The translations under genes were made by a program, and so were the position numbers. Source: Cylindrospermum sp. NIES-4074 (GTDB lineage: Bacteria > Cyanobacteriota > Cyanobacteriia > Cyanobacteriales > Nostocaceae). From it: 64,000 nt of DNA. Positions 1-64,000 of this stretch are shown here, in pieces. Under the pieces are notes generated by a model. It worked only from the letters and a program-made list of their open reading frames with translations, was not told the origin of the DNA and did no database searches. The stretch is taken from positions 1,068,725 to 1,132,724 of the forward strand of contig AP018269.1 in assembly GCA_003994795.1 (NCBI GenBank), in the 5' to 3' direction. Every line of letters begins with the position of its first letter. Positions within the stretch are counted from its first letter, which is position 1.

Positions 1-2166
1 CGCACGCAAAAACAGACCCCATTTCGAGCCGATGTATTCAGCAGGTGAAATTGATGTCAGATCAGCAACCGTAACTTCCCCGTTCCCTTCGTCGCTATCT
101 TCTTCATCTGGTGGAGCTATATTGGTATGTCCCAACTGCTCAAGGTCGCCTTGCCTTACCAAGCGCACGCGCCAACCTTCTAAAGTGCCTTGTTTGACCT
201 CTACGCTCTGACCGCTGAGTGCGGACATCTCAAAAGACTCGCTCCCAATCATTGTCTCGATGGCATTACGCAACGCCTCAAAAGCTGTACGACGTGAAGG
301 TTCATCGCCTGCGTATTGAATAAGCCCAACGATGTTGTGCATCGCCCACACAAAGCGTACAGTGCTGTCTGAACGTTTCTTGGCGTCGTCCTCACGCTGT
401 AAAATCACCGCGACTGTCGTCACACGCGCCCCAGTAAACCAAGGCTCGCCCGAACTTTCCACTAAGGCAACGATTCGGAAATGATCAAGCAAAAACTTTT
501 GCAGCCGGAAGCCATAATTAGTATCCAGCCACGACGATGACACTAAAAAACCGATCCTGCCTCCTTCATTTAAGAAAGTGTAGGCATGTGGGAAAAAGAA
601 ACAATGAATGTCGGAACGAGCTGTGAACTTGCTATCAGGTGATACGTTGTTAGCAATTTGAAGTAGTCGTGTTTTGTAGTTGCTGCCATAATACTCGCCA
701 ATTTTTTCCTGACGGATGTAGGGTGGATTACCAACAACAGCATCAACTAATGGGAATTCACGTGCTTCAAGTAGATTACCCTGCTGTGCAAGCGGCAGAT
801 TGAACGCGATTTCGCCTTGTTTAAGGTCGAAGAAATCAGCACGCAAAACGAATGGATAATTAGCGGCATCAATAAGGTCACGGGTGGCAAGGTTGATAGT
901 GGTTAAATGCGCTGGATAGGCTGAAATATCAGAGCCAAGCAGTTGCGAAAGTAATTCCTGATGACCCAGAGTACCGCCAGCAAGTTCCTTTTTGCGAGCA
1001 TAGGCGCGTACTAAAAATGTTCCACCGTCACATGCTGGATCATAAACGACAGCATCTGCGTCACGGATACAAAAGGTGTTGATCAGGTCAACAATCTCAC
1101 TACGGGTGTAATGCTGACCGAAACGGTGTCGCTCCTCAGGCGAAAGTAAGCGCTCGAAAATTTGACCGATGATTTCGTAACCCAATTGGGTAAAGTCGAA
1201 GGCATCAGTTTGTCGATAAAGATCCCGCCATGAATCAGCAGCGACATCTGATAAAAATGGTAGTGTGTCACCGAAGTCGCCGACAAAAATGGTTTCGTAG
1301 TCGTGTGTAATCTCGCGAGCGTGATTAAAATAGTTGTCGAGTAAAGTTTTCAGTCCTGTTCCTGTCGTAATATCATCACTGATGCGGAAGACGCGAAGAC
1401 GTTTGAAACGGGGATTACGCCTTAACGCCTTATAGAATATAATTCTGTTTGCTAGCACATAGCAAGAGAACTTCGCAGCCGTTTCAAGGTTGTCAGCCCG
1501 AATTTCGGGGTCATCGGAAAGAATTAGTCCTAACTTCTCACGCATCCATGTGTTGAGTTTGACAGTAAATTCTCTATCGATACTACATTGTTGATACAGT
1601 GTGCCAAGGGTCTGTGCAACAGGCTGCTCGAGAGCAGCTTCCCACACGAGCAAGAATTTTTCGTCGAGTGGAACAGTAGGAAGTGCCTCTCTACCGACGG
1701 AAATAGCCGCAAAGCGTTCGAGAAAGCGAATTAGGAACTTTTTTAGTTCGGCTTCACGGCGTCCATCACGCAACTCATCCGACTTCTTGATGGGTGGCTG
1801 AAGAACGTAGAAGTGTTCAAGATCACGCTCAATGAGCGGTGCGTTCTTTAGTCCATCAAACAATACACAGCGATTAATATTCCAAGTAAAAAAGTAAGGG
1901 ATACCCGACCGAGAAGCCTTCAGAAAGGCATCTTCCAGTAGAGCATTACTCATAGGATTGCGTCCATCAGGATTTTCAGGTCGCTTCACTTCGCCCGTCA
2001 ATACTTTTTTATTGTTACGATCAAAGAGCACCAAATCATGACGTTTTGCGGAGCGTTTGACCGTTTCTTCGACGGTAGCATGAGAAAAAGGTAGATCGGG
2101 CCGTGCGGTGCAGATTTCGGTTATCCAAGTTGCGGACTGAGCAGTAATGTTCCATTCGTTTGGCAT
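1..2166 (-). CDS. Type IIG restriction-modification enzyme, MmeI-like (fused PD-ExK endonuclease + gamma-class N6-adenine methyltransferase). Partial: the C-terminus runs off the window start.
   Basis: Reverse-strand reading frame is open from the ATG at 2166..2164 to the window edge, so it is missing from the ORF track. N-terminus has D-x9-E-x-K (LFDRNNKKVLTGEVK), the same spacing as the MmeI catalytic motif. Downstream are MTase motif I 'DPACDGGTFLV' and motif IV 'GNPPYIRQ'. GC is about 50% with no HIP1 sites, unlike the rest of the window. Confidence 0.8.
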   Translation of the reverse strand, partial: MPNEWNITAQSATWITEICTARPDLPFSHATVEETVKRSAKRHDLVLFDRNNKKVLTGEVKRPENPDGRNPMSNALLEDAFLKASRSGIPYFFTWNINRCVLFDGLKNAPLIERDLEHFYVLQPPIKKSDELRDGRREAELKKFLIRFLERFAAISVGREALPTVPLDEKFLLVWEAALEQPVAQTLGTLYQQCSIDREFTVKLNTWMREKLGLILSDDPEIRADNLETAAKFSCYVLANRIIFYKALRRNPRFKRLRVFRISDDITTGTGLKTLLDNYFNHAREITHDYETIFVGDFGDTLPFLSDVAADSWRDLYRQTDAFDFTQLGYEIIGQIFERLLSPEERHRFGQHYTRSEIVDLINTFCIRDADAVVYDPACDGGTFLVRAYARKKELAGGTLGHQELLSQLLGSDISAYPAHLTTINLATRDLIDAANYPFVLRADFFDLKQGEIAFNLPLAQQGNLLEAREFPLVDAVVGNPPYIRQEKIGEYYGSNYKTRLLQIANNVSPDSKFTARSDIHCFFFPHAYTFLNEGGRIGFLVSSSWLDTNYGFRLQKFLLDHFRIVALVESSGEPWFTGARVTTVAVILQREDDAKKRSDSTVRFVWAMHNIVGLIQYAGDEPSRRTAFEALRNAIETMIGSESFEMSALSGQSVEVKQGTLEGWRVRLVRQGDLEQLGHTNIAPPDEEDSDEGNGEVTVADLTSISPAEYIGSKWGLFLRA

Positions 2167-2420
2167 AGGACAATTCTAACAGGATCTAAGTATTGCAATG
2201 CAAAATCGAATATAGCGCTTCCTAATCTGCTGAGGTACAAATTTATCTGTGTTTATCTGTGGTTAAATGATTCTTTCTGTATCTCACTTAACTGAGAAAT
2301 GCTATGTGAGCTGATTTGAATATGAATAAATTGTCAGGTGTACTTATTTGCGCCCAATGCCTCTTTGTCCATTTGTCTAATTAAGCTATCTTTGTTAAAT
2401 AAGATAAGTAGCCTACACAG

Positions 2421-2717
2421 TTGGCTTTTATCCCATACCTGACATCAAGCATAGTGAGTGCTAAACGTCTACCAGAAACCATCGCTTATGTCAAAATTAC
2501 CCGCCAATCTTGGCAACACGGCTTTCTTGAAGGCGAAGTGAATGCGGGTGATTTTGAGTGGCATTTTCAGTGGCATTTCCGCCGGGGAGAACTTTCCGTT
2601 AAGCCTTCCCAAGGCCGCGCCTTAATTAAAGAACCCCTTGGTCGTTTTTTAGAACAGCAAGATTACCAGCTAGAGCCTGGAGGAGACTATGCTTTTACTA
2701 TTAGGGCTGAACTTTAG
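2421..2717 (+). CDS. hypothetical protein (98 aa)
   Basis: ORF only. It overlaps the convergent downstream gene by 4 bp. No recognisable motifs. Confidence 0.3.
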   Translation: MAFIPYLTSSIVSAKRLPETIAYVKITRQSWQHGFLEGEVNAGDFEWHFQWHFRRGELSVKPSQGRALIKEPLGRFLEQQDYQLEPGGDYAFTIRAEL

Positions 2718-3169
2718 TCATTAGTCATTAGACTGGTGGAAGTGAGGCGATTTAGGTATCTTTCGATTAGGAGGATGGCAACAATGTCATCTATGGGCCT
2801 TGGTGGCTGCCGTAAACCCTTTGGTAATAGCTTTGTGAGTCCTTGGGGTGGGTACATTAGCCAATAGCGATCGCGTGCTTCTAAGGTTGTGTAGCGCTCA
2901 TCCACTAAAATGATATTGAGCGACTGGGCTAGTTCTTGCTGTAGTTGCTGCTTCCACTGCTTGGCTGTGGTTTGGTTGCCCATCACCACTAAAGAAACAG
3001 GAAACTGTTGACACAGTGTCTCTAAAGTGGCGATCGCATCTTTTGCCGCTACCACCTGATGATAATATAGTTGCCGATCTAGTCCCATCACGGCGACACC
3101 ACACTTATCTCGACCTGGATCAAACCCTAAAATAACTGGTTGTGTCGGTGAAAATTCACGGTCATTCAT
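2714..3169 (-). CDS. YqgF/RuvX-like putative Holliday-junction resolvase / pre-16S rRNA nuclease
   Basis: 'ILGFDPGRDKCGVAV' matches the RuvX N-terminal 'LAFDFGTKSIGVAV' box. 'VDERYTTLEAR' and 'IDDIVAILLIERYL' match the RuvX 'DERLSTVEAR' and 'DSASAVIILESYF' boxes. Confidence 0.65.
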   Translation of the reverse strand: MNDREFSPTQPVILGFDPGRDKCGVAVMGLDRQLYYHQVVAAKDAIATLETLCQQFPVSLVVMGNQTTAKQWKQQLQQELAQSLNIILVDERYTTLEARDRYWLMYPPQGLTKLLPKGLRQPPRPIDDIVAILLIERYLNRLTSTSLMTND

Positions 3170-3210
3170 AAAATTAAAAATTAAAAATTAAAAATTAAAA
3201 AAATGTGCAT
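3168..3210. repeat. STRR-type heptamer tract (aaaatta x5)
   Basis: Tandem heptamers are directly visible. Confidence 0.8.
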
Positions 3211-3221
3211 TAATGGATTTT

Positions 3222-4775
3222 TTAAGTGCTAAATATAATTTTTCCGTTGAGTATTGCCACTAATTTTACTCTTAATGGCCCAGCTGTATAAGTGTCCTCT
3301 GCGGCGATCGCTTTAATTTCCAACGGCTGATCATATAACCTCAGTTGGGCGACAAAGCGCAAAAATGTCCCCTCAACTTGCACATCTTCCACAATTCCCG
3401 CATTCCGGGCACGAAATTGGGAAGCAGACATCAACAAATCTAGTCGCTGCCGCAGTTGATATGATGTCATGGTTTTCGGATCGGCGGTAGTTGTTGCTAG
3501 TAACTCACCTGCGGAAAAAACCCGTTGATTTCTCGCTGTATCAGCAAAAAACTCGATTTGCTTTTCTCCCCTGACATAATTGCCCGCAGAGAAAATTCTC
3601 ACGACGTATTCTCGACCATCATCAATTTGCTTGATCAATTGGTCAACTCTATCTTGAGTCACCTGGAGTATTTCTGCTTGAGAAGGATTTGTTCCCGGTT
3701 CAGTTAATGCAATATTGGCATTGCGGTTAGCTTCCTGTAAAAGTTGGATCACCGCCTGCCGGGCGACAGAGGCTTGACTAACACGAACCACAGCACCAGC
3801 TAGAACTTGACCGCGAACTAGGGCCAGTTTGCCCAGACGCAGGTCACGGTAAGACTGATAATATTTTTCTAGCCTGGCGACTTCCTGTTCTAGAGATTCC
3901 TGTTGTTTTTCCAATTCTTTGAGGCGAGATTCCCGTTTGGCAATTACTTGCTCCCGTTCGGCAATTTCTTGATTCCGGTCTTGAATCAGCCGATCTAATT
4001 GGGTAATTTTGCGATCGCGCACTTCTATAGATTCTTGGCGGTTAGCAAGTTCGCGATCGCGTTTTTCAATAGCTGCTTTAGCTTCGTCAATCGCTTTTTT
4101 AGCTTCAACGTATAGTCGTTCACGTTCTGCCCTCAGCTGTACAATTGCTGCTTGCAATGCCTTGCGCTGATCATAAACGCTTTGCAATTCAGCTATGGCT
4201 TTTTCATATTGAGTCACCACTTGACCAAGCTGACTTTGTGTGCGTTGGAGTTGCACTTGGGTTTTAGCTTGTTGGTTAATGGTGCGATTAAGTTGGGTTT
4301 GAGTTGCCTGTTGTTTAGCATTTGCGGCTTGCAATGACAGATTAATAGCCTGCAAGTCCTGCTGTGCCTTTGCTTGTTCTTTTTTTGCTTGGTTTAGCTC
4401 ATTTTCTACCTGACTTTTCTGGGTTTGGGCGGTTTTGAGCTGTTCCCGCTTGTGTCTGAGTTCTTTTTGAATATCTTCCAACTCAAAAACTCCCTTTCGC
4501 AACCCTTCATCAGCAGTAAATAAAATTGCTAGAGTTGATGCAGAAATCAAACCACCTGTAAGGATAGTTATCAGTACAGCAGTGTTTTTGGGACGTAGCT
4601 TGAATAGTGAGAGGCGTGCTTTGCCAACTCGTGTGCCGATGCGATCGCCCACGGTGGCAATTACGCCCCCCAAAATTAGAATTGCCACTATGAGGATGTA
4701 CCCAGCGTTCACCTTCATGGCAATTAGGCCCCCCAGAATTAGAATTGCCACTATGAGGATGTACCCAGTGGTCAT
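3222..4775 (-). CDS. DUF3084-type membrane-anchored coiled-coil protein
   Basis: N-terminal TM segment, long Q/E/K/R-rich coiled coil, and a conserved C-terminal domain typical of cyanobacterial DUF3084 proteins. The 5' end contains a roughly 60-bp tandem duplication (GYILIVAILILGG twice). Confidence 0.6.
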   Translation of the reverse strand: MTTGYILIVAILILGGLIAMKVNAGYILIVAILILGGVIATVGDRIGTRVGKARLSLFKLRPKNTAVLITILTGGLISASTLAILFTADEGLRKGVFELEDIQKELRHKREQLKTAQTQKSQVENELNQAKKEQAKAQQDLQAINLSLQAANAKQQATQTQLNRTINQQAKTQVQLQRTQSQLGQVVTQYEKAIAELQSVYDQRKALQAAIVQLRAERERLYVEAKKAIDEAKAAIEKRDRELANRQESIEVRDRKITQLDRLIQDRNQEIAEREQVIAKRESRLKELEKQQESLEQEVARLEKYYQSYRDLRLGKLALVRGQVLAGAVVRVSQASVARQAVIQLLQEANRNANIALTEPGTNPSQAEILQVTQDRVDQLIKQIDDGREYVVRIFSAGNYVRGEKQIEFFADTARNQRVFSAGELLATTTADPKTMTSYQLRQRLDLLMSASQFRARNAGIVEDVQVEGTFLRFVAQLRLYDQPLEIKAIAAEDTYTAGPLRVKLVAILNGKIIFST

Positions 4776-5122
4776 CTTCAGCTACCGTTCACTTAGTGTG
4801 CCAGAGGCATAATGCTTCCAGATACAGCCTACTACTTTCATCCGTTTTCTGTGGGTGAGTGGAGATTGGCAAGAGATGAAATTACTCAATTTTTAGATTT
4901 ACCTCCAATTGTGAGTGTCACTCAATTTTAGATTTTGAATTGATTCTATGCTATTGAGGCAGTAGCTCGAAAATCAGCATACCTTGTGCCTCGACGCAAA
5001 TGTTTTCTTTGTCTGGGTGTTATGCCAGATTATTTTGGATTCAGAGCCGATCAAGTCTTCATCCCCAATCCTGGCATCCAAAATCTAAAATCCCTATTGC
5101 CACCTCCATCCACCAGTTGCTT

Positions 5123-5794
5123 TTAAGTGAATTGCCTACTTAAAGTAACAGGTTTATGCACAGTAATCTTCTTTTTGTGGATGGAAATCATCTTCTTCTC
5201 ACGTAAATCCCCAAGTAATCTGGTGACTGTAACGCGAGTAGAGCCAATTGCTTCGGCGATCGCCTGATGAGATAGCTTGAGATCAATTGTGATCCCATCT
5301 GCACAAGGAACGCCAAAATCCCGACAGAGAATTAACAAAAAACTCACCAACCTGGAACCCATATCTCGGTGAGCGAGAGTTTCAATCATCATCTCTGTTT
5401 GTAAAATCCGCGAAGACAAACCCCGCAGCATTAACATTGATAACTCTGGATTCTCCTTGAGTGCCTGCTCCACTTGTTCAATGGGAGCTGACAACAATTC
5501 TACAGGGGTAAATGCAACCGCGTGGTAAAACCTATCTGACTTATTTCCCGTCAGCAACGACAACACACCAAAAACACTATTTTCCCGCAACAGCGCTACC
5601 GTTATTTCTTCTCCTGCTTCGTACACCCTGGAAAGTTTCACAGCACCCTTGAGAAGAAAATAAACTCGTTCGGCAGGATCGCCGGGAAAAAAGATCGTTT
5701 TATTGCGTTCAAACGTTTCTACAACCGGCGGAAACGCTCCGGTCGCCATTTGACGAAAAACATTTGCTAGGGCTTTATCTTGTGTCACGATCAT
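5123..5794 (-). CDS. ntcA: global nitrogen regulator NtcA (CRP/FNR family)
   Basis: Protein '[32 protein letters not shown]...[37 protein letters not shown]' matches Anabaena/Nostoc NtcA over its full length. Start taken at the MIVTQ methionine; the track ORF begins 6 codons earlier. Confidence 0.95.
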
Positions 5795-5882
5795 CTCCCT
5801 TCCCCTACCCAATGCCGGAAAAACAAAAACTGATTACCTAAGAATACACCTGAAAAATCAAGAATACACCGTCAACCTTTCT

Positions 5883-5896
5883 GTACTTTCCTATAC
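5883..5896. promoter_or_regulatory. candidate NtcA-binding box GTA-N8-TAC upstream of ntcA
   Basis: GTACTTTCCTATAC lies about 87 bp upstream of the ntcA start and matches the consensus GTAN8TAC. Confidence 0.35.
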
Positions 5897-6172
5897 TTAA
5901 ACTCACAACTTCATAGTTATTTGTTTATAATGATACATAATTATTGTAATTTACAGCTATTTCTTGGTGATTTGGCGTTCCACAGTCTTATTTTCCGAGT
6001 TTTTTTGCCGAAAAATTTCCCATATCTTGACAATATCTTAAGGAATAACTGGGCATTTTGTTGTGGCTAACACCCCTCTTGATCATCATTTTTGCAAATC
6101 CCATGCCCAACAAAGACAAACTACCCTCAGATTCTAGTATGCTCCTAATGATCGATCGCATTCACAATTTTT

Positions 6173-6949
6173 ATGCTTAATCTGTCCGGAAAAAACGCTC
6201 TTGTTACAGGTATTGCCAATAATCGCTCGATCGCCTGGGGCATCGCTCAACAACTGCACAAAGCAGGCGCGAACTTGGGCATTACCTACTTGCCAGATGA
6301 GCGCGGCAAGATGGAGAAAAAAGTCGCCGAGTTGGTAGAACCCCTCAACCCCAGCTTATTTCTTCCCTGTAATGTCCAAAACGACGAACAGATTCAGTCT
6401 ACCTTTGAGACTATTCGCGATCAGTGGGGCAGGCTAGATATCTTGATCCACTGTCTGGCCTTTGCTAACAAAGATGATTTAAGCGGAGGTTTTAGCCAAA
6501 CCTCTCGCGCTGGATTCAATCTCGCTTTAGAAGTCAGCACCTATTCACTAGCGCAATTAAGCGGTGCTGCTAAACCTCTGATGACAGAGGGCGGCAGCAT
6601 TATCACCCTCACATATTTAGGTGGCGTGAGAGCCATTCCCAATTACAATGTGATGGGAGTCGCTAAAGCAGGTTTAGAAGCAAGTGTGCGTTACTTAGCT
6701 GCTGAACTAGGCCCCCAAAATATCCGGGTGAATGCCATCTCAGCCGGGCCCATCCGCACTTTGGCATCTTCAGCAGTAGGCGGGATTTTGGATATGATTC
6801 ACCATGTAGAACAAGTGGCTCCCCTAAGACGCACTGTTACTCAACAAGAAGTGGGTAATACAGCAGCTTTCTTGTCTAGCGATTTGGCCAGCGGTATCAC
6901 TGGGCAAGTCCTGTATGTAGATGCAGGATATGAAATCATGGGTATGTAA
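6173..6949 (+). CDS. fabI: enoyl-[acyl-carrier-protein] reductase (NADH) FabI
   Basis: SDR fold 'ALVTGIANNRSIAWGIAQ...', with the FabI-typical Y-x6-K region and length. Confidence 0.9.
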   Translation: MLNLSGKNALVTGIANNRSIAWGIAQQLHKAGANLGITYLPDERGKMEKKVAELVEPLNPSLFLPCNVQNDEQIQSTFETIRDQWGRLDILIHCLAFANKDDLSGGFSQTSRAGFNLALEVSTYSLAQLSGAAKPLMTEGGSIITLTYLGGVRAIPNYNVMGVAKAGLEASVRYLAAELGPQNIRVNAISAGPIRTLASSAVGGILDMIHHVEQVAPLRRTVTQQEVGNTAAFLSSDLASGITGQVLYVDAGYEIMGM

Positions 6950-6951
6950 TA

Positions 6952-7046
6952 AATTTGGTAATGGCTAATTGGTAATGGCTAATTGGTAATAGTCTTAATA
7001 ATTAGCAATTACCAATCCCCAATCCCCAATCTCTAATCCCTAATTC
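6952..7046. repeat. STRR heptamer hairpin (ttggtaa / ccccaat)
   Basis: Opposed heptamer tracts in the fabI-hisB spacer. Confidence 0.8.
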
Positions 7047-7048
7047 CT

Positions 7049-7678
7049 ATGCAAATCAGCGATCGCCAAATTCTTTCCCCATTTCCAACTTCCCGCATCG
7101 CCTCAGTTCATCGCACCACAGGCGAAACTGATGTCCATGTCACCATTAACCTCGATGGGACAGGAAAGTGCAACGCAGCAACCGGTATTCCTTTTTTGGA
7201 TCATATGTTGCAGCAAATTTCCTCTCACGGGCTAATTGACTTGGATGTGCAAGCCAAGGGAGACTTAGAAATTGATGACCACCACACCAACGAAGATGTG
7301 GGCATCACTTTAGGCCAAGCGTTGCATCAAGCACTAGGCGACAAAAAAGGTATTGTCCGCTTTGGTAATTTCCTCGCCCCCCTAGATGAAGCTTTAATTC
7401 AGGTGTCCCTAGATTTTTCTGGCAGACCCCACATCAGTTACGGTTTACAAATTCCTACCCAGCGGGTGGGAACCTATGACACCCAACTAGTACGCGAATT
7501 CTTTGTGGCATTGGTAAACCATAGCCAAATGACGCTGCACATTCGCCAACTGGATGGCATTAATTCCCATCACATTATTGAAGCGACATTTAAAGCCTTT
7601 GCTAGGTCAATTAGAATGGCAGTAGAACTTGATCCCCGTCGTGTAGGGACGATTCCCAGTTCTAAAGGCGTTTTATAA
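7049..7678 (+). CDS. hisB: imidazoleglycerol-phosphate dehydratase HisB
   Basis: '[16 protein letters not shown]...[17 protein letters not shown]', the IGPD signature. Confidence 0.9.
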
Positions 7679-7833
7679 ACTAGTTATAATTACTTAGAGA
7701 TAGAAAATGGTGATTGTTAATCACTAAAACATTCCTGAGTGCTGAGTAAGAAGTAAAATCAGACCGACTAAGCATCAACTTGGTCTGTTCACGTAGTGTT
7801 ACGGCAGGCTGGCTCCAAAATGCAGTATGGGTT

Positions 7834-7907
7834 CACTCAGCACTCAGCACTCAGCACTCCGTCCTCAGCACTCAGCACTCAGCACTCAGCACTCAACACT
7901 ACTAAAC
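7834..7907. repeat. STRR heptamer tract (cagcact x~9)
   Basis: Directly visible. It sits in-frame upstream of the ABC ATPase start. Confidence 0.8.
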
Positions 7908-7978
7908 TACTAGGCTGGCGATCATTGACACAACAGACGGTTATAGTTATTGTCAGCCTAGTGCTTGACCTATGTTTT

Positions 7979-8962
7979 ATGAAGTCTATCGCAGACGCTG
8001 CTGATTCTCAAGGCCATCTTACAAACAATCCACCAGTAGTCCTCACTTCTGAGTTGGGAAAAGTCTATCGCACTGGCTTTTGGCTAAATCAAAAAGTCGT
8101 ATCTCTCAAAAGCTGCTCTTTACAAGTTTATCAAGGGGAGACATTTGGATTACTAGGGCCCAATGGTGCTGGTAAAACCACTATTTTAAAACTGTTGCTG
8201 GGAATTATCCGTCCCACCTCTGGACGGGGGTTATTATTGGGTAAGCCAATAGGCGATCGCACAGTGAAGCAACGTATTGGCTATCTGCCAGAAAATCCCT
8301 ATTTATATGAATATCTCACTGGCTGGGAATTTTTGCAGCTAGCCGCTGGACTGTTTCAAATTCCCCAAAGTGTGCAACGCCAACGCATTCCCCAACTGCT
8401 GGAATTAGTGGGTTTATCCCCAGCCGAAGCCCGCAAAAAGCAACTTCGCCGCTACTCTAAAGGAATGCTTCAGCGTGTTGGTATGGCCCAGGCACTAATT
8501 AATGAACCAGACCTAGTATTTTTGGATGAACCCATGTCTGGTCTTGATCCTCTGGGACGCTACCAAATGCGAGAAATTATCCTCTCCCTCAAAGCGGCTG
8601 GTAAGACAATTTTCTTCAACAGCCATATTCTGAGTGAAGTGGAGCAAATTTGCGATCGCATTGCCATCCTCGCACAAGGGGAATTAATTTGTTCTGGTTC
8701 CCTTGATGAACTTTTAGACAGCGACAATACATATCACGTCAAAGGTCAAGGTGGTGACGGAGAAATTCTCAAAAAATGGATACCTAACCTCACATTTGAG
8801 CCTAATGGTTCTTGGCAAGGCACAATACAAGAGGATTACTATGATTTTCTTGCTAGTCTCCGTCTGATGGGAGGGCAAATTACGACAATGAACTTATCTC
8901 GCCAATCGCTGGAAGAGTTTTTTATCCAACAAATCCAAAAACAAAATAACTCTGTTAATTAA
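7979..8962 (+). CDS. ABC transporter ATP-binding protein
   Basis: Walker A 'GPNGAGKTT', ABC signature 'YSKGMLQRVGMAQAL', Walker B 'LVFLDEP'. The track ORF starts at 7796 but its first 60 codons are heptamer STRR (cagcact) sequence, so start taken at 7979 (MKSIADAADSQ). Confidence 0.8.
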   Translation: MKSIADAADSQGHLTNNPPVVLTSELGKVYRTGFWLNQKVVSLKSCSLQVYQGETFGLLGPNGAGKTTILKLLLGIIRPTSGRGLLLGKPIGDRTVKQRIGYLPENPYLYEYLTGWEFLQLAAGLFQIPQSVQRQRIPQLLELVGLSPAEARKKQLRRYSKGMLQRVGMAQALINEPDLVFLDEPMSGLDPLGRYQMREIILSLKAAGKTIFFNSHILSEVEQICDRIAILAQGELICSGSLDELLDSDNTYHVKGQGGDGEILKKWIPNLTFEPNGSWQGTIQEDYYDFLASLRLMGGQITTMNLSRQSLEEFFIQQIQKQNNSVN

Positions 8963-8965
8963 CTC

Positions 8966-9223
8966 GTAAGCATTCAGCCGTCAGCCATCAGCTATCAGCT
9001 ATCTTCAAGAATTGATGAGCATTCTGACAGAGGGATTACTATGCTTTTGCTGTGAGTGTCCTCAACTCAAAACCCTTAAATTTCAGTCTAAAACCCGCTT
9101 TTAGACTTTCCTGCGGAACGCTACGCGTTGGCGGTTCGCGGAGCGTGTCGCAGACAAGCCTGCGCTTTGCGCTTACGGCGTGAGCGAGCGTCGAACGCTG
9201 ACTGCTGACCGCTGAAGTGCTGA
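8966..9223. repeat. MITE-like dispersed element, copy 1 (about 258 bp, imperfect terminal inverted repeats, conserved internal hairpins)
   Basis: The terminal 125 bp are identical to 62766..62890, and the remainder aligns with that copy at about 75% identity. Ends 'agcattcagccgtcagc' and 'gctgaccgctgaagtgct' are imperfect inverted repeats. Internal perfect hairpin agtctaaaa-N5-ttttagact. Confidence 0.65.
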
Positions 9224-9449
9224 TAGCTGATAGTTTAGATTAACTCTGGTCTTCATCTCCCGTTATCAAAGTATATCGGGAGGCTGAAAACTCAGTATAT
9301 ATCCTGCCGTAACGCTTCACGAACTAGAATGAAAAATGATTTTTTTCCTACTTCTCACCGTATGTCTCTGCTAAATTTTATATAGCGTTTCCCAGTCTAA
9401 TGAAGTACACTGATTAAGGTTAAAGCTGTGCATCTACTAAAGGTTTAAA

Positions 9450-9800
9450 ATGAAACCATATTCCCTCGATTTTCGCCAAAAAATATTTGATACATACTTG
9501 GAAGATGGAATATCACAACGTCAATTAGCAAAAAGATTTTGTGTCAGTTTAAGTTTTATTCAGAAATTACTAAAGCAATATAGAGAAACAACAAGTATTG
9601 CTCCTAAAGTTAGGACAAAACAAACTCCTCCAAAGCTAAATAAAGAACAACTTAACATTCTCGAAGAAATACTTGAAGCTCAGAATGATGCTACTTTATC
9701 AGAAATTCGTTCAGCACTCAAAGAAAAAACAGGAATAACAATTGGTATCTCTACGGTAGACCGGATGTTACAGAGGATAGAAATAAGTCTAAAAAAAAAC
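9450..9800 (+). CDS. IS630 transposase OrfA (HTH DNA-binding part). The frame ends functionally at the A9 tract 9791..9799.
   Basis: 'MKPYSLDFRQKIFDTYLEDGISQRQLAKRF...' is the typical IS630 N-terminal HTH part. Confidence 0.8.
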
Positions 9801-9801
9801 A

Positions 9802-10404
9802 TTGCACGCCTCAGAAAAAGAAACAGAAAGAGTTCAATTATTAAGAGTACAATTCTGGCTTCAACTTCAGGGAATACCGGCGGAAAACCTTATATTTATT
9901 GACGAAGCGGGAGCTAATCTATCTTTAATAAGACACTCCGCTCGTTCTAAAAAAGGTAAAAGAGCGCATGGCTCACGACCTCAAAAACGTTGCAAAAATG
10001 TCTCCATCATTGGTGCGATTGCTCTTCAAGGAGTGATTAGTCAATATAGTATTTTAGGAGCAACTGATGGACTGACATTTGAGGCTTATATTTCTCAAAA
10101 ATTAGTTCCAAATCTGTGGAAAGGTGCTTATGTAATTATGGATAATTGTTCAATTCATAAAAGTGGAGAAATTGAGAAATTAATCGAAGCTGCTGGAGCT
10201 AAATTGATTTATTTACCACCATATTCTCCTGATTTTTCACCAATTGAGAATTGTTGGTCAAAAATTAAAAATATACTACGTTCTATCGGAGCTAGAAGTT
10301 ATCCGGACTTAGCAAAAGCAATTGAAACTGCTTTTAGTCAAGTCTCATTAAATGAGATTCATAATTGGTTTACCCATTCTTGCTACTGTACCTCACTAGA
10401 CTGA
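9802..10404 (+). CDS. IS630 transposase OrfB (DDE catalytic part). It is in the +1 frame relative to OrfA.
   Basis: 'FIDEAG...IMDNCSIHKS...YLPPYSPDFSPIENCWSKIK' is the DDE_3 signature. The frame opens immediately at the A9 tract and the stop lies inside the right inverted repeat. Confidence 0.8.
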   Translation: MHASEKETERVQLLRVQFWLQLQGIPAENLIFIDEAGANLSLIRHSARSKKGKRAHGSRPQKRCKNVSIIGAIALQGVISQYSILGATDGLTFEAYISQKLVPNLWKGAYVIMDNCSIHKSGEIEKLIEAAGAKLIYLPPYSPDFSPIENCWSKIKNILRSIGARSYPDLAKAIETAFSQVSLNEIHNWFTHSCYCTSLD

Positions 10405-10792
10405 GAAACGCTATAAGTCAGCATTGTAATGCTAGCTACTATTTATTCTCAAGCTTAATTTTCATGTAATAATTACCACAATTTAGTTGCTCATTGCTTT
10501 GAGTAAAGTTAGGATAAACTTTCATATTTCTAGCATTACTATGATTCTTGGCTCTTGACTTTTGACAACCCTAACGATAAGTTCGCTATTGATTGATGAT
10601 TACTGTATTCAAAGTGTTTGAGCTTTAAATTAACTTCACTAAAAATTCAAATTCAATAAATAAGTTATCTCCGGAAAGTCAAGCCTTTACAGGAAAATAA
10701 GAGTGTTGGGGAACTTGAATATTTAAGTATAGTCAGCAATAAAATGTTTAGACAGTACTTTACAGATCGTAGTCTCAGAGTCTAAGGTAAAT

Positions 10793-12253
10793 ATGCTTAA
10801 TACAGGTTTGCGGAAATTCCTCACCCAGTCATTTGCAGGTGTGGCTTTGTTAACGGCTGTCAATGTTGCTTTGCCATCTGCCAGCCTAGCTCAGAGACAA
10901 CCAATATTACCAACTTTACAACCAGCACAACCAGCACTAAACAATACAAAGTTAGCTACAGATTACTCTTTGGGCGGCGGCGATCTCATACGTGTTAATG
11001 TATTTGAAGTCCCCGAATATACAGGCGAGTACCAAATTCCCCCAGGAGGTTCGATCAACCTACCTTTAATTGGCAGTGTACCCGTTCTCGGATTAACAAC
11101 CGAACAGGCATCTGACGAAATTGCTAAAAGATACGCTCGCTTTCTGAAACGTCCCCTGATTTCAGTTAACTTATTATCACCACGTCCCATAAATATTTTT
11201 GTTGCCGGAGAGGTAACACGTCCAGGCTCTTACACTCTGAGTTTAAGCGGAGGCGCCGGGAATAATCCAGGGGTACAATACCCAACTGTATTAGCTGCAC
11301 TAACCACAGCCCAAGGGGTAACATTAGCGGCGGATGTGACTCAAATTGAATTACGGCGCAAAATAGGACGCTCTTCAGAGCAAACCGTCACACTCAATTT
11401 GAAAGAACTTATCCAAACAGGCAGAATAACGCAGGATATTACCTTACGGGATGGAGACACAATCGTTGTGCCCACTGCAACCACCTTCAATGTGGCAGAA
11501 GCACGTAATTTATTTGCAGCTAACTTTGCCGCCAGTCCCAGCACACCACGCACTGTAGCTATCATTGGTGAAGTTAACCGTCCTGGTTCTTATCTTGTCA
11601 CCCCAGGGGCTACAGATGGGCAGGGGGGTGGAGCAGCTGGCAGTGGTTTACCAACTGTGATGCGGACGATTCAATTAGCTGGAGGTATCACTTCACAAGC
11701 TGATGTTCGTAATCTGAAGTTACGCCGACCAACCAGAACCGGAACAGAACAAACTATAGATATCAATCTTTGGGAACTATTGCAGAGTGGTGATCTTAAT
11801 CAAGACGTAGTTGTGCAAGACGGAGATACGATTGTTATCCCTACAGCAACTGAGATTAACGCGGCAGAATCAACTCAATTAGCTCTTACTACTTTATCCC
11901 CTTCAAAAATTCAAGTTGGTGTGGTAGGCGAGGTCAAACGACCAGGTGTGACTGACCTTAAGCCCAATAGCTCCTTAAATCAAGCACTGCTAGCTGCTGG
12001 CGGATTCAACGATTCAAGAGCTAAAACAGCTACTGTAGATTTGATTCGTCTCAACCCTAATGGCTCTGTCACAAAACGTGCGGTGAAAGTGGACTTTTCC
12101 CAAGGAATTAATGACAACACTAATCCTATACTCCGCAATAATGATGTGGTGGTAGTCAATCGTTCTAACTTAGCCCAGGCTACTGATGGTCTCAATACTG
12201 TAGCAGGGCCTTTAGGTACTGTATTGGGTATCTTGAGGTTTTTCGGACTGTAA
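10793..12253 (+). CDS. periplasmic polysaccharide export protein (Wza/KpsD family; Poly_export + SLBB repeats)
   Basis: Signal peptide, 'GDLIRVNVFEVPEYTGEYQIPPGGSINLPLIG', and three 'DGDTIVVPTAT' SLBB-like repeats. Confidence 0.75.
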   Translation: MLNTGLRKFLTQSFAGVALLTAVNVALPSASLAQRQPILPTLQPAQPALNNTKLATDYSLGGGDLIRVNVFEVPEYTGEYQIPPGGSINLPLIGSVPVLGLTTEQASDEIAKRYARFLKRPLISVNLLSPRPINIFVAGEVTRPGSYTLSLSGGAGNNPGVQYPTVLAALTTAQGVTLAADVTQIELRRKIGRSSEQTVTLNLKELIQTGRITQDITLRDGDTIVVPTATTFNVAEARNLFAANFAASPSTPRTVAIIGEVNRPGSYLVTPGATDGQGGGAAGSGLPTVMRTIQLAGGITSQADVRNLKLRRPTRTGTEQTIDINLWELLQSGDLNQDVVVQDGDTIVIPTATEINAAESTQLALTTLSPSKIQVGVVGEVKRPGVTDLKPNSSLNQALLAAGGFNDSRAKTATVDLIRLNPNGSVTKRAVKVDFSQGINDNTNPILRNNDVVVVNRSNLAQATDGLNTVAGPLGTVLGILRFFGL

Positions 12254-13154
12254 TTGAAGATGCTCTTGCAACTTGGGCAAAGGGGGTAATTATCCCATGT
12301 CTCGGATGACAATTTTGAAAAATCTCATGGGTACATTACCTAAAAGCAAACAATGAGTTATTAGTCAATAGTCAAATATTAATCTCAATAGACTATTGAC
12401 TAATGTCATGTCCGGTTGAATACTTACAGCACATTTCAGGTAAATGAGGTACAAATTTTAGGAACACAGCCATATATTAAAAGACTTTCAACCCTGTTAA
12501 GAGTTAAGAGTTCTCTGTTCCCTGCTGTAAGTAATGAAACAGCCTTGATATAATCTCTAAAATAACTAAAATTCTGGAAATTTAGCTTAATAATGATACT
12601 TTTATCAAAAAAATCTCTGTAAGTATAAGTATTTTCAAATATTAAAAATCTACGGTGCTGCTCTTCTGCTTACTGAAAAGATAGTAGCTTTTGTGCAGTT
12701 TCCACTGAGGACGCAGTGATTCCTACTGTTTATAAGGATTACAGTGCAGTTTAAGCCTTTTACTGAGTTGGGGTGTGGGAATAGCCTCTACATTTAGCGC
12801 CAAGAAAAGTTATGATTCGCTTGGCTCTATTGTGGCGATCGCTTGTATGGGCATTTTCACCCAACCAGCAGGCAAGCCAAAGCCTAAAAGCAGCACACGG
12901 TGAAAAAGTTGGTTTTTGAGTTTGAGTTGAGCAGTGGTGTAAAGTTAATGACAACAGCACTCCTTGCCAGTGTGTAGTCAAGGTGCTTTAATAACGATCG
13001 CATTCCGCCAAATTGTCCTGCCTACACAAGATCCATCAGATATCGCTGCTGATGTTCATAAAATCACAGACTCGCAATATTAGACTTAAAGGTAGAACAA
13101 GCTAGTGAGATGCCCTTTACACTAAATTCTCCCAAACGCTGAATAGGAGCAAGT

Positions 13155-14000
13155 ATGGTTGAGCCAATCATTTTTATAGTTTTAGTGCTTATAGGTTATG
13201 CCTTGGGATCGGCAAAACTGATTAATCAAGGTAATGAAGCTTTAGTTGAACGCTTGGGACAGTATCATCGTAAACTTAAGCCTGGGTTGAACTTCATCGT
13301 TCCCTTCGTCGATCAAATTGTGATGGAGGATACAACACGCGAGCAGTTTGTAGACATCAAACCTCAGAATGTGATCACCAAAGATAATATCTACTTGGAA
13401 GTTGATGCTATTTTCTTCTGGCGGATCGTAGATATGGAGAAAAGCTTTTACGCTATTGACGATCTCCAAGGGGCATTAGGACAATTGGCTACAACTACAC
13501 TCCGAGAAATCATTGCCCAGAACACTGTAGAAGAAACTAACCGCTCACAATCTAAGATGGACACAAACATCTTAGTGCAGTTGAATAACACCACAGCAGA
13601 TTGGGGAGTGGAAATTCTCCGGTTAGATATTCAGCGAATTACACCCCCTGAGAGTGTGCGGAAGTCAATGGAAGAGGAACGAGCCGCTGTGATTAAAAAA
13701 CGGGCAGTAATTACCGAAGCAGAAGGAGAGCAAGAAGCTTCCCTGAAGAGAGCGCAATCAACTAGAACTTCAGTGCAGATAATTGCTGAAGCTTTACGTT
13801 CCCATCCTGAAACTAAGGAAATTCTGCGGTATCTGGTTGCTCAAGATTATGTAGAGGCTAGCCAAAAACTTGGTGAGAGCAGTAATGCCAAAATTGTCTT
13901 TGTAGATCCAGCCAACTCAAGTGAAATGTTTCAGGAACTAATTGCGGAGTCTGTAAATCACGAAAGTAAGAGCAAAAACTCAGAAAACGGTACTATCTAA
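13155..14000 (+). CDS. SPFH/band-7 (stomatin/prohibitin-like) membrane protein
   Basis: N-terminal TM plus SPFH core 'NEALVERLGQYHRKLKPGLNFIVPFVDQIV...DAIFFWRIVD'. Confidence 0.85.
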   Translation: MVEPIIFIVLVLIGYALGSAKLINQGNEALVERLGQYHRKLKPGLNFIVPFVDQIVMEDTTREQFVDIKPQNVITKDNIYLEVDAIFFWRIVDMEKSFYAIDDLQGALGQLATTTLREIIAQNTVEETNRSQSKMDTNILVQLNNTTADWGVEILRLDIQRITPPESVRKSMEEERAAVIKKRAVITEAEGEQEASLKRAQSTRTSVQIIAEALRSHPETKEILRYLVAQDYVEASQKLGESSNAKIVFVDPANSSEMFQELIAESVNHESKSKNSENGTI

Positions 14001-14857
14001 GAGTTAGGTTGCCCTTGTGGTCGTCCAAGTGCATCGGCAACCAGCGACACATCACGCATTTGCTGAACATCGTGGACTCGGAGGATATCAGCACCATTAA
14101 AAATGGCTGCACAACAAGCTGCTGCTGTTCCCCAAACTCGTGCTTTGGGGTCTGGTTGATTTAAGATGCGACCAATGAAACTTTTGCGGGATGCTCCGAC
14201 TAAAATAGGGCAGTTTAGCGATCGCAAAAATTGCAAGCGGCGAATTATTTCTAAATTTTGCTCATAGTTCTTGGCAAAGCCAATTCCAGGGTCAATGATG
14301 ATTTTTTCTTGGTCAATACCCGCAGCGGTTGCGGCTGTAATTTGCTGGGACAAGAAACTATAAATCTCCCCCAGCAAATCCTGATAATCGGTTTGCTGTT
14401 GCATCGTTTGGGGCGTTCCTCGGATGTGCATTAAGGCGATCGGCACATCTAATTTGGCGACTACTGGCAACATTTGGGAGTCAAATGTGCCCCCAGAAAT
14501 GTCATTAATCATATCCGCCCCAGCTTCTACAGATGCTTTAGCTACAGCGGCTCTAGTTGTATCTACAGAAATTGGGACTGAAATCTCAGGTCGTATTGCC
14601 TGCAACACAGACAGCACCCGGTCAAGTTCTTCTGTCAGAGTTATTTGCTCTGCCCCTGGACGGGTTGATTGACCCCCCACATCAATAATGTCAGCACCAG
14701 CCGCTACCATTGCCTGTGCTTGTGCTAAAGCAGTGGAGGCTGTGTTAAAGTCGCCACCATCACTAAAGCTATCTGGTGTGACATTTAAAATGCCCATTAG
14801 GTAAGTCCGCTGTCCCCACGCGAAACAGCGTCCCCGAAGAATTAAGTTATTTGACAT
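13997..14857 (-). CDS. folP: dihydropteroate synthase FolP
   Basis: 'GILNVTPDSFSDGG' and 'DIGGQSTRPGA' signatures. Start moved to the internal methionine 'MSNNLILRG'; the track ORF is 15 codons longer. Confidence 0.85.
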   Translation of the reverse strand: MSNNLILRGRCFAWGQRTYLMGILNVTPDSFSDGGDFNTASTALAQAQAMVAAGADIIDVGGQSTRPGAEQITLTEELDRVLSVLQAIRPEISVPISVDTTRAAVAKASVEAGADMINDISGGTFDSQMLPVVAKLDVPIALMHIRGTPQTMQQQTDYQDLLGEIYSFLSQQITAATAAGIDQEKIIIDPGIGFAKNYEQNLEIIRRLQFLRSLNCPILVGASRKSFIGRILNQPDPKARVWGTAAACCAAIFNGADILRVHDVQQMRDVSLVADALGRPQGQPNS

Positions 14858-14965
14858 AAATTTGTGATTGAAACTCGTTGTTGGGGGTTGCAATTGAAGC
14901 ACCCCACCCCTAGTCCCTCCCCGCAGACGAGGAGGGGGACTTGATAAAAGGTTGTAAAACGTTTT

Positions 14966-15736
14966 TTACTGAAAATTTACGATTCTGGCGAAACTATCAG
15001 GTTCTAAACTTGCTCCTCCCACTAGGGCGCCGTCAATTTCTGGTTGAGCCATGATCTCATCAATATTATTTGGCTTGACTGAGCCACCGTATTGAATTGA
15101 AACATTGGGATTATTCAACTGGCTGCGAATTAAGCCAATTACCCGATTGGCCTCTTTTGACTCACAAGTGTCACCAGTACCGATCGCCCAAATTGGTTCA
15201 TAAGCAATCACCAAGTTATGCTGATCAACATCCACCAAGTCTTTTTCTAGCTGGGTGCTAATCAGTTTTTCTGTTTCCCCCGCATCCCGTTGTTGTTTGG
15301 TTTCCCCTACACAGAGAATTGGGGTCAGTCCATGCTTTTGAGCCGCTTTTAGGCGTAGATTCACGGTGGCGTCGGTTTCGCCAAAAAATTGCCGTCGTTC
15401 GCTATGACCGACAATTACAAAGCGCACACCAACTTCTGTGAGCATGGGGGCAGAAATTTCACCTGTGTAGGCTCCATATTCTTCCCAGTGGACATTTTGC
15501 GCCCCTAGTTGGATACGGCTACCATGCAAGTACTTGGAGATAACGCTTAAGTCAGTGAAGGGAGGACACAACACCACTTCTCGCTGTGAGGGCGTTTCTT
15601 CCAAGTGGGGCAGAAATCCGCGTAAAAAATCTTCGGATTCTGCCTGGGTTTTGAACATTTTCCAGTTACCGGCAATAACGATTTTCCGCACAGGTGATTT
15701 AATCAAGATGCTAACGCTACTAGATGCATTTTTCAC
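14966..15736 (-). CDS. tpiA: triosephosphate isomerase TpiA (start codon uncertain; may be 10-15 codons shorter)
   Basis: 'VIAGNWKM', '[11 protein letters not shown]' and 'GGASLEP' are TIM hallmarks. Confidence 0.9.
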
Positions 15737-15922
15737 TGTACTACTTTTTATGTCACTCCTTGTCCATCAAGGGGGGAAAGGGTGCTGAGGGGCGATCGCT
15801 TTTTTGAGGTGCGCTCAAAAAGCTAACTTTAACTTAAGGTTGTAGTGCGTAACCCAGAAACCCCTCTGAGGAAAGTGGTCAATGCCATTGAGTGCATCTG
15901 ATGCGATCGCGTAATATTCTCT

Positions 15923-18487
15923 GTGCAGTTCGTGTGCCATTCTTCATGGAGGAGCAAAGTAGTGAAACAAGTTGATTTTGAACAGTTGTGCCAACTTACG
16001 CAACATACTCAGACATCACTGATGGAATATGTGGATTTATTACGAATAGATGCAACTCGCAGGCTCAATTCTACACAGCAAGTAATGATGGGGCAATTTC
16101 TGACTCCTGCACCAACAGCTTCCTTGCTTGCATCTATGTTTGATGTGTCACATTCCTCTATACGTCTTTTAGATGCTGGCGCTGGAATTGGATCACTTTC
16201 AGCAGCTTTTGTGTGGCGAGTATGCCAGCTAGAAAAAAAACCTCAATATTTATCTATTACTGCCTACGAAATTGACCCTAGTCTTATTAATTATCTTCGT
16301 GACACTATCAAAATGTGTGAGTCTGAGTGTCACAAAGCTGGTATTCATTTTACAGCAAATGTTCTTCAAGAAGATTTCATTGAAGTAGGGGTAAATATAC
16401 TGGAAGGTGGATTATTCTCTTCTCCTTGGCAGGAGTTTGATTGTGTAATCCTCAATCCCCCTTATCGAAAAATTCAAAGCAAATCAGAATATCGAAAAAT
16501 TTTAAGTCGAATCAAAATAGAAACGTCTAACCTCTACACTGCATTTCTCTGGCTTACTAGTCGTTTACTGGCTCCCAGTGGTCAATTAGTTGCTATTACG
16601 CCGCGCAGTTTTTGTAATGGCTCCTACTTTAGAAATTTCAGGAAAACTTTTCTAGAGGCTATGCACTTCCAAAAAATTCATACTTTTGAGACACGGAATC
16701 AGGCTTTTAAAGATAATAATGTTCTCCAAGAAAATATTATTTTTCATGCTGTAAAAGCAAAAAATCATGATACTGAAGTAGAAATCATTTCCAGTGTAGG
16801 CCCTGAAGATAAAGTTCCAACTGTTCATCACATTAATCATTCTCAGTTAGTTCAACCGAATGATCCAAATTTGTACATTCGCATTATGACCAATAGCCTT
16901 GATCAACAGATAGCTAAACGAATGATGACATTCACCTGTTCTCTGGATGATCTCGGTTTAACAGTATCTACTGGTAGAGTTGTTGATTTTCGTACAACTA
17001 AATTTTTAAAATATATTCCAGAAAAAGATACAGTACCTCTACTTTACCCTGGTAATTTAGTCAATCGCTCTATTATTTGGCCAAAATTAGATTATAAAAA
17101 GCCAAATGCTATTGTTGCCTGTCCAGAAACCGAAAATTTACTGTTGCCATCAGGTATTTATGTTCTGACAAAGCGATTCACTGCAAAAGAAGAACACAGA
17201 AGAATTGTCGCAGCAGTTTTTGCTCCAAATCAGTTTCCACAGCCGAAGATTGGCTTTGAAAATCATCTCAACTATTATCACTGCAATGGCGCTGGTTTGC
17301 CTGAAAAACTTGCTTGGGGACTAGCTGCCTTCTTAAATTCCACCTTGTTTGATGAGTATTTTCGTCAATTCAATGGACATACTCAAGTTAATAGCACGGA
17401 CTTACGAAGTTTAAAGTATCCTAGCAATGCTCAATTAGAGGATTTGGGCGAAAGGTGTATGTCAGAACTAATAGATCAGGATAAAATTGACAGTTACATT
17501 GAAGAGCTTTTTAGTATGCCCATCAACTCAAATGAATTTGATCCTATAAAGGCAACCAAGCGTATTGATGAAGCACTAGCAATCATTAAGGATTTGGGTC
17601 TGCCTCGTGAGCAATATAATGAGCGGTCTGCTCTGGTACTGTTATCTTTTTTAGACCTTAAGACTGTGGACTCATGGGCGGATGCAAAGGCTCCTATGCG
17701 AGGTATTACTCCAGTCATGAAATTTATTGCTGAAAATTATGGGCGAATCTACAAACCTAACACTCGTGAAACCATAAGGGACGAGACTGTCGCTGCTTTT
17801 GTAAATGCCGGAATTTTAGGAAAGAATCCAGATAAACCAGATAGACCGCCAAATAGTCCGAAGACAGTTTATCAGATTGAATCTGCAATTCTTGCTTTAC
17901 TTCAAACTTATGAAACTGAGCAGTGGAATACGAATTTACGAGATTATCTTATTTCTACTGAAACACTGAAGGCTCGTTATGCCCAGCATCGGGAAATGCA
18001 AATGATACCTATCAAAATTTCTAATAACCTGGATATTAAAATTACTGCTGGCGGTCAAAATATATTAATTAAAAAAGTTATTGATGAGTTTTGTCCCAGA
18101 TTTACACCTGGTGGAGATATTTTGTATTTAGGTGATGCTGGTTCTAAATATGGGTATTGTGACACGAATGCCTTGTTATCGCTGGGAATAACTCTAACTC
18201 AGGCTCAAAAAATTCCGGATATAATTATTAATTACACTGCAAAGAATTGGTTAGTAATCGTCGAGGCAGTATCTAGTAATGGCCCAATTAATGTACAACG
18301 TCAAAATGAATTAAAATCTCTTTTTGGTAATTCTACTGCTGGATTAGTTTTTGTGACAGCTTTTCTGGATCGTAGTATTTTGTTGAAATTTATACACCAA
18401 ATCGCATGGGAAACAGAGGTTTGGATAGCTAGTGATCCCTCACACATGATTCATTTTAATGGTGAAAGATTCCTGGGGCCTTACTAG
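15923..18487 (+). CDS. Fused gamma-class N6-adenine DNA methyltransferase with a C-terminal putative restriction-endonuclease domain (single-polypeptide Type IIG/IIC candidate). Tentatively BsuBI/PstI-like.
   Basis: N-terminal motif X 'GQFLTPAPTASLLASMF', motif I 'LLDAGAGIGSL', motif IV 'VILNPPYRKI' (TaqI/Eco57I-type order), then a TRD-like region. The C-terminal ~300 aa contain 'PDIIINY...LVIVEAV', which resembles a nuclease core. The gene is markedly AT-richer than the flanking tpiA and folP. Confidence 0.65.
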   Translation: MQFVCHSSWRSKVVKQVDFEQLCQLTQHTQTSLMEYVDLLRIDATRRLNSTQQVMMGQFLTPAPTASLLASMFDVSHSSIRLLDAGAGIGSLSAAFVWRVCQLEKKPQYLSITAYEIDPSLINYLRDTIKMCESECHKAGIHFTANVLQEDFIEVGVNILEGGLFSSPWQEFDCVILNPPYRKIQSKSEYRKILSRIKIETSNLYTAFLWLTSRLLAPSGQLVAITPRSFCNGSYFRNFRKTFLEAMHFQKIHTFETRNQAFKDNNVLQENIIFHAVKAKNHDTEVEIISSVGPEDKVPTVHHINHSQLVQPNDPNLYIRIMTNSLDQQIAKRMMTFTCSLDDLGLTVSTGRVVDFRTTKFLKYIPEKDTVPLLYPGNLVNRSIIWPKLDYKKPNAIVACPETENLLLPSGIYVLTKRFTAKEEHRRIVAAVFAPNQFPQPKIGFENHLNYYHCNGAGLPEKLAWGLAAFLNSTLFDEYFRQFNGHTQVNSTDLRSLKYPSNAQLEDLGERCMSELIDQDKIDSYIEELFSMPINSNEFDPIKATKRIDEALAIIKDLGLPREQYNERSALVLLSFLDLKTVDSWADAKAPMRGITPVMKFIAENYGRIYKPNTRETIRDETVAAFVNAGILGKNPDKPDRPPNSPKTVYQIESAILALLQTYETEQWNTNLRDYLISTETLKARYAQHREMQMIPIKISNNLDIKITAGGQNILIKKVIDEFCPRFTPGGDILYLGDAGSKYGYCDTNALLSLGITLTQAQKIPDIIINYTAKNWLVIVEAVSSNGPINVQRQNELKSLFGNSTAGLVFVTAFLDRSILLKFIHQIAWETEVWIASDPSHMIHFNGERFLGPY

Positions 18488-18629
18488 CTTGTCCCACTCT
18501 TGTGCTATTACAATCATCGAGCGCACCACAACATTCAAAAAGCGATCGCCATTCCGAAGGGTTGGAAGTGCGATCGCCATTTTGAAAACTCAATTCTGAG
18601 TCTAAGTTATATATTCGCTGATAGATTAC

Positions 18630-18992
18630 TTAGCGCTTCCCTTCTGCGGCATCAATTAATTTAGCCAGGGACTTAGGATCAAAGTAATGCAAAGATTCAG
18701 CTAACTGCAAGAATTTATTATATTCCTTCTTGGTATATTCAGTTGGCTCATAGCCTAAAACTTTACAAAACTTAAGATAATCGTACCGCCAACGGAAATC
18801 ATTGATTGCGGTACTAAATCGTTTTGCTATTTGCTTGGCTTCTGCGGATATGGTAGTTCTCTGTATATCGTAGCTCTCATCTAATTCTGTCATGATAGGC
18901 ACCCTGTTTGCTTGGTCGTAGCTGAGAAATCTGGTGTAATCTTGGGTAGTGCAAATACTTAGCTGGTCAACCCAGTAAAGTATATTCACCAA
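18630..18992 (-). CDS. hypothetical protein (120 aa; may start at internal Met 'MTELDESYD')
   Basis: ORF only. Convergent with the methyltransferase/nuclease gene. Confidence 0.3.
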   Translation of the reverse strand: MVNILYWVDQLSICTTQDYTRFLSYDQANRVPIMTELDESYDIQRTTISAEAKQIAKRFSTAINDFRWRYDYLKFCKVLGYEPTEYTKKEYNKFLQLAESLHYFDPKSLAKLIDAAEGKR

Positions 18993-19189
18993 GTATCTTA
19001 ACCTAAAATATTACTTATACACAATACCAATAACGATGGTAATAATTTTCTTTACTTCATTCTGGGAGTTTTGGAAGTGCGATGTCTAACGGCAAGCTGG
19101 TGCGTGTCTATGCCTTTTGGGATCGGGGGGCGATATCTGGTCACAAAGCGCTATTACGGTTTAGGAAAAGTATCTAAAAAGCTATGTAT

Positions 19190-20011
19190 TTAGAATTTCT
19201 GGGCAACGTGAAAAGCCGAGAGGTATGATACTTTAATACTTCCCCCAAAGTTCTGCTCTATCTTTTCCCGCAAAAGAGCAAATAAAGCATCCCTAGTCTG
19301 GGGGTTTAGTCCGATGTAGGGCGAGAAAGTACTCAAAAGCAGCAAATAATTATCAACGCTATAGGTGACTTCACAAGGAATATATTCAGAAACTAAATCT
19401 TTAAATTTGCCTGAGTCTATAATTTTCTGTCCCAAACCTTTGAGGATATTGGCTTGAGTTTCTCTATCTTCATATTCCACTAGGGATGGAGCATGAATTT
19501 CATAAGCTTCATTCAAGGTTTGGAATACTTCATATTGAGGTTGAAGGGTCATATTCCACAGCAAAATTAAAGAACCATCATCCTGTAACGTATTAGCAAC
19601 TTTGGCATAACCAACATCTGGTGAAACCCAATGAAAAGAAGTTGCGGCGAGAACAGCGTTGAATTTCCCAGTCTCTAATTCCCATTCTTCAAAGGTGGAC
19701 TGCTGAAACTCGACATTAGGATATGCTGCACAGTTTTGTCGTGCTAATTGGCAAGCTTCTGGACTCGGTTCTAGACAAACCATTGAGTAGCCTAATTGAG
19801 CAAATGATACAGTTGCATTTCCAGGCCCACAGCCTATCTCAAGAATGGCAGCTTCTTCAGGAAGGTGAGCTATTTCCACAACACGATTAACAAGTTCTTG
19901 AGGATAGCGTGGTCTGAGTTTGTTATAGGCATCTGCTACGGGAGAATACCAGGTTTTTCTTTGTTCTAAATCTACAGAATACCAAGTTTTTCTTTGTTCT
20001 GAGTTTTGCAT
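19190..20011 (-). CDS. class I SAM-dependent methyltransferase
   Basis: Motif I 'LEIGCGPGNATVSFAQ' and motif post-I 'VCLEPS'. The N-terminus contains a 27-bp tandem duplication (EQRKTWYS twice). Confidence 0.75.
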   Translation of the reverse strand: MQNSEQRKTWYSVDLEQRKTWYSPVADAYNKLRPRYPQELVNRVVEIAHLPEEAAILEIGCGPGNATVSFAQLGYSMVCLEPSPEACQLARQNCAAYPNVEFQQSTFEEWELETGKFNAVLAATSFHWVSPDVGYAKVANTLQDDGSLILLWNMTLQPQYEVFQTLNEAYEIHAPSLVEYEDRETQANILKGLGQKIIDSGKFKDLVSEYIPCEVTYSVDNYLLLLSTFSPYIGLNPQTRDALFALLREKIEQNFGGSIKVSYLSAFHVAQKF

Positions 20012-20095
20012 AATTTATTCACGAATGCTTTGGTAACATAGCTATAATTTTGTAGTCTAGCTATTTATCTTGCAAAAAAGCACCTAACCTTATTT

Positions 20096-20554
20096 CTACT
20101 TAAATCTCATTAACTGAGGGAAAGATTTGACTAGTGCAACTCCTCCAATTAAAACGAAGACTGACCCCATACCAGTAATCATCGCAGGTGGAAACCATAG
20201 GTCAAACCTACTAAAATTAATCATCGCAGAATTTGGCTTTTGAGGGTTGTATAGAACTTCTACCTGCTGACCTTTAGTAAATGCTGGTGGGTAACTGCCC
20301 GTATTCGATTCAAATATAGTTGGTTCGCCGTTACTTGCAGTAAATTTAACCACTGGATAGTAAACAGAAAAGGAGCGGCCCTCACTATCAGTTGATGAAC
20401 CTAGCTCTAAATCAATTACAGTTCCTTGTGTTGATACTGCTGTGCCGACAAAAGAATGAGTATTAATGCCGATGATGATTCCTATAACCGCACATATACT
20501 GCCAACACCAGCAAATATAGAACCGAACGCCAGAAAAAACTTTGAATCATCCAT
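20096..20554 (-). CDS. DUF3592-like membrane protein
   Basis: N-terminal TM, beta-rich middle 'VYYPVVKF...GQQVEVLYNP', and a C-terminal TM. Confidence 0.5.
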   Translation of the reverse strand: MDDSKFFLAFGSIFAGVGSICAVIGIIIGINTHSFVGTAVSTQGTVIDLELGSSTDSEGRSFSVYYPVVKFTASNGEPTIFESNTGSYPPAFTKGQQVEVLYNPQKPNSAMINFSRFDLWFPPAMITGMGSVFVLIGGVALVKSFPQLMRFK

Positions 20555-21020
20555 AGAATTTTCAAAATAAACTATTAACTTCCGTTATTATCCTACGAAG
20601 ATTTGATACATCAACACTCTATATTTGTCATCCAAAAAGGCTATTTCAGAAATTAGTAAAACTTAAGTTCGGAACAGGATCATCTCTGCGTGGTACTTCA
20701 TGACAAACCCTCTAGCATTATGTCTGAAGTGAGAAGTAACTAGGACTTACGCAAAATTATGAGGAAACGTTCGCGTAGCGTGCCGGAGGCATACCGCAAA
20801 GGACGCAAAGGAATAAGAGTTTTAGAGAGTTATTGCGTAAGTCCTGGGAACGACAAGCGCAATGGAGCGCAGGGCTTTCGGCGGTCAGGTGCAGCGCTTC
20901 TACACTTATAGGTGAGAGGTTAGAGTGTATTGCACTCAAAAGCAAACAGCTATTTGAGGCGATCGCATCGCACTCAGCACACCTTCCCATATCCGCAAAC
21001 CCCTGCTAAAAATAACTAGG

Positions 21021-22523
21021 ATGAACAAAGAGGTTAATCCGAAATCCAAAATTGCTATGACTTCCACACTGCCCGAAAGCGATACACCCAAAACCGATGC
21101 TGATTCCCTCAGTTGGGAAGAAGAACTAGACAGCGCCATTTTCACCTTTGAAGACATTCAAACGGAACTCAACTACAAACAGGCAAAAACGGCGCTGCGA
21201 AACTTGGTTAGCAATCTCGACCTCTCCCCCCAGGAAAAATCCGGTTTAGAGGCAGAAATTGCTGATTTAGAAACCATGCTGGGGAAATTAGAATGCATGG
21301 TGGTGCAGATTGCGGCTTTTGGTATGGTGGGACGTGGTAAGTCTTCCCTACTCAATGCTTTGGTTGGACAATCGGTATTTGAAACAGGGCCCTTGCATGG
21401 TGTTACCCGTGCTGAACAACGAGTTAACTGGAGTATTACTGAAGAAGCGATCGCCAAAAATCAACGCGCTTTCCGAGTCACTTTACCTGCGGTTGGACAA
21501 TCTCAGGTGGAATTAATTGACACTCCTGGTTTAGATGAAGTAGATGGTGAAACCCGTGCTGCTTTAGCTGAACAGGTAGCAAAACAGGCAGATTTAATCT
21601 TGTTTGTCGTTACTGCTGACATCACCAAGATAGAACATGAAGCCCTTTCTCAGTTGCGGGAAGCAGGTAAACCCATCATTTTGGTGTTTAACAAAATAGA
21701 CCAGTATCCAGAAACAGACAGGATGGCAATTTACCAAAAAATTCGGGATGAAAGGGTGCGAGAATTACTTTCCCCTGATGAAATTGTCATGGCAGCAGCA
21801 TCACCGTTGGTAAAGACAGCGGTTCGTCGTGCTGATGGCAGCAGGGGTGTACAGTTGCGTACAGGTAATGCCCAAGTTGACGAACTGAAGCTGAAGATTT
21901 TAGAGATTTTGCATCGTGAGGGTAAAGCTTTAGTTGCTCTCAATAGTATGCTTTATGCCGACAACATCAATGAACAGGTGGTGCAGCGTAAACTGACGAT
22001 TCGGGAACAGAACGCCAATCAGTTGATTTGGAAAGCGGTGATGACTAAAGCAGTGGCGATCGCACTCAATCCTGTAACTGTAGTGGATATACTTAGCAGT
22101 ATTGTGATTGATATGGCGCTGATTTTGGGTTTATCTCAACTCTACGGCATCCCCATGACAGAAGCTGGTGCTGTCAAATTGCTACAAAAAATCGCCCTGA
22201 GTATGGGCGGTATTGGTGCAAGTGAACTGTTAGCCAACTTGGGATTAAGTGGGTTAAAAACTTTACTGGGGATATCTGCATCAGCTACAGCTGGTATTGC
22301 TTTAGGCCCCTATATATCTGTGGCACTAACTCAAGCTGGGGTCGCAGGTGTTTCTTCTTATGGCATTGGACAAGTTACCAAAGCATATTTAGCCAATGGG
22401 GCAACTTGGGGGCCTGACGGGCCGAAAGCTGTAGTTAGTCGGATTTTAGCAACCCTTGATGAGGCTTCAATTCTCAACCGCATTAAAGATGAATTGCAAC
22501 TGAAATTAAAAGTCAAAAGGTAA
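21021..22523 (+). CDS. GTP-binding protein (Era/MMR_HSR1-type G domain with C-terminal DUF697-like membrane-associated domain)
   Basis: G1 'GMVGRGKSSLLNAL', G3 'DTPGLDE', G4 'NKID'. Hydrophobic C-terminal domain. Confidence 0.75.
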   Translation: MNKEVNPKSKIAMTSTLPESDTPKTDADSLSWEEELDSAIFTFEDIQTELNYKQAKTALRNLVSNLDLSPQEKSGLEAEIADLETMLGKLECMVVQIAAFGMVGRGKSSLLNALVGQSVFETGPLHGVTRAEQRVNWSITEEAIAKNQRAFRVTLPAVGQSQVELIDTPGLDEVDGETRAALAEQVAKQADLILFVVTADITKIEHEALSQLREAGKPIILVFNKIDQYPETDRMAIYQKIRDERVRELLSPDEIVMAAASPLVKTAVRRADGSRGVQLRTGNAQVDELKLKILEILHREGKALVALNSMLYADNINEQVVQRKLTIREQNANQLIWKAVMTKAVAIALNPVTVVDILSSIVIDMALILGLSQLYGIPMTEAGAVKLLQKIALSMGGIGASELLANLGLSGLKTLLGISASATAGIALGPYISVALTQAGVAGVSSYGIGQVTKAYLANGATWGPDGPKAVVSRILATLDEASILNRIKDELQLKLKVKR

Positions 22524-22544
22524 GCTAATCAAAAGTCCGCCAAT

Positions 22545-22973
22545 TTAGTTTTTCCAGAGTTTTTTGAAGAAGAAATAAACTATTGCCCCTTTTCTACCGT
22601 TGACTCCATTAACTACGTAACCGTCGGCATCACGTACAGTCCCGTCTTGCTGGACATTACCAACTATATAGTCGTTGGCATTACGTAAAGTTCCATTTGA
22701 ATGAATATTGCCAAGTATGTAGCCGTCGTAATCACGTACAGTTCCATCTTGCTGGATATTGCCAACTATGGAACCGTTGGCATTACGTACAGTCCCATCT
22801 TGCTGGATATTGCCAATTAGGGTGCCGTTATTGCTTCTGATGGTGCCATTCTGCTCAATCGTGAGACTCATTAGTGTACCTTTAGTTTGGATGGGAAATT
22901 GAGCGCTGCCTATACCCGTATTGCCTATCACCAAAGACGCTGCCAAGAATGGTAATAATATAAGTCTTTTCAC
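22545..22973 (-). CDS. secreted tandem-repeat protein (signal peptide + five roughly 17-aa 'xANGxIVGNIQQDGTVR' repeats)
   Basis: Signal peptide 'MKRLILLPFLAASLVIGNTGIGSA' and repeats visible in translation. Confidence 0.5.
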   Translation of the reverse strand: MKRLILLPFLAASLVIGNTGIGSAQFPIQTKGTLMSLTIEQNGTIRSNNGTLIGNIQQDGTVRNANGSIVGNIQQDGTVRDYDGYILGNIHSNGTLRNANDYIVGNVQQDGTVRDADGYVVNGVNGRKGAIVYFFFKKLWKN

Positions 22974-23124
22974 GTAGATTTAGTTTGGTAAATTAATTCC
23001 GTTAGTATAAAGCAAACACCAAGATTATACAAGTAGCAATAAAGATAAATTTCACTTAGAGATTGGTGATGGGGAAGATGGGAATGGGGATTCAGACCCC
23101 ACCCAAATGTTAAAGGGGTTGCAT

Positions 23125-24744
23125 TTATTCTTTATTTTTGAAAGAATCTAACCAATCTCGGACTTGTTCTTGGGCGATATCTCGACCACCTAGACCAAAA
23201 GCTAAAGCAATAGCAACAGCGATCGCACCGAGTAAAAGCCCAAAGGCTAAATTTACAATATCAGGGGCAACACCAATCTGTTGCAATGCCATTGCCGAAA
23301 CCAAGGTAATGATGGAAATCCGCGCTACCTGACCTAAAATCTTGGCTTGGGGATTGCCAGAACTGCTAATGATGCTAAAAGCCAGATTTGCCAAAAATAA
23401 ACCAATGGCAAATACTACAAATCCCGATAAAATCCGCCCCAATACTAGCAAAATACCTGTCACCAATACTGTCAGCGCCGAAATATTCAGAATATTGACT
23501 GCTGCCACAGTCCCAAATAAGATGATGCCGACTAAGGTAATAATGCCAGCAATTTCCGATGGGGTGCGGGTTGGTGTTACGGGTATGGTTTCATCTTCTG
23601 AAGCAACGGTTGGTGTAGTGGGTGATGGCAAACCCAAGACAGCGAAAATGTTATTAAAACCTAAACTGGTGAGAATAGAGGTGACAATATCTGCCACAAA
23701 CCGACCGAGGAAATAGGCAACAATCAAAATTCCTACTGCTGTGAAAATCGCAGGTAGGGTATTAAGAATTTGTTGCAGCATGGCAATTGCTGGAGTTGAG
23801 ATAGCCTCAATTTTGAGAGCATTTAGTGAAGCGATCACCACAGGCAGCAAAATCAAAATATAAGCGATCGCCCCGATAATCGTTGATAAAGACTGTACCC
23901 GCGTTGTTGGAGACAGTCCCAAGCGACTTCCTAAATGGTCGATACCTGTTGTTTTCAGCAAATTGCTGACAATCCTCCGCACCACATTAGCCAAAAACCA
24001 GCCAATGGTGGCAATTAGCGCCGCTGCCAGGATATTGGGTACAGTTGACAGAATCGGTTGAATTAAGGCTTTAAGTGGTTGTAATGCTTCCTTGAGTTCC
24101 AGTGTCTCCAAAACCGGGATGAGAGACAATAACAGAATGAACCAATACAGGCCATTCCCAATTGTCTTACTTACAGACAACTGACTCAGGTTGGGTGTAC
24201 CGTCTTCAGCAGCTTGATTCAAAAACTCATCTAGTTTAAACGTTTCTAGTCCGCGAATTGTGACTATCCTGACAACGGTTGCTAATAACCAAGCAGCACC
24301 CAAAATGATGCCCGCAAAAGCCGCATTCAGCAAAGAAATGCCAATTAGTTGATTGAGAAAACCAGTAAGCGGTCGAGATGCACCCTCTAACCCCAGCACT
24401 TGTAAAATAGCTACTACTGTTAACAGGATGATGCTCCAAAAAACCAAGTCAGAGATTAATTTCTCCACCTGGGGAAGATCCTGACGGCCTGTCACCCCTG
24501 AAGCAATGCGGTTATCTATATTCGTGCGTTTGAGAATTTTATGCGTCACAGATGCAGCGATCGCCGCAATCACCCAACCAACTAACAAAATTGCCACAGC
24601 CCCCAGCAACCGGGGCATAAACTCAGTTAGCTGTTCGGCAATTCCTGGCTTGACTCCTGATGTCTCTGTTGGCAAACTGGGCAGTTGTGCTAAAAATTGC
24701 TGCACACATATTGCCTGGGTGATTCCTGGCCAAGTTGTGTTCAT
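23125..24744 (-). CDS. polytopic membrane protein made of repeated 'conserved TM helix' modules
   Basis: At least 5 similar modules (e.g. 'LxxIIGAIAYILILLPVVIASLNAL'). No MscS core detected. Confidence 0.5.
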   Translation of the reverse strand: MNTTWPGITQAICVQQFLAQLPSLPTETSGVKPGIAEQLTEFMPRLLGAVAILLVGWVIAAIAASVTHKILKRTNIDNRIASGVTGRQDLPQVEKLISDLVFWSIILLTVVAILQVLGLEGASRPLTGFLNQLIGISLLNAAFAGIILGAAWLLATVVRIVTIRGLETFKLDEFLNQAAEDGTPNLSQLSVSKTIGNGLYWFILLLSLIPVLETLELKEALQPLKALIQPILSTVPNILAAALIATIGWFLANVVRRIVSNLLKTTGIDHLGSRLGLSPTTRVQSLSTIIGAIAYILILLPVVIASLNALKIEAISTPAIAMLQQILNTLPAIFTAVGILIVAYFLGRFVADIVTSILTSLGFNNIFAVLGLPSPTTPTVASEDETIPVTPTRTPSEIAGIITLVGIILFGTVAAVNILNISALTVLVTGILLVLGRILSGFVVFAIGLFLANLAFSIISSSGNPQAKILGQVARISIITLVSAMALQQIGVAPDIVNLAFGLLLGAIAVAIALAFGLGGRDIAQEQVRDWLDSFKNKE

Positions 24745-24993
24745 GGTTTTTCAGAATTAAGGTTAATTGTTCGCCAAAAACACTTGGGATGTTTACGGGG
24801 TCAATTGCACTTAACAATCTTAAACCCCCGCAAGTTAACTTATATTTTGGCCTTAATTTACCATTGACATACTCCCCAGCCTAAAGGCGTGGGGATTCTG
24901 GGGTCAAACAGCAATTGCAGGCATTGCCCGTCTTACATCGCCTAACCCAATGGTTAATGCCCCAACCATTTGACCCTTCGGCTTCGCTCAGGG

Positions 24994-25086
24994 TCAACGG
25001 TGAGCGAAGCCGAACCGTTGAATATTCTTGGCCGCGTTGTCGTCCCTACCGTTCACTTGTTGACAAGATGGACAACGCCACTCTCT
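24994..25086 (-). pseudogene. C-terminal remnant of an IS200/IS605-family TnpB (zinc-finger tail only)
   Basis: 'REWRCPSCQQVNGRDDNAAKNIQRFGF' matches the TnpB C-terminal CxxC...RDxNAAxNI signature. The upstream part of the track ORF is unrelated antisense sequence. Confidence 0.55.
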
Positions 25087-25149
25087 AACCGACAAATCAG
25101 TTTTCATGTTGTCCATGATAACATACATGGGTAGCCATTGGATAGCAAC

Positions 25150-25287
25150 ATGAAAGAAAGATTGAGTGTACGGGTTGATTCTCAAAGACTTGAAAAACTT
25201 AGAACAGTTGCTAAACAAAAGCGCAAAACCATGACTCAGTTAATTGAAGACTGGATTGACAGGTTGCAGGAAGAAAAGCCGTCCTAG
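25150..25287 (+). CDS. small ribbon-helix-helix (CopG/antitoxin-like) protein, 45 aa (below ORF-track cutoff)
   Basis: 'MKERLSVRVDSQRLEKLRTVAKQKRKTMTQLIEDWIDRLQEEKPS' follows the RHH beta-alpha-alpha pattern. Imperfect hairpin after the stop. Confidence 0.45.
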   Translation: MKERLSVRVDSQRLEKLRTVAKQKRKTMTQLIEDWIDRLQEEKPS

Positions 25288-25374
25288 AAAGACGGGGCTT
25301 TAAACCCAGTTTTTCGGTAATGTGCTGTCAGCGCTTGATTTTGCGCTAATCTAAGTACAAAACAGCATCAAAAA

Positions 25375-25836
25375 TTGAGCATGTCCCAAATCTTGGAGCA
25401 ATCGGTTCAAATTAATGCCACAGCTACGGTAGTAGAGCGCTGTTTTACTGATTTAGCTCTCATGCACCGCTGGCTTAACCCTGTCCTCCGTTGCGAACCT
25501 GTGGGGGAAGTCTGGAGTACTGAGGTTGGTAGTCAAAGTCGCTTTGTGATTCAAATTCCTTTACTCAACCCTACCTTAAACAGCGTTGTTGTAGAACGAC
25601 AACCGGGTTTAGTTGTCTGGGAATTCCAGGGATTTTTTCAAGGATGCGATCGCTGGGAATGTCAACCAATAAAAAATGGTACACTACTACTGAACCGTTT
25701 TGAGTTCAAGGTTCCCAACCCCTTAGTGAGTTGGGGTTTCCAAACCTTCGCCGCATCTTGGACAAAAGCAGATATGGAAGCACAACTCCGTCGTCTCAAA
25801 CTAGTTGCAGAGTCATTGGTAATGGGTAATGGGTAA
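25375..25836 (+). CDS. SRPBCC (START/Bet v1/polyketide-cyclase-like) family protein
   Basis: Length and the pattern 'ERCFTDLALMHRWLNPV...' are typical of SRPBCC ligand-binding proteins. Confidence 0.55.
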   Translation: MSMSQILEQSVQINATATVVERCFTDLALMHRWLNPVLRCEPVGEVWSTEVGSQSRFVIQIPLLNPTLNSVVVERQPGLVVWEFQGFFQGCDRWECQPIKNGTLLLNRFEFKVPNPLVSWGFQTFAASWTKADMEAQLRRLKLVAESLVMGNG

Positions 25837-25896
25837 TGGGTAATGAATTATCCCCTCTGCTCCCCACACTCCCCACACTCCCCACACTCCCCACAC
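25827..25896. repeat. STRR tracts (gggtaat x4; ctccccaca x4)
   Basis: Directly visible. Confidence 0.8.
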
Positions 25897-25905
25897 TCCT
25901 GTGCC

Positions 25906-26730
25906 TCAACCATTTTTAGCCAATTTGGCAAGTAATTGGCGAATCACAAGGGCATCTTCAGCATCGGGAACCTTTGCTAGATAACTTTGTAAGTCTTCTA
26001 TAGCTTGGGGATAGCGACGAAGTTGATAATATAGCAAACCGCGATCGCGCAATTCTAAAGTTACCCCAGGAAACAGTAGCAAAATGCGTTCAACTGCTGC
26101 TAAGGTTCTTTCTAAATCCTGCTGTTTGAGGTAAATATATTTTAAATTCGTCAGCATCCGCGCCAAAAATTGCCGATGGCTAACTACTGCTAAAAATTCC
26201 GGTTGTAGCGTTACAGGTTGCTGATAAATTTGCGAGAGCCTTTCCTGGCAATCTTGTGCAAATATTACTTCACCTTTATTGAAGGCATCAACAAAAATCT
26301 CAATTTCTGGAATATCTGGACGGATTAAGAAATGTCCTGGCATCCCCACTCCCACCATCGGGAAATCAATCCTGCGAGCCACTTCCAGGTAAACCAACGC
26401 CAAGGTAATCGGAATTCCTTGACGGCGCTCAATCACATCATTTAAAAAGCTGTTACGTGGATCATAATAGTCTGTTCTATTACCATCAAATTCCAAGTCT
26501 TCGTAGAGATACTGATTAATACTTTGAATTATCCGCAGAGGATACCGTGAGTCAGGTAAGCGTTCTTGCAGCTCGTCTGCCATTGTATCAAGGGCGTTGA
26601 GGTATTCTTCTGGATCAATGTCAGGGTATTCTTCCTGTGCAATGTACAAAGCTGCCTTAGCCAGGTCGATATGCTCGTCAGGCTGCTGAATCTCTTGGTA
26701 AAAATATTGTCGTGCTGACGAGAAATTCAT
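25906..26730 (-). CDS. SirB1/UPF0162-family protein (transglutaminase-like N-domain + TPR C-domain)
   Basis: 'QGIPITLALVYLEVARR' transglutaminase-like core followed by TPR-like helices. Confidence 0.65.
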   Translation of the reverse strand: MNFSSARQYFYQEIQQPDEHIDLAKAALYIAQEEYPDIDPEEYLNALDTMADELQERLPDSRYPLRIIQSINQYLYEDLEFDGNRTDYYDPRNSFLNDVIERRQGIPITLALVYLEVARRIDFPMVGVGMPGHFLIRPDIPEIEIFVDAFNKGEVIFAQDCQERLSQIYQQPVTLQPEFLAVVSHRQFLARMLTNLKYIYLKQQDLERTLAAVERILLLFPGVTLELRDRGLLYYQLRRYPQAIEDLQSYLAKVPDAEDALVIRQLLAKLAKNG

Positions 26731-27253
26731 AAGCGATCACAGGAAATGTGGAAGTAATGAGGATGAAGCGGCAGGGGCGCAACTGAAAACTGTTTTCGTG
26801 TGTCTACTCTTATCTTAGGGATATTTAGAGAATTTTGAAATTTAGCTTAAAAAGTAGAAGCCTCTCGCCTACCCGATAGGGAGGTGATGAAATGAATACG
26901 AGTGAGTTGACGACAGTTCTCCGACCAACGCCGCAGGCGAGGGAGATTTTGCAGGTCGTCTACTTGCTTTCGGCGTTACTTCACTGCTGAAGCGCAAACA
27001 AGCTAAAGCATAAATTCAACGCTAACCGACTTCAAAGACTGCCGTCTCTGCTAGCTAGACGCGGCAGTTTTGATTTTCAGCTTCATGGCGATCGCCTACC
27101 GCCAGCCGTAATCATCAGTTTATAATCATCACTACTCACTCTCAAAAGACACCGAGCTTCTTTTTAAGGAATTGCTAAGGGAGTTAGTCGCCGTCCAATG
27201 ATAGAGTTAAAGATGACATCGCTTGAATTTATGTCTTCTACGACCCTATCTGA

Positions 27254-28728
<1,475 letters not shown>

Positions 28729-28729
<1 letters not shown>

Positions 28730-28860
28730 TAGGTAGTGGGTAATGGGTAATGGGTAATGGGTAATGGGTAATAGGTATTTTTCCAATCACCTCTTTTCCA
28801 ATTACCCTTTTCTCAATTACCAATTAGCAATTACCAATTAGCAATTACCAATTAGCAATA
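28729..28860. repeat. STRR heptamer hairpin between atpD and atpC (gggtaat x5 opposed to attaccc/aattacc tracts)
   Basis: Directly visible. Confidence 0.85.
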
Positions 28861-29273
28861 TGAGCCTAACCGTACGTGTACTTTCCCCAGATAAAACAGT
28901 GTGGGATGCTGTAGCTGAAGAAGTAGTTTTACCTAGCACTACTGGTCAACTAGGCATCCTCAGTGGCCACGCGCCCCTGCTGACCGCCCTAGATACGGGT
29001 GTAATGCGCGTCCGTGGCAGCAAAACTCAAGATTGGCAAGCGATCGCTCTTTTGGGTGGCTTTGCTGAAGTAGACCAAGATGAAGTGACAATTCTGGTCA
29101 ACGGTGCTGAACGTGGCGACAAAATCAACCTCGAAGAAGCCCGTACTGCTTTTAACCAAGCACAAACCCGCCTCAATCAAGTGGCAGCTGGCGATCGCCA
29201 AGCACAAATCCAGGCAACTCAAGCCTTCAAACGTGCCCGCGCTCGTTTTCAAGCCGCTGGCGGTTTAGTGTAA
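28860..29273 (+). CDS. atpC: ATP synthase F1 epsilon subunit
   Basis: '[38 protein letters not shown]' is the epsilon N-terminal beta-sandwich. Confidence 0.9.
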
Positions 29274-29412
29274 AAGGTAAATTGGCAATTTTGCAATTCG
29301 ATATTGCATGGTGACACAAGTCATCATGCAAATTTTTATATTCAAAATACTTTTGGCTCTTTACAAGAGCGCATCACATTCTGCCCTTTAGACTGTCAAA
29401 TAATAAGCATAT

Positions 29413-30516
29413 TTATACGCTTGGTGTGGTTTTGTTTTTTGTCTGCTTACTTTCAGCACCCCTATCTGCTAGTTGACGTTTGAGTTGTTTCTGTTGAGTT
29501 GCTTCTGTAGAAGTAACTAATTCTTCATAAAGTTCCTCTTCTTCAGACTTTAACTCCTGGACAAGTTCATCTAATTTGTGTCTAACATCAAGAAGGTTTT
29601 CTGTTTTTTTATCAATTTCCCAATAATAATCGCATAGTCTAATAAAAGTAGCTTTACTTTTATCTTCTCTTAAAATCGTATAAAATTCTTCGTAAGTTAT
29701 TACCTTGCCGTCAGACTTAATAGCAACTTCACCGATGGAATCCTGAATATCTGTCCAAATTCTGTGTTCACCTCCCCATAATTCTCTAAGTTCATTAACT
29801 TTTTTAATCACTGTATCAATATGCTTATTATATTGATAAGCTTGTACAGTAAAAGGCATATTATTACGAATCTTTCTAGCATATGTCATGTAGCAGATTG
29901 TTAAATATAGACTAGAAAAAGCAAAGTGATGTGCGCTAGCATTACACCTGTTGACATAATTTTTCCATTCATCTACATAGTCTTCTGTAACATGGTCTTT
30001 TGCATATTTAATCACCCATTCAAACTCTATTAATTTTTCCAATCCCTTCAATTCTTCTGGCAGTGTCTTTTGTTTGTCCTTGAGTGCTGCTTCATCTTGG
30101 CTTTTTGGTCTATATTGATCAAAATTCTCCAATTTTTTAACAGAATTTTTCTCTTGCTTATCTATTGACGTTTGCGGGTGAATATTTAGCCTTTCTTTGA
30201 AAATAGCATCAAGTCGTACAACTAGTTCTTCAGCAGCAAGCCTTAAAGGGTTTAAATAATCTTTTCTTAAATCAGCTATTTCTTTTCTTCTTTGTTCTTC
30301 TTGTTCTAATTCAAACTTTTTTTCTACTGTTTTAATTCGAGAAGAGTATGCAATCCAGGAAGTTATTAAACCGCTGATAGCACCACCTATTAAACCTAAG
30401 ATTCCTCCTTGGGAAGATGCTGTGTTTGAATCAGCAGGATTATTTGTCTGTCCAAAAACAGGAAGTTGAAAAGTAATGATAAATATTATGAGTGTCAACA
30501 AGAAACTTTTTTTCAT
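29413..30516 (-). CDS. hypothetical membrane-anchored coiled-coil protein (signal/TM + glycine-zipper helix), AT-rich
   Basis: N-terminal 'MKKSFLLTLIIFIITFQLPVFG' and 'GGILGLIGGAISGLITSWIAY'. K/E-rich coiled coil. The gene and its flanks 29280..30920 are much AT-richer than the neighbouring atp genes. Confidence 0.5.
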   Translation of the reverse strand: MKKSFLLTLIIFIITFQLPVFGQTNNPADSNTASSQGGILGLIGGAISGLITSWIAYSSRIKTVEKKFELEQEEQRRKEIADLRKDYLNPLRLAAEELVVRLDAIFKERLNIHPQTSIDKQEKNSVKKLENFDQYRPKSQDEAALKDKQKTLPEELKGLEKLIEFEWVIKYAKDHVTEDYVDEWKNYVNRCNASAHHFAFSSLYLTICYMTYARKIRNNMPFTVQAYQYNKHIDTVIKKVNELRELWGGEHRIWTDIQDSIGEVAIKSDGKVITYEEFYTILREDKSKATFIRLCDYYWEIDKKTENLLDVRHKLDELVQELKSEEEELYEELVTSTEATQQKQLKRQLADRGAESKQTKNKTTPSV

Positions 30517-30923
30517 CTCATTTGAACCTTAGCTATTTTTATAAAAATCTTTAAATTTTATCCTGCCATAACCTTTATAGAACCTTGTAGCTCACAAGAA
30601 CGCTTTGGATAAGGTCGAGCTTAGGTAGATAAGCACTTAAGTAAACAAACCATAAGCTTTTCTAGCCTATAATTCATAAATCCAAAGATAGATATTAAGC
30701 CTGAAGTCTGACAACTCTTGTCATACCTAGATTTGATTATTTGCTACCTTAGTTTCACATAGACCGACGAGATTAAGCCATAACTAATAAAAGTTGCAAT
30801 TTTATAATAGTAATTTTACTTAGAGATTAGATGTAAAAAATTGTATTTATTATTTTTGAGAATATTAGAGCAAGTTTAAGAAATTCAAGGGACTCTTGCT
30901 GAAGTGATAGCTTGGGTAATTAG

Positions 30924-33056
30924 TTGCCCAGACGGGCACAAATTATGAAAAATTTTCCATCTTCCCTTGGTAAGGGCAAACAAAATAAGATAGTTCGTTT
31001 GGCAGCATCTGTGGTGGCTACCTTAGCTCTAGCAGGTGGTGTTAGTGCTGCTAATGCAACTATAAAAATACCTACTGCAAAAGAAGTTTCTTCAGCATCA
31101 GTCCAACTGGCTCAGAGCAAACCCACCACTACCCAGTTAACAGTTAGCCAGACTCAATATCGAGCAATGGGGGTTGATCCAGTTGTACTTGTTCCCATTG
31201 TGCTGGTTGGTGGTTTTATCATCTTTGTCCCCCTATTTTTTGGTGGACTGGTAGTAATTGGTGAACGTGAAGTCGGTATCGTGGTGAGAAAATTTACCCT
31301 TTCCGGGCGCGGACTGCCTGCGGGAAGGTTAATTGCCCTCGATGGTGAAGCCGGCTTGCAAGCAGACACCTTAGCCCCTGGTTGGCATTGGGGTTATTGG
31401 CCTTGGCAATACTCAGTACGGAAAGAGTCGGTAGTCGTTGTACCCCAAGGTGAAATCGCTTTGATTGTAGCTGCTGATGGGGCATCCAACCCACCAGAGC
31501 GGATTTTAGGTAAAATAGTACCCTGTGATAACTTCCAAGATGCCCGTAAATTCCTCACCAACGGCGGGGAAAAAGGTCGGCAAATGGGTTTTATTACCGC
31601 AGGTACTTACCGCATCAACACTGCTCTGTTTAAAGTCATCACAGCGGCAACTGCCAGCACTCATGGTATGACTCCAGAACAGTTGCGGGTGTACAGCCTA
31701 GCCGCTGATAAAGTTGGCATCGTCACCACCTTAGATGGTTTGCCCATTACGGCTGGTGAACTGGCAGGCCCAATCATTAACGGACATGATAACTTTCAGA
31801 ATGGTCAGAAGTTCATTAATGGTGGTGGACGACGGGGTTTGCAAGAACAGATTTTGCTTTCTGGTTCTTGGAATTTAAATCCTTGGTTTGTTCAAGTTGA
31901 ACAAGTGCCGATGACGGAAATTCCTATTGGGTATGTAGGTGTGGTGATTTCTTTTGTGGGTCAAGCCCAAGAAGATGTTAGCGGTGCAGCCTTCACCCAC
32001 GGTAACTTGGTTAATCAGGGACACAAGGGTGTGTGGGTGGAACCTTTGTATCCTGGTAAGCATCCGATTAATTCTCGGATTATGAAGATTGAACTGGTGC
32101 CAACGACCAACATTGTTTTAAACTGGTCAGGTCGCACTGAACGCCACAGCTATGATGCTAAACTAGCATCCCTGACTGTGCGATCGCGCGATGGATTTGC
32201 TTTTGATTTGGAAGTAGCGCAAATTATCCACGTTGGCGCTTTGGATGCACCAAAGGTAATTTCCCGCGTTGGGGCAATGCAGAATTTGGTAGACCATGTA
32301 TTGCAACCTACCATTGGTAACTATTTCCGCAACTCCGCTCAAGACTATACTGTATTAGACTTTTTGAGTGCCCGGAGTGAAAGACAAGCTGAGGCTGCTG
32401 ATTATATTAAAACAGCATTGCGGGCTTATGATGTGCAGGCGATCGATACCCTCATCGGTGATATTCAGCCCCCAGCAACGCTGATGCAAACACAGACAGA
32501 CCGGAAAATTGCTGAAGAAGAACGCAAGACTTATGAAGTCCAGCAAATGGCGCAAACCCAACGGCAGCAGCTTGTCCGGGAAACAGCCCTCGCTAATATT
32601 CAGCAAGAAATGGTGAAATCAGAGCAGAGTGTGCAAATTGCTGACCTGAAAGCCCAAGCACAAATTAAGCAAGCAACTGGTGAAGCCGAAGGTACAAAAC
32701 TGCGGGCTATGGCTGAAGCTGAAGGTATTCGGGCTACAGGTAACGCTAAAGCAGAAACCTACCGCGCTGGTGTGCAAGCTTTGGGTTCACAAGGTTACAC
32801 AGCCATGCAGCTGATGCAAATTATCGGTGATGGCCATGTGCGTTTGATTCCTGATGTGCTTGTTGGTGGCAGCAATGGCAGCACTAACGGCTTGGTTGAT
32901 GGGCTACTGTCAATGATTTTATGGAATCAAACTGGTAAGCAAGGTGAAGGGACACCCACTCCTTTACAGCCACAACCAGTTGTAGTTACTAAAGTACAAC
33001 CCACATCGCAAAATGGTAATCCGCCTATTGTGCTGGAATTATCTACAGATAAGTAA
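30924..33056 (+). CDS. flotillin-like SPFH-domain protein (true start possibly at internal Met near 31167)
   Basis: TM 'VVLVPIVLVGGFIIFVPLFFGG', SPFH core, and a C-terminal flotillin-type EA-rich coiled coil 'AEEERKTYEVQQMAQ...AEAEGIRATGNAKAE'. Confidence 0.7.
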   Translation: MPRRAQIMKNFPSSLGKGKQNKIVRLAASVVATLALAGGVSAANATIKIPTAKEVSSASVQLAQSKPTTTQLTVSQTQYRAMGVDPVVLVPIVLVGGFIIFVPLFFGGLVVIGEREVGIVVRKFTLSGRGLPAGRLIALDGEAGLQADTLAPGWHWGYWPWQYSVRKESVVVVPQGEIALIVAADGASNPPERILGKIVPCDNFQDARKFLTNGGEKGRQMGFITAGTYRINTALFKVITAATASTHGMTPEQLRVYSLAADKVGIVTTLDGLPITAGELAGPIINGHDNFQNGQKFINGGGRRGLQEQILLSGSWNLNPWFVQVEQVPMTEIPIGYVGVVISFVGQAQEDVSGAAFTHGNLVNQGHKGVWVEPLYPGKHPINSRIMKIELVPTTNIVLNWSGRTERHSYDAKLASLTVRSRDGFAFDLEVAQIIHVGALDAPKVISRVGAMQNLVDHVLQPTIGNYFRNSAQDYTVLDFLSARSERQAEAADYIKTALRAYDVQAIDTLIGDIQPPATLMQTQTDRKIAEEERKTYEVQQMAQTQRQQLVRETALANIQQEMVKSEQSVQIADLKAQAQIKQATGEAEGTKLRAMAEAEGIRATGNAKAETYRAGVQALGSQGYTAMQLMQIIGDGHVRLIPDVLVGGSNGSTNGLVDGLLSMILWNQTGKQGEGTPTPLQPQPVVVTKVQPTSQNGNPPIVLELSTDK

Positions 33057-33127
33057 CATCATGTGTTGGGGGTAGGGTTTCCCCGCCCTTAATAGACATC
33101 TGGCGGAAAAGAATGTAGAGACGTTTC

Positions 33128-34942
33128 ATGAAACGTCTCTACAAGGGTTCTAGGAAACGCCCGCCCTGTAACTTGGGTAGATACATTGTGCTTTTACAAG
33201 AACGTTATCGTTTACAAAAGCTAGTTGGTAAAGGGGGATTTTGCAAAACTTTCCTCGCTGTAGATGAAGGTCAGTCTCCCCCAGTTCGTTGTGTTGTTCA
33301 ACAATTCTGGCATCGCTATCAAACACCTGAAACTTTTGTCAAAAAGGCGCAACGGCTAGAAGAGTTAGGACAGCATCCCCAAATTCCCGCTTTGCTGGCA
33401 TATTTTATAGAAAACCAATATGGCTATTTAGTGCAGGAGTTGATTGAAGGCACTAATTTGGCTAACCTGTTGGAAGCACAAGGGGCATTTAGTGAAACTC
33501 AGATTTGGGAAATTTTAGCTGGTTTATTGCCAGTTCTCAAATTTATTAGCGATCGCCAAATTATCCACCGTGATCTTAAACCAGAAAATATCCTCTTTAA
33601 GGACAAAAATCTCGTTTTAGTTGATTTTGGCGCAGCTAAACTCGTTACAGGCGTTGACCAGTTAACAAATGAACCTGGTATAGGTAGCCCTGAATTTGTC
33701 GCTCCAGAACAAGCTAGGGGCGAAGCGGTTTTTGCCAGTGACCTTTATAGTTTGGGTGTAATTTGCATTTACCTGCTGACTCAGATTCCGCCCTTTGATT
33801 TATTTGATGTCGCTAACGATAGCTGGGCTTGGCGTCAATATCTAACTACCAAAATAAGCGATCGCCTCATACAAATCCTAGACAAGCTGCTGCAAAATGC
33901 CCTTAAAGACCGCTTTGAGTCAGCTGATGAAGTGATGCAAGCAATGGGTATTGAAGCTAAAATTCAAAATCCTAAATCTAAAATTCAAAATTCACCGTGG
34001 CAATGTATACATACCCTAACTGGAAATAGCGCTGCATTGAGTGGCGTCAATGCCTTAGCCATCAATCCTGATGGGGAGATTTTAGCCAGTGGGGAAGATA
34101 GTAAAATTATCAGGTTATGGGATTTAAAGAATCAAAAAATACTAGCTAGCTTCCAGGGACATGGAAAAGCTGTAAAGTCAGTTGCCTTTAGTGCTGATGG
34201 CAAGATTCTGGCAACGGCTAGCGATGATAAAACTATTAAATTGTGGGATGTCAACACGTTTTCAGAAATCCGTACCTTGGTAGGACATACCCAAGCTGTG
34301 AAATCAGTTGCCTTTAGTGCTGATGGACAAATTCTGGCTAGTGGCAGTTGGGATAAGACAATCAAAATTTGGGATGTGCTGACAGGTGTGGAAATTTGCG
34401 CCCTCAGTGGACACCAGTTACAAATAAATGCAGTTGCCTTTAGTCCCGATGGACAAATTTTAGCTAGTGCTAGTTGCGATCGCACAATTCGGCTGTGGCA
34501 GCTAACAGCCTGTGAACAAAACCGCCCATGCTATAGCTGGTTAAGCACCCTTTCAGGTCATGCATGGGCAGTTTTGACAGTTGCCTTTAGTCCCGATGGG
34601 CAAATTTTGGCAACAGGTAGCGACGACAACACTATTAAATTATGGAATCTCAACACTGGTCAGCTAATTAGCACACTCTTAGGCCATTCCTGGTCAGTAG
34701 TGGCATTGGCTTTTACTGCCGATGGCGAAACGCTGATTAGTGCCAGTTGGGACAAGACAGTTAAACTTTGGAGAGTAAAAACCGTAGCGGAAATTACTAC
34801 TCTCTCTGGTCATGTAGACTCAGTATCTGCCGTTGCTGTTAGCCCTGTTGCACAATTGATTGCAAGTGGCAGCAGGGACAAGACCATTAAACTATGGCAA
34901 CTTGTAGAACAGCAGGGGAGTTATACCAATGCCAGGATTTGA
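33128..34942 (+). CDS. Ser/Thr protein kinase with C-terminal WD40 beta-propeller
   Basis: 'HRDLKPENILF', 'DFG', 'APE' kinase motifs followed by about 7 WD40 repeats ('KTIKLWD'). Confidence 0.85.
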   Translation: MKRLYKGSRKRPPCNLGRYIVLLQERYRLQKLVGKGGFCKTFLAVDEGQSPPVRCVVQQFWHRYQTPETFVKKAQRLEELGQHPQIPALLAYFIENQYGYLVQELIEGTNLANLLEAQGAFSETQIWEILAGLLPVLKFISDRQIIHRDLKPENILFKDKNLVLVDFGAAKLVTGVDQLTNEPGIGSPEFVAPEQARGEAVFASDLYSLGVICIYLLTQIPPFDLFDVANDSWAWRQYLTTKISDRLIQILDKLLQNALKDRFESADEVMQAMGIEAKIQNPKSKIQNSPWQCIHTLTGNSAALSGVNALAINPDGEILASGEDSKIIRLWDLKNQKILASFQGHGKAVKSVAFSADGKILATASDDKTIKLWDVNTFSEIRTLVGHTQAVKSVAFSADGQILASGSWDKTIKIWDVLTGVEICALSGHQLQINAVAFSPDGQILASASCDRTIRLWQLTACEQNRPCYSWLSTLSGHAWAVLTVAFSPDGQILATGSDDNTIKLWNLNTGQLISTLLGHSWSVVALAFTADGETLISASWDKTVKLWRVKTVAEITTLSGHVDSVSAVAVSPVAQLIASGSRDKTIKLWQLVEQQGSYTNARI

Positions 34943-35006
34943 GATTTGAGATATTTCTCCAACAATACTACTTATCCTAGTTTGGTAATATTTTAGGCGG
35001 CAATAC

Positions 35007-35306
35007 TCAAGCGCTACCTGTAAAGGCAACTTCTGGAAATTTCAACTGCGCTTCTGCCATCGGACGGTTTCTGCCTTCCTCTTGCCAGTAGTTAATCACT
35101 TCTGTTGCTTTGTTGAGCAACTCGACGCGATCGAGGTCAGTAATCCAGTGTTTTGCCTCTAGTTCCTTTTTTAACTCTTCCCAGGCATCATTTCTGGGCC
35201 AGAAAAAGTACTTTGTCAAAGGACTGGTGCCTTTACCGACAATTTGATCGACTGCTAGGGCGACGTTTTCGTCTAACCAAAGAATTTTCAAAATGAACTT
35301 GGTCAA
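35007..35306 (-). CDS. ycf65: 30S ribosomal protein PSRP-3 (Ycf65)
   Basis: '[39 protein letters not shown]' is the PSRP-3 signature. Confidence 0.85.
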
Positions 35307-35682
35307 TTACACCTCCGGGAAATATCCGGGCATTACTTACTAAGTTAGCAATCGCTTATTTTAACTTAATATCTGCTCGATTGACCAATCAAAATCGGAT
35401 ATGGCAACAGCACCCGCGTAGCGATGGCACCTGCTCAAGTTCCCGCTAGGCTTGACGGGGCGGTTATATCCTGATGTGCAATTCTAATTGCATCTCACAT
35501 CTTCATGAGCTGATATCTTGCACCATTTTTAATTAACTCAAAGGTGGGCAATGCTTTTATTGCCATGAAACCCCGATTCTTCCGTCACGGGCATTGCCCA
35601 CCCTACAAAAATTGGCATTCAATAACTGGTGCAGGATGTGAGTGAGTATCCTAGAATCATAACCCTTTCCCTTACCGCAGCC

Positions 35683-36297
35683 ATGACCATAACTGCAAAC
35701 AAACTCCAACAACACCTGACCTTTGCACAATTTATAGAACAACTCCCAGACGAAGAGGGCCGCTATGAACTTATTAACGGAGAAATCATGAGAATATTAC
35801 CCACCAGAAAGCATGACAATGTAGCAGATTTGATTACCAGAAAACTTGATAGAGAAGTTGAACGTCTCAATCTCAATTACAGGGTGTCAGGCAGAATCAT
35901 GGTGAGAACTGTTACCCCAGATGGTAGAGAACAAGGCCGCTTTCCTGATGTCAGCGTTGTGGATAAAGCACTTTGGGACTCTAACCCCTCCGCTTACACT
36001 GCTTTTGTGGAACCGCTGCAATTAGCTGTAGAAGTAGTTTCTACCAATTGGGAAGATGACTATATAGACAAGCTGGATGAGTATCAACGCTTGGGTATAT
36101 CTGAGTATTGGATTGTGGATTATTTAGCGATCGGTAGTCGCAATTATTTAGGTAATCCCAAAGTACCAACAGTGTTTGTTTATCTGCTCGATGAACAAGG
36201 CATTTACCAATCAACGGCTTATCGAGATACAGAAAAAATCCTATCACGAACTTTTCCAGAACTCGCGCTGACGGTTGAAGAGATATTAGCAGCGTAG
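35683..36297 (+). CDS. Uma2-family (DUF820) putative endonuclease
   Basis: 'YELINGEI...PDVSVV...LAVEVVS...EYWIVD' matches the Uma2 conserved core. Start taken at MTITANK. Confidence 0.8.
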   Translation: MTITANKLQQHLTFAQFIEQLPDEEGRYELINGEIMRILPTRKHDNVADLITRKLDREVERLNLNYRVSGRIMVRTVTPDGREQGRFPDVSVVDKALWDSNPSAYTAFVEPLQLAVEVVSTNWEDDYIDKLDEYQRLGISEYWIVDYLAIGSRNYLGNPKVPTVFVYLLDEQGIYQSTAYRDTEKILSRTFPELALTVEEILAA

Positions 36298-36337
36298 ATG
36301 AAGCTAAAATTTTCTCAATCGTTTCCCGGCAGACTCC

Positions 36338-37129
36338 ATGACTGAACAAACAAATGCGATCGTCGTTTTTGATATTGATGGCGTTATCCGCGATGTTGGC
36401 GGCTCCTATCGTCGAGCACTTGCCGATACTGTAGAGCATTTTACTGCCCAAGCCTATCGTCCGTCACCAATAGATATAGACAAGCTCAAGTCTGAAGGCA
36501 TTTGGAATAACGATTGGCACGCCTCCCAAGAATTAATTTACCGCCACTTTGAGCTATACCAAGGACAGACTCGCGAGCAATTGCAACTAGACTACAATGC
36601 GATCGTTGCCTTTTTTCAATCTCGTTACCGGGGAACAGATCCTGATAATTGGACGGGGTATATCTGTAATGAACCCTTATTGCTACGGCCTAGCTATTTA
36701 GAACAACTTACACAAGCTGGGATTGCTTGGGGATTCTTCAGCGGTGCTACTCGTGCTTCTGCCACTTATGTTTTAGAACAACGCCTGGGTTTGCAGTCGC
36801 CAGTTTTAATTGCAATGGAAGATGCACCAGGGAAACCTGACCCGACTGGACTTTTCGCCACCATTCGCCACTTGGAGAAGGACATTGACCAAGCATCAAC
36901 AATACTCTACGTAGGAGATACAGTAGCAGATATGTATACTGTAGAGAAAGCACGAGATTTGGATAATACTCGCACTTGGGTTGGTGTAGGGGTGTTACCG
37001 CCTCATGTACAAGAAATAGTGGCGCATCGTGACGCTTATGCTGAAGCACTAATCACCGCAGGAGCAGAGGTAGTTTTTACTAATGTAGAGCATTTGACTC
37101 CTAAGCAGATTCAGGCGTTGCTCGGATGA
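36338..37129 (+). CDS. HAD-superfamily hydrolase
   Basis: Motif I 'VVFDIDGVI' and motif IV 'VGDTVADM'. Confidence 0.7.
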   Translation: MTEQTNAIVVFDIDGVIRDVGGSYRRALADTVEHFTAQAYRPSPIDIDKLKSEGIWNNDWHASQELIYRHFELYQGQTREQLQLDYNAIVAFFQSRYRGTDPDNWTGYICNEPLLLRPSYLEQLTQAGIAWGFFSGATRASATYVLEQRLGLQSPVLIAMEDAPGKPDPTGLFATIRHLEKDIDQASTILYVGDTVADMYTVEKARDLDNTRTWVGVGVLPPHVQEIVAHRDAYAEALITAGAEVVFTNVEHLTPKQIQALLG

Positions 37130-37194
37130 AATGCAGCTTTATTGTTCAAAGTTCTCAGATCAATTAAGAGTAATCCACTTTCATAAATTATTCC

Positions 37195-37247
37195 GTAGGA
37201 CGGGCGTCTCGCCTGCCCCTAAACAGGCGAGACGCCTGTTCTACAAA
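37195..37247 (+). repeat. dispersed palindromic element (11-bp-stem hairpin ggcgtctcgcc-N12-ggcgagacgcc + tgttctacaa), copy 1
   Basis: Near-identical copy at 48280..48330. Both lie just 3' of plus-strand genes. Confidence 0.6.
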
Positions 37248-37322
37248 ATATTTGGGATACTTTTGAAGTTGGAACACTCTAAGATAAGTGTCTTTCTTTA
37301 AATTATTAGGAAATTAAGCAAA

Positions 37323-38711
37323 ATGTCTGCATTAAATTTACCCAAAGGGCCTCAAACTAACCTCTGGCTACAGACATTCAAGTGGGTTACTAGTCCTTTA
37401 GAATATTTAGAAACCTGTACTAAAAGCTACGGTGATATATTCACTCTGCGCCTTGGCCCAACTTTTACTCCGCGAATTTTCGTAAGCAATCCTCAGGCTA
37501 TTCAACAAATTTTTACTACTGATCCCAAATATTTGGATTCAGGGACAGCAGCAGGTCTAGATTTGCCTTTATTGGGGCAAAATTCTCTACTAGGCCTAGA
37601 AGGTAAGCCCCACCAGCGGCAGCGAAAGCTGCTGACGCCTCCCTTACATGGGGAACGAATGCTGGCTTATGGCGAGTTAATTCGCGATATCACTGAGCAA
37701 GTAACTAACCAATGGCAGGATGGGAAACCATTTTCAGTTCTGTCTTCTATGCAAGCAATCTCCTTTCGGGTGATTTTAAAAGCTGTCTTTGGTTTAGAGG
37801 ACGGGCCCCGTTATCAGAAATTAGAGGAGCTTTTAATCGCTATCCTCAATCCTAAAAGACCTGTTGTGCGGGCGATAATGTTTCTTTTCCCATTCCTGCG
37901 GCAAGATTTTGGCCCACGGAGTTCTTGGGGAAACTTTCTGCTGATGCGGCAGCAAATTGACGAAATTATCTATGCTGAAATTCAGGAGCGGCGATCGCAA
38001 CCAGATTCATCTAAAACTGATATTCTGTCTTTGATGATGGCGGCTCGTGATGAAGCTGGTGAGCCGATGACCGATGTAGAATTACGTGATGAGTTACTGA
38101 CTTTATTGGTAGCAGGTCACGAAACTACCGCCAGTTCGTTAGCATGGGCTTTTTACTGGATTCATAGCCTGCCACAGGTGCGGGAAAAATTGCTACAAGA
38201 ATTGGATAGTTTGGGTGAAATTCCTGATGCAAATGCTGTTTTGCGATCGCCTTATTTGAACGCTGTTTGCTCGGAAACACTACGCTTGTATCCAGTTGCG
38301 GCTTTTGGCTTAAGTCGATTGGTGAAAGCACCCCTGGAAATTGCAGGTTATAATTTGGAACCTGGGACTGTGGTAATTCCCTGTATTTATCTCACCCATC
38401 ATCGCGAAGATTTATATCCTAATTCCAAACAGTTTCAGCCAGAGCGGTTTTTAGAACGACAATTTACTCCCTATGAGTATTTGCCCTTTGGTGGTGGTAA
38501 TCGTCGCTGTATTGGCATGGCATTTGCGCTGTTTGAAATGAAACTAGTATTAGCAAATGTGCTGTCTAGTTGGCAATTGGAAAGGGCTGATAGCAATCAA
38601 GTGTTACCAATTCGTAAGGGTTTAATATTTGGTTTGTCTGATGGTGTGCAAATGAGAGTCACAGGAAAGCGATCGCAAAATCAGCCCATTCGCCAAACTA
38701 CTGCCGTTTAA
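37323..38711 (+). CDS. cytochrome P450
   Basis: Heme-binding loop 'FGGGNRRCIGMAFA', 'ETLRL' K-helix, and 'AGHETT' I-helix. Confidence 0.9.
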   Translation: MSALNLPKGPQTNLWLQTFKWVTSPLEYLETCTKSYGDIFTLRLGPTFTPRIFVSNPQAIQQIFTTDPKYLDSGTAAGLDLPLLGQNSLLGLEGKPHQRQRKLLTPPLHGERMLAYGELIRDITEQVTNQWQDGKPFSVLSSMQAISFRVILKAVFGLEDGPRYQKLEELLIAILNPKRPVVRAIMFLFPFLRQDFGPRSSWGNFLLMRQQIDEIIYAEIQERRSQPDSSKTDILSLMMAARDEAGEPMTDVELRDELLTLLVAGHETTASSLAWAFYWIHSLPQVREKLLQELDSLGEIPDANAVLRSPYLNAVCSETLRLYPVAAFGLSRLVKAPLEIAGYNLEPGTVVIPCIYLTHHREDLYPNSKQFQPERFLERQFTPYEYLPFGGGNRRCIGMAFALFEMKLVLANVLSSWQLERADSNQVLPIRKGLIFGLSDGVQMRVTGKRSQNQPIRQTTAV

Positions 38712-38870
38712 ATGGCATCTTATCTCCAAAAAATTACCTGCTGCGGCTGTATGTGATGCAGCAGGTATTTCTATTCCTTCCTTCTTTGGATGCAACTCGC
38801 GCTGAGGGCGGGGGCTGACTCTGCCCTCACAAATGGTCTGTATTGCACAAAACTGAAAACTGCTATAGCC

Positions 38871-39677
38871 TTACTGGAGTTTCAAAAATTTATCTAAAGC
38901 TGCCACCATACTAGGAGGCCAACGGCGGATATTCTTTACCCAGTTGATGTCTTTATAGCGGGTATCTAGTCCGTAAGCAGCTACCCAGTTGCTTTCTGCT
39001 TCGCCTTTTTTGCCATCTACCCAATAAGCTGCTGTTAAAGCGGCACGCATATCGGCAAATTTGGGATATTTGCGGACGATATTCCGCATTTCGCGGATGG
39101 CTTTGTCTTTTTGACTAGTTTCATAAAGAGCGAGAGCATAGTTAGCACGGGCAAAGGCAAAATTGGGGGCGATTTTTGTGGCTTTTTGATAATCTGCGAT
39201 CGCATCACCCCATTTCCCTAAACCTGCTTTCGCATTCCCGCGATTGTTGTATGCCATTGCATCGTTGGGATCTAATTCCAGAACATGATTATAATCGGCG
39301 ATCGCATCAACCCATTTTCCCAACCCCTCTAAGGCCGCACCACGATTTAAATAAGGATCCGTGACATTAGGGGCCAGTTCTATCGCTTTCTCGTAATCTG
39401 TCAGCGCTGCTTGTAACTTGTTCTGACTAACGCGAGAATTTCCTCTATTACTCCATGCTCCGGCATTAGTGGGAAATTGCTCAATAATCTGCGTCCAGTA
39501 TATTTCAGCCGTCGCAAAATCACCTTCATTAGTAGCTGCAAATGCCTTATTTGCTAGCTCATCTCCTTGTTGTAATTGTTCTGGAGTAAAGTTGGGCGGT
39601 TGAGTTTGTGCCATAACTGGTGTCACCCAGCCAAACGCCAGCAACAAACTGAGAAAAATACCAATTAATTTAATCAT
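38871..39677 (-). CDS. TPR-repeat protein with signal peptide
   Basis: Signal peptide and at least 5 TPR units ('AWSNRGNS', 'AYNNRGNA'). Confidence 0.8.
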   Translation of the reverse strand: MIKLIGIFLSLLLAFGWVTPVMAQTQPPNFTPEQLQQGDELANKAFAATNEGDFATAEIYWTQIIEQFPTNAGAWSNRGNSRVSQNKLQAALTDYEKAIELAPNVTDPYLNRGAALEGLGKWVDAIADYNHVLELDPNDAMAYNNRGNAKAGLGKWGDAIADYQKATKIAPNFAFARANYALALYETSQKDKAIREMRNIVRKYPKFADMRAALTAAYWVDGKKGEAESNWVAAYGLDTRYKDINWVKNIRRWPPSMVAALDKFLKLQ

Positions 39678-39715
39678 CTAACTTTCTGCGGTGTGCAATC
39701 CACAATTAATCATAA

Positions 39716-39857
39716 GGCATTGGTAATTGGTAATTGGTGATTGGTAATTGGTAATTGGTGATTGGTAATTGGTGATTGGTGATTGATTATTGGGAACTGG
39801 GAATTGGTACAACTCTTGCCCATTACCCATTACCCATTACCCATTACCCATTACCCA
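39716..39857. repeat. STRR heptamer hairpin (ttggtaa/ttggtga tracts opposed to cccatta tracts)
   Basis: Directly visible. Confidence 0.85.
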
Positions 39858-39859
39858 TT

Positions 39860-40960
39860 TCACAACAAAGATAACTGCTCATTAGGCGGTTTAAATCCCA
39901 AATGCCTATATGCAGCGATTGTGGCTACCCTACCTCGATGAGTCCGGCTTAAATAGCCAATTTGCATCAAATAAGGTTCATACACTTCTTCAATGGTTTG
40001 GGTATCTTCACCTGTGGCTGCGGCGATCGTTTCTAATCCTACTGGCCCACCATTAAAGTTTTCAATAATCACACTTAACATTTTGCGGTCTGTCCAATCT
40101 AAACCGCAGGGGTCTACTTGAAATAGTTGCAATGCTTCAGCGGCAACGGTTTCTGTAATTTCTCCTGATAATTTCACTTCAGCATAATCACGTACTCGCT
40201 TGAGTAACCGATTGGCAATCCGTGGTGTTCCTCGTGCCCTTCTAGCAATTTCGTCAGCACCATCTTGGCTCACAGGGGTTTGCAATAATTGAGCGGTGCG
40301 GAGGACGATTTCGCTGAGTTCACCAACTTCGTAAAATCGGAGTTTTTGAATTAAGCCAAAGCGATCGCGCAATGGTGAAGTTAAAGCGCCTGCACGAGTT
40401 GTTGCCCCCACTAGGGTAAACTTCACCAATGGTATACTTCTAATCCGAGCGCTGGAACCTTTGCCTACAGTTATGTCTAAGCGATAATCTTCCATCGCCG
40501 GATAGAGAATTTCCTCTGTCATCCGGGAGAGGCGATGAATTTCATCAACAAATAAAATATCTCCTGGTTTGAGGTTCACCAGTAGTCCCACAATATCCCG
40601 TGGACGTTCTAGGGCTGGTGCACTGGTAATTTTGTAGTTGACCCCCATCTCCGAAGCTAAAATCATCGCCATTGTGGTTTTACCCAAACCTGGGGGGCCG
40701 TACAGCAGCAGGTGATCCAGCACTTCACCCCTAGACTTAGCCGCTTTGATGGCAATTTCCAGCACATCCTTTAAATCTTTTTGACCAATGTAGTCAGCAA
40801 ATCGCTGGGGTCGAATACTCTCTTCTTGCTTACCTTCTTCATCAATCGCGGCTTCGGGTTGCAGTATGTCATTCTGGTTCGGGGAAGTCGCCGACTCCCG
40901 TCGCTGCTTCGGCTGTCTGTCGGGTTCTGGGGGCTGTTTTTTTGAGGAGATTATCGCCAT
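39860..40960 (-). CDS. ruvB: Holliday junction ATP-dependent DNA helicase RuvB
   Basis: '[12 protein letters not shown]' Walker A, 'LFVDEIHRL', sensor and winged-helix regions. Start taken at the 'MAIISSKK' methionine to avoid the STRR tract. Confidence 0.9.
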
Positions 40961-41104
40961 AACAGGTAATGGGTAATGGGTAATGGAGAATTGGGGATGA
41001 GAAGCATTATCCGTTACAGTACTGGGGAAAATTTTTCGTTGGGAAACACGCAAGGCAATTTAGAATTTAAATTCCGGGCAATTACCAGGAGTGGAAAGTT
41101 TATT

Positions 41105-41878
41105 ATGTTATCTAAGAGAATTTTACCTTGCTTGGATGTCAAGGCGGGCAGGGTTGTGAAAGGAGTTAACTTTGTCAACCTTAAGGATGCAGGTGATCCG
41201 GTAGAACTGGCTAAGGTTTATAACGAAGCCGGTGCTGATGAGTTAGTGTTTCTGGATATTACAGCGACTCATGAAGACCGGGACACGATTATTGATGTGG
41301 TTTACCGCACGGCTGAACAAGTCTTTATTCCCTTAACTGTGGGCGGTGGGATTCAATCCTTAGAAAATGTTAAAGCTTTGTTACGAGCCGGCGCAGACAA
41401 GGTTAGTATTAATTCTGCGGCTGTACGCGAACCAGACTTGATTAATCGGGCAAGCGATCGCTTTGGTAATCAGTGCATAGTTATTGCTCTTGATGTCAGA
41501 CGAAGAGTTGATCCTAGTAACCCTGGTTGGGATGTGTATGTACGGGGGGGCAGAGAAAACACAGGCATTGATGCCTTAGCGTGGGCGCAAGAAGTGGAAA
41601 AGCGAGGGGCTGGAGAACTTTTAGTTACAAGTATGGATGCTGATGGCACTCAAGCCGGTTATGACTTGGAGTTAACGCGAGCGATCGCTGAATTGGTAGA
41701 AATCCCCGTCATTGCCTCTGGTGGTGCAGGTAATTGTGAACATATCCACGCTGCTTTGACAGAAGGCAAAGCTGAAGCGGCATTACTCGCCTCCTTGTTA
41801 CATTATGGGCAATTAAGCGTAGCCCAAATTAAAAATCATTTGCGCGATCGCTCCGTTCCCGTCAGATTGTCTTCCTGA
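41105..41878 (+). CDS. hisF: imidazole glycerol phosphate synthase cyclase subunit HisF
   Basis: '[15 protein letters not shown]' and 'DELVFLDI...TVGGGI'. The track ORF start at 40976 is a spurious upstream extension. Confidence 0.9.
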
Positions 41879-41977
41879 ACGGTGATGTGTCAACCTCCCA
41901 CATCTATCACAGGTTAGACACACTTCTTCAAAAGAGTGCTAATATAAGTTTACAAGTATTAAGTAATATTAAGAAAT

Positions 41978-42169
41978 ATGTTGATACCTATTTTAGTTTT
42001 TGATGTAGCGCTGGTTGCTTGGTCGCTGCACCTGATGGAGAAAGCCTACGAGCATAAAGAATTTTCGCTAATGCTAGCTGGTACGTTAGTTGCCCTAGCC
42101 GCTGCCGCTATGCTAGTAGTATATTTCCTCATGGGTCATTGCATGACCTATTTGTTGCAAGTTTCTTAG
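41978..42169 (+). CDS. small hydrophobic hypothetical protein (63 aa)
   Basis: ORF with two predicted TM helices. No other support. Confidence 0.3.
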   Translation: MLIPILVFDVALVAWSLHLMEKAYEHKEFSLMLAGTLVALAAAAMLVVYFLMGHCMTYLLQVS

Positions 42170-42224
42170 GCGAGCACTCGCGCCGAAGTTGAGAAAATAT
42201 CATAGACATTTTATAGAAAACAGC

Positions 42225-42254
42225 TTGACAAATTACCACTAAATACGGCATTAT
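42225..42254 (+). promoter_or_regulatory. candidate sigma70-type promoter for tRNA-Ala (-35 TTGACA, 18-bp spacer, -10 CATTAT)
   Basis: TTGACA at 42225..42230 and CATTAT at 42249..42254, 16 nt before the tRNA 5' end. Confidence 0.4.
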
Positions 42255-42270
42255 AGGAAATGCATTTCGA

Positions 42271-42343
42271 GGGGTTATAGCTCAGTTGGTAGAGCGCTGC
42301 AATGGCATTGCAGAGGTCAGCGGTTCGAACCCGCTTAGCTCCA
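42271..42343 (+). tRNA. tRNA-Ala (anticodon GGC)
   Basis: Cloverleaf folds by hand: acceptor GGGGTTA/TAGCTCC with G3:U70, D-arm GCTC-AGTTGGTA-GAGC, anticodon stem CTGCA/TGCAG with loop ATGGCAT, T-arm AGCGG-TTCGAAC-CCGCT. CCA is not encoded. Confidence 0.85.
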
Positions 42344-42505
42344 TTTACAAATTAAATTTGTTGCTGAAAGGATAGCCATTGGGTGAAATACGGCTGATGG
42401 TATTTTGCCAATTCTTCAGGGTCTGGGTTGTGCGATCGCACCAACTTCATGAGTTTACTATTGCGATCGGCTGATAGTGGGGGGTTTTGGTTGTGAATTC
42501 CGAGC

Positions 42506-42694
42506 TTAGATTACGTCTCCCACTACGAAAGTTCGCCCATCTACTGTTACTGTGTCAGTTGTTTGTAATTTCCGTCCGCGTCGGGTTTCAACTGTGCCAT
42601 TGACTTTTACATTCCCATCAATAATCATCAGTTTGGCTTGTCCCCCACTTGGGGCTATACCTACAAACTTTAAAAACTGGTCGAGTTTAATCAT
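42506..42694 (-). CDS. S4-domain RNA-binding protein (YbcJ-like), 62 aa
   Basis: 'MIKLDQFLKFVGIAPSGGQAKLMIIDGNVKVNGTVETRRGRKL' is a ribosome-associated S4-like domain. The longer track ORF extends into repeat element B. Confidence 0.6.
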   Translation of the reverse strand: MIKLDQFLKFVGIAPSGGQAKLMIIDGNVKVNGTVETRRGRKLQTTDTVTVDGRTFVVGDVI

Positions 42695-42775
42695 GTTATC
42701 ACTTGCTTTTTCCTCTAAGAATATAGGAAAACATAGTCCCAAAAATCTCCCAAGGATTTTTATAGCAAAGTGCTT

Positions 42776-42909
42776 GATGCTTCGGCTGAAGTGCTGAGGA
42801 GCCAGCCGCGTGGGCGGGTTTCCCGACTTGAGGAGCCACTGCGTTGCGGGGGTTCCCCCCGTTGAAGCAAGTGGCATCGGACTGGCGTTGCTGAGTGCTG
42901 AGTATAAAC
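42776..42909 (+). repeat. GC-rich dispersed repeat (element B), copy 1
   Basis: Roughly 130 bp, near-identical in reverse orientation to 54037..54161. Contains the cgggggg-aa-cccccg hairpin. Confidence 0.7.
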
Positions 42910-43056
42910 CTAGTTGCTTCAAGGCTTTGAGGAATCAACACCGTCCTAACCACCGAGAAGGTTGCTATATCTTGAGGATTTTTAACAAAAGCTAAACCGA
43001 TTTTATTCCATTCCAGTACATTTTTACCTGCAATTGTTGAGAATTACCATTTAATT

Positions 43057-44409
43057 TTACCGACCTAACTTATTGGGAATGCCTTCACAACCACCGGGAA
43101 TTGTCGCTCTACTTTTTTCTCCACACCAAGCGCAGCAGTAGGAATGGGTAGCCTCAGACATCCGGTGTGCATTGCTGAAATCGGCATTTTCTACTACTGC
43201 ACCTGTGTGTTCACCTGTTTCATAGTTTGGTGGTTCGGTGCGATTGCGGGGTGATGCCTTGTCTAATGAACCATAAAATAGACGAATGCCATTAAAGTCA
43301 GCATTGCTGAGGTTGGCATCATATAAGATAGTGCGGGAGAAGTTGGCTTTTACTAAGTCGCAACCGCTTAAATTTGCACGGACAAGATTAACTTCACTCA
43401 GATCAGTCCAACGCAAATCGGTGTCAGAAAGGTCTGCTCCCGCTAGCATGACCCCTAAATCAATGACACGCACTCCTTCTAAGCGGTCTTCAGCATAACC
43501 CCCAATACCGTCGAGAATAGCTCTGCCTAAACGGCGATCGCGTTTTAGGGGTGTGAGCAATTTGGAACGGGAGAGAAAACGAATAATTTTCGCTTTTCCA
43601 CTGCCATCAACACTACTTAAAATAGCGGCGGTACGTCCTTCGGCGATCGCTCTTTCTTGGGGCCAGTCTTCTAATAATCCTTCTTCATCTAACACCAAGT
43701 CGGAAACGCCTTGGAAATAGGAATCAATTGTCTGCTGCTGGGTAATAATATTTTGCTGTACTGTCAGCAGGTTTTGCTGAATTGTCAGGTCTTTGGAAAT
43801 GACATATTGTCGCCAAGCGACGTAAACGGCGATGATAGCGATGAGAATTTGTCCCAAAGCACCAAACCAATCTGCTAGGGTTCCAGCAACATCCCAGTTA
43901 ATTGTACGTCCCCAAAGCAGTAGGCGATCGCCAATCCCGGCAAACTTCACCAAGCCGATGATGGCTACTATCAGTCCCAAAAAAGCCACAAATAGAGTTT
44001 TATCTTGGGGTGAAAACCATGCTTTCACTAATGCTTGCAACCAAGGTAACAGCATCGCTAGGGATAACGCCAAAGTTGCCAGGGTTCCCAAGATGCCCAC
44101 AATCCAGTTATTGATGACCACACCGATAAAAGTAATGGCGATCGCTACTAAGGTAATTACCAATGCCCTGGGCTGAACTGCAAATTGATTGCTAGGACGA
44201 TGCAGTTGGGTAGAAGTGGCTTGTTTGAGGGCAAGTCTGTTTTGTGGAGATTGCAAAGATGCGATCGCCGCTAAGGCTTGTTGTTCGGCCAGCCCTTCTG
44301 GGGTCAGATCATGTTGACTGGCATCACCATCAAAGTCATTTGGTTGCAAGTTATCTTCAGAGTTTGGTTCTGGGGTTGGTAGATTAGATGAGTTAGATTC
44401 AATCGTCAT
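43057..44409 (-). CDS. pentapeptide-repeat protein with N-terminal TM region
   Basis: A(D/N)LSxA(D/N)LS-type pentapeptide repeats in the C-terminal half, with 4-5 TM helices in the N-terminal half. Confidence 0.75.
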   Translation of the reverse strand: MTIESNSSNLPTPEPNSEDNLQPNDFDGDASQHDLTPEGLAEQQALAAIASLQSPQNRLALKQATSTQLHRPSNQFAVQPRALVITLVAIAITFIGVVINNWIVGILGTLATLALSLAMLLPWLQALVKAWFSPQDKTLFVAFLGLIVAIIGLVKFAGIGDRLLLWGRTINWDVAGTLADWFGALGQILIAIIAVYVAWRQYVISKDLTIQQNLLTVQQNIITQQQTIDSYFQGVSDLVLDEEGLLEDWPQERAIAEGRTAAILSSVDGSGKAKIIRFLSRSKLLTPLKRDRRLGRAILDGIGGYAEDRLEGVRVIDLGVMLAGADLSDTDLRWTDLSEVNLVRANLSGCDLVKANFSRTILYDANLSNADFNGIRLFYGSLDKASPRNRTEPPNYETGEHTGAVVENADFSNAHRMSEATHSYCCAWCGEKSRATIPGGCEGIPNKLGR

Positions 44410-44888
44410 GCTTTCTATGTTGCCCCAGCCTACTCAGTTCCACTTGATGTTTATTGTCAGCTACTAGGGTGAGGATGCCAAGGGGTTTAATTTGCATTAA
44501 ACAGGTTGTAGCTGGGTATAAGTCAATTTTAAAGTAAGTTTTGCCAAAATTATCAGCTTTATCAGATAAAATAGAGCGCATCTAACTGGAAATTTTGGAT
44601 TTTTGATTGTCTTGACAGAAAATTCAAGGCTGCAAAGAAAGAGTTTTGACATTTGGCATTTCTGCTGAATCCACAATATTCAATCTCAGAGATTGGTCAG
44701 TAATATCAAAACATAGCAATTGCTTGATTAATGATAAATATGGTAGGATGATTATGTTTGATGCTAAATTATCAATCAATTTCTGATGAACAGACCCAGA
44801 AATTAAATGATAAGAAACCGTATTGTTTGATACGATTAGCGAATATCAACAGGTTTTAGCATTATAGTACGAGTTATGTAGGTACAGC

Positions 44889-45632
44889 ATGGGCATTTGG
44901 CATTGCTTGGTTGCCTCTGGCTTTCTCAGTTTTTTTATATCTGGCTGTGGTGATTCGGCAACCTCATCAACAGAAACTACTAAGCAAGTTGTCCAGGAAA
45001 CTAATGTCGCTCAACTGTTGACAGAAGCACAGTCTAGCCAAAAAGCAGAAGATTTATTTGCTCAAGGCAATAATTCATTAGACGCACAACGTTACCAAGA
45101 AGCGATCGCATCATACGACAAAGCGATCGCCATTAAGCAAGAAAACCCAGAAGCGTGGATTAATCGCGGCAATGCTTTAACAGCGTTACAACGTTATCAA
45201 GAAGCGATCGCATCATACGACAAAGCGATCGCCATTCAACCAGACAAAGATGAAGCCTGGTATAACCGTGGTAATAGCTTAACCTCTTTGCAGCGTTACC
45301 CAGAAGCAATTGCAGCCTTCGACAAAGCGATCGCCATTAAACCGCAAAAATATGAAGCCTGGACGAACAGAGGCATTGCCCTGACTAAGTTACAGCGTTA
45401 TAAAGAAGCACTGGCATCCTATAATGAAGCGATCGGCATCAAGCCAGACTTACACGCAGCATATTACAACAAAGCCTGCTCTTATGCATTACAGAGCGAT
45501 GTTGAATCAACAATTGAGAACTTAGAAAAAGCCATCCAACTAATTCCTAATAAATACCAGAAATTAGCCAAAACTGATTCAGATTTTGATAAAGTCCGCG
45601 ACGACAAGCGCTTTCAAGAATTGATTCAATAG
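44889..45632 (+). CDS. TPR-repeat protein (lipoprotein-like signal)
   Basis: Multiple 'YQEAIASYDKAIAI(K/Q)P' 34-aa units. Confidence 0.8.
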   Translation: MGIWHCLVASGFLSFFISGCGDSATSSTETTKQVVQETNVAQLLTEAQSSQKAEDLFAQGNNSLDAQRYQEAIASYDKAIAIKQENPEAWINRGNALTALQRYQEAIASYDKAIAIQPDKDEAWYNRGNSLTSLQRYPEAIAAFDKAIAIKPQKYEAWTNRGIALTKLQRYKEALASYNEAIGIKPDLHAAYYNKACSYALQSDVESTIENLEKAIQLIPNKYQKLAKTDSDFDKVRDDKRFQELIQ

Positions 45633-45914
45633 CAGAAATGCTAGACGACTGGAAGTCGCGGCTACAAGAACAAAGTCTGCCTCCGCAGACTCAAAGAATT
45701 TGAAACCTGCTGACATTAAAAATTGATATTTCTTTATTTAGTCCACGAAGGTGGACTTCGTTTGTGTAGCCGCGAATTACATTCGCCAGGGCTTCGTTCG
45801 TTTGTGTAGCCGCGAATTACATTTGCTAGGGCTATGATTATTATTCCCCAGAATAAAAATATACCATACTAAAATGAGTATCAACTCGAAAATATTTAAA
45901 ACCTTAAAATTTGT

Positions 45915-47261
45915 ATGTATAGTACGATATCTTGGCGTTGGGTTGCTGGCTTTAGTATTGTTGCCCTATCACTCACCAGTTGTAACAACCCCAAAACAGG
46001 GAGAGACATTGGCAACCAAGCCACAGAAAGCGAAGTTTTAATCAACTACACCGACAAACCAGGACAAAGTGCAGAATTTCTTAAAACACCGGAAATACAA
46101 CAGCAGTCTACAACAGGTGCAAATTCCCAAGCCGGTGATGCAGTTGGGACATTCAAACGGGGTATGCCAATAAATGTTTATGCAGAGTCAGAAGCTGCCC
46201 AAAAGGCGGAAGACTTTTACAATCAGGGTAATAATTACGCTGTTCAGCAAAACTATCAGCAAGCGATCGCCATCAAACCTGACTTGCATCAAGCTTGGAA
46301 TAACCGAGGTTTTGCCCTTAGTAAGTTACAACCCTACTCCGATGCGATCAGGAGCATCCTACTTTGGCAAATATATCTTTTCTGTCTGATGGTGGAATTA
46401 GGTTCTTACGGCTTAATGAGATATGTGTCTTCCACAATGGGATGCTCCCATGCGATCGCTTTTTCATATGATGCGATCGCCATCAAACCTGACTTGCATC
46501 AAGCTTGGTATGGTAGAGGCTATGCCCTTGATAAGCTAAAACGCTACGAAGATGCAATTGCATCGTATGAAAAAGCGCTCGCCATCAAACCTGACGATGC
46601 TGAGGCTTGGAATAACCGAGGTGTTGCCCTTGGTAAATTACAACGCGACGAAGATGCGATCGCATCCTTTGATAAAGCGATCGCCATCAAACCTGACTAT
46701 GCTGAGGCTTGGTATAACCGAGGTTTTGCCTTTGGTAAGTTACAACGCTACTCCGAAGTGATCGCATCATATGAAAAAGGGCTCGCCATCAAACCTGACT
46801 ATGCTGATGCTTGGCATAACCGAGGTTTTGCCCTTGGTAAGTTACAACGCTACGAAGATGCGATCGCATCATATGAAAAAGCGATCGCCATCAAACCTGA
46901 CTATGCTGATGCTTGGCTATGCCGAGGTGTTACCCTTGGTAAGTTACAACGCTACGAAGATGCGATCACATCATACGACAAAGCGATCGCCATCAAACCT
47001 AACTATGCCTTAGCTTGGAATAACCGAGGTGTTGCCCTTGATAACTTACAACGCTACTCCGATGCGATCGCATCCTATGAAAAAGCGATCGCCATCAAAC
47101 CTGACAAATATGGAGCTTGGAATAACCGAGGTATTGCCCTTGGTGAGTTAAAACGCTATGAAGAAGCGCTCAAATCTTTTGATAAAGCAATTAGTATTAA
47201 CCCTAATTATCAATTAGCAATAAATAATCGCAAAGAGGTATTGAAACAACTAGGGCGTTAA
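45915..47261 (+). CDS. TPR-repeat protein carrying an in-frame 108-bp insertion (36 aa) that interrupts repeat 2
   Basis: Regular 34-aa TPR units ('AIAIKPDYAEAW(N/Y)NRGxALGKLQRY(E/S)DAIASYEK') except for 'RSILLWQIYLFCLMVELGSYGLMRYVSSTMGCSHAIAF', encoded by 46350..46457. Confidence 0.75.
   Translation: MYSTISWRWVAGFSIVALSLTSCNNPKTGRDIGNQATESEVLINYTDKPGQSAEFLKTPEIQQQSTTGANSQAGDAVGTFKRGMPINVYAESEAAQKAEDFYNQGNNYAVQQNYQQAIAIKPDLHQAWNNRGFALSKLQPYSDAIRSILLWQIYLFCLMVELGSYGLMRYVSSTMGCSHAIAFSYDAIAIKPDLHQAWYGRGYALDKLKRYEDAIASYEKALAIKPDDAEAWNNRGVALGKLQRDEDAIASFDKAIAIKPDYAEAWYNRGFAFGKLQRYSEVIASYEKGLAIKPDYADAWHNRGFALGKLQRYEDAIASYEKAIAIKPDYADAWLCRGVTLGKLQRYEDAITSYDKAIAIKPNYALAWNNRGVALDNLQRYSDAIASYEKAIAIKPDKYGAWNNRGIALGELKRYEEALKSFDKAISINPNYQLAINNRKEVLKQLGR
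46350..46449. mobile_element. 100-bp miniature inverted-repeat element inserted in the TPR gene (terminal inverted repeats GGAGCATCC, 8-bp target duplication ATGCGATC)
   Basis: Left end 'aggagcatcc' at 46350..46359 and right end 'gggatgctccc' at 46439..46449 are inverted repeats. 'atgcgatc' is present at 46342..46349 and 46450..46457. Confidence 0.6.
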
Positions 47262-47379
47262 ATTAGGGGTGAATTTAATTCCGTCCAAAATCTATTTACC
47301 ACCGCTTGCTCCCAACTGGGAATCCTACCTCATCTGTAATAACCAACTAAACCCCTTAATTACATAAATTTTAAGCGTT

Positions 47380-48252
47380 ATGAAAAAGCTCTTAATCACT
47401 GGCGCTAGTGGTTTCTTAGGATGGCATCTTTGCCAACTAGCTAAACAAGAATGGGAAGTTTACGGCACATATTTCTCCCATCGTCAAGAAATTTCTGGCA
47501 TCAAAATGTTGAAAGTTAACTTAACAGACTTTCAAGAACTAAAAGATATATTTAATGATATTCAACCAGCAGCAGTTATTCACACAGCCGCACAATCTCA
47601 ACCTAATATTTGTCAAACCCATCCCCAAGAATCGCACCTAATTAATGTCACCGCATCTTGCAATATTGCTGGACTTTGTGCAGATAATGCAATTCCTTGC
47701 GCTTATACCTCAACCGACTTAGTTTTTGATGGTTTAAAAGCTCCTTATCGAGAAACAGATCCCGTAAACCCGATAAACATTTATGGTGAGCAAAAAGTCC
47801 AAGCAGAAACAGGAATGTTAGAGCGATATCCTCTCACCGCAGTTTGTCGAATGCCCTTAATGTTTGGTATGGCAACACCTACATCTAGAAGCTTCATTCA
47901 GCCATTAATAGAAACCTTAAAAGCAGGAAAAGAACTAAGTTTATTTATAGACGAATTCCGCACACCAGCAAATGTAACAACTGCCTCAAAAGGATTATTA
48001 TTAGCATTAGAAAAAGTTAACGGTTACATTCATTTAGGCGGAAAAGAACGGATTTCTCGTTATGAATTTGGGCGGTTATTAGCCGAAGTATTTCAACTTT
48101 CAGCAGATAAACTAACATCTTGCCGACAAGAAGATGTAAAAATGGCAGCACCCAGACCGGCAGATGTTTCCTTAGATAGTTCTCAAGCCTTTGCTTTAGG
48201 TTATCAACCTTTATCTATTAAAGCAGAATTAGAGACATTGATAAACATATAG
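47380..48252 (+). CDS. NAD(P)-dependent epimerase/dehydratase (RmlD/SDR-like)
   Basis: 'MKKLLITGASGFLGWHL' Rossmann motif and an internal Yxx(x)K. Confidence 0.75.
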   Translation: MKKLLITGASGFLGWHLCQLAKQEWEVYGTYFSHRQEISGIKMLKVNLTDFQELKDIFNDIQPAAVIHTAAQSQPNICQTHPQESHLINVTASCNIAGLCADNAIPCAYTSTDLVFDGLKAPYRETDPVNPINIYGEQKVQAETGMLERYPLTAVCRMPLMFGMATPTSRSFIQPLIETLKAGKELSLFIDEFRTPANVTTASKGLLLALEKVNGYIHLGGKERISRYEFGRLLAEVFQLSADKLTSCRQEDVKMAAPRPADVSLDSSQAFALGYQPLSIKAELETLINI

Positions 48253-48279
48253 AAATCCTAAATCATTATACCATCTCTT

Positions 48280-48330
48280 GTGGGGTGGGCGTCTCGCCCG
48301 CCCAAAACAGGCGAGACGCCTGTTCTACAA
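48280..48330 (+). repeat. dispersed palindromic element, copy 2 (same hairpin as 37195..37247)
   Basis: 'gggcgtctcgcccgcccaaaacaggcgagacgcctgttctacaa'. Confidence 0.6.
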
Positions 48331-48414
48331 GAAAAACATAATGATTTATAGCTATAGCCATCAAGATTAGGACGTAAACTATAAGAGTTCCCACATAGCA
48401 TCTACCCCATTTCA

Positions 48415-48753
48415 ATGGCTAAACCCTATAGTGATGATTTCCGGCAAAAGGTTATGCAAGCGATCGAATTGGACGGTCTCAAGAAGTGTGAGGCAAGCCT
48501 TCTGTTCAATATTAGTCGCAATACAATTAACTTGTGGTGTCAACGCAAAGCCGAAACGGGTGATGTCAAACCTAAACAGAGGAAAGCATCGCCGCAGAAG
48601 GGCAAAATTAGGGATTGGGAGAAGTTTCGCACATTTGTCAAAGCGCAAGGGGATAAAACCCAAAGTGAAATGGCACAGCTATGGGATGGACAGATTAGCC
48701 AACGCACAATTTCCAGGGCTTTGCAAAAGATAGGACATACTCGTAAAAAAAAA
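48415..48753 (+). CDS. IS630 transposase OrfA (copy 2), up to the A9 tract
   Basis: 'MAKPYSDDFRQKVMQAIELDG...' HTH part, homologous to the copy 1 OrfA. Confidence 0.75.
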
Positions 48754-48854
48754 CATACGGATATAGTCAACGAGATGAAGCCAAGCGGGCAGCATTCTTA
48801 ACGCAACTGGAGAACCCCAAAGCGCCGCACCTAGTATATGTTGATGAGTCTGGT

Positions 48855-49292
48855 ATGGATGAACGCGATAATTACGGTTACGGATACTCCCCTGTTGGAG
48901 AACGCTTTTACGACCTCAAATCAGGTTGTCGCAAGGGTCGCATCAATATGATTGCTGGCTATCGAGATGGACAACTAATTGCGCCATTTACGATTGAGGG
49001 GGCGTGTAACCGTACCGTGTTTGAAACCTGGTTAGAAACTTGCTTGATTCCGATGCTACGACCCGGTGAGTGGGTGATTGTCGATAATGCTACCTTTCAT
49101 CGTGGCGGTCGGATTGCTCAATTAATTGAAGAGGCAGGGTGTCAGTTAGTTTACCTACCGCCTTATTCACCTGATCTCAATCGCATTGAAAAGTGTTGGG
49201 CCACTTTGAAAAGTAGGGTTCGCAAGATTTTATCCACATCGGATAATTTACGTGATGCAATGGAAATCGTTCTCAAGCAAGCAGCGTCCTAA
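48855..49292 (+). CDS. IS630 transposase OrfB (copy 2). It is in the -1 frame relative to OrfA and likely begins at the A9 tract.
   Basis: 'VIVDNATFHRGG...YLPPYSPDLNRIEKCWATLK' DDE signature. The stop lies in the right inverted repeat. Confidence 0.75.
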   Translation: MDERDNYGYGYSPVGERFYDLKSGCRKGRINMIAGYRDGQLIAPFTIEGACNRTVFETWLETCLIPMLRPGEWVIVDNATFHRGGRIAQLIEEAGCQLVYLPPYSPDLNRIEKCWATLKSRVRKILSTSDNLRDAMEIVLKQAAS

Positions 49293-49365
49293 TTAATCTG
49301 GCTACGGCTATATCTTAGCCCCCCTTTTTAAGGGGGGTTGGGGGGATCTCATTTGTACTATATAA

Positions 49366-50154
49366 CTAACAACATTCAACATTTAAAAAATCAGCAATAA
49401 ACTTGCTATATTCATCTTTCATTGATAATTCCAAATCTCGCCGGATGCGTCGCCGTAAAGCAGGCACATTTTCACCAGTAAGAGGGTTAAATCCCAACTT
49501 CTCATACTCCTCCCAATATAGCCCTACGCCCCGTTTTTGCCAATTGGGAAGCTCATTAAAATTAATGCCATGCTGAAACAAAAACTCATTTTTATCAGCA
49601 ACAGATAACCCGTTCATCATATTAGTTGCTTCACCAACACTTTTACCATCTCGACGCAAACACCAATAACTGTGAGCATTCAAAGAGTTTCTGTGTGCAT
49701 CTTCATTTCGCCAACGGAAATAATTTACCACTTCCGTTTTATTAGGAAGTTGGGAGATGCGACAGTCAAAACAGCCAATATCGCCCAACAACAAAGAAAA
49801 TTTGGCACTAGCTTCACCTGCTAAAACAGAATTAAGCTTTCTTAATTTGCGTCCAAAAGAGTTTTCATCCTGAGCCAAAAGTAAAGAAATTTCATCACTT
49901 TGGGTATAACCATAAGTGACATTTAAACCACAATTCATTAGATGTTCAACTGTTGCCAGCATCAAATCTCGAAAGCGAATGTCGTAGGGAGCATCAAATT
50001 TATGGACTTCTTTTGTGAGGCGGGTAAAACTACGTCCATCTAATCTGGCAACCATGTAAATTCCAGGTAGCACACAATAATCATGGGCTGTTTCAAACAC
50101 CCGCATTCTGCTATCAAGTTCATCAAATTTCACGTTGCCATTCCTCAACAACAA
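49366..50154 (-). CDS. Thg1-like protein (tRNA-His guanylyltransferase family 3'->5' nucleotidyltransferase)
   Basis: 'MVARLDGRSFTRL' (Thg1 'VVRLDGRNFHRF'), 'GYTQSDEISLLL' ('AYGQSDEYSFVF'), 'YFRWRNEDAHRNSLNAHSYW' ('[20 protein letters not shown]'), and 'ADKNEFLFQHGINFNELPNWQKRG' ('[25 protein letters not shown]'). Length is correct for the family. Confidence 0.85.
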   Translation of the reverse strand: MLLRNGNVKFDELDSRMRVFETAHDYCVLPGIYMVARLDGRSFTRLTKEVHKFDAPYDIRFRDLMLATVEHLMNCGLNVTYGYTQSDEISLLLAQDENSFGRKLRKLNSVLAGEASAKFSLLLGDIGCFDCRISQLPNKTEVVNYFRWRNEDAHRNSLNAHSYWCLRRDGKSVGEATNMMNGLSVADKNEFLFQHGINFNELPNWQKRGVGLYWEEYEKLGFNPLTGENVPALRRRIRRDLELSMKDEYSKFIADFLNVECC

Positions 50155-50590
50155 AGGGTTTATTTAAATCGTTTTTAACAGAGTAAATTACATCAAACCC
50201 TTCTTCCCAACTTGGCAAAATCAAGTTTTTATAAGTTGCTAGAATTCCCTGTATAGGAACAACTTGTTTACCAGGTCTGCGTTGGTTGCGTTTTTTGCAA
50301 TCTTCTAATTTCACATCAAAATAATAACCAATAACTCGAAACCCGTTAGCTTTAGCCAGGGGAATATAGCGTTGTCTAGCTTCTAAAGTTGGGTTAGTGT
50401 TATCAATAACAAAACGCTGTTTAGCTTCTAAACAAGCTTGAAAAATAATTTTTTCTCGATGACGAGTTTTGAGCATATCCAAATTAATGCGGATATGGGA
50501 ATTAAAAAAGCAATGTTTAAAAAAAGTAGATTTACCCGCTCCTTGAATACCCATAAAAATGATTGCTTCCATAATGACAGCAACTTCCAC
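50123..50590 (-). CDS. P-loop polynucleotide 5'-hydroxyl kinase (AAA_33/PNKP-kinase-like)
   Basis: Walker A 'IIFMGIQGAGKST' and 'VIDNTNPTLEARQRYIPLAKANG', which matches the PNKP-kinase 'VIDNTNPD..RARY' box. Overlaps the downstream Thg1-like gene by 32 nt. Confidence 0.7.
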   Translation of the reverse strand: MEVAVIMEAIIFMGIQGAGKSTFFKHCFFNSHIRINLDMLKTRHREKIIFQACLEAKQRFVIDNTNPTLEARQRYIPLAKANGFRVIGYYFDVKLEDCKKRNQRRPGKQVVPIQGILATYKNLILPSWEEGFDVIYSVKNDLNKPFVVEEWQREI

Positions 50591-50896
50591 TTTAATAGCT
50601 CAGTATAGACCAATACAGTTCAGTTAAGCATTTCTTTCTTCTCTTCCTTTGCGTTCTTTGCGTCCTTTGCGGTTCGTTAAAAAAATTGATTTTGACAAAG
50701 AGTTAAGCCTTAACTGAACCGTATTGCAGTATCGACACCAACAACCTAGCTTACTTAACAGAGTAAACTCATAAATTATCTGTGTTCATCTGTGTTTATC
50801 TGTGGTTTAATTTTTCTAAAATTGCTTTTTGCAAAATGTCTATTATAGAGACGTTTTATGAAACGTCTCTACCTTCATTCAGCAGAAAAATTTCTA

Positions 50897-53800
50897 CTAT
50901 GAATAAGCTTCCATTGGCAGACAAGAACAAACGAAATTCCTGTCACCAAAAGCAGCATCAATTCTTCCCACATTCGGCCAAAATTTATGTTCTTTTGTCC
51001 AAGGTGCGGGGTAAGCAGCTTGTTCGCGAGAATAGGGATGATGCCATTCTCCGGTGATGAGACTTTCGGCAGTGTGGGGTGCGTTTTTCAACACATTGTC
51101 TTGAACATCCACCTTGCCTAATTCAATAGCGGCGATTTCTTGGCGAATGGCAATTAAAGCCTCACAAAAACGGTCTAATTCTTGTTTAGATTCGCTTTCT
51201 GTGGGTTCCACCATGATTGTACCGCCCACAGGCCAGGAGACAGTCGGGGCATGGAAACCGTAGTCCATGAGACGCTTGGCGACATCATCAATATCGATGT
51301 TGGCAGATTTTTTGAGCGATCGCAAATCTAAAATACACTCATGGGCAACTAAACCATTTTTCCCTTGATATAACACGGGATAATAAGCTTCCAGTTTCTT
51401 GGCGATGTAGTTGGCGTTGAGAATTGCCACTTTCGTTGCATCCGTCAAACCAGCAGCACCCATCATGGCAATATACATCCAAGAAATTACCAAAATGCTA
51501 GCACTACCCCAAGGCGCAGCAGCAACCGCCCCAATACCTTGTGTACCAGTTATCTTGACAACAGAATGTCCAGGGAGAAAGGGGACAAGATGGGAAGCAA
51601 CACCAATGGGCCCCATACCAGGGCCACCACCACCGTGAGGAATACAGAAAGTTTTGTGCAAGTTCAAATGACAGACATCTGCACCAATATCTCCAGGGCG
51701 ACAAATTCCCACTTGGGCATTCATATTCGCCCCATCCATGTAAACTTGTCCACCGTGACTATGAATAACAGCGCAGATTTCCTGAATTGATTCCTCAAAA
51801 ACGCCGTGAGTTGAAGGATATGTCACCATTAAAGCAGCCAGTTCACGACTGTGTTTTTCTGCTTTCGCCTTCAAGTCTGCCACATCAACGTTACCTTGAG
51901 AGTCACAAGCAACTGCAACTACCTTCATTCCGCACATCACCGCACTCGCTGGGTTGGTTCCGTGTGCAGACTGGGGAATTAAACAAACGTTGCGGTGTGC
52001 TTCCCCACGGCTTTCGTGATATTCACGAATCACCAAAAGTCCTGTATACTCGCCTTGAGAACCAGCATTTGGTTGTAGAGAAATTCCCGCAAACCCAGTA
52101 ATTTCTGCTAACCATGCCTCAAGTTGCTGAAACAGGATTTGATAACCCCGTGTTTGAGATAAAGGTGCAAAAGGATGAATATTGCCAAACTCTGCCCAAG
52201 TTACCGGCATCATCTCCGCTGTAGCGTTTAACTTCATTGTGCAAGATCCCAAAGGAATCATGGATGTAGTTAAAGATAAATCCTTAGTTTCTAACTTGTG
52301 CAGATAGCGCAATAACTCAGTTTCTGAATGATAGCGGTTGAAAATGGGGTGAGTTAAGTAACTGCTTTGGCGAGTTTGGGGGAGAGATGGGGATGAAAAA
52401 GTTACTTCTTCTAAAGTAAAAGGTAGATTATCAGTATTGGCGAAAATCTGCCAAAGGTCGATTAAATCTTCTGGTGTCGTGGTTTCATCCAGAGAAATAC
52501 CAATAGCACTAGTATCAAAAACGCGCAAGTTTATATTTCTGGCTGTGGCAGCTGCGAGAATAGTTTCTAAATTCTGGGTTCCCAATTCCACCCGCAGCGT
52601 ATCAAAGAAGAATTCAGAACTGATGCTATAACCCAGACGCTTCAACCCTGCTGCTAAAATTACAGTTAGCTGGTGGATATTTTCGGCGATCGCTTTTAAT
52701 CCATCTGGCCCATGATAAACAGCATACATACTGGCCATCACCGCCAGCAAGACTTGGGCTGTGCAAATATTACTAGTAGCTTTTTCTCGGCGGATATGTT
52801 GTTCACGGGTTTGTAAAGCCAGACGCAATGCAGGCTTGCCATTAACATCTTGAGAAACACCCACAATTCGCCCTGGAACCAGCCGTTTATACTCTTCTTT
52901 GGTGGCAAAGTATGCAGCATGAGGCCCCCCAAAGCCGAAGGGAATACCAAACCGCTGTGTGCTGCCTACGGCAATATCAGCCCCAAATTCGCCGGGGGGT
53001 GTGAGTAAAGTTAAGCTTAAAGGATCTGCCGCTATCGTCACCAATGCACCTTGAGCATGGGCTGTTTCGATAAAAGCGCGGTAGTCGTAAATTGTGCCAT
53101 CAGTGGCGGGATATTGGAGAATTGCCCCAAAAATCGGTTGTTGAAAGTCAAATGTTTGATGGTTGCCAACAATGAGGTTAATTCCCAAGGGTTGCGCCCT
53201 AGTTTGCAACACGTCGATGGTTTGGGGATGGCATTCCTCAGAGACAAAATAGCCGACAGCCTTATTTTTGCTGACACCATAACTGAGACTCATGGCTTCT
53301 GCTGCTGCTGTTGCTTCATCCAGTAAGGAAGCGTTGGCAATTTCCAAACCTGTCAAGTCAATAATCATGGTTTGGAAATTCAGCAGTGCTTCTAGTCTAC
53401 CTTGGGCAATTTCTGGTTGATAAGGAGTGTAAGCAGTATACCAACCGGGGTTTTCGAGGATATTCCGTTGAATTACTGGGGGAGTAATACAGTCGTAATA
53501 TCCAGTACCGATGAATGAACGGAAAACCTGATTTTTATCAGCGATTTGCTTTAACTTTGCCAGTGCAGCATACTCGCTTTGTGCTTCTGGTAACTGTAGC
53601 GCTTTGGTTAGCCGAATTGCCTGTGGCACTGTGGCATCAATGAGGGTATCAAGACTCTCAAACCCCAGTACATCAAGCATTTGCTGGATATCGTCAGAGT
53701 TTGGGCCTATGTGCCTTTGGGCAAAATTATTTAACTTTTGACTCTTATTATCTAGAATTTGGCGATCGCTAGACTGAGTACGAGGAACATAAATTACCAC
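50897..53800 (-). CDS. gcvP: glycine dehydrogenase (decarboxylating), glycine cleavage system P protein
   Basis: Full-length about 960 aa with both PLP-dependent halves ('[24 protein letters not shown]'). Confidence 0.95.
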
Positions 53801-53931
53801 AAACTGCTCTCCAGACGCTACTAATTAATATTTTGCAACAAATACTCAAGACAAGTCAGGGGTAATTCATCTGTTTATCTAAATTTTTATAATTTATTTC
53901 CTGACGGTGTGCCTTTACCAATAGGGTGACG

Positions 53932-54036
53932 GGGGAGAAATTCAAAATCACTCCCCACTCCCCACTCCTCACTCCTCACTCCTCACTCCTCACTCCTCAC
54001 TCCTCACTCCTCACTCAGCACTCAGCACTCAGCACT
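53932..54036. repeat. STRR heptamer tract (cactcct x~8, then cagcact x4)
   Basis: Directly visible. It generates the spurious ORF 53926..54282. Confidence 0.85.
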
Positions 54037-54161
54037 CAGCAACGCCAGTCCGACGCCACTTGCTTCAACGGGGGGAACCCCCGCAACGCAGTGGCTCCTC
54101 AAGTCGGGAAACCCGCCCACGCGGCTGGCTCCTCAGCACTCAGCACTTTAGCCGAAGCATC
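54037..54161 (-). repeat. GC-rich dispersed repeat (element B), copy 2, reverse orientation
   Basis: Reverse complement of 42776..42909 with 2-3 mismatches. Confidence 0.7.
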
Positions 54162-54176
54162 GAGCACTCCTTACTC

Positions 54177-54569
54177 CTACACCCCTTCTACTTGGGCACT
54201 ATACTCATCTGCTGTCAAGGTATCCTCAAAAACTTCGCCAGGGTCATTGACACGCACTTTTACAAACCACCCTTCGCGGTAGGGGTCATCAGTTATTTGT
54301 TCGGTATCGTCAATTAAGGGGTCATTGCGTTCTATTACCGTACCAGTCACTGGAGAATTTAGTTCTTCCACAGCTTTCACAGATTCAATTGTGCCAAACC
54401 TATCTCCCTTGGTAATAGCGTCACCAACATCTGGCAGTTCCAAAAACACAATATCACCCAATTGCTCAACGGCAAACTCAGTAATGCCAATGGTGGCAAT
54501 ATCGCCATCTATCCGCACATACTCATGAGAATCTAAATATCTCAAATCTTGAGGATATTCAAAAGACAT
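54177..54569 (-). CDS. gcvH: glycine cleavage system H protein (copy adjacent to gcvP)
   Basis: Lipoyl-lysine motif '[17 protein letters not shown]'. Full H-protein length. Confidence 0.9.
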
Positions 54570-54689
54570 AACACTTCACCTTACACATTAAAAAAATTTA
54601 GTGTCCCAAAATTAATCCCAGCCATATCTAGGAATGAACCTGGCTGGAGATTAAGTAACTCACAACACATTATTCCTCAAAACCGCTAT

Positions 54690-54842
54690 GGTGATCAGTT
54701 GTTAACACGATTTTTTGAGCGATAAAAGGGACGTTTCACCACAACTGCGGGGTAAGCTTTACCGCGAATTTCTACGAAAAGCGCCTTTCCCACGGTTGCA
54801 AACTCGGTGGGAACGTAGCCTAAAGCTATGGGATAACTGAGT
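54690..54842 (-). pseudogene. duplicated 3' fragment of gcvT (about 50 codons), with the duplicated gcvT-gcvH intergenic region
   Basis: 54590..54842 aligns at about 90% identity with 55625..55862 (gcvT C-terminal codons + spacer). There is no upstream gcvT body. Confidence 0.6.
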
Positions 54843-55210
54843 GTAGGGGACACGCCTCTCCATTGGTGTCAACTTAAGCTAGAAATCCTTTGTCCGTTGG
54901 TTTACACACCCGCCCACACCCGCCTGGAAATGAATTAGCCTACGGCAACGCTACGCGAACAAGGCTAATAGCCAAAGTCTACTGAAGTAGACTAAAGATT
55001 TTTCGGGATATTTAGTCATCTTGAGATGACTTTTGTTATTAGCAAGGAACTTCAGTTCCTTGCGGGACATGAGTTTTCCCTTAAGTTGATACCAATGCAC
55101 CTTCTCGTTCTCAGACTCCGACTGTACTCTGTATGGGAACGAGAAGGCGTAAAACACAGGGTTTACAAAGTTTTTCTCCTTAAGTTGACACGTATGAGCA
55201 TTGTTGTGCC

Positions 55211-55606
55211 CTAATCCTCACTGCCTTCAACCAGGGCGCTATACTCATCTGCTGTCAATGCATCTTCAATAGCTTCTAAATCATTGAGGCGCACCTTCAG
55301 AAACCACCCCGTACCGTAGGGATCATCTCCTGTATCTTCAGGATTATCAATCAAGGGTTGATTGCGTTCTATAACTGTACCGCTCACTGGTGAATAAAGT
55401 GTTTCCACAGCTTTCACTGATTCAATTGTGCCCAAACTATCCCCCCTGGCAACAGTGACACCAACTTCTAGCAGGTCTAAAAACACGATATCACCCATTT
55501 GATTAAGGGCATACTGCGTCACACCAATGGTGGCAATATCGTCCTCTATCCGCACATATTCATGAGAATCAAAGTAGCTCAAATCTTGAGGGTATTGCAA
55601 AGCCAT
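55211..55606 (-). CDS. gcvH: glycine cleavage system H protein, second copy (about 70% aa identity to the first)
   Basis: 'ESVKAVETLYSPVSGTV' lipoyl motif. Directly downstream of gcvT. Confidence 0.85.
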   Translation of the reverse strand: MALQYPQDLSYFDSHEYVRIEDDIATIGVTQYALNQMGDIVFLDLLEVGVTVARGDSLGTIESVKAVETLYSPVSGTVIERNQPLIDNPEDTGDDPYGTGWFLKVRLNDLEAIEDALTADEYSALVEGSED

Positions 55607-55712
55607 AACTATTCCCCTTACGAGTTAAAAAATGAGTTTACCTACCTGCCACATCTGGGAATGAACCAGCGTTGAGATTAAGTAACCCACAACACATTAT
55701 TCCTCAAAAACA

Positions 55713-56867
55713 TCAGCTGGCACGATTTTTTGAGCGATAAAAAGGACGTTTCACCACAACTGCGGGGTAAGCTTTCCCGCGAATTTCCACGAATAGCGCC
55801 TTTCCCACGGTTGCAAACTCGGCGGGAACGTAGCCTAAAGCTATGGGATAACTGAGTGTGGGCGATAAAGTCCCACTGCTAACTTCTCCAATAAATTCAC
55901 CTGCGGCTAAGATGGGGTAGCCGTGACGGGCTATATTTCGTCCTGGGGTTTGCAAACCTACCAAACGGCGTTTTACCCCAATTGCTTTTTGCTGTGCCAA
56001 AACTTCCCGCCCAATAAAATCATCTTTGGTATCTAGATGAACTAACCACCCTAAACCGGCTTCTAAGGGGGTGGTGGTGTCGTCGATATCTTGTCCATAA
56101 AGTGCCATTGCTGCTTCTAGACGCAGGGTATCTCTTGCACCAAGTCCGCAAGGGATGACACCAACATTATAGAGATGTTGCCATAATTCTATCCCTACCT
56201 CTGGGTCTACCATCACTTCAAATCCATCTTCCCCGGTGTAACCTGTACGGGCTAGGAAAGCGGGTTTACCCAATACTGTTGTTTCTAAATGTCCAAAGGC
56301 TTTAACGGGTGTTAAGTCTGCTGCTACCACTGACTGGAGATAGCTTGTGGCTTGGGGCCCTTGGACGGCAATTAAGGCTTTGGCTGGGGAAATGTCTTGG
56401 AATTGCACTTCATTAGTATCAAGATGTGGTAAAATCCATCCCTTGTCTTTAGCAGTGGTGGCAGCATTAACGATTATTACCGCCTTTTGAGTGCCAGTGG
56501 GGTCTGTACCTTGGTAATAAATGATGATGTCGTCAATAATTCCGGCTTGGGGATTTAATAATACGGTGTATTGGGCTTGACCAGGTTGCAAGCGACTCAA
56601 ATCTGAGGGAACTAAGGGCTGGAGTTGGGAAATCAGGTTTTTACCTTGGAGGGTAAATTTTCCCATGTGGGAAATATCGAACATCCCGGCTGTATTTCTC
56701 ACAGCGTGGTGTTCTTGGATGATGCCGCTATATTGCACCGGCATTTCCCAACCGCCAAAGCTGGTAAAGCGGGCTTTGAGTTCTACACCCAATTGATATA
56801 AAGGGGTTCGCGCCAGGGATTCAGTGATATGTTCTTGATTAGCCACAGGTATTTTATGCGATCGCAC
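55713..56867 (-). CDS. gcvT: aminomethyltransferase, glycine cleavage system T protein
   Basis: 'TPLYQLGVELKARFTSFGGWEMPVQY', 'GMFDISHMGKF', and a full-length T protein. Confidence 0.9.
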   Translation of the reverse strand: MRSHKIPVANQEHITESLARTPLYQLGVELKARFTSFGGWEMPVQYSGIIQEHHAVRNTAGMFDISHMGKFTLQGKNLISQLQPLVPSDLSRLQPGQAQYTVLLNPQAGIIDDIIIYYQGTDPTGTQKAVIIVNAATTAKDKGWILPHLDTNEVQFQDISPAKALIAVQGPQATSYLQSVVAADLTPVKAFGHLETTVLGKPAFLARTGYTGEDGFEVMVDPEVGIELWQHLYNVGVIPCGLGARDTLRLEAAMALYGQDIDDTTTPLEAGLGWLVHLDTKDDFIGREVLAQQKAIGVKRRLVGLQTPGRNIARHGYPILAAGEFIGEVSSGTLSPTLSYPIALGYVPAEFATVGKALFVEIRGKAYPAVVVKRPFYRSKNRAS

Positions 56868-56943
56868 CTCAACATCTCTCTATCCTACGTAGTGCGGTTT
56901 AATAGTTAATGGTGGATTTGTTGAGATTTATTAACAACTGATT

Positions 56944-57441
56944 ATGAAGTATAGCCAAATACTAGCTAGTTTTGTCTTAGCTATGGTGCTTTTTTTGTCT
57001 CCCCTAACGGCGCAAGCCGCGAGTTCTTCGAGTGTTATCCGTAATTTTGGGAATGAAGAACTCAACGGTAAGGATTATTCTGGGAAAAGTTTAATCGGGA
57101 TTGAGTTTAGCAATGTGGATTTAAAGACAGCCAATTTTAGCAATGCTGATTTACGGGGTGTGGTGTTTAACGGGACTTTTTTAGAGGGTGCAAATCTGCA
57201 TGGTGTGGATTTTAGTGAAGGTATTGCCTATTTGGTAAATTTCAAGGGGGCTGATTTGAGTGATGCGGTGTTGACTGATGCGATGATGTTGCGATCGCTT
57301 TTTGATGATGTTAATGTCACTAATGCTGATTTCACAAACGCTGTTTTGGATGGTGTGCAGGTGAAGAAGCTTTGCGCTAAAGCCAGCGGTGTGAATTCTA
57401 AGACTGGTGTGGATACTCGTGAGTCTTTAGGTTGTAGGTAG
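56944..57441 (+). CDS. pentapeptide-repeat protein with signal peptide (thylakoid-lumen type)
   Basis: Signal 'LSPLTAQAAS' followed by A(D/N)LxG pentapeptide repeats. Confidence 0.75.
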   Translation: MKYSQILASFVLAMVLFLSPLTAQAASSSSVIRNFGNEELNGKDYSGKSLIGIEFSNVDLKTANFSNADLRGVVFNGTFLEGANLHGVDFSEGIAYLVNFKGADLSDAVLTDAMMLRSLFDDVNVTNADFTNAVLDGVQVKKLCAKASGVNSKTGVDTRESLGCR

Positions 57442-57549
57442 GGTTTTACCCCCTTTCTCTGTTTGTGGGGAAGGGGGGCGTGAGGTTTCCTCTGTTGTAG
57501 CAACTGGCGTCAAAGTGTCCGTCGCAGAGGAGGAGGGGAGAAAGATGAG

Positions 57550-58170
57550 TTACCCCGTCCACGCAGCTTGAAAAAAGTCACGCTCGCAGAGCATAGCGTA
57601 GCGGTATGTTGAGTAGACTAACGTTGTCGCACTAGCGTAATTTTCCACTAAACTTTCTAATTGTTGTGCCAACGGTTGAAAGTCTGCACTGCTGTAAGTG
57701 CGAATCCAGTTTGCATAGGAGTGATTGGGAATGCCATCAACAGCTAACTGTTCTCCCAAAAAAGCATACAAACGCATACAGGGGGACATAGCCGCAGCCG
57801 TTAAACCCACGTCTCCACCCCAAGCAGTAGCTAACAAAAAGTCAGTGTAGCGACGGGTAGCGGTTCCTGGTTCCAAGTCGCGCAAATTGACTCCCCACTG
57901 AGTAGCATAGCTTTCATGTAAATGAAGTTCTTCCATAACTCCGCCAGCTAGGTTGTGAAATGTAGTGAATCCTAACCAGTCTGGGGACTTGGCAGCCGCT
58001 ACGCTGTAAGCACGGGCAAAAGCTTCTAAGAAAAAAGCATCTTGTCCAATGTAGTAGGCAAATTTCTCAGGCTCCAAAGTACCATCACCAATACCCTGTA
58101 CAAAAGGATGCTCTAGACAAGCTAGGGCTAAGTCTTCATTTGCTGCCCATAATTCAGTAGATAAAGTCAT
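57550..58170 (-). CDS. tenA: TenA-family thiaminase II / aminopyrimidine aminohydrolase
   Basis: 'FAYYIGQDAFFLEAFARAY' and the C-terminal 'NWIRTYSS' TenA pattern. Confidence 0.75.
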   Translation of the reverse strand: MTLSTELWAANEDLALACLEHPFVQGIGDGTLEPEKFAYYIGQDAFFLEAFARAYSVAAAKSPDWLGFTTFHNLAGGVMEELHLHESYATQWGVNLRDLEPGTATRRYTDFLLATAWGGDVGLTAAAMSPCMRLYAFLGEQLAVDGIPNHSYANWIRTYSSADFQPLAQQLESLVENYASATTLVYSTYRYAMLCERDFFQAAWTG

Positions 58171-58663
58171 TAGTCAGTTATGGCAAAGTGCAAAGTGCTG
58201 AGTGCTGAGTGCTGAGTGCTCGATGCTTCGGCTGAAGTGCTGAGTGTATAAACCCAGATGAAGAAGGCAGGAGGCAGGAGGCAGAAGGTTTTTTTGCAGG
58301 AGGGGATTCCAACCCCTCCTGAAAAAGAGCCACCAAATTGAAAATTTGCTGGGGGTCTTAAACCCTTGTTCCCTTTGGTCACCTCCGGAAACCGAGGGCA
58401 GTTTTCCTCCTGCCTCCTGCCCTCTGCCTCCTGCCTTCTTTGATAAATTTGGACTAATAATCACTTATATTTATCCTTTTAAAAACAAAGAGTATTTGCT
58501 CTTATCTTTTGGTCAGCGTACATTGAAAGTCATCAGCTTAAACACAGATAGAAATAACTCTTGGAAGGTGCATCATGAATCCATTTAAAACAGTATTGTC
58601 AAACCGCATTGAGACAAAAGTAGTTAACAGACCTCATGTTATTTTACAATCCTCAAACAAAAG

Positions 58664-58951
58664 ATGAAAGTTTTCCCAATTTCTCTAGTGGTCTTAGTAT
58701 TTTTAATCAACTTAGTAGTTGCTTGCCCCTCTTGGGCAGAAACACCTCCTTCCTTAGTTAGTAATTCTGACTATTTTCAAGTAGGACAAAAAGTGATTTG
58801 GCTTTATAAGCCTCGCGCAGATTCTGCCGATGTCCAAAGAATTCCTGCCGAGATAGTTAAGCTAGGCTCCAAGCAAGTACAAATTAAGGTGTCTAAACGC
58901 AACAATGAATTTACCAATCGTTGGGTGAATCCAAATAAGCTGGAAAATTAA
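58664..58951 (+). CDS. small secreted hypothetical protein (95 aa)
   Basis: Signal peptide ending 'ACPSWA'. Paralogous signal to the next gene. Confidence 0.4.
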   Translation: MKVFPISLVVLVFLINLVVACPSWAETPPSLVSNSDYFQVGQKVIWLYKPRADSADVQRIPAEIVKLGSKQVQIKVSKRNNEFTNRWVNPNKLEN

Positions 58952-59050
58952 TCCAATGCCTTCAACTTTACTAAAGTATTAAGCAACTTCCAACTTTCTC
59001 ATCTCGTTTTTTGTTGAAACAAACCGTAATTTCCAATCAAGAAGAAAAAT

Positions 59051-59674
59051 ATGCACTTTCTCAAAATTGTCTTTGTGGCTTTCGTACTGCTCGTGAACTT
59101 GGTGATTGCTCCACCTTCTTGGGCAAGCAAGGATTTCACCAAAGGGGCTGACTACGCTGAGGTAACTCAGGCGCTCAATGAACTTTTACAAGCTAAGGAT
59201 ACACCAGAGCAAGCTGGCTATACACCAGAGCAATTTCAGCAGCGGCTGGCACAATTGCAGTCTCAAAAGAATGTCATGGAAACTGCAAATAAGCGGGCGC
59301 AGTGCCGTAATGAAACTGGAAAAACCTTGGCTGTTTATGCCAATAAACCGAAAAAATCTCTAACCCAACTTTACTTTTTGGGGGCAGGAAAAATCACTGA
59401 TGATGATTGGGATTGCGATGGCATTTACTTACCCGCAGGTTCTCAGGTAGTTCTGAATCCGAATGCTCAACCACAACAGCTGACTGAACCAATCGCTGTC
59501 AAGTTTGTTGATGGTACACAGTCTGTTGCTAGAACTAATGCAGCAACTAATGCGATTGAATTGAATGTTGAACCTGCTAAAGTCTTCAAGGCGGGTGAAA
59601 GTAACTGGTTACTGCCCACGTTATCTCAAGCAGATATTGATAGACAAATCCCCAGTCCAGGACTCATTGACTAA
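59051..59674 (+). CDS. secreted hypothetical protein (207 aa)
   Basis: Signal peptide ending 'APPSWA'. No recognisable domain. Confidence 0.45.
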   Translation: MHFLKIVFVAFVLLVNLVIAPPSWASKDFTKGADYAEVTQALNELLQAKDTPEQAGYTPEQFQQRLAQLQSQKNVMETANKRAQCRNETGKTLAVYANKPKKSLTQLYFLGAGKITDDDWDCDGIYLPAGSQVVLNPNAQPQQLTEPIAVKFVDGTQSVARTNAATNAIELNVEPAKVFKAGESNWLLPTLSQADIDRQIPSPGLID

Positions 59675-59865
59675 TCTTCGCTCTTGCCGTTGAATTTGCC
59701 CCCGGAGCTTTTGTAAAACCTAGCTCTTGAGGGGCATTTACTCCTTGATTAGCGATGAGTGCGACCTGGATATATTGTATGAATTCAACCAAGATTAGCG
59801 ATCGCCACATTAAGGTGCGCTTCTCGACAAGAAGCTCCGAAGACAGCGGAGCTTTCAACGTTATT

Positions 59866-60633
59866 TTAATCTTCAGGTAGGGTGAGAATTTCCACACCAT
59901 CTTCTGTCACTGCCAGGGTATGCTCAAATTGAGCCGAAAGTTGGCGATCGCGCGTTACGGCAGTCCAACCATCATTTAACATCTCAACTTCGTAAGTACC
60001 CTCATTAATCATCGGCTCAATAGTAAACACCATTCCTGCCCTCAGGCGTTTACCCTTATCTCGTACACCATAGTGAGGAATATCCGGCGCTGTGTGGAAA
60101 ATATTACTAATTCCATGTCCGACGAAATCACGCACCACAGAAAAGCCCTGAGCCTCAGCGTACTCTTGAATAGCTGCCCCAATATCCCCAATGCGTGCCC
60201 CTGGTTTCACCTCAGCAATACCCAAATAAAGGCATTTCTCTGTCACCTCCACAAGCTTTCTCGTTTTAGGGGATGGAGTTCCCACAAAGAATGTCTTAGA
60301 TGTATCACCGTGATAGCCATCAATAATTGGTGTCACATCAATATTGATAATGTCACCTTCTTTGAGAATCTGTTTACCATGAGGAATACCGTGACAGATG
60401 ACCTCATTGACACTAGTGCAAATCGACTTGGGAAAACCCTTGTAGCCTAGAGGTGCGCTTTTAGCCCCGTGTGCTTGCGTCCAACGTTCAGCTTCATCAT
60501 TGAGTTGCAGAGTACTCACCCCCGGCTTCACCAACGGTTCGAGATGTTGTAGCAACTTAGCAGCCAAGCGTCCAGCCTGACGCATTTTTTCTATTTCTCG
60601 TCGGGATAAAATTGTGATTAGTTCAGTTTTCAT
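59866..60633 (-). CDS. map: methionine aminopeptidase type I
   Basis: Metal ligands in 'DIGAAIQEY', 'GHGIS' and 'FTIEPMIN' contexts. Confidence 0.9.
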   Translation of the reverse strand: MKTELITILSRREIEKMRQAGRLAAKLLQHLEPLVKPGVSTLQLNDEAERWTQAHGAKSAPLGYKGFPKSICTSVNEVICHGIPHGKQILKEGDIINIDVTPIIDGYHGDTSKTFFVGTPSPKTRKLVEVTEKCLYLGIAEVKPGARIGDIGAAIQEYAEAQGFSVVRDFVGHGISNIFHTAPDIPHYGVRDKGKRLRAGMVFTIEPMINEGTYEVEMLNDGWTAVTRDRQLSAQFEHTLAVTEDGVEILTLPED

Positions 60634-60653
60634 GGAATTAGATTTACTTGCCC

Positions 60654-61661
60654 TTATAAAAATATAGTTAAACCTGTTTGTGCAGATCGTTGTACAGCGT
60701 CAGCAACTTTCAGGGTGTATAAGCTCTCTTCTGGGGTGACATACAAGGGAGTGCCATCAAAAAGATGATCTAACACCATTCTCGTGTCTTTAGCAAACAA
60801 ACCCTTACGAGTACCAACCTCGATCAGAGTTGTTTCCTCTGGCTGCACAAAAAGTCCTGTGTCACCGTCAAAAATTAAGCCGCCCTTTTGGCCATGAACT
60901 TCAAATTTGCGTTCTGAGCGCCAGAGGGTTTCACCTTTACCATAGATTACTTGTGCCAACAGTCCACTGTCAAAGCACAGTTGAGCTATGCAAAAACAGG
61001 TTTGGTAATATTCTGATTCTATTTCCCAATATCGCTGATGACAGTTGACTGTGACGACTTTACCAAACAAATCAATCAGACGGTGTAATCGAGAAATAGC
61101 TCCAATCAAGGGAAAGCCAAACATCTCATGGTGATAAGTCCACTTGCGGGGTGCGGGATGCTGGGGATTAATCGTGCTGTAGCGGACATAAAATACTTCG
61201 CCAACTTTGGCTAAATGCTGCTTCAAAGCTTGATGCAAGCCGCCCAAGAGTTCAATATGTTCGACGTGTAGTAATTTGTTTTGTGCTTTGGCTAAGGCGA
61301 TTAATTCCTCAGCTTCGCTCACGTCTACAGAAAGCGGGTATTCTACAACCACATTTTTGCCGCTAGCAAGTGCCGCATGAGCAATTTTACCATGATCTCG
61401 GTTAATGGTGGAGATGACGACTAAATCCACATCATCACGCTCTACTAGCTGTGGCCAAGAACTGATCACCTCAGCCTGATATTCTTGGGCAAAGGCTGCT
61501 GTTTTGTCAGGGGTATGACCAACAATAGCAACAAGATGCGATCGCTCATCCAGCAGCAATGCCTCAGCCCGTAACTTTGCCGCATACCCTGTACCCACCA
61601 ACCCCACGCGCACTCTTGACTTGGACAAAGGTGCTTGTTGACTATACATGCTCATTACCAA
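60654..61661 (-). CDS. Gfo/Idh/MocA-family NAD(P)-dependent oxidoreductase
   Basis: 'RVGLVGTGYAAKLRAEAL' Rossmann N-terminus with the characteristic C-terminal alpha/beta domain. Confidence 0.85.
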   Translation of the reverse strand: MVMSMYSQQAPLSKSRVRVGLVGTGYAAKLRAEALLLDERSHLVAIVGHTPDKTAAFAQEYQAEVISSWPQLVERDDVDLVVISTINRDHGKIAHAALASGKNVVVEYPLSVDVSEAEELIALAKAQNKLLHVEHIELLGGLHQALKQHLAKVGEVFYVRYSTINPQHPAPRKWTYHHEMFGFPLIGAISRLHRLIDLFGKVVTVNCHQRYWEIESEYYQTCFCIAQLCFDSGLLAQVIYGKGETLWRSERKFEVHGQKGGLIFDGDTGLFVQPEETTLIEVGTRKGLFAKDTRMVLDHLFDGTPLYVTPEESLYTLKVADAVQRSAQTGLTIFL

Positions 61662-62054
61662 TTCTGTTTTTAGGTTTCGCCTATGGGCAGAGTTAATTAC
61701 TGTAACTGTACAACCTTCTATCTGTAGATATCCTCGCTTGCTGACTGCTGAATCAATTACAGTTCTATCCGCATTTTATCAAAAAGGGTGTCTGAGGCAC
61801 TCTAGAACAATAGCCATAGCATCAGTAGCCAGGTCAGAACTGGCAATAACTTCAGCATCCACAAGGATTTTTATTGCCATTTGAGTGTTCTCGTGTATAT
61901 ATAAGTAAAACTCATTGGTAATAACCAACTAAATTTCATTACTAATCGGGGTCAAATTCCAGTTACATCCTTTAACTTTTCCCGTAGTATCAGAATTGAA
62001 GCAAATTTAAACCAGCGGCTAATTCCATAAGAGTAGCCGTACCCTTTGCTTTAG

Positions 62055-62393
<339 letters not shown>

Positions 62394-62635
62394 GAGTTAG
62401 GCGTCTCTACAATCAACCTGCCTGAAAAATTAGGCGCAAGACAAGCGGAAAGTCTACGGGTGATCAAGTCTAGCAAGCTTACTTGCTTTTCACAGAATCT
62501 GCCTACTTTGAGGCGGTAGGGTTTCAAACTTGTAATACAAAAGCTCTTTTCTACTTGGTTTGGGGAGGGGTGCAGGGAGAAGGAAAAAGAAAAGAATTTT
62601 CCTGAACCTTTCACCCTTCCCCTTGCTCTTGATTG

Positions 62636-62890
62636 GTAAGCATTCAGCCGTCAGCTAACAGCAATTTTAAGGAATTTATGAGCAATCTTCTGACAGAAAA
62701 ATTACTAATTGCGTTTGGTGTAAGTCTCCCCAACTCAAAATCCTTAAACTCAGTCTAAAAACCAGTTTTAGACTTTCCTGCGGAACGCTACGCGTTGGCG
62801 GTTCGCGGAGCGTGTCGCAGACAAGCCTGCGCTTTGCGCTTACGGCGTGAGCGAGCGTCGAACGCTGACTGCTGACCGCTGAAGTGCTGA
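62636..62890. repeat. MITE-like dispersed element, copy 2 (see 8966..9223)
   Basis: Same ends and internal hairpins. The 3' 125 bp are identical to copy 1. Confidence 0.65.
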
Positions 62891-62899
62891 ACGCTTATC

Positions 62900-63988
62900 T
62901 TAATTGTTCATAAATGGCTTAATTTCATTATTCAGCATTTTAATTTGGGTGTCAGGATAGTAGAACTGGAGAATTTTTGGGCTTGACCAACCTAGCTTGG
63001 CTAAATTTTGAGCACCAGTTTGACTTAAGCCAACACCGTGGCCCAGTCCACCACCAATAAATGCGTATCCCCAGACATCTGGTTGACCTTTATTCAAGGG
63101 TTGCAAGTAAAATAGTGTGCTTCTGGGAGCTGCAAAGGCACTGCGAACTTCGTCTTTGTGTAGATTAAATGTGCCGATATCAGTTTTGACAGCGAGTTCC
63201 AGAATGCGTCCGCTTGGGCTGCGCTTAACTACAGCTATTTTCTCAACGGTTTTAAGTTTGGCATAGGGACTATTTTTCACCCGCAAAAATTTCTGTAAGT
63301 CTTTGGTAATATCTTCTAGCTTGGTTTCTTTGCGCCAACGAAACAGATCCCACTTGCTTTCATTAAATCCTGTTTGTAAATTGATAAACTGCTGAAAGTT
63401 TTTTTCGTCTGCTAAACTCTGTCTAGGCAAGTTCCAAATATTCGTGGCTGCATCTACGACCGGTCGCAGATAAGGACGATCTTCACCATTCCAGACATCG
63501 CTGAAGGAGGCAGTAACGCCGCCTGTGGTGGAAGAATAGAGAGCATCCACTAGCTCGTTTTTATAAGTTAGTACCATACTCCTGGTCGCGGCGATCGCCT
63601 GATCTGTGTTCTTAGCCACTCCATTCAGCCCATCATAGACTTGGCAGTGAGTATCAGCACATAATTGGTAATCATCTACAGCAAACCTTCGCAAATTTCT
63701 CAGGGCATAGGTGCGAGCAATAATCGCTTGGGCTTCCATCGCGGCTGTGGGGGCACTTGTGCCAATTTCGTAGGGCAAAACCCCGCGCACATAGGTTTCT
63801 AGAGGTACTTCATTAACTAGAGTGTAGGTTCCATAAGCGTTTGGCTGCAACTTCATCCGCCCAGCATAAAGGCGATCGCTTGCGGGTTTTTCACCTTTAT
63901 TTACCCGAATTAAGTTTTTATCAGTGTTAATTTCCAGAGACTTGGGGCTGTAACGCTTACCATTCACCACCCAGCTAACTCGCGGCAC
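62900..63988 (-). CDS. SpoIID/LytB-domain protein (N-terminus may extend beyond window end)
   Basis: 'AMEAQAIIARTYAL' SpoIID core. The ORF reaches to within 12 nt of the window end. Confidence 0.75.
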   Translation of the reverse strand: MPRVSWVVNGKRYSPKSLEINTDKNLIRVNKGEKPASDRLYAGRMKLQPNAYGTYTLVNEVPLETYVRGVLPYEIGTSAPTAAMEAQAIIARTYALRNLRRFAVDDYQLCADTHCQVYDGLNGVAKNTDQAIAATRSMVLTYKNELVDALYSSTTGGVTASFSDVWNGEDRPYLRPVVDAATNIWNLPRQSLADEKNFQQFINLQTGFNESKWDLFRWRKETKLEDITKDLQKFLRVKNSPYAKLKTVEKIAVVKRSPSGRILELAVKTDIGTFNLHKDEVRSAFAAPRSTLFYLQPLNKGQPDVWGYAFIGGGLGHGVGLSQTGAQNLAKLGWSSPKILQFYYPDTQIKMLNNEIKPFMNN

Positions 63989-64000
63989 TTGTTGCAGTAT

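Follow-up and report, generated by a model that had tools for sequence, protein, structure and literature searches.

A PstI/BsuBI-type methyltransferase and restriction nuclease in one protein, encoded by a horizontally acquired gene of Cylindrospermum sp. NIES-4074

A 64,000-nucleotide stretch of the Cylindrospermum sp. NIES-4074 genome (the window) contains an intact gene that encodes a PstI/BsuBI-type DNA methyltransferase and a restriction nuclease in one protein (15962..18487, forward strand; 841 amino acids, GTG start, TAG stop). The gene was acquired horizontally. We consider it quite probable that the product is a self-contained, single-polypeptide restriction-modification enzyme derived from a fused operon of the BsuBI/PstI family, in the order methyltransferase (M) to nuclease (R), and that it works by the mechanism proposed below. 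GenBank and RefSeq already carry an annotation for the protein, and its family is large and covered by databases, hence it is ordinary: the fused architecture is common, and this is a further uncharacterised member of a known family.

Gene model and the two halves of the protein

The open reading frame from which the sequence-only reading started is real (15923..18487, forward strand), and it encodes 854 amino acids if read from its first GTG. However, the protein is probably 841 amino acids long, as the second in-frame GTG, at 15962, is most likely the start codon. Four observations lead to this choice: a Shine-Dalgarno sequence (GGAGGA, 15948..15953, forward strand) is located 8 nt 5' of this GTG; an in-frame stop closes the region upstream of it in C. 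stagnale; the AGGAG plus GTG layout is kept in three syntenic copies, with AGGAG in the matching position in C. stagnale and L085; and the public record for this strain (GenBank BAZ28487.1) is exactly the 841-residue version and not the 854-residue one. The PADLOC model PDLC03359 spans the full length of the protein (E=2e-250), and separate M and R models match too. The AlphaFold model has a pLDDT of 87 and a pTM of 0.74.

Residues 21-516 (16022..17509, forward strand) form a complete gamma-class N6-adenine DNA methyltransferase module, based on Pfam, PADLOC and fold comparison. The motifs were found in the order first reported from the sequence: motif X (GQFLTP, residues 44-49, 16091-16108), motif I (LLDAGAGIGS, 16166-16195, in which DAGAGIG is residues 71-77), motif IV (NPPY, residues 165-168, 16454-16465) and then, in the 3' part of the module, the target-recognition domain (TRD, roughly residues 291-516), all on the forward strand. 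This is the order of the gamma class. Both the Eco57I and the N6_Mtase Pfam families exceed their cut-offs on this half, and NPPY and motif I are invariant in the family comparison. Foldseek matched it to CamA (E=2e-20), M.BseCI (E=4e-19) and M.TaqI (E=3e-16, target TM-score 0.74), the fold of a monomeric adenine methyltransferase with a C-terminal TRD. The module corresponds to the whole 489-residue M protein of two-gene systems. The BREX methyltransferase PglX was considered and rejected (the NCBIfam BREX_1_MTaseX score of 34.8 bits falls short of the cut-off, 500, and covers just residues 170-291).

The C-terminal 300 or so residues, suspected from the sequence to be nuclease-like, make up a complete SdaI/PstI-type nuclease of two domains. 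The first is a winged helix-turn-helix (wHTH) DNA-recognition domain (residues 535-670, 17564..17971, forward strand; Pfam BsuBI_PstI_RE_N, PF17728, E=7.6e-52, whole profile matched), in which the AlphaFold model places helices at residues 582-593 and 599-615, with a beta-hairpin wing after the second. The helix at 599-615 (17756-17806, forward strand), the third of the domain, is the putative recognition helix. The second is a PD-(D/E)XK catalytic domain (residues 671-841, 17972..18484, forward strand; Pfam BsuBI_PstI_RE, PF06616, E=8.4e-62, profile positions 1-154 of 154). Its catalytic core, P752-D753...E768-A-V (P752-D753 at 18215-18220, E768 at 18263-18265) with R780 (18299-18301), is encoded on the forward strand, and D753 and E768 sit on consecutive strands of the model. 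These four residues are conserved in 84-85 of 86 family nuclease domains, and the protein retains all family-universal residues. The crystallised nuclease SdaI (PDB 2ixs) matches this half in sequence (E=2e-64) and in fold (E=1.8e-27). The lysine of the SdaI catalytic motif, which we take to be K251, aligns with a serine here, at a position that is variable over the whole family. Thus, instead of a non-nuclease fold, which would have spoken against the nuclease assignment, this region has a nuclease fold with P-D...E...R intact, and strong purifying selection acts on it. The R module here ends an 841-residue chain and is not the stand-alone subunit of ~315-325 residues of BsuBI/PstI systems.

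Proposed mode of action and specificity

We propose that the methyltransferase half would methylate host DNA at the adenine of a palindrome with a CTGCAG core, and that the nuclease half would cut unmethylated copies on incoming DNA once two chains have formed a dimer at such a site. The methylase presumably acts as a monomer while cutting would need two nuclease domains, and because of this difference a newly arrived gene could pass through a low-concentration phase of methylating without cutting. This phase, together with the fixed 1:1 stoichiometry of the two halves, might take the place of the transcriptional control on which two-gene systems depend. Control by assembly is an idea put forward for Type IIC enzymes (PMC12707154). 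Biochemistry of one fused member would be a test of such self-regulation, in which the monomer methylates and the dimer cuts, and could show how two independent DNA readers cooperate on one site. The enzyme is also a probable restriction barrier to transformation of, or conjugation into, Cylindrospermum sp. NIES-4074 and C. stagnale PCC 7417, and DNA intended for either strain should avoid CTGCAG sites or be pre-methylated.

The exact specificity for CTGCAG is the weakest step of this proposal, and we put it only slightly above an even chance. Cleavage at CTGCA^G that m6A blocks would be expected of a BsuBI/PstI-type nuclease, and the pointer to it here is indirect: the nuclease half is 51% identical to the R protein of a validated CTGCAG system. 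Of the CTGCAG sites, 98.8% are methylated by the Stx2a-prophage system, whose R protein is reported to be biochemically active (PMC3893438). Our literature search found no cyanobacterial methylome paper mentioning CTGCAG and none for these strains. CTGCAG is absent from the window (0 observed, ~17-21 expected) and likewise from the C. stagnale locus, and was detected once in three loci with distant fused homologues (10.5 expected). We rejected this absence as proof of enzyme activity: in seven Nostocales loci whose corresponding site lacks the gene, 7 CTGCAG were counted against 37 expected, and 14 other palindromes are also at zero copies in the window. As the depletion is general across Nostocales, it is not specific evidence.

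The putative recognition helix differs between the cyanobacterial clade and the rest of the family. It reads RDETVAAF in all six clade proteins, whereas the validated CTGCAG enzyme has RRQ(S/T)(M/V)HQF there, and R...HQ is present in 97-99% of 135 other fused proteins; the clade has thus replaced R607 by D, H611 by A and Q612 by A. Clade-specific replacements at otherwise conserved sites amount to 15% in the catalytic domain versus 1% in the methyltransferase core. Because of these two observations, specificity or cleavage behaviour may have shifted in the cyanobacterial clade. A variant of our preferred explanation, not an exclusive alternative to it, is that the protein is an active single-chain enzyme whose specificity has moved, in this clade, off plain CTGCAG and on to, for instance, a longer or modified palindrome. 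The helix of SdaI, an 8-bp cutter of this family, is different too, and the position of the helix in the modelled wHTH agrees with a role in recognition. However, the TRD has just five clade-specific replacements, mostly conservative, and CTGCAG is wholly missing from both Cylindrospermum loci. A large shift in R alone is unlikely because a viable system needs an R that cuts only M-protected sites. Weighing these points, we regard a moved specificity as possible, though fairly unlikely.

A second reading, which we find improbable, is that the protein is effectively an orphan methyltransferase whose non-cutting nuclease half is kept as a DNA-binding or regulatory module. It would account for the many nuclease positions, conserved elsewhere, that have changed here (H748A, H773N, K779Q and others), for relatives that persist as open reading frames without the catalytic domain, and for a genome with almost no CTGCAG sites to protect. 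Yet conservation of H748, H773 and K779 is just 50-67% in the family at large, and two of the three are different in SdaI; their replacement is therefore no evidence of inactivation, and we rejected the view that the cyanobacterial clade has lost catalytic residues. The selection pattern also argues against a non-cutting nuclease. Both halves are under purifying selection, and in the comparison with the C. stagnale orthologue the catalytic domain, with P-D...E...R intact, has the lowest dN/dS in the protein (0.03, against 0.06 for the wHTH and 0.19 for the methyltransferase; tpiA, 0.034). Two cyanobacterial relatives have lost the nuclease part only, as is expected if the nuclease is active and costly.

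Genomic island and origin of the fusion

The gene was placed by the first reading between tpiA and folP on one side and a methyltransferase/DUF cluster on the other, and this position holds. It is part of an AT-rich variable island of 5.3 kb (15737..21020) between tpiA and a GTPase gene, together with an 87-residue ORFan, a 273-residue class I methyltransferase and a DUF3592 gene. In two Nostoc relatives tpiA and the GTPase gene adjoin, only 148-200 bp apart. The bias in base composition called strong from the sequence is real but moderate: GC is 0.373 in the gene versus 0.45-0.47 in its neighbours (z=-1.7; fourth lowest of 41 window ORFs).

The possibility that this is a vertically inherited Nostocales housekeeping methyltransferase, and not foreign DNA, deserves consideration because the same slot holds the gene in three cyanobacterial contigs. 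The dS of the fused gene, 0.27, is close to the values of its neighbours, which makes the gene older than the split of the two Cylindrospermum strains. Against vertical inheritance, the slot is without the gene in seven other Nostocales loci, including the two in which tpiA and the GTPase gene adjoin, only about six cyanobacterial homologues were found, and the next matches, ~55% identical, come from other phyla; identity drops from 93% to 79% to ~56% within a handful of matches. The gene is also AT-richer than its flanks in five of the six hosts examined. This distribution makes a Nostocales core gene very improbable, and comparison of loci and homologues points to horizontal acquisition of both island and gene.

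The fused gene is solitary, accompanied by no second methyltransferase and no controller (C) protein, and its context in distant hosts is likewise solitary. An adjacent ORF of 120 amino acids had been suggested as a co-occurring partner. With its start corrected, it encodes 87 amino acids (18630..18893, reverse strand) and does not travel with the family: among 5.8 billion proteins we detected only five homologues, each from a Cylindrospermum-like genome; in C. stagnale it is displaced to the far side of the 273-residue methyltransferase; and none adjoins the distant fused homologues. The 273-residue protein was rejected as a second DNA methylase, having generic class I SAM-methyltransferase matches and no visible NPPY or DPPY.

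Candidate terminal inverted repeats (15883-15917 and 20931-20969) were also rejected. Their score is 25, against a maximum of 26 in shuffled sequence; the palindromic HIP1 element accounts for this score, and the repeats are absent in C. stagnale. We found no tRNA as an integration marker in 1-30000 and no match to integrase or transposase families among the four genes of the island, and a promoter and terminator scan of 15700-19200 gave counts at chance level. The window does contain a second restriction-modification-type gene within 16 kb, as the sequence-only reading had noticed. This partial Type IIG-like REase-MTase (1..2175, reverse strand; PADLOC PDLC03606, E=3e-33) runs off the left edge of the window and is separate from the fused system.

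Two-gene M to R operons in which the stop and start codons overlap (ATGA) are found on an Aeromonas plasmid and in the Stx2a phage P13374. Their M protein is 42% identical to residues 21-516 and their R protein 51-52% identical to residues 535-841. The fused gene probably arose through read-through of such a head-to-tail BsuBI/PstI-family operon into a single frame. The two halves are joined by a linker of ~18 residues (FSMPINSNEFDPIKATKR, 17510..17563, forward strand), predicted to be coil and variable in sequence. It includes Met519 (17516-17518, forward strand), at whose codon the once separate R gene began. Of 119 fused homologues, 77% still have Met here, and Shine-Dalgarno-like Glu-Glu codons (GAR-GAR) lie 9-12 nt 5' of it. 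Two further readings are tentative and, in our judgement, unlikely: that initiation at Met519 produces free nuclease beside the M-R fusion and, separately, that the changed helix represents a new PstI-family specificity. If true, initiation at Met519 would be an unrecognised means of setting the R:M ratio.

Fused homologues of ~840 amino acids number more than 115, from several phyla and data sources, and the fused state accounts for about a third of the full-length 50%-identity nuclease-domain cluster representatives sampled. The Fitch minimum is 13 fusion/fission changes, on a neighbour-joining tree that is unbootstrapped and in which some stand-alone entries may be fragments; we therefore limit the claim to at least two deep fused clades. 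Since a single indel could join two genes at a stop/start overlap, the fusion might be thought an artefact (a frameshift or sequencing error) or a decaying pseudogene, which is scarcely credible for a frame that is uninterrupted in two Cylindrospermum genomes and in these many homologues and that is under purifying selection throughout.

Comparison with known systems

The closest counterparts are the two-gene Type IIP systems BsuBI, PstI and EcoGIII (CTGCAG; Stx2a phage P13374, Aeromonas and Pseudomonas plasmids). Both of their proteins are homologous to ours along the whole length, and they share the M to R order, the gamma-class M and an R composed of wHTH and PD-(D/E)XK domains. They consist of two genes with an ATGA overlap, whereas here a linker joins both into one chain, and their recognition helix has R, H and Q where D607, A611 and A612 are found here. 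SdaI (PDB 2ixs; CCTGCAGG) has the same two-domain layout, with 320 residues aligned to the nuclease half at 35% identity, and its P232-D233 and E248 align with P-D...E. The overall rmsd, at 17.5 Å, is high, as would be expected if the hinge between the two domains were set at a different angle. SdaI is a stand-alone protein of 323 amino acids that recognises 8 bp, while the nuclease here is fused to a methyltransferase.

The engineered RM.Eco29kI likewise joins the two members of an orthodox Type IIP system end to end, and its parent genes form a head-to-tail operon in which stop and start codons overlap (PMC3039593). Unlike the present protein it is artificial, with the order R to M, a GIY-YIG nuclease, a C5 methylase and a two-glycine linker. 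Both activities survived the fusion, and phage were still restricted (Mokrishcheva et al. 2011, PMC3039593), with nuclease activity down threefold and phage protection down 100-fold. Its authors predicted natural fusions of BsuBI-type operons (PMC3039593), and the protein described here is a natural case of that 2011 prediction: an orthodox two-gene Type IIP system collapsed into one chain. In our literature search we found no paper characterising a natural fused PstI-type enzyme.

In domain architecture, with endonuclease and methyltransferase in one polypeptide, the protein is of Type IIC. Type IIC/IIG enzymes such as Eco57I, MmeI and BpuSI also combine restriction and gamma-class adenine methylation in one chain. 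However, Type IIG enzymes have an N-terminal nuclease and one shared specificity module and cut at a distance from asymmetric sites, whereas here the order is reversed, two independent readers (TRD and wHTH) are present and a cut within a palindrome is expected. The Eco57I/MmeI-like Type IIG class therefore does not fit, and the PADLOC REase_MTase_IIG models match only ~120-140 residues of the methyltransferase core (E=4e-8 or weaker). BtgZI, an exception with the order M to R, resembles our protein in having an N-terminal methyltransferase and a C-terminal PD-D/EXK nuclease (PMC4081073), but its methyltransferase is of the alpha class and ours of the gamma class.

Gene, domain architecture and constraint

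The open reading frame described in the sequence-only reading (15923..18487, forward strand, 854 aa from a GTG) is present, and its true start is most likely the second in-frame GTG, at 15962, judging from the surrounding sequence. GGAGGA (15948-15953) precedes this codon, the AGGAG-GTG arrangement is kept in three syntenic copies, and in C. stagnale an in-frame stop closes the extension upstream of the start. The resulting 841-aa version, to which residue numbers refer, is an exact match to BAZ28487.1 in GenBank ('type II site-specific deoxyribonuclease [Cylindrospermum sp. NIES-4074]'), and the 854-aa version has no matching public record. The C. stagnale PCC 7417 orthologue (93% identity) is listed in RefSeq as 'BsuBI/PstI family type II restriction endonuclease'. 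The gene product belongs to a known family that databases already annotate, and is itself uncharacterised.

The N-terminal part is an Eco57I/N6_Mtase methyltransferase region according to Pfam, with the motif order read earlier from the sequence: X (GQFLTP), I (DAGAGIG) and IV (NPPY), then the TRD. The C-terminal part, previously suspected to be a nuclease, matches both Pfam domains of the BsuBI/PstI nuclease family, the HTH domain (E=8e-52) and the catalytic domain (E=8e-62). Over its entire length the protein fits an 840-position PADLOC model (E=2e-250); the separate PADLOC models for stand-alone methyltransferases (M) and restriction nucleases (R) each match one half. SdaI (2ixs) is the only solved sequence relative of the C-terminal half (E=2e-64) and is also retrieved by a fold search with this half; the N-terminal half retrieves the monomeric adenine methylases CamA, M.BseCI and M.TaqI. 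Pfam, PADLOC, the SdaI match and the fold search thus support the proposed single-polypeptide methyltransferase and nuclease. The AlphaFold model (built from 117 homologues) is of high confidence (pLDDT 87, pTM 0.74), weak only at the first 17 residues and at a hinge (672-679). It shows coil at the junction of the two halves, a wHTH domain (helices 582-593 and 599-615, with a beta wing) and a nuclease core in which successive strands carry D753 and E768.

NPPY and motif I, near-universal in the family, are present in the protein, as are the near-universal P752, D753, E768 and R780 (84-85 of 86). In the comparison with the C. stagnale orthologue, dN/dS falls from 0.19 in the methylase to 0.06 in the wHTH domain and 0.03 in the catalytic domain; the adjoining tpiA has 0.034. 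Constraint on the protein is strongest in its nuclease half. Two other cyanobacterial relatives have lost the nuclease part alone and kept the methylase. One (locus L084, 9960-10050; 70% identity) has an internal deletion of about 155 codons and a frameshift, with the whole wHTH domain kept and the final 20 codons still recognisable out of frame. The other (locus L085, 6112-8082, adjoining tpiA; 75% identity) is cut short inside the wHTH domain, past residue 629 or so, and has no catalytic domain. These losses are independent of each other, and loss of the nuclease alone is the usual path of decay from an active R-M system to an orphan methylase.

An island between tpiA and a GTPase gene

The tpiA-GTPase gap is 148-200 bp in two Nostoc relatives but 5.3 kb in the window (15737..21020), where it holds the R-M gene (15962..18487, +), an 87-aa ORF, a 273-aa class I methyltransferase and a DUF3592 gene. 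Island content varies even between the two Cylindrospermum genomes. The 273-aa methyltransferase (window 19190-20011, reverse strand; 12589-13410 in locus L001) is 68% identical between them and its flanking genes 88-97%; the order of its gene and the 87-aa ORF is reversed, and the DUF3592 gene (20096-20554) occurs in the window only. The 5' end of the 273-aa methyltransferase gene contains a 25-nt direct repeat with 33-nt spacing (19943-20000) that doubles the peptide EQRKTWYS.

In the same slot of Desmonostoc vinosum (locus L004, 6959-7617), a 75-aa ORF overlaps a 144-aa PIN-domain protein downstream, probably forming a toxin-antitoxin pair, and the tpiA-GTPase slot therefore gathers selfish modules across lineages. 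Other Nostocales have unrelated genes upstream of tpiA, and none of the loci examined there has an R-M gene at that position. The small adjacent ORF had been considered as a possible partner of the R-M gene; it encodes 87 aa (NIES4074_09220), has only five homologues, all in close relatives, and lies elsewhere in the C. stagnale island, and so is no partner of that gene.

The R-M gene has a GC content of 0.373 (z=-1.7), fourth lowest among the 41 ORFs of the window, and its homologues are AT-richer than their own flanks in five of six hosts. Other ORFs at least as AT-rich (GC 0.33-0.38), at 29413-30516 (-), 50123-50590 (-), 9802-10404 (+) and 47380-48252 (+), may be further foreign genes. The dS of the R-M gene (0.27) is near that of its neighbours (0.36-0.58), and therefore the gene was acquired before the split of the two Cylindrospermum strains and vertically inherited since. 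A search for transposon ends, a tRNA or a recombinase at the gene and island found none. The gene at the window edge (1..2175, -), cut by that edge, is of R-M type as proposed: it encodes part of a Type IIG-like REase-MTase, with matches to PADLOC PDLC03606 (E=3e-33) and to Pfam Eco57I and N6_Mtase, and is a second R-M candidate unrelated to the fused gene.

Recognition sequence

CTGCAG is absent from the 64-kb window (17.5 +/- 3.9 copies expected). This absence cannot be ascribed to the R-M gene, because 14 other six-base palindromes (15 of 64 in total) also lack any copy, including TGCGCA, AGATCT, GCATGC, CCATGG, GGTACC, GAGCTC, ACATGT, CCTAGG, CCCGGG and CCGCGG, and because seven Nostocales loci without the gene at that position are depleted too (7 CTGCAG copies against 37 expected). 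Non-Nostocales cyanobacteria show no CTGCAG depletion. Palindrome avoidance is common to the window and other Nostocales loci; that of AGATCT is the most window-specific (0 against 19.5 expected; 17 against 38.8 in relatives), and CGATCG, the HIP1 element GCGATCGC, has 86 copies in the window against about 7 expected.

Three loci with distant fused homologues together hold one CTGCAG where 10.5 would be expected, in keeping with CTGCAG as the usual target of the family. A reservation comes from the putative recognition helix, which reads R-D-E-T-V-A-A-F in all six proteins of the cyanobacterial clade; the sequence there is R-R-Q-x-x-H-Q-F in the enzyme validated for CTGCAG and in 97-99% of a further 135 fused proteins. 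Clade-specific replacements at otherwise conserved positions cluster in the nuclease half: the catalytic domain has them at 12 of 79 such positions and the wHTH domain at 6 of 60, compared with 5 of 79 for the TRD and 1 of 76 for the methyltransferase core. Across the wider family, H748, H773 and K779, which are among the residues replaced, reach only 50-67% conservation, so their replacement is no sign of inactivation. Since the TRD is little changed in the cyanobacterial clade and the nuclease must confine its cutting to sites that the methylase protects, a CTGCAG core is our best guess for the specificity, one that we favour by a little.

Origin of the fusion and relation to known systems

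The family is found as a co-directional pair, M then R, in 198 plasmid records and 99 Stx phage records; the stop codon of M and the start codon of R share an ATGA in both an Aeromonas plasmid and the Stx2a phage P13374. The 489-aa M of these split systems aligns with residues 21-516 (42% identity) and the 317-aa R with residues 535-841 (51-52% identity), with a linker of about 18 residues in between; the window gene is therefore an M-R operon in one frame. The Stx2a-prophage system is the experimentally supported reference for the family: in E. coli O145 RM13514, 98.8% of CTGCAG sites are adenine-methylated, a strain without the cassette has none methylated, and the identical R from O104:H4 was reported to be biochemically active (PMC3893438).

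Met519 (17516-17518) falls, in the alignment, on the initiator Met of R where R is a gene of its own. In the fused proteins of the window clade this position is Met in 92 of 119 (77%) and Val or Leu in 18 more, and at surrounding linker positions the most frequent residue reaches at most 40%. Glu-Glu codons 9-12 nt upstream resemble a Shine-Dalgarno sequence (GAAGAG-N9-ATG in the window, with the ATG at 17516); no equivalent of Met519 is conserved in deeper fused clades. From these sequence features, Met519 may simply be left over from the two-gene state, or it may function as an internal start and give free nuclease.

The fused configuration is common. Fused proteins of about 820-885 aa make up 118 of the best 120 database matches (51-56% identity), from soil, biogas and other metagenomes, Firmicutes and Ktedonobacteraceae. 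The nuclease half alone, searched against 1.84 billion cluster representatives, matches 296 clusters at E<=1e-30. The full-length nuclease domains compared number 86 (85 database matches and that of the window protein), of which 28 belong to fused and 52 to stand-alone proteins. The two states interleave in a neighbour-joining tree, in support of two or more deep fused clades; this tree is unbootstrapped, and some 'stand-alone' entries may be fragments. Three distant fused homologues are solitary: the genes around them are unrelated, and neither a controller protein nor another methylase was found nearby. A literature search found no experimental description of the natural fused configuration. 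An engineered Eco29kI fusion kept 80% of the methylase and one third of the nuclease activity and still restricted phage 100-fold, and the authors of that work listed BsuBI as one of the head-to-tail systems for which fused derivatives 'could exist in nature' (PMC3039593).

The protein consists of two complete enzymes joined by a flexible linker, each with a separate DNA reader and both under selection. The methylase half would work as a monomer, as its structural relatives do, and the nuclease half would require two chains on a palindrome for a double-strand cut; at low concentration after entry into a new cell, this combination would therefore be expected to give methylation without cutting. 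Such control by assembly has been stated for Type IIC enzymes (PMC12707154), to which the protein belongs by definition. It is not Type IIG-like, because its domains come in the reverse order and each half has its own reader, whereas Type IIG enzymes have one shared specificity module. The sole characterised enzyme with an N-terminal methyltransferase and a C-terminal nuclease in a 2014 review is BtgZI (PMC4081073).

Follow-up and report, generated by a model that had tools for sequence, protein, structure and literature searches.

In Cylindrospermum sp. NIES-4074, a gene for a TPR lipoprotein has very probably been remodelled by three changes that arose in its own lineage: the insertion of a MITE presumably mobilised by an ISKra4-type transposase, the inversion of a 13-bp spacer bounded by two HIP1 palindromes, and a deletion running from one HIP1 to another. 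HIP1 (GCGATCGC) is a hyper-abundant, methylated palindrome. Each of these components is a known, ordinary kind of mutation; the finding itself is real and neatly polarised. The gene is located in a stretch of 64,000 nucleotides that was analysed as a whole (the window), on the plus strand at 45915..47261, and its 448-aa ORF encodes a predicted lipoprotein. The predicted layout comprises a signal peptide with a lipobox (LTSC, read from the sequence), a low-complexity linker and an array of TPR repeats, seven stretches of which are matched by Pfam TPR_1 (E 1.7e-77). Seven regular TPR repeats are left downstream of the insert, and the ORF is uninterrupted across it.

The insert occupies 46350..46449 (plus strand) and is flanked by two copies of the octamer ATGCGATC, at 46342..46349 and 46450..46457, which match at 8/8 positions; the right copy shares bases with the left one of the two HIP1 that bound the inversion. 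The left terminal inverted repeat (46350..46376) includes the perfect core GGAGCATCC at 46351-46359, the family consensus being GGGAGCATCCCAYTTTGGCAAATAT, and the right one (46423..46449) includes the perfect core GGATGCTCC at 46440-46448, followed by C. Beyond the perfect 9-bp core, a repeat finder extends imperfect arms to 26 nt at 73% complementarity. An earlier note, made from the sequence alone, had described a 100-bp insert with 9-bp terminal inverted repeats and an 8-bp duplication, and this description holds base for base; insert and one duplicate add up to 108 bp, and the ORF reads through, as it had also stated. The in-frame translation of the element is RSILLWQIYLFCLMVELGSYGLMRYVSSTMGCS. 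Compared with the family termini (G-GGAGCATCCCA.../...TGGGATGCTCC-C), the left end of the window copy is mutated at positions 1 (G>A) and 11 (C>T). A profile built from 121 foreign copies matches the window once, at 46351-46449 (E 5.7e-12), and a profile of the closest subfamily matches the same element with E 2.5e-21. The match is more than chance, and the insert is a bona fide MITE copy with the boundaries that the earlier note had given. A second GGAGCATCC occurs in the window at 14189; it is a lone half-site, judged to be due to chance and rejected as a second element. A structured-RNA reading of the MITE was also rejected: Rfam has no family for the insert region, and folding is no better than in shuffled sequences (z -0.33).

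The derived state of the three changes emerges from comparison with positional orthologues. Exact-protein look-ups gave no record for the TPR gene or its upstream paralogue, and a word-indexed homologue search with the N-terminal 145 aa of the host protein gave no match; the latter result reflects a limit of sensitivity, because orthologues could be reached through synteny of the downstream gene. This SDR/RmlD-like gene has 83-84% identity to its nearest named relatives (Cylindrospermum stagnale PCC 7417, Cylindrospermum sp. FACHB-282 and Komarekiella), and the gene order is conserved, with a 247-aa TPR lipoprotein followed by one or two larger TPR lipoproteins and then by the SDR gene. The positional orthologues of the host gene in Cylindrospermum, assigned by synteny and alignment (L127:3728-4951 and L125:3343-4830), are 60-71% identical overall. 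The larger Cylindrospermum TPR lipoproteins contain the N-terminal domain of the window protein and lack the 36-residue insert, reading ...YS[DE]AI[AT]SY[DE]KAIAIKPD at its position. The left flank of the insert (46263-46349) is identical to L127 4238-4324 at 83 of 87 positions, up to the insertion point, and the octamer ATGCGATC is present once, without insert, at the orthologous site. The empty site that the earlier note had proposed to look for in relatives thus exists, and the alignment rules out the 36 aa as an ancestral domain. When 46350-46457 is removed and 46460-46472 is re-inverted, the window sequence is identical to L127 at 115 of 121 positions. Since the orthologues are canonical, free of the insert and in possession of the seven residues absent from the first repeat of the window protein, this alignment places the insertion, the inversion and the HIP1-to-HIP1 deletion as derived in the window lineage.

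The element belongs to a family that is widespread in cyanobacteria. One genome of each prokaryotic species was scanned for the two termini at a spacing typical of MITEs, which yielded at least 119 loci. Of the 80 records listed, about 75 come from cyanobacteria, against some 16 chance matches by our own estimate. Nearly all of the matches listed come from filamentous or pleurocapsalean genera (Nostoc, Calothrix, Nodularia, Fischerella, Moorena, Symploca, Caldora, Coleofasciculus and Xenococcaceae), and several genomes among them have two to seven loci each (e.g., Symploca SIO2E6 and Moorena producens 3L). The family element takes the form G-GGAGCATCCCAWTTT...AAAWTGGGATGCTCC-C with a length of 89-116 bp, and its termini are conserved across the 121 foreign copies; among the matches listed, G precedes the core in 113 of 119 copies and C follows it in 111 of 119. 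Of the 119 listed copies, 70 are flanked by 8-bp duplications with no more than one mismatch (perfect in 54), and their register is that seen in the window. Homology of the window copy to copies from other orders extends over its full length. The closest copy among the matches listed, from Nodularia (L027:4379-4478), is 85% identical to the window copy end to end, compared with 80% for a Moorena copy (L022) and 79% for a Xenococcaceae copy (L037). The search for other copies proposed by the earlier note is therefore borne out across genomes, with at least 119 loci and duplications at 70 of 119, whereas the 64-kb window itself has one copy. No ISKra4 transposase or other transposase similarity is present within the window. 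A literature search gave no name for the family, the papers on Nezha and on the MITEa-e elements of Anabaena PCC 7120 lying outside its reach, and a search with the terminal sequence returned unrelated primers only. This cyanobacterial MITE family may be undescribed and is apparently unnamed.

The target duplications of the family are AT-rich, with a mean G+C of 31% over the 70 duplications, and GATC occurs in none of them (0/70). The family has no HIP1-like target preference of the kind that had been suggested for the element. A small mobile repeat of Nostocaceae with such a relation to HIP1 is SDR5, which is reported to insert between nucleotides 3 and 4 of the palindrome (Elhai et al., 2008, as relayed in PMC4390886 and PMC5861425). 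As far as SDR5 is described in those two sources, the window MITE resembles it in being a small mobile repeat that breaks a HIP1 in a Nostocaceae genome, and differs in having long terminal inverted repeats and an 8-bp duplication that ends after nucleotide 6 of HIP1 (GCGATC). Insertion between nucleotides 3 and 4 combined with a preference for HIP1, the hallmark of SDR5 in those accounts, is not what the window MITE displays.

Long-range pairing of termini within the set of at least 119 loci disclosed no full-length IS, and neither the window copy nor the Moorena copy gave a match in BLAST searches of plasmids. With a Nostoc-type copy as query, the same kind of search yielded terminal-only matches that lead to an IS. 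In three records the terminal matches lie 75 bp from a conserved 136-aa ORF, and in Allocoleopsis franciscana PCC 7113 the match adjoins a gene annotated as 'ISKra4-like element ISMic1 family transposase'. Full elements are found on a plasmid of Allocoleopsis PCC 7113 (L124 4001-5773, 1773 bp, with the 8-bp duplication TTCTGTAT) and on a plasmid of Fischerella NIES-4106 (L123 4001-5775, 1775 bp, also with an 8-bp duplication); a third record, L122, is an internal-deletion derivative of 918 bp. Their inverted ends are 22-24 bp long (GGGAGCATCCCAATTKTGCAA), and the 284-aa ORF of the IS scores 266 bits against NCBIfam NF033572 (ISKra4 family transposase), above the cut-off of 205. MITE and full IS have in common termini with at least 12 identical nucleotides and a duplication length of 8 bp; the identity covers the terminal 12-24 nt (GGGAGCATCCCA...). 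In contrast to the ISKra4/ISMic1-like IS, the MITE measures 100 bp, has no coding capacity, differs throughout its interior, which is unrelated, and has two substitutions at its left end. As judged from its sequence, the MITE is a non-autonomous derivative of an ISKra4-family (ISMic1-like) IS, an assignment consistent with the family alignment, the nhmmer profile and the family scan, and its mobilisation by an ISKra4 transposase is predicted.

With inverted termini, a fixed 8-bp duplication, a small size without a transposase gene, dispersed copies and an empty site, the insert has all of the MITE features that were looked for. The earlier note's proposal of a mobile element that duplicated 8 bp of its target is supported by the family of at least 119 loci, by the duplication statistics, by the autonomous ISKra4-family partner with the same ends and by the empty site in the orthologues. 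The sequence evidence demonstrates a MITE of the cut-and-paste type, with ISKra4-type ends and an 8-bp staggered target. An ISKra4-family (ISMic1-like) transposase acting in trans would have bound the shared termini (GGGAGCATCCCA...) and cut the target with an 8-bp stagger, the repair of which would have duplicated ATGCGATC. The 100-bp MITE thereby entered the second TPR repeat, and the gene now encodes 36 additional residues of strong hydrophobicity midway along helix B. The ORF remains open because 108 is a multiple of three and because the frame used happens to be one of three that are stop-free. The event is hardly one 'caught in the act', nor an 'innovation', as had been proposed: the window copy differs by 15% from its nearest listed relative, and its termini are mutated.

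The second change lies next to the insert, with only GC between the end of the right duplicate (46457) and the inverted 13-mer. Two perfect HIP1 octamers, at 46452..46459 and 46473..46480, bound the inversion on the left and on the right, and the spacer between them (46460..46472, plus strand) reads TTTTTCATATGAT, the exact reverse complement of the canonical ATCATATGAAAAA, which lies between the HIP1 pair at 46860/46881. The window has five further HIP1-N13-HIP1 sites, and each of them shows the canonical ATC...AAA form (5/5). Compared with the Cylindrospermum FACHB-282 orthologue, the 13-mer is identical at 12 of 13 positions after re-inversion and at 4 of 13 as found. The micro-inversion noticed earlier between two HIP1 palindromes is therefore exact, and it is a derived one. 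In the protein, AIASYEKAIA has become AIAFSYDAIA, with SY shifted by one position.

The third change had escaped the earlier note, in which the protein was regarded as perfectly periodic apart from the insert. At a single HIP1 (46263..46270) in the first TPR, which stands in place of a pair, seven residues (the SYxKAIA heptad) are absent: the window reads NYQQAIAIKPD, with the junction after NYQQAIA, where three orthologues/paralogues read NYQQAIASYE[KR]AIAIKPD. Whether the loss between HIP1 sites amounted to 21 bp (SYxKAIA) or to 123 bp (a whole repeat and 21 bp more) is ambiguous, because repeat shuffling blurs repeat-level orthology inside TPR arrays. In both HIP1-bounded changes the breakpoints lie in HIP1 octamers, and both are derived relative to relatives.

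Template-switch (quasipalindrome) micro-inversions convert a short segment into its exact reverse complement between short inverted repeats, with the length kept. The window inversion resembles them and may be of this kind, the two HIP1 copies playing the part of the inverted repeats. Because HIP1 is self-complementary, two copies 13 bp apart count as 8-bp repeats in direct and in inverted orientation alike. The spacer in GCGATCGC-N13-GCGATCGC, the DNA for AIA-SYEK-AIA, would most likely have been turned into its reverse complement by hairpin formation or template switching during replication or gap repair. In the first repeat, slippage between HIP1 octamers serving as direct repeats would have led to the loss of 21 or 123 bp. 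Deletion and inversion are both automatically frame-neutral, since the HIP1 pairs here are spaced by multiples of three. Illegitimate or site-specific recombination linked to HIP1 has been described (Robinson et al., 1997; Akiyama et al., 1998, summarised in PMC4390886). As far as that summary goes, the window events share end points at GCGATCGC with the reported cases, and the deletion in the first repeat would be of the same kind as HIP1-to-HIP1 excisions reported experimentally; unlike what is summarised there, the inversion affects a 13-bp spacer in a chromosomal gene and is one natural case with no measured rate. A literature search retrieved no report of a HIP1-pair spacer inversion.

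The proximity of insertion and inversion raises the question of whether they could be one coupled event, in which a HIP1 hairpin drew the transposase, or in which gap filling met the hairpin and switched template. Only 2 bp separate two rare changes, and the left HIP1 partly coincides with the right duplicate; of 27 comparable HIP1-N13-HIP1 sites, this is the only one with an inverted spacer; and the target octamer in the window, with a G+C of 50% against the family mean, is atypical. However, this is one case, and no second family copy is polarised against an empty site. Moreover, an independent HIP1-HIP1 deletion occurred 190 bp upstream, where there is no MITE, which points to a general instability of HIP1 pairs. 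Any link between insertion and inversion, like the order of the events, can thus be suggested only tentatively, and a coupled origin seems unlikely. Somewhat less probable still is that, in place of template switching, the DNA was cut at both HIP1 sites and rejoined, or underwent site-specific recombination there. HIP1 contains CGATCG and GATC, which are targets of some endonucleases, and both breakpoints fall inside perfect HIP1 octamers. Yet because HIP1 is palindromic, the breakpoints can be placed only within the octamers, and this fits any mechanism that uses 8-bp inverted repeats.

The inversion is the sole mildly unusual component of the locus, and it is a single case. The 27 HIP1-N13-HIP1 sites, found in 1.04 Mb, all lie in a TPR AIA-SYxK-AIA context, and the only inverted one is that of the window (1/27), which does not sustain the view of HIP1-driven inversion as a general process that had been put forward. 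Metagenome scans for a recurrent inversion found 0 inverted against only 5 canonical matches, a comparison without statistical power. A wider proposal would be that HIP1 pairs encoding the TPR AIA...AIA motif are hot spots for frame-neutral micro-rearrangements and that HIP1 drives the diversification of repeat proteins; at present this is an improbable conjecture. Such a class of hot-spot events would take in spacer inversion, the deletion of 21 bp or of a whole repeat and, perhaps, transposon insertion targeted by a hairpin or coupled to repair. If the proposal were true, this gene, with its three derived events in 220 bp, would bear the first natural footprint of HIP1-driven diversification.

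The retention of the reading frame, which had been regarded as notable, is to be expected in about half of the cases for the window copy. Insert and duplication sum to 100+8 = 108 bp and 3 of the 6 combinations of frame and orientation are stop-free, so that frame retention would need no selection in roughly half of intragenic insertions. The insert lies between I21 and A22 of the 34-residue TPR motif (A1 E2 A3 W4 ... A20 I21 A22 S23 Y24 ... P32), a register inferred from that of Pfam TPR_1, and it would therefore be placed inside helix B of the second TPR repeat, not in a loop. This position, after TPR residue 21, disagrees with the 'new surface loop' that had been envisaged, as does the hydrophobicity of the peptide (RSILLWQIYLFCLMVELGSYGLM...), where the 19-residue Kyte-Doolittle mean of the protein peaks (1.64). 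A single-sequence AlphaFold2 model, run without an alignment, reached a mean pLDDT of 45, too poor for any structural claim.

In-frame fusions of MITEs with ORFs are well known, with the Rickettsia palindromic elements (RPEs) as the extreme case (PMC10969869), and cyanobacteria are rich in MITEs (PMC11602168). Like RPEs, the window element is a short palindromic element within a coding gene, where it keeps the frame and adds a peptide, and members of its family are found in several unrelated host genes. RPEs, however, are found mostly in frame inside genes (PMC10969869), whereas the MITE family is mostly intergenic. Length plus 8 is a multiple of three for 45 of the 122 copies, a share that shows no bias, and a long ORF reads through only about 5 of 121 foreign copies, in CHAT-domain genes (L040, and L054 with two copies) and a WD40 gene (L077). 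A family-wide bias towards in-frame insertion, as in RPEs, is thus not observed. It has been proposed for RPEs that the inserted peptide is exapted, and the MITE peptide could likewise serve, e.g., as a membrane anchor or interaction segment whose open frame is under selection. The host ORF is indeed intact, and no other stretch of the protein is as hydrophobic as the peptide. When 1.84 billion representative proteins were searched exhaustively by HMMER with the 36 residues, 4 matches resulted, one of which is unrelated low complexity and one a 75-aa spurious ORF, leaving 2-3 real proteins or clusters; a padded peptide-profile search recovered the spurious 75-aa ORF only. The real matches represent the same subfamily in the same frame, in a GUN4-domain protein, where a duplicated RNQ flanks the peptide, and in a 294-aa protein, and the same subfamily and frame recur in CHAT-type proteins. 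Family copies also have more open frames than shuffled controls (1.68 vs. 1.06 of 6), an excess that carries little weight since the copies are related and non-independent and the shuffled control is crude. Against exaptation stand the prior for frame retention, the lack of length bias, the rarity of read-through and of real protein matches given above, and the fact that the insert breaks helix B. Selection for the peptide is accordingly very unlikely, and an ordinary MITE insertion that happened to leave the frame open is the better account.

An assembly or sequencing artefact in the insert or in the flipped 13-mer has a negligible probability: TPR repeats do fragment short-read assemblies, and that of a near-identical strain (Logan DRR315839/DRR315840), whose downstream gene is identical, is broken inside the gene, but a misassembly would not produce an entire family element whose termini are exact and whose single-copy target is perfectly duplicated over 8 bp, and a 13-bp exact reverse complement between intact flanks corresponds to no known assembler or base-calling error.

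The locus reveals a widespread MITE family tied to ISKra4/ISMic1-type transposases. The HIP1-bounded inversion and deletion provide natural evidence that pairs of HIP1 can serve both as inverted and as direct repeats in illegitimate recombination, and they bear on the long-open question of the role of HIP1, within the bounds of one locus and with no new mechanism or function. The gene exemplifies, in clean and fully polarised form, the reshaping of repeat-protein genes in filamentous cyanobacteria by small mobile elements and short palindromes while the ORF stays unbroken.

The TPR lipoprotein gene that carries the 100-bp MITE (45915..47261, + strand) differs from its relatives already in its first TPR. 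Here the window reads NYQQAIA|IKPD and retains a single HIP1 (46263-46270), whereas all Cylindrospermum orthologues have NYQQAIASYE[KR]AIAIKPD and a HIP1 pair at the same place. The window gene has lost 21 bp (or 123 bp) here with the reading frame kept, and both ends of the deletion are within HIP1 octamers.

The gene lies downstream of a tandem paralogue of 247 aa (window 44889-45632), which has a lipoprotein signal with an ISGC lipobox, followed by a QKAEDLF..GNN linker and then TPRs containing HIP1 pairs (45102/45123 and 45204/45225). The length and position of this paralogue are kept in both Cylindrospermum genomes. In C. stagnale PCC 7417 (locus L125), the orthologue of the MITE-bearing gene is 496 aa long (3343-4830). 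The C-terminal cap occurs an additional time in the middle of this protein, with the linker after it (…SINPDDQIAINNRETLLKLLGRMPINVYAGSETVQKAEDFFNQGNDY…); two tandem TPR lipoprotein genes seem to have fused here. Another paralogue, of 373 aa, is located upstream of this orthologue. Together, the fusion-like orthologue and the extra paralogue point to a locus in which both arrays and genes rearrange rapidly.

The intergenic region between the two TPR lipoprotein genes of the window (45646-45835) also contains repeats. It comprises two 37-nt tandem copies (45757-45793 and 45797-45833, 95% identical) and an imperfect inverted repeat of 49 nt (45646-45694 / 45737-45785, 76%), within which a hairpin, AGTCCAC-GAAG-GTGGACT, is found. 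A match to the Rfam model CRISPR-DR28 at 45739-45762 is weak and sub-threshold. The region looks like another small repeat element; no further copies occur in the 64-kb window.

Downstream, an IS630-family transposase is split into two ORFs (48415-48801 and 48855-49292, within 48415-49292), the first of which matches NF033545 with an E of 1e-10 and a score under the model cut-off. The split transposase is flanked by an SDR/RmlD-like gene and a Thg1-like gene. Because these two genes are side by side in C. stagnale PCC 7417, the insertion is lineage-specific, a second such mobile-element event, close to the MITE.

A full-length ISMic1-like element, with its neighbour, is present on plasmid pMIC7113.04 of Allocoleopsis PCC 7113 (L124, 3249-5773). 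Its transposase spans two frames (ORFs of 71 aa and 284 aa) annotated as a single CDS. A second ORF of 136 aa, with no match in Pfam or NCBIfam, is conserved and is retained in a 918-bp deletion derivative (L122). The neighbouring CDS, annotated 'ATP-binding protein', has its start within the IS end. In a Xenococcaceae MAG (L054), two MITE-family copies are read through by a single CHAT-domain open frame of 1184 codons (2686-6237, - strand); one copy lies inside the CHAT-model match and is translated in the frame that the window copy also uses (SIPFWLIYFFRWTVESGLYSLMRYAFSKMGCS).

Among the family copies (L001-L119), members of the 100-bp subfamily are 79-85% identical from end to end across cyanobacterial orders, the figure covering Nostocales, Oscillatoriales-type Moorena and Pleurocapsales-type Xenococcaceae. 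This is high for non-coding DNA at inter-order distances, and suggests that the MITE, or its IS, has spread horizontally.

Follow-up and report, generated by a model that had tools for sequence, protein, structure and literature searches.

Two adjacent genes in the 64,000-nucleotide stretch of DNA from Cylindrospermum sp. NIES-4074 analyzed here (the window) probably form a two-enzyme cassette that repairs the 5' ends of RNA, with tRNA as the most likely target. The genes encode a small kinase and a Thg1-like protein (TLP). The first-pass annotation, which was made from sequence, had not been able to tie the pair to a described system. However, both the kinase-Thg1 operon and its mechanism had already been set out by Anantharaman, Iyer & Aravind (2010, Biol Direct 5:43; PMC2904730). 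The pair in the window is thus a sound but not a new finding, because it was predicted by comparative genomics in 2010, and it represents a correctly read instance of a described module rather than a new system. The features considered were as follows.

50123-50572, minus strand: kinase gene, 149 aa, ATG start at 50572; stand-alone polynucleotide 5'-kinase-like P-loop kinase
49366-50133, minus strand: TLP gene, 255 aa, GTG start at 50133; putative 3'-5' nucleotidyltransferase
50123-50146, minus strand: kinase/TLP junction; 11-nt overlap GTGAAATTTGA (50133-50123) and Shine-Dalgarno-like GAGGA (50146-50142)
50897-53800: gcvP, upstream of the pair
47380-48252: NAD-dependent epimerase-like gene, downstream of the pair
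48347-49312, plus strand: IS630-family element, bounded by TA-flanked terminal inverted repeats (about 29 nt), between the TLP gene and the epimerase gene
48415-48801 and 48855-49292: IS630 transposase, split into two ORFs

Both of the overlapping minus-strand ORFs reported in the first-pass annotation were present. The overlap itself was real, but its length, given the conserved starts at 50572 and 50133, was 11 nt and not 32 nt; the larger figure arose because the longest ORFs had been taken, which for the kinase begins at a GTG at 50590. The gene call on a JGI metagenome contig encoding an identical kinase was the same as the corrected model. The kinase was also 100% identical to NIES4074_09540 of Cylindrospermum sp. 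NIES-4074, which is annotated as 'hypothetical protein'. The GAGGA motif falls inside the 3' end of the kinase gene, 5' of the overlap. The same 11-nt overlap pattern (RTGAARTTTGA or TTTAA, with GAGGA or AAGGA upstream) was found in nearly all of the 79 related loci that could be examined, across phyla, and to judge from its sequence the junction is likely a translational coupling signal. A scan for promoters and terminators around the pair yielded no more sites than shuffled sequence.

The 2010 study, working in silico from gene context, found the PNK-Thg1 operon to be the most persistent association of bacterial Thg1, proposed that the kinase acts first and Thg1 second, and listed operons from Myxococcus xanthus, Chitinophaga, Cardiobacterium, and others in its supplement (PMC2904730). 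The predicted operon has the same order as the window pair, in that the gene for a PNK-family P-loop kinase immediately precedes a gene of the Thg1 family; it follows the same logic, in that the kinase supplies the 5'-phosphate needed by Thg1; and it is likewise occasionally linked to RNA ligases. In a word search of that paper, neither Hen1 nor Nostocales occurred, and the hen1-kinase-TLP-pnkp arrangement, the kinase-TLP fusions, and the conserved 11-nt overlap described here were worked out in this analysis. None of the 80 related loci had the MACRO-domain partner that was reported in 2010. A search of the accessible literature for work on the predicted kinase partnership turned up no biochemical or genetic experiments on the kinase or on the two genes together. 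A 2019 review from the Jackman laboratory gave the physiological substrates of bacterial TLPs as unknown and mentioned neither the kinase nor the operon.

In order to evaluate whether the two genes are conserved together, a gene neighborhood survey had been proposed in the first-pass annotation, and its outcome favored the repair interpretation. The kinase gene was directly upstream of the TLP gene, on the same strand and with the 11-nt overlap, in 69 of the 80 related loci, which came from Cyanobacteria, Planctomycetota, Acidobacteriota, Gammaproteobacteria, Bacteroidota, Bacillota, and other groups. Some loci of this TLP clade (L025, L032, L045, L063, and L070) lacked the kinase, which weighs against the proposed partnership. 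Single polypeptides with the domains AAA_33, Thg1, and Thg1C, in the order of the genes, formed three independent clusters at 50% identity. A single 407-aa kinase-TLP ORF was also seen in L068, from a long-read MAG, but it may be an indel artifact, and therefore the three independent clusters were used as the evidence for fusion. In genomes in which the pair stands alone, both genes were under purifying selection, with dN/dS values of about 0.09 for the TLP and 0.13 to 0.33 for the kinase.

The recurrent neighbors of the pair were Hen1, Pnkp, RlaP, a PF09414 RNA ligase, an HD-kinase, and RtcB. Some 30 related loci, many of them in Nostocales, had hen1 and pnkp on either side of the pair and on the same strand. 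The pair was in line with hen1 and pnkp in 25 of the 45 cyanobacterial loci and in 7 of the 35 others, often with gaps of only a few bases, and the small kinase was kept even beside Pnkp, which has a kinase domain of its own. The Pnkp/Hen1 RNA repair system carries out RNA end-healing, as is proposed for the pair; however, what Pnkp/Hen1 works on is a break, which it heals, methylates, and seals, whereas the task of the pair would be to resynthesize lost 5' nucleotides.

This arrangement is compatible with another reading, in which the pair is only an accessory that fills gaps for ligase-based repair of breaks (by Pnkp/Hen1 or by RNA ligase/RlaP) and the window copy stayed behind as a relic once hen1 and pnkp had been lost or had become separated from it. 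Fragments of hen1 or pnkp around an intact pair in three loci (L001, L004, and L006) are consistent with such a history, as is the lack of a Cylindrospermum Hen1 among the best 120 Hen1 homologues, although this is weak negative evidence on the NIES-4074 genome. Against it, more than half of the loci had the pair with no repair gene at all in the 6-kb flanks, and stand-alone pairs are under the purifying selection noted above. In Trichormus variabilis, hen1 directly adjoins pnkp and the pair is absent; therefore, the two modules are separable in both directions. Searches of the whole 64-kb window with Nostoc Hen1 and Pnkp (tblastn) found neither gene, only weak kinase-domain similarity, and searches for remnants of hen1 or pnkp around the pair (tblastn, and blastn of the intergenic DNA with a word size of 7) returned only short cyanobacterial repeat matches. 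It seems rather unlikely that the window pair is such an accessory or relic, although this is the strongest of the competing explanations.

The downstream gene had been called a Thg1-like protein on the basis of four conserved blocks, and this identification held. All four blocks (RLDGR, SDE, WRNEDAHRN, and ADKNEFLF) were found, and the protein exceeded the Pfam gathering thresholds for both Thg1 (PF04446; E value, 5.6e-32; 110.9 bits against a cutoff of 29.2) and Thg1C (PF14413; 3.8e-14; 53.4 bits against a cutoff of 26.3). The nearest solved structure was that of the Methanosarcina acetivorans TLP (MaTLP; 5AXK; 2.1e-30), ahead of human Thg1 (3.1e-21). A eukaryote-type Thg1, the tRNA-His G-1 enzyme, was rejected as the identity of the protein, which is nearer to MaTLP than to human Thg1 and lacks the 'HINNLYN' segment; opposite human 'chinnlyn' it has 'ahrnslna'.

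Residues D32, D79/E80, R146/N147, and R227 of the 255-aa protein correspond to D21, D69/E70, R136/N137, and R215 of MaTLP, in which D21 and D69 bind two Mg2+ ions, R136/N137 bind the RNA 5' end, and R215 binds the tRNA elbow (PMC4820378). Loss of the catalytic Asp/Glu residues would have spoken against the annotation, but the metal-binding carboxylates D32 and D79/E80 were intact and invariant in 69 orthologues. R146/N147 and R227, the latter in a hairpin region that aligned without gaps, were conserved in the same set, as were the residues for binding of the incoming nucleotide and the template. The window TLP shares its domains with the characterized TLPs (MaTLP, Bacillus thuringiensis TLP [BtTLP; 4KGK], and M. 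xanthus TLP), and its catalytic carboxylates, its R/N pair for reading the 5' end, and the Arg of its elbow-binding hairpin are likewise conserved. It matched BtTLP at 5.1e-20 and was 41% identical to M. xanthus MXAN_5968, but only about 30% identical to the BtTLP-like clade of Bacillus plasmids and phages. The bacterial and archaeal TLPs characterized so far prefer to repair 5'-truncated tRNA by templated addition and require a 5'-phosphorylated or triphosphorylated end (PMC3061083, PMC6471195, PMC4820378). By analogy with these homologues, the window TLP may carry out templated 3'-5' addition to 5'-truncated tRNA.

Bacterial and archaeal TLPs can also add G-1 to tRNA-His in vitro, and MaTLP has a second, anticodon-dependent mode of binding tRNA-His, which raises the question of whether the TLP serves the maintenance of tRNA-His (by restoring G-1 opposite C73) or the quality control of tRNA in general, with a kinase linkage that has no specific mechanistic meaning. 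However, a dedicated 5'-kinase would be unnecessary for G-1 addition, because RNase P products already bear a 5'-phosphate, and G-1 is genome encoded in most bacteria. The close overlap of the genes, together with the fusions and the RNA-repair neighbors, favors repair of damage, and a role in tRNA-His maintenance is considered improbable. Even less probable is that the TLP is mainly a 5'-adenylyltransferase, so that App-RNA made from the kinase product primes ligation with no polymerization. This alternative was offered by Anantharaman et al. (PMC2904730), and RNA ligases are frequent neighbors of the pair, but most loci have no ligase nearby, every TLP characterized so far performs templated nucleotide addition, and the window TLP conserves the residues for incoming-nucleotide and template binding noted above.

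The small P-loop kinase with a PNKP-type box that had been read from the upstream gene was recovered in profile searches, with matches to Pfam AAA_33 (2.3e-13), the kinase part of TIGR01663 PNK-3'Pase (2.8e-13), TIGR04075 bacterial Pnkp (4.5e-07), and TIGR03574. Scores against the full-length NCBIfam models were all far below the equivalog cutoffs, because those models describe multidomain proteins. The box 'VIDNTNP...RQRY' was confirmed in the sequence, the P-loop GIQGAGKST is intact and fits GxxxxGK[ST], and D32 aligns with the catalytic Asp of the 'NRD' motif of PNKP. Among 63 orthologues, G8, Q10, G13-K14-S15, D32, D57-T59-N60, and R66 were invariant or nearly so, with the P-loop and the catalytic Asp invariant. 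The top sequence match in the PDB was the kinase domain of mouse PNKP (4e-12; 33% identity), with CthPnkp and T4 PNK also matching. Mouse PNKP was likewise the top Foldseek hit of the AF2 model (pLDDT, 89; TM, 0.84), compared with about 0.75 for CthPnkp, 0.62 for gluconokinase, and about the same for zeta toxin. By sequence and predicted fold, the kinase is therefore nearest to the mammalian PNKP kinase domain and is placed among the polynucleotide/RNA kinases (PNKP, bacterial Pnkp, T4 PNK, and PSTK). Membership in a non-nucleic-acid kinase family had been named as a way in which the annotation could fail, and gluconate or shikimate kinase was rejected as an identity, with poorer matches than the PNK families in profile, sequence, and fold searches.

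The kinase has in common with the PNKP kinase domain, Clostridium thermocellum Pnkp, and T4 polynucleotide kinase the P-loop kinase fold, a GxxGxGKS/T loop, a catalytic Asp, and a DNTN...R motif. It differs in being a lone domain, without a phosphatase, FHA, or ligase module, and it shares only about 25% identity with the kinase domain of the Nostoc Pnkp from the related operons. PNKP acts on DNA ends, whereas the substrate of the window kinase is presumed to be RNA; this specificity is an assumption, because mammalian PNKP, the closest structural relative, is a DNA kinase. That the kinase acts on small molecules or resembles zeta toxin, and the pair is a toxin-antitoxin or anti-phage defense system rather than a repair system, is hardly credible, since the weak, sub-threshold Pfam Zeta_toxin matches (window kinase, E value of 0.0094; N terminus of one fusion, 3.2e-08) are far outranked by PNK families and structures, neither protein matched a PADLOC model at an E value of ≤0.01, and the neighbors are repair enzymes and not defense genes.

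In the mechanism proposed for the cassette, a transesterifying endoribonuclease (ribotoxin) or similar damage would strip 5'-strand nucleotides from a helix, for example the acceptor stem of a tRNA, and leave a recessed 5'-OH opposite the 3' template strand. The 149-aa kinase would phosphorylate this end. The TLP would then activate the 5'-phosphate with ATP or GTP and extend the strand in the 3'-to-5' direction by Watson-Crick-templated addition until the stem regains its full length, with its tRNA-elbow-touching hairpin setting the stopping point. The genes would be translationally coupled, and the proteins probably work as a complex. The cassette is a separable module, which either stands alone, as in this window, or is plugged into heal-and-seal RNA repair operons (Hen1/Pnkp, RNA ligase/RlaP, or RtcB), in which it would refill lost 5' nucleotides. 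The family membership of both proteins, their intact catalytic residues, the co-conservation, the fusions, the RNA-repair neighborhood, and the purifying selection are established and all point to the RNA 5'-end repair suggested in the first-pass annotation, a function that we infer, together with the kinase substrate, the RNA target in vivo, the source of the damage, and the formation of a complex.

A more specific version can be offered only tentatively: that the kinase and TLP, acting in a complex, suffice by themselves as a pathway to rebuild tRNA acceptor stems whose 5' strand has been cut by transesterifying toxins, with the cassette as an optional plug-in for Pnkp/Hen1. The small kinase would then be kept beside Pnkp because it is specialized, like PNKP, for recessed 5'-OH ends. 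None of the related loci was linked to a toxin known for truncating acceptor stems so that a 5'-OH is left, which also counts against the general mechanism above. If this version is true, it would provide the first physiological role for bacterial TLPs and would imply that cyanobacterial conflicts involve a class of ribotoxins directed at the acceptor stem. A comparison of the three states in Nostocales, which are hen1-pnkp alone, hen1-kinase-TLP-pnkp, and kinase-TLP alone as in the window, could reveal what the pair repairs.

Phage T4 repairs tRNA with a polynucleotide kinase and an RNA ligase, which counters PrrC. In that system, which is described in part in the introduction of the RlaP preprint, a polynucleotide kinase coupled to a nucleotidyl-transferring enzyme restores damaged tRNA, as is likewise proposed for the pair. 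However, the T4 system reseals a nick in the anticodon loop by ligation, whereas the second enzyme of the window pair is a predicted templated 3'-5' polymerase. Unlike the T4 system, the window pair does not lie in a phage setting, and no phage TLP exceeds 36% identity to its TLP.

The location of the pair between gcvP and an epimerase gene, beside an IS630 element, was as the first-pass annotation had it. The element ends 53 nt from the TLP stop codon. In a relative (L007), the TLP gene and a convergent epimerase gene are 96 bp apart with no IS between them. The IS630 element was rejected as the carrier of the pair, because L007 shares the TLP/epimerase adjacency without it; nor does a second identical IS copy flank the pair. 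The element is a later insertion, outside the kinase-TLP module. A second IS630-like copy near 9453-10347 has only 31 to 36% protein identity. The upstream neighbor differs among relatives, being gcvP in the window, MazG in L007, and DUF928 in C. stagnale, and no ancestral empty site could be defined. The only tRNA gene in the window is for tRNA-Ala. An origin of the pair from phage or plasmid was also rejected, given the low identity to phage TLPs. The plasmid matches of this TLP clade were on megaplasmids, again in RNA-repair contexts.

The kinase gene lies directly upstream of, and overlaps, the gene for the Thg1-like protein (TLP), and the ORF reading gave the following features for the pair and its surroundings.

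gcvP, upstream of the kinase gene
50123-50572, minus strand, 149-aa polynucleotide 5'-kinase-like protein
49366-50133, minus strand, 255-aa TLP
49366-50590, minus strand, kinase and TLP ORFs as the longest-ORF span
48347-49312, downstream of the TLP gene, 966-bp IS630-family element with inverted repeats of ~29 nt and TA flanks
Beyond the IS630-family element, epimerase-like gene, convergent with the TLP gene

The two overlapping minus-strand ORFs described in the first-pass annotation were confirmed, but not the 32-nt overlap, which is 11 nt (RTGAARTTTGA) when the starts conserved in 79 related loci are used. The kinase starts at ATG 50572, and the equivalent ATG is used in the related loci; the TLP starts at GTG 50133, with ATG, GTG, or TTG at the equivalent site in the other loci. 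The longest-ORF starts chosen previously are not the conserved starts. GAGGA precedes the overlap, within the 3' end of the kinase gene. Gene calls on a JGI metagenome contig with an identical kinase are likewise 149 aa and 255 aa; the Cylindrospermum sp. NIES-4074 record lists the kinase as a hypothetical protein.

The upstream ORF is of the polynucleotide kinase (PNK) type, as its sequence motifs had led the first reading to predict. It matched AAA_33 in Pfam (2.3e-13) and, in NCBIfam, the kinase parts of the bifunctional PNK-3'Pase TIGR01663 (2.8e-13) and of bacterial Pnkp TIGR04075 (4.5e-07), with the tRNA kinase PSTK model also among the NCBIfam matches. The closest solved relative by sequence was the mouse PNKP kinase domain (4e-12; 33% identity over 129 residues), and further solved relatives were the kinase of Clostridium thermocellum Pnkp (CthPnkp; 2e-4) and T4 PNK (4e-4). 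The AlphaFold2 model of the kinase (mean pLDDT, 89.3) was also nearest to mouse PNKP (TM, 0.84; rmsd, ∼1.9 Å; E, 3e-12), followed by fungal stand-alone kinases and CthPnkp, whereas gluconokinase, PFKFB, and zeta toxin were clearly poorer matches (TM, ∼0.6). The P-loop (G13-K14-S15), D32, which aligns with the catalytic Asp of PNKP, the DNTN motif, and R66 were invariant or nearly so in 63 kinase orthologues. Thus, the sequence and fold matches and the conserved residues argue against a non-nucleic-acid kinase family, in which none of the profile, sequence, or fold searches placed the protein.

The downstream gene encodes a Thg1-like protein with intact catalytic carboxylates (Pfam Thg1, 5.6e-32; Thg1C, 3.8e-14). 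It is nearer to the TLP of Methanosarcina acetivorans (MaTLP; 5AXK, 2.1e-30) than to human Thg1 (3.1e-21) or the TLP of Bacillus thuringiensis (BtTLP; 5.1e-20). In MaTLP, D21 and D69 are ligands of two Mg2+ ions, R136/N137 read the 5' end and template, and the fully conserved R215 in a hairpin touches the tRNA elbow (Kimura et al. 2016, PMC4820378). The counterparts in the window TLP are D32 and D79 (next to E80), R146/N147, and R227, the last in a hairpin region that aligned without gaps, and all of these residues were conserved in 69 TLP orthologues. The protein is 41% identical to the TLP of Myxococcus xanthus, which is counted among the biochemically characterised TLPs in a 2019 Jackman-lab review.

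A genome scan with the TLP, limited to one genome per species, yielded 80 loci with TLPs 57 to 85% identical to that of the window, from Nostocales, Rivulariaceae, Planctomycetota, Acidobacteriota, Gammaproteobacteria, Bacteroidota, Bacillota, Nitrospinaceae, and others. In 69 of them (39 of 45 cyanobacterial and 30 of 35 other loci), the kinase gene immediately preceded the TLP gene and shared the same overlap with it. When 1.84 billion cluster representatives were searched with the TLP, three independent clusters (P0132, P0211, and P0267; 397 to 418 aa) proved to be single AAA_33-Thg1-Thg1C polypeptides, in the order of the genes. The pairing is therefore co-conserved across many groups and in fused forms. 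Between genomes with the stand-alone pair, both genes were under purifying selection (dN/dS of 0.09 to 0.10 for the TLP and 0.13 to 0.33 for the kinase).

Other architectures were also encountered. A 407-aa ORF with AAA_33, Thg1, and Thg1C in a long-read Planctomycetaceae MAG (L068, 5557-6780) represents a real fusion or else an indel artefact. Among further cluster representatives (P0129, P0157, and P0196), two independent clusters have the TLP domain fused C-terminally to a YpsA (SLOG) domain that is circularly permuted, and in one cluster the partner is a Y-family (IMS) DNA polymerase, although two genes may have been merged in that gene call.

The only other widely recurring families in the 80 loci were Hen1 (Hen1_L plus methyltransferase) and Pnkp (kinase, phosphatase, and ligase). 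On a single strand, about 30 loci carried hen1, kinase, TLP, zero to three genes, and pnkp in that order, often with gaps of a few bases. Non-cyanobacterial neighbours of the pair also included RlaP nucleotidyltransferases, a PF09414 RNA ligase, an HD-plus-AAA_33 kinase, and RtcB, as in the order RtcB-TLP-Hen1-Pnkp (L062) or, on a Deinococcus megaplasmid, kinase-TLP, two small genes, and Hen1-RlaP-RlaP. In Trichormus variabilis, hen1 and pnkp are immediate neighbours with 59 bp between them, and the pair is absent. Neither hen1 nor pnkp, nor recognisable remnants of them, was found in the window. The survey thus distinguishes three states in Nostocales (hen1-pnkp, hen1-kinase-TLP-pnkp, and kinase-TLP alone), a comparison that offers a route to testing the predicted function, and the pair behaves like an accessory to RNA repair systems, separable from them as a module. 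The small kinase persists even where Pnkp has its own kinase domain, and it may therefore differ in specificity or work in physical association with the TLP.

Family assignments, residues, linkage, fusions, and gene context support the earlier proposal of RNA 5'-end repair, and a two-step repair is the best-supported reading. The kinase would convert 5'-OH ends, the product of transesterifying endonucleases, into 5'-phosphates; the TLP would then activate the phosphorylated end and refill lost nucleotides 3'-to-5' against the 3' strand, with its elbow-binding hairpin restricting extension to the full acceptor stem. This agrees with what is known of MaTLP and BtTLP; the kinase substrate, the RNA target in vivo, and the damage source are inferred. 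Less probable is that the pair is only an accessory to ligase-based repair. Maintenance of G-1 on tRNA-His, and a TLP whose sole activity is 5'-adenylyl transfer to prime ligation, were also rated below two-step repair, as was a toxin or defence system.

The pair is of a kind already described in silico. Anantharaman, Iyer and Aravind (2010, PMC2904730) identified a PNK-family P-loop kinase as the most persistent bacterial Thg1 association, proposed that it supplies the 5'-phosphate to Thg1, noted RNA ligase links, and listed PNK-Thg1 operons in M. xanthus, Chitinophaga, Cardiobacterium, and others in the supplement; Hen1 and Nostocales are not mentioned. The 2019 review mentions no kinase or operon and calls the biological substrates of bacterial TLPs unresolved, and our literature search turned up no experiment on the kinase or the pair.

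The IS630-family element was considered as the carrier of the pair and ruled out. In a related locus (L007), 96 bp without an IS separate the TLP gene from the epimerase orthologue (71% identical), and the element is therefore a later intergenic insertion. The upstream neighbour varies among relatives; it is MazG in L007, and in C. stagnale it is DUF928. No Cylindrospermum protein was among the 120 best Hen1 homologues, and there is a weak indication that the genus lacks Hen1.

Several minor observations were made. Calothrix-group loci L013, L015, L019, L022, and L024, which have neither hen1 nor pnkp, encode a conserved ∼300-aa protein without a Pfam match upstream of the pair and, downstream, a ∼1800-aa protein whose N-terminus, judged by eye, has a Ser/Thr-kinase-like and an AAA_16-like region. 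In non-cyanobacterial locus L044 (6853-8601), an AAA_15/AAA_21 ATPase and a DUF3226 protein between TLP and pnkp resemble an ATPase-nuclease abortive-infection pair, possibly a defence pair within an RNA repair operon. In the window, the transposase region at 9453-10347 is only 31 to 36% identical in protein to that at 48415-49292, and the two supposed IS630 copies are therefore different IS630-family elements. A ∼667-bp duplication (54184-54850 and 55224-55865; 80% identity) spans gcvH and the gcvT 3' end. The extra gcvH (54177-54569) and the 52-aa C-terminal piece of gcvT (54695-54853) that it produced lie between gcvP on one side and the intact gcvH-gcvT genes on the other. Tandem heptamers between gcvP and gcvH (53950-54040; CACTCCT ∼8 times, CACTCAG 4 times) and CTTTGCG-type repeats upstream of the kinase gene (50645-50675) look like typical cyanobacterial STRR-like sequences. 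In the TPR-repeat ORF at 45915-47261, ∼40 residues (around 155 to 195) interrupt the TPR pattern and may be a small in-frame insertion.

What the first reader, a model, noticed from the sequence alone, without database searches (positions are those of the whole stretch)
54177..55862. Partial tandem duplication of gcvT-3'end + gcvH, where the non-coding spacer is more conserved than the coding sequence
Order on the minus strand is gcvT, gcvH(2), a 350-nt spacer, a roughly 150-bp gcvT 3' fragment, gcvH(1), repeats, gcvP.
- The duplicated gcvT-tail + gcvT-gcvH intergenic spacer (54590..54842 vs 55625..55862) is about 90% identical.
- The two gcvH coding sequences are only about 75-80% identical at nucleotide level and about 70% at amino-acid level.
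This implies either gene conversion restricted to the spacer, a conserved regulatory or RNA element in the gcvT-gcvH spacer, or accelerated divergence of one H-protein copy (sub-functionalisation; H proteins also serve lipoate relay).
Basis: seen in the sequence. Interest (0 to 1): 0.55.

Follow-up and report, generated by a model that had tools for sequence, protein, structure and literature searches.

The report
Two old gcvH alleles joined in tandem
In Cylindrospermum sp. NIES-4074 the glycine-cleavage operon carries two long-diverged versions of the small H-protein gene side by side, joined by recombination that left a young 145-base stub of the upstream gcvT gene; this is an ordinary, if neatly preserved, intermediate of one gene version replacing another.

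Summary
The structure is real. On the minus strand the order is gcvT, gcvH "H2", a 357-nt gap, a 145-nt gcvT-tail relic (T'), a spacer, gcvH "H1", heptamer repeats, gcvP. An independent assembly of a related strain (L003) has the same junction.

- The near-identical part is the gcvT tail (5 mismatches in 139 nt) plus a 32-nt core of the spacer.
- The true spacer is 80% identical (70% with gaps).
- The gcvH coding sequences are 78% identical.
- Divergence jumps from 3.6% to 22% a few codons before the gcvT stop.

This is not an in-place duplication followed by divergence.
- H1 and H2 are never sister genes (bootstrap 0–0.3%).
- H2 is the type found as the only gcvH in C. stagnale, and is far closer to it (dS 0.15) than the flanking genes are (0.26–0.61).
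- H1 is the type a close relative (L001) has alone, directly after a full gcvT.
- T' is only as old as the strain cluster.

Best reading: two allelic cassettes were joined by recombination, an intermediate of in-situ gene displacement. In L003, H1 is already decaying and has lost its lipoyl-lysine. The spacer core is conserved across Nostocaceae, with no RNA-structure signal. Interest is low to moderate.

The parts
55713..56867 (-). Full-length gcvT (aminomethyltransferase). Its last 3-4 codons (..NRAS*) are of the type-B allele.
   Evidence: ORF. 96-98% aa identity to gcvT of L001, L003 and L087, and 85% to C. stagnale.
55607..55724 (-). Type-B cassette start: the last gcvT codons plus spacer B. 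It has an 8-nt deletion relative to type A and Nostoc.
   Evidence: Alignments. There are 0-2 mismatches in 114 nt to L087 and L003, 5-6 in about 112 nt to L088 and C. stagnale, and 24-27 in 114 nt to type A.
55674..55705 (-). Conserved 32-nt spacer core, copy B (GAGGAATAATGTGTTGTGGGTTACTTAATCTC).
   Evidence: The core is present with 0-7 mismatches in the gcvT-gcvH spacers of Cylindrospermum, Nostoc and Komarekiella.
55211..55606 (-). gcvH 'H2' (type B, 131 aa). The lipoyl-lysine motif ESVKA is intact.
   Evidence: TIGR00527 score 143.9 bits against a cutoff of 115.85. Best relatives are C. stagnale PCC 7417 at 87% and L003/L087 at 94-95%. dS to C. stagnale is 0.148, against 0.26-0.61 for six neighbouring genes.
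55098..55210 (-). 113-nt segment after H2, shared with L003. It holds a solo TIR-like motif (55179-55196) and a hairpin with an 11-13-bp stem (55100-55147). It ends at the junction with T'.
   Evidence: It is not homologous to the gcvH-gcvP intergenic region of C. stagnale, L088 or FACHB-282 beyond about 15 nt.
54853..55097 (.). Insertion absent from L003. It is a 237-nt element (54861-55097) with 18-nt terminal inverted repeats, plus an imperfect 8-nt direct repeat (54853-54860). It is MITE-like and is not part of the original junction.
   Evidence: (I2).
54695..54853 (-). T': relic of the last ~48 codons of gcvT. It keeps the type-A C-terminus ..NRVNN*.
   Evidence: It matches only GcvT profile positions 317-362, at 43.5 bits against a cutoff of 235.85. 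There are 5 mismatches in 139 nt to the window's own gcvT tail and 4 in 139 nt to the tails of L001 and L087. The same relic in L003 carries a frameshifting 5-nt deletion.
54570..54694 (-). Spacer A (type-A gcvT-gcvH spacer). It includes core copy A at 54647-54678 and a type-A-specific hairpin.
   Evidence: 1 mismatch in 136 nt to L001. It retains Nostoc-like states that type B has lost. The fold z-score is -2.7, but the hairpin is not conserved.
54177..54569 (-). gcvH 'H1' (type A, 130 aa). The lipoyl-lysine is intact. There is one change (P89T) at a proline that is invariant in the other 34 sequences of the comparison set and in H2.
   Evidence: TIGR00527 score 148.3 bits. 93% identical to the H of L001, and 80-84% to Nostoc, Desmonostoc, Dolichospermum and Cronbergia. 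dN/dS against L001 is 0.13.
53801..54176 (-). H1-gcvP intergenic region. It holds a ~130-nt dispersed repeat (54027-54164) and heptamer tandem arrays (about 53930-54040). The last 46 nt before gcvP are homologous to C. stagnale.
   Evidence: (D2, D9).
50897..53800 (-). gcvP (glycine dehydrogenase), the downstream end of the operon.
   Evidence: ORF. 90% aa identity to C. stagnale and dS 0.535.

Best explanation
The locus is a recombinational joining of two pre-existing, long-diverged allelic cassettes of the gcvT-end / spacer / gcvH segment. It is not a duplication that later diverged.

Type A consists of the gcvT ending ..RVNN, spacer A and H1. A closely related strain (L001) has this form alone, directly behind a full gcvT.

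Type B consists of the gcvT ending ..RA(S), spacer B and H2. It is the only form in C. stagnale PCC 7417, L088 and FACHB-282.

The event happened in the ancestor of the NIES-4074 strain cluster, whose gcvT genes differ by 3-5%. A type-B cassette came to lie directly behind the intact gcvT. The type-A cassette was shifted about 1 kb downstream, still carrying a 145-nt stub of the gcvT tail.

The stub dates the joining event and is young. The two gcvH genes and spacers carry the much older allelic split. That is why the flank looks 'more conserved' than the genes.

Inferred steps:
1. Type B most likely entered this lineage from the C. stagnale group by homologous replacement, with the left crossover in the last gcvT codons.
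2. A type-B chromosome and a type-A chromosome were then joined. These could have been two sister strains, or two copies in a polyploid cell. The join was either homology-anchored illegitimate recombination or unequal crossing-over.

The tandem is a transient, redundant stage of in-situ gene displacement. L003 is losing H1. L001 has H1 only.

Separately, part of the spacer (a 32-nt core and flanking blocks) is conserved because it is a constrained cis element of Nostocaceae gcv operons.
For: Shown directly:
1. There is a sharp divergence changepoint 3-6 codons before the gcvT stop: 5/139 against 109/501 mismatches (p = 3.7e-8).
2. H1 and H2 are not sisters. Bootstrap support for H1 + Cylindrospermum-H2 monophyly is 0.3% on protein and 0% on all codon positions. 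The H2 clade has 93-100% support and the H1 clade 88%.
3. The T' core differs from every gcvT tail of the strain cluster by 4-5 nt in 139, and those tails differ from each other by 4-7 nt. T' is therefore as old as the cluster and not older, and it is not preferentially similar to its own gcvT.
4. The gcvT tail is not intrinsically slow. Between the window and C. stagnale it differs by 12-13%, while H2 differs by 8%.
5. Relatives show all the predicted states at the same locus.
   - gcvT-H2-gcvP in C. stagnale, L088 and FACHB-282.
   - gcvT-spacer A-H1-heptamers in L001 and L002.
   - gcvT-H2-T'-H1 in L003, with the identical junction.
6. H2 is anomalously close to the C. stagnale group.
   - dS is 0.148 and 0.173, against 0.26-0.61 for six syntenic genes.
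   - The H/T dS ratio is 0.31-0.36, against a median of 1.24 (range 0.75-1.68) in 28 Nostoc pairs.
   - Cluster H2 nests inside the C. stagnale group (73%), whereas gcvT makes that group monophyletic (100%).
7. The distances of H1 track those of gcvT. Against Nostoc L009 they are 82% aa and dS 0.50 for H1, and 82% aa and dS 0.57 for gcvT.
8. Redundancy has consequences. H1 of L003 carries K65R at the lipoyl-lysine, plus A66S, F42H, P96I, an insertion and a ~75-nt H2-derived conversion tract.
Against: - The direction of transfer (B incoming, A resident) is not secure.
  - Every other named Cylindrospermum genome sampled has type B only.
  - H1 groups weakly with Nostoc (77% in the nucleotide NJ tree; unresolved on protein), which could mean that H1 is the foreign allele.
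  - gcvH dS values plateau at 0.5-0.7 for all deep comparisons. The good fit of H1-to-C. stagnale dS (0.51) to the local background is therefore weak evidence.
- H2-type genes show low dS relative to gcvT in all eight Cylindrospermum comparisons, including within the cluster. Part of the anomaly could be a lower synonymous rate rather than transfer.
- The trees are neighbour-joining on about 130 codons.
- No relative with known full context shows a B-only state inside the NIES-4074 cluster. The L087 contig ends 25 nt after H2.
- The two-step mechanism is inferred from end products only.
Confidence: 0.62

Rival explanations
1. Same mosaic origin, opposite direction. Type B (H2) is the native Cylindrospermum allele. 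Type A (the RVNN gcvT end + spacer A + H1) was acquired from a lineage outside the sampled Cylindrospermum. It first replaced H2 in an L001-like strain. It was then inserted downstream of H2 in the NIES-4074 ancestor, anchored by homology in gcvP, bringing a stub of the donor strain's gcvT tail.
For: - All named Cylindrospermum genomes outside the cluster have type B as their only gcvH.
- H2 distances roughly follow gcvT rank order within the genus.
- H1 is 80-84% identical to many Nostoc, Desmonostoc, Dolichospermum and Cronbergia H proteins. It groups with the Nostoc clade at 77% in the all-position nucleotide NJ tree.
- The structure itself is symmetric with respect to direction.
Against: - H2 is three to four times too similar at synonymous sites to the C. 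stagnale group, relative to gcvT, gcvP and four other neighbouring genes.
- H2 nests inside that group, in conflict with the gcvT tree.
- Spacer A shares derived states with spacer B against Nostoc (CTTAATCTC, TTCC, GTAAGG). So type A is not simply Nostoc-derived.
- No donor closer than 84% is known.
- By gcvT, Cylindrospermum is nearer to Nostoc than to Sphaerospermopsis. It is H2, not H1, that has the unexpected affinity, to S. aphanizomenoides.
Confidence: 0.22
2. An ancient in-place tandem duplication of (gcvT tail + spacer + gcvH) occurred in an early Cylindrospermum ancestor. One H copy then evolved faster. Repeated gene conversion from gcvT kept the stub similar, and different lineages lost one copy or the other. 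This is essentially the first reader's scenario.
For: - The structure looks like a tandem duplication.
- Inter-copy gene conversion demonstrably occurs in L003.
- The L001 state (gcvT directly followed by H1) is what recombination between gcvT and T' would produce.
Against: - H1 + H2 monophyly has 0-0.3% bootstrap support (14% on third codon positions alone).
- T' is equidistant from all gcvT tails of the cluster, not closest to its own. In L003 it decays freely.
- Conversion would have to stop exactly at the gcvT stop codon in every lineage.
- The scenario needs several independent, precise losses of T'-H1 in C. stagnale, L088 and FACHB-282, with no repeat to mediate them.
- It does not explain the low H2 dS against the C. 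stagnale group.
Confidence: 0.1
3. The high identity upstream of gcvH is mainly functional constraint. The duplicated gcvT tail + spacer would carry a cis-regulatory or RNA element, such as an internal promoter, operator or leader for gcvH-gcvP. Selection would preserve this element in both copies.
For: - The gcvT-gcvH spacer is unusually conserved across genera. Mean column identity is 81% across 13 sequences, with a 32-nt near-invariant core.
- Within each allele type the spacer changes less than gcvT does. There is 1 mismatch in 136 nt between the window and L001, and 0-2 in 114 nt within type B, against 3-5% in the gcvT body.
Against: - Constraint explains only the core.
  - Overall the spacers differ by 22% with three indels.
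  - The most similar stretch is the gcvT coding tail. In orthologous comparisons that tail diverges normally (12-17%), and in L003's T' it decays.
- There is no Rfam family, no covariation (consensus fold -3.4 kcal/mol) and no consistent promoter match.
Confidence: 0.05

Closest known systems
In-situ xenologous (or homeologous) gene displacement in operons. The concept is Omelchenko et al. 2003, recalled from my own knowledge. The term is used in PMC9425974 and PMC1274311, which were found but not read in detail.
   Same: - A gene inside a conserved operon (gcvT-gcvH-gcvP) exists in two phylogenetically incongruent versions at exactly the same position in related genomes.
- Here one genome holds both versions.
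   Different: - The classical cases are inferred from end states, with one version per genome. This locus preserves the intermediate: both versions plus a recombination scar.
- The exchange is between fairly close relatives (same family, probably same genus), not distant phyla.
C-terminal / module displacement at Rhs, CDI and T6SS effector-immunity loci. The proposed mechanism is homology-facilitated illegitimate recombination (Kirchberger et al. 2017, PMC5361080, read, which cites Jackson 2009, de Vries & Wackernagel 2002 and Prudhomme 2002).
   Same: - A new module sits directly behind the intact conserved upstream sequence.
- The old module is pushed downstream as an 'orphan' that still carries a stub of the conserved upstream gene's 3' end.
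- Related strains show replacement without an orphan as well as arrays with one.
   Different: - This is a housekeeping metabolic gene, not a toxin-immunity system. No diversifying selection or immunity retention is evident.
- There is a single displaced module, and it is decaying in L003.
- A simple one-step event from a C. stagnale-type donor does not fit, because both gcvT tails are cluster-like. A two-step route or unequal crossing-over must be assumed.
Multiple GcvH paralogues with divided roles. Examples are B. subtilis GcvH as a lipoyl relay, S. aureus GcvH-L, and plant H-protein isoforms (own knowledge; context in PMC10332631, listed but not read).
   Same: There are two full-length H proteins, each with an intact lipoyl-lysine motif, in one genome. 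Both pass the GcvH equivalog model.
   Different: - Neither copy matches the 'not_gcvH' or GcvH-related models.
- The copies are adjacent alleles of the same operon slot.
- One is lost or decaying in sister strains.
- There is no evidence for a separate lipoate-relay role.

Membership tests
GcvH, glycine cleavage system H protein (TIGR00527 / PF01597) | Whole-protein score above the curated equivalog cutoff | tested here: met
   H1 scores 148.3 bits and H2 143.9 bits, against a cutoff of 115.85. The 'not_gcvH' model TIGR03077 scores far below its own cutoff.
GcvH, glycine cleavage system H protein (TIGR00527 / PF01597) | Lipoyl-lysine in the conserved E-S-V-K-A motif | tested here: met
   Both window copies have IESVKAVE. 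The H1 copy in the relative L003 has IESVRSVE, so the lysine is lost there.
GcvH, glycine cleavage system H protein (TIGR00527 / PF01597) | The protein is actually lipoylated and shuttles the aminomethyl group between the P, T and L proteins | not testable with these tools
   This needs biochemistry or proteomics.
GcvT (TIGR00528): status of the 54695-54853 fragment | Full-length aminomethyltransferase domain | tested here: not met
   Only profile positions 317-362 of 362 are matched, at 43.5 bits against a cutoff of 235.85. It is a relic, not a gene.
Simple tandem segmental duplication followed by divergence | The two gene copies are each other's closest relatives (sister paralogues) | tested here: not met
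   H1 + Cylindrospermum-H2 monophyly has 0.3% bootstrap support (protein NJ, 300 replicates), 0% on all codon positions and 14% on third positions.
Simple tandem segmental duplication followed by divergence | Neutral parts of the repeat unit are at least as diverged as the synonymous sites of the genes in it | tested here: not met
   The T' relic is 3.6% diverged (5/139), against gcvH dS of 0.53. The changepoint has p = 3.7e-8.
In-situ gene displacement / module displacement by recombination | Alternative versions occupy the same operon slot in related genomes, and the gene tree conflicts with the flanking genes | tested here: met
   The states found are T-H2-P, T-H1 and T-H2-T'-H1. The H2 tree conflicts with the gcvT tree (73% against 100%). 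The dS ratio is 0.31-0.36 against a median of 1.24.
In-situ gene displacement / module displacement by recombination | The displaced module retains a stub of the conserved upstream gene, and the new module abuts the intact gene | tested here: met
   T' (145 nt) precedes spacer A and H1. The intact gcvT carries type-B terminal codons. Which module is 'new' is inferred, not shown.
In-situ gene displacement / module displacement by recombination | Mechanism: homologous anchor plus illegitimate join, or unequal crossing-over | not testable with these tools
   Only end products are available. The join site (55098 | 54852) shows no obvious microhomology beyond GTG/TGT.
Known structured cis-regulatory RNA (e.g. 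glycine riboswitch RF00504) in the spacer | Match to an Rfam covariance model, or covariation supporting a structure | tested here: not met
   No relevant Rfam match at E <= 10 in 53500-57200. RNAalifold gives -3.4 kcal/mol with 0 compensatory pairs.
MITE-like insertion (54861-55097) | Terminal inverted repeats, and presence/absence polymorphism at an otherwise collinear site | tested here: met
   The 18-nt TIRs match at 17 of 18 positions. L003 lacks the 245 nt exactly.
MITE-like insertion (54861-55097) | Target-site duplication and multiple genomic copies | tested here: inconclusive
   The flanking direct repeat is imperfect (GAGAAGGTG / GAGAGGCG). Only one further solo TIR-like site exists in the 64-kb window. 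The rest of the genome could not be searched.

The most novel reading that the evidence does not exclude
The type-B cassette would be an allele actively spreading by recombination through Cylindrospermum, and perhaps into Sphaerospermopsis aphanizomenoides. It consists of spacer B plus a fast-evolving H protein with many changes at otherwise near-invariant Nostocales positions. On this reading it displaces the ancestral type-A gcvH lineage by lineage because it confers an advantage in photorespiratory glycine handling. NIES-4074 and L003 would be snapshots of that sweep. Linked to it, the strongly conserved ~130-nt gcvT-gcvH spacer of Nostocaceae would be an undescribed cis-regulatory element that controls gcvH-gcvP expression and travels with each allele.
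Probability: 0.15. Interest if true: 0.5.

Novelty: new member of a known kind. Interest (0 to 1): 0.3.

Why it matters
The locus gives a clean, datable example of how an operon gene is swapped for a divergent version without breaking the operon. The incoming and resident alleles sit together, a gene stub marks the recombination joint, and sister strains show the outcomes: one copy deleted, or one copy decaying.

It also carries two practical warnings.
- A flank that is more conserved than the gene can signal mosaic ancestry rather than selection or conversion.
- Two adjacent gcvH annotations in Nostocales genomes need not mean functional specialisation.

The conserved gcvT-gcvH spacer core is a candidate regulatory site worth testing in model Nostoc strains.

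None of this changes our understanding of the glycine cleavage system itself.

Tried and rejected
- **Genome-contig scan with the gcvT protein.** The scan returned Nostoc and distant phyla but no Cylindrospermum. The Nostoc loci were still useful as rate controls.
- **Two metagenome contigs pattern scans.** I searched a type-A-specific 29-mer and the Cylindrospermum form of the spacer core. Both gave 0 hits, so there is no extra population sample.
- **Protein search with the first 200 aa of gcvP.** The aim was to find contigs joining H1 or H2 to gcvP in the L001 and L087 strains. Only hits of 81% identity or less came back. The state downstream of H2 in L087 and downstream of H1 in L001 therefore stays unknown.
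- **Rfam at E <= 10.** Only chance-level hits. The two CRISPR-DR46-like hits lie inside the MITE-like insertion, well below threshold.
- **RNAalifold on 13 spacers and single-sequence folds.** Only a type-A-specific hairpin appeared, and it is not conserved.
- **Promoter and terminator scan.** Nothing above shuffle expectation, and nothing consistent between the two spacer types.
- **Literature.** I found no paper on this locus, and none mentioning all4607-all4609.
- **Assembly artefact.** Rejected because of L003.
- **Intrinsically slow gcvT tail.** Rejected because orthologous tails diverge by 12-17%.
- **The fit of H1-to-C. stagnale dS to the local background as proof that H1 is native.** Downgraded, because gcvH dS plateaus at 0.5-0.7 in all deep comparisons.


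Full report
**Identity and anatomy.** The window is from the chromosome of Cylindrospermum sp. NIES-4074. Both gcvH products match that genome's proteins at 100%. The genome is described in PMC8634303.

On the minus strand the order is as follows:
- gcvT 56867..55713
- gcvH "H2" 55606..55211
- a 357-nt gap
- a gcvT 3' fragment "T'" 54853..54695
- a spacer
- gcvH "H1" 54569..54177
- a 376-nt intergenic region with heptamer arrays
- gcvP 53800..50897

Both H proteins pass the NCBIfam GcvH equivalog cutoff and keep the lipoyl-lysine motif. T' matches only the last 46 residues of GcvT.

**Checking the observation.** The repeat is real (D1, D3, D4, D5), but its identity is strongly heterogeneous.
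- gcvT-tail core: 95% over 145 nt, or 5 mismatches in 139 nt.
- True non-coding spacer: 80% ungapped and 70% gapped, with three indels. Inside it is a 32-nt core with one mismatch.
- gcvH coding sequence: 78% nt and 67% aa.

A maximum-chi-square scan puts the changepoint just after ...AAAAAATCGTG, a few codons before the gcvT stop. There are 5/139 mismatches to the left and 109/501 to the right (Fisher p = 3.7e-8; permutation p about 0.0005). So 'spacer more conserved than CDS' should read 'gcvT stub, plus a short spacer core, more conserved than the rest of the spacer and gcvH'.

**Relatives.** The look-up of encoding contigs gave loci for the closest H proteins.

| Locus | Arrangement | Notes |
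|---|---|---|
| C. stagnale PCC 7417 (L004), L088, FACHB-282 (L089) | gcvT-gcvH-gcvP, one H of the H2 type | H is 80-88% aa identical to H2 |
| L001 / L002 | full gcvT, then spacer A and an H1-type gene, then the heptamer repeats where the contig ends | gcvT body 95.5% nt identical to the window; H is 93% aa identical to H1 |
| L003 | gcvT-H2-113 nt-T'-spacer A-H1, same junction as the window | 96% identical in gcvT-H2; lacks 245 nt |
| L087 | ends 25 nt after H2 | 97% identical |

The 245 nt that L003 lacks correspond to window 54853-55097. This is a 237-nt element with 18-nt terminal inverted repeats. The arrangement is therefore not an assembly artefact, and the 357-nt gap is 113 nt of original sequence plus a later MITE-like insertion.

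**Two haplotypes.** The alignment of eight units shows two discrete types.
- Type A: gcvT ending ..NRVNN*, spacer A, H1. Found in window copy A, L001 and L003 copy A.
- Type B: gcvT ending ..NRAS* or ..NRAIN*, spacer B with an 8-nt deletion, H2. Found in window copy B, L003, L087, L088 and C. stagnale.

The intact gcvT of the window carries the type-B terminal codons. T' carries the type-A ones.

**Ages.** The T' core differs by 5 nt in 139 from the window's gcvT tail. It differs by 4-5 nt from the tails of L001, L087 and L003, and those tails differ from one another by 4-7 nt. So T' separated from gcvT at about the time the strain cluster radiated (gcvT body divergence 3.1-4.9%). It is not preferentially homogenised with its own gcvT.

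In L003, T' has 10-16 mismatches and a frameshifting 5-nt deletion, as expected for a neutral relic. The tail is not intrinsically slow either. Between the window and the C. stagnale group it differs by 12-17%.

By contrast, H1 against H2 has dS 0.53 and dN 0.19, and the spacers differ by 22%.

**Phylogeny.**
- Protein NJ (44 taxa, 300 bootstraps): H1 clade 88%; Cylindrospermum H2 clade 93%; H1 + H2 monophyly 0.3%.
- Codon-aligned nucleotide NJ (26 taxa): H2 clade 100%, with S. aphanizomenoides 93%; H1 with the Nostoc/Komarekiella clade 77%; H1 + H2 monophyly 0% on all positions and 14% on third positions.

The two genes are therefore old allelic or xenologous lineages, not products of a recent duplication.

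**Which allele moved?** Between the window and C. stagnale, six syntenic genes give these dS values:
- pentapeptide 0.61
- gcvT 0.46
- gcvP 0.54
- AAA_33 0.26
- Thg1 0.45
- epimerase 0.57

H2 has 0.148 and H1 has 0.507.

The H/T dS ratio is 0.31-0.36 for the window against the C. stagnale group. Its median is 1.24 (range 0.75-1.68) in 28 Nostoc pairs. In a gcvT tree the C. stagnale group is monophyletic (100%), but the cluster's H2 nests inside it (73%).

By gcvT, Cylindrospermum is closer to Nostoc (dS 0.57-0.62) than to the Sphaerospermopsis / A. catenula group (0.82-1.04). H1 mirrors this: it is 82% aa identical to Nostoc L009, the same figure as gcvT. H2-type proteins instead resemble the Sphaerospermopsis group in amino-acid states.

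I therefore favour type A as resident and type B as introgressed from the C. stagnale group. There are three caveats.
- H2-type genes show low dS relative to gcvT in every Cylindrospermum comparison, including within the cluster.
- gcvH dS plateaus at 0.5-0.7 for all deep comparisons.
- All named Cylindrospermum genomes outside the cluster are B-only.

The opposite direction keeps about 0.2 probability.

**Mechanism (inferred).** A one-step insertion from a C. stagnale-like donor would leave one gcvT tail donor-like, at about 12% divergence. Neither tail is.

The simplest route has two steps.
1. Allelic replacement, with the left crossover in the last gcvT codons. This creates B-type and A-type chromosomes within one population or one polyploid cell.
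2. An unequal or homology-anchored illegitimate join between a point 113 nt past H2 on a B chromosome and a point 145 nt before the gcvT stop on an A chromosome.

The outcome is formally the same as the 'module displacement with orphaned 3' stub' described for Rhs and T6SS loci (PMC5361080).

**Fate of the copies.**
- Window H1 is intact. dN/dS against L001 is 0.13, and there is one change at an otherwise invariant proline.
- L003 H1 carries K65R at the lipoyl-lysine, A66S, F42H, P96I, an insertion, and a ~75-nt tract of H2 states.
- L001 has H1 only. It either never received B or deleted H2 by recombination between gcvT and T'.

This is redundancy resolving itself, not sub-functionalisation.

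**The spacer element.** Thirteen gcvT-gcvH spacers from Cylindrospermum, Nostoc and Komarekiella align throughout, with 81% mean column identity and a near-invariant core GAGGAATAATGTGTTGTGRGTTAC... Within an allele type the spacer changes less than gcvT does.

No structural or promoter signal supports a specific function.
- There is no Rfam match.
- There are no compensatory pairs.
- There is no consistent promoter-like site.
- There is no other copy in the window.

I infer a sequence-specific cis-regulatory site for gcvH-gcvP expression. Its function is untested.

**Verdict.** The feature is real. This is a mosaic tandem of two old gcvH alleles with a young recombination scar, a new example of a known evolutionary process. 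Interest is about 0.3.

Noticed in passing
window 54853-55097: A 237-nt element with 18-nt terminal inverted repeats (CATTGGTRTCAACTTAAG) and an imperfect 8/9-nt flanking direct repeat. It is absent from the collinear relative L003, so it is a recent MITE-like insertion into the H2-T' junction region.
   Followed up: partly
window 54962-54999 (+) and 55008-55045 (-): Two inverted ~38-nt hairpin-containing repeats, about 70% alike, inside the MITE-like element. They score sub-threshold to Rfam CRISPR-DR46 (25.9 and 24.6 bits against a gathering score of 50). Each reads as a terminator-like hairpin on the + strand.
   Followed up: no
window 55179-55196: A solo copy of the TIR motif (CATACGTGTCAACTTAAG, 2 mismatches) immediately after the H2 stop codon. 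It is also present in L003. It may be a remnant of an older element at the joint, and so may bear on how the junction formed.
   Followed up: no
window 54027-54164 and 42778-42905: A ~130-nt dispersed repeat, 99% identical over 114 nt and in inverted orientation. It is G+C-rich and contains internal direct repeats ending in GGCTCC. It is bounded by CTCAGCA-type heptamers.
   Followed up: partly
window 53930-54040, 7833-7900, 58192-58246: Heptamer tandem arrays (CTCACTC / CTCAGCA and their complements), typical short tandemly repeated sequences of heterocystous cyanobacteria. The L001 contig breaks in the homologous array.
   Followed up: no
L090 vs L093 (Sphaerospermopsis aphanizomenoides vs S. 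kisseleviana): The two Sphaerospermopsis species have gcvT proteins 88% identical but gcvH proteins only 74% identical. The S. aphanizomenoides H is 85% identical to that of C. stagnale. gcvH exchange may therefore also occur between genera.
   Followed up: partly
window ~45000-47300: A gene region with many internal repeats of roughly 100 nt. It appeared as dozens of staggered self-similar hits when the C. stagnale and FACHB-282 flanks were compared with the window.
   Followed up: no
L091 (Anabaena catenula) 6394-8436: gcvP does not follow gcvH in this relative. Other genes, including a DHFR, lie downstream. The gcvT-gcvH-gcvP order is therefore not universal in Nostocales.
   Followed up: no
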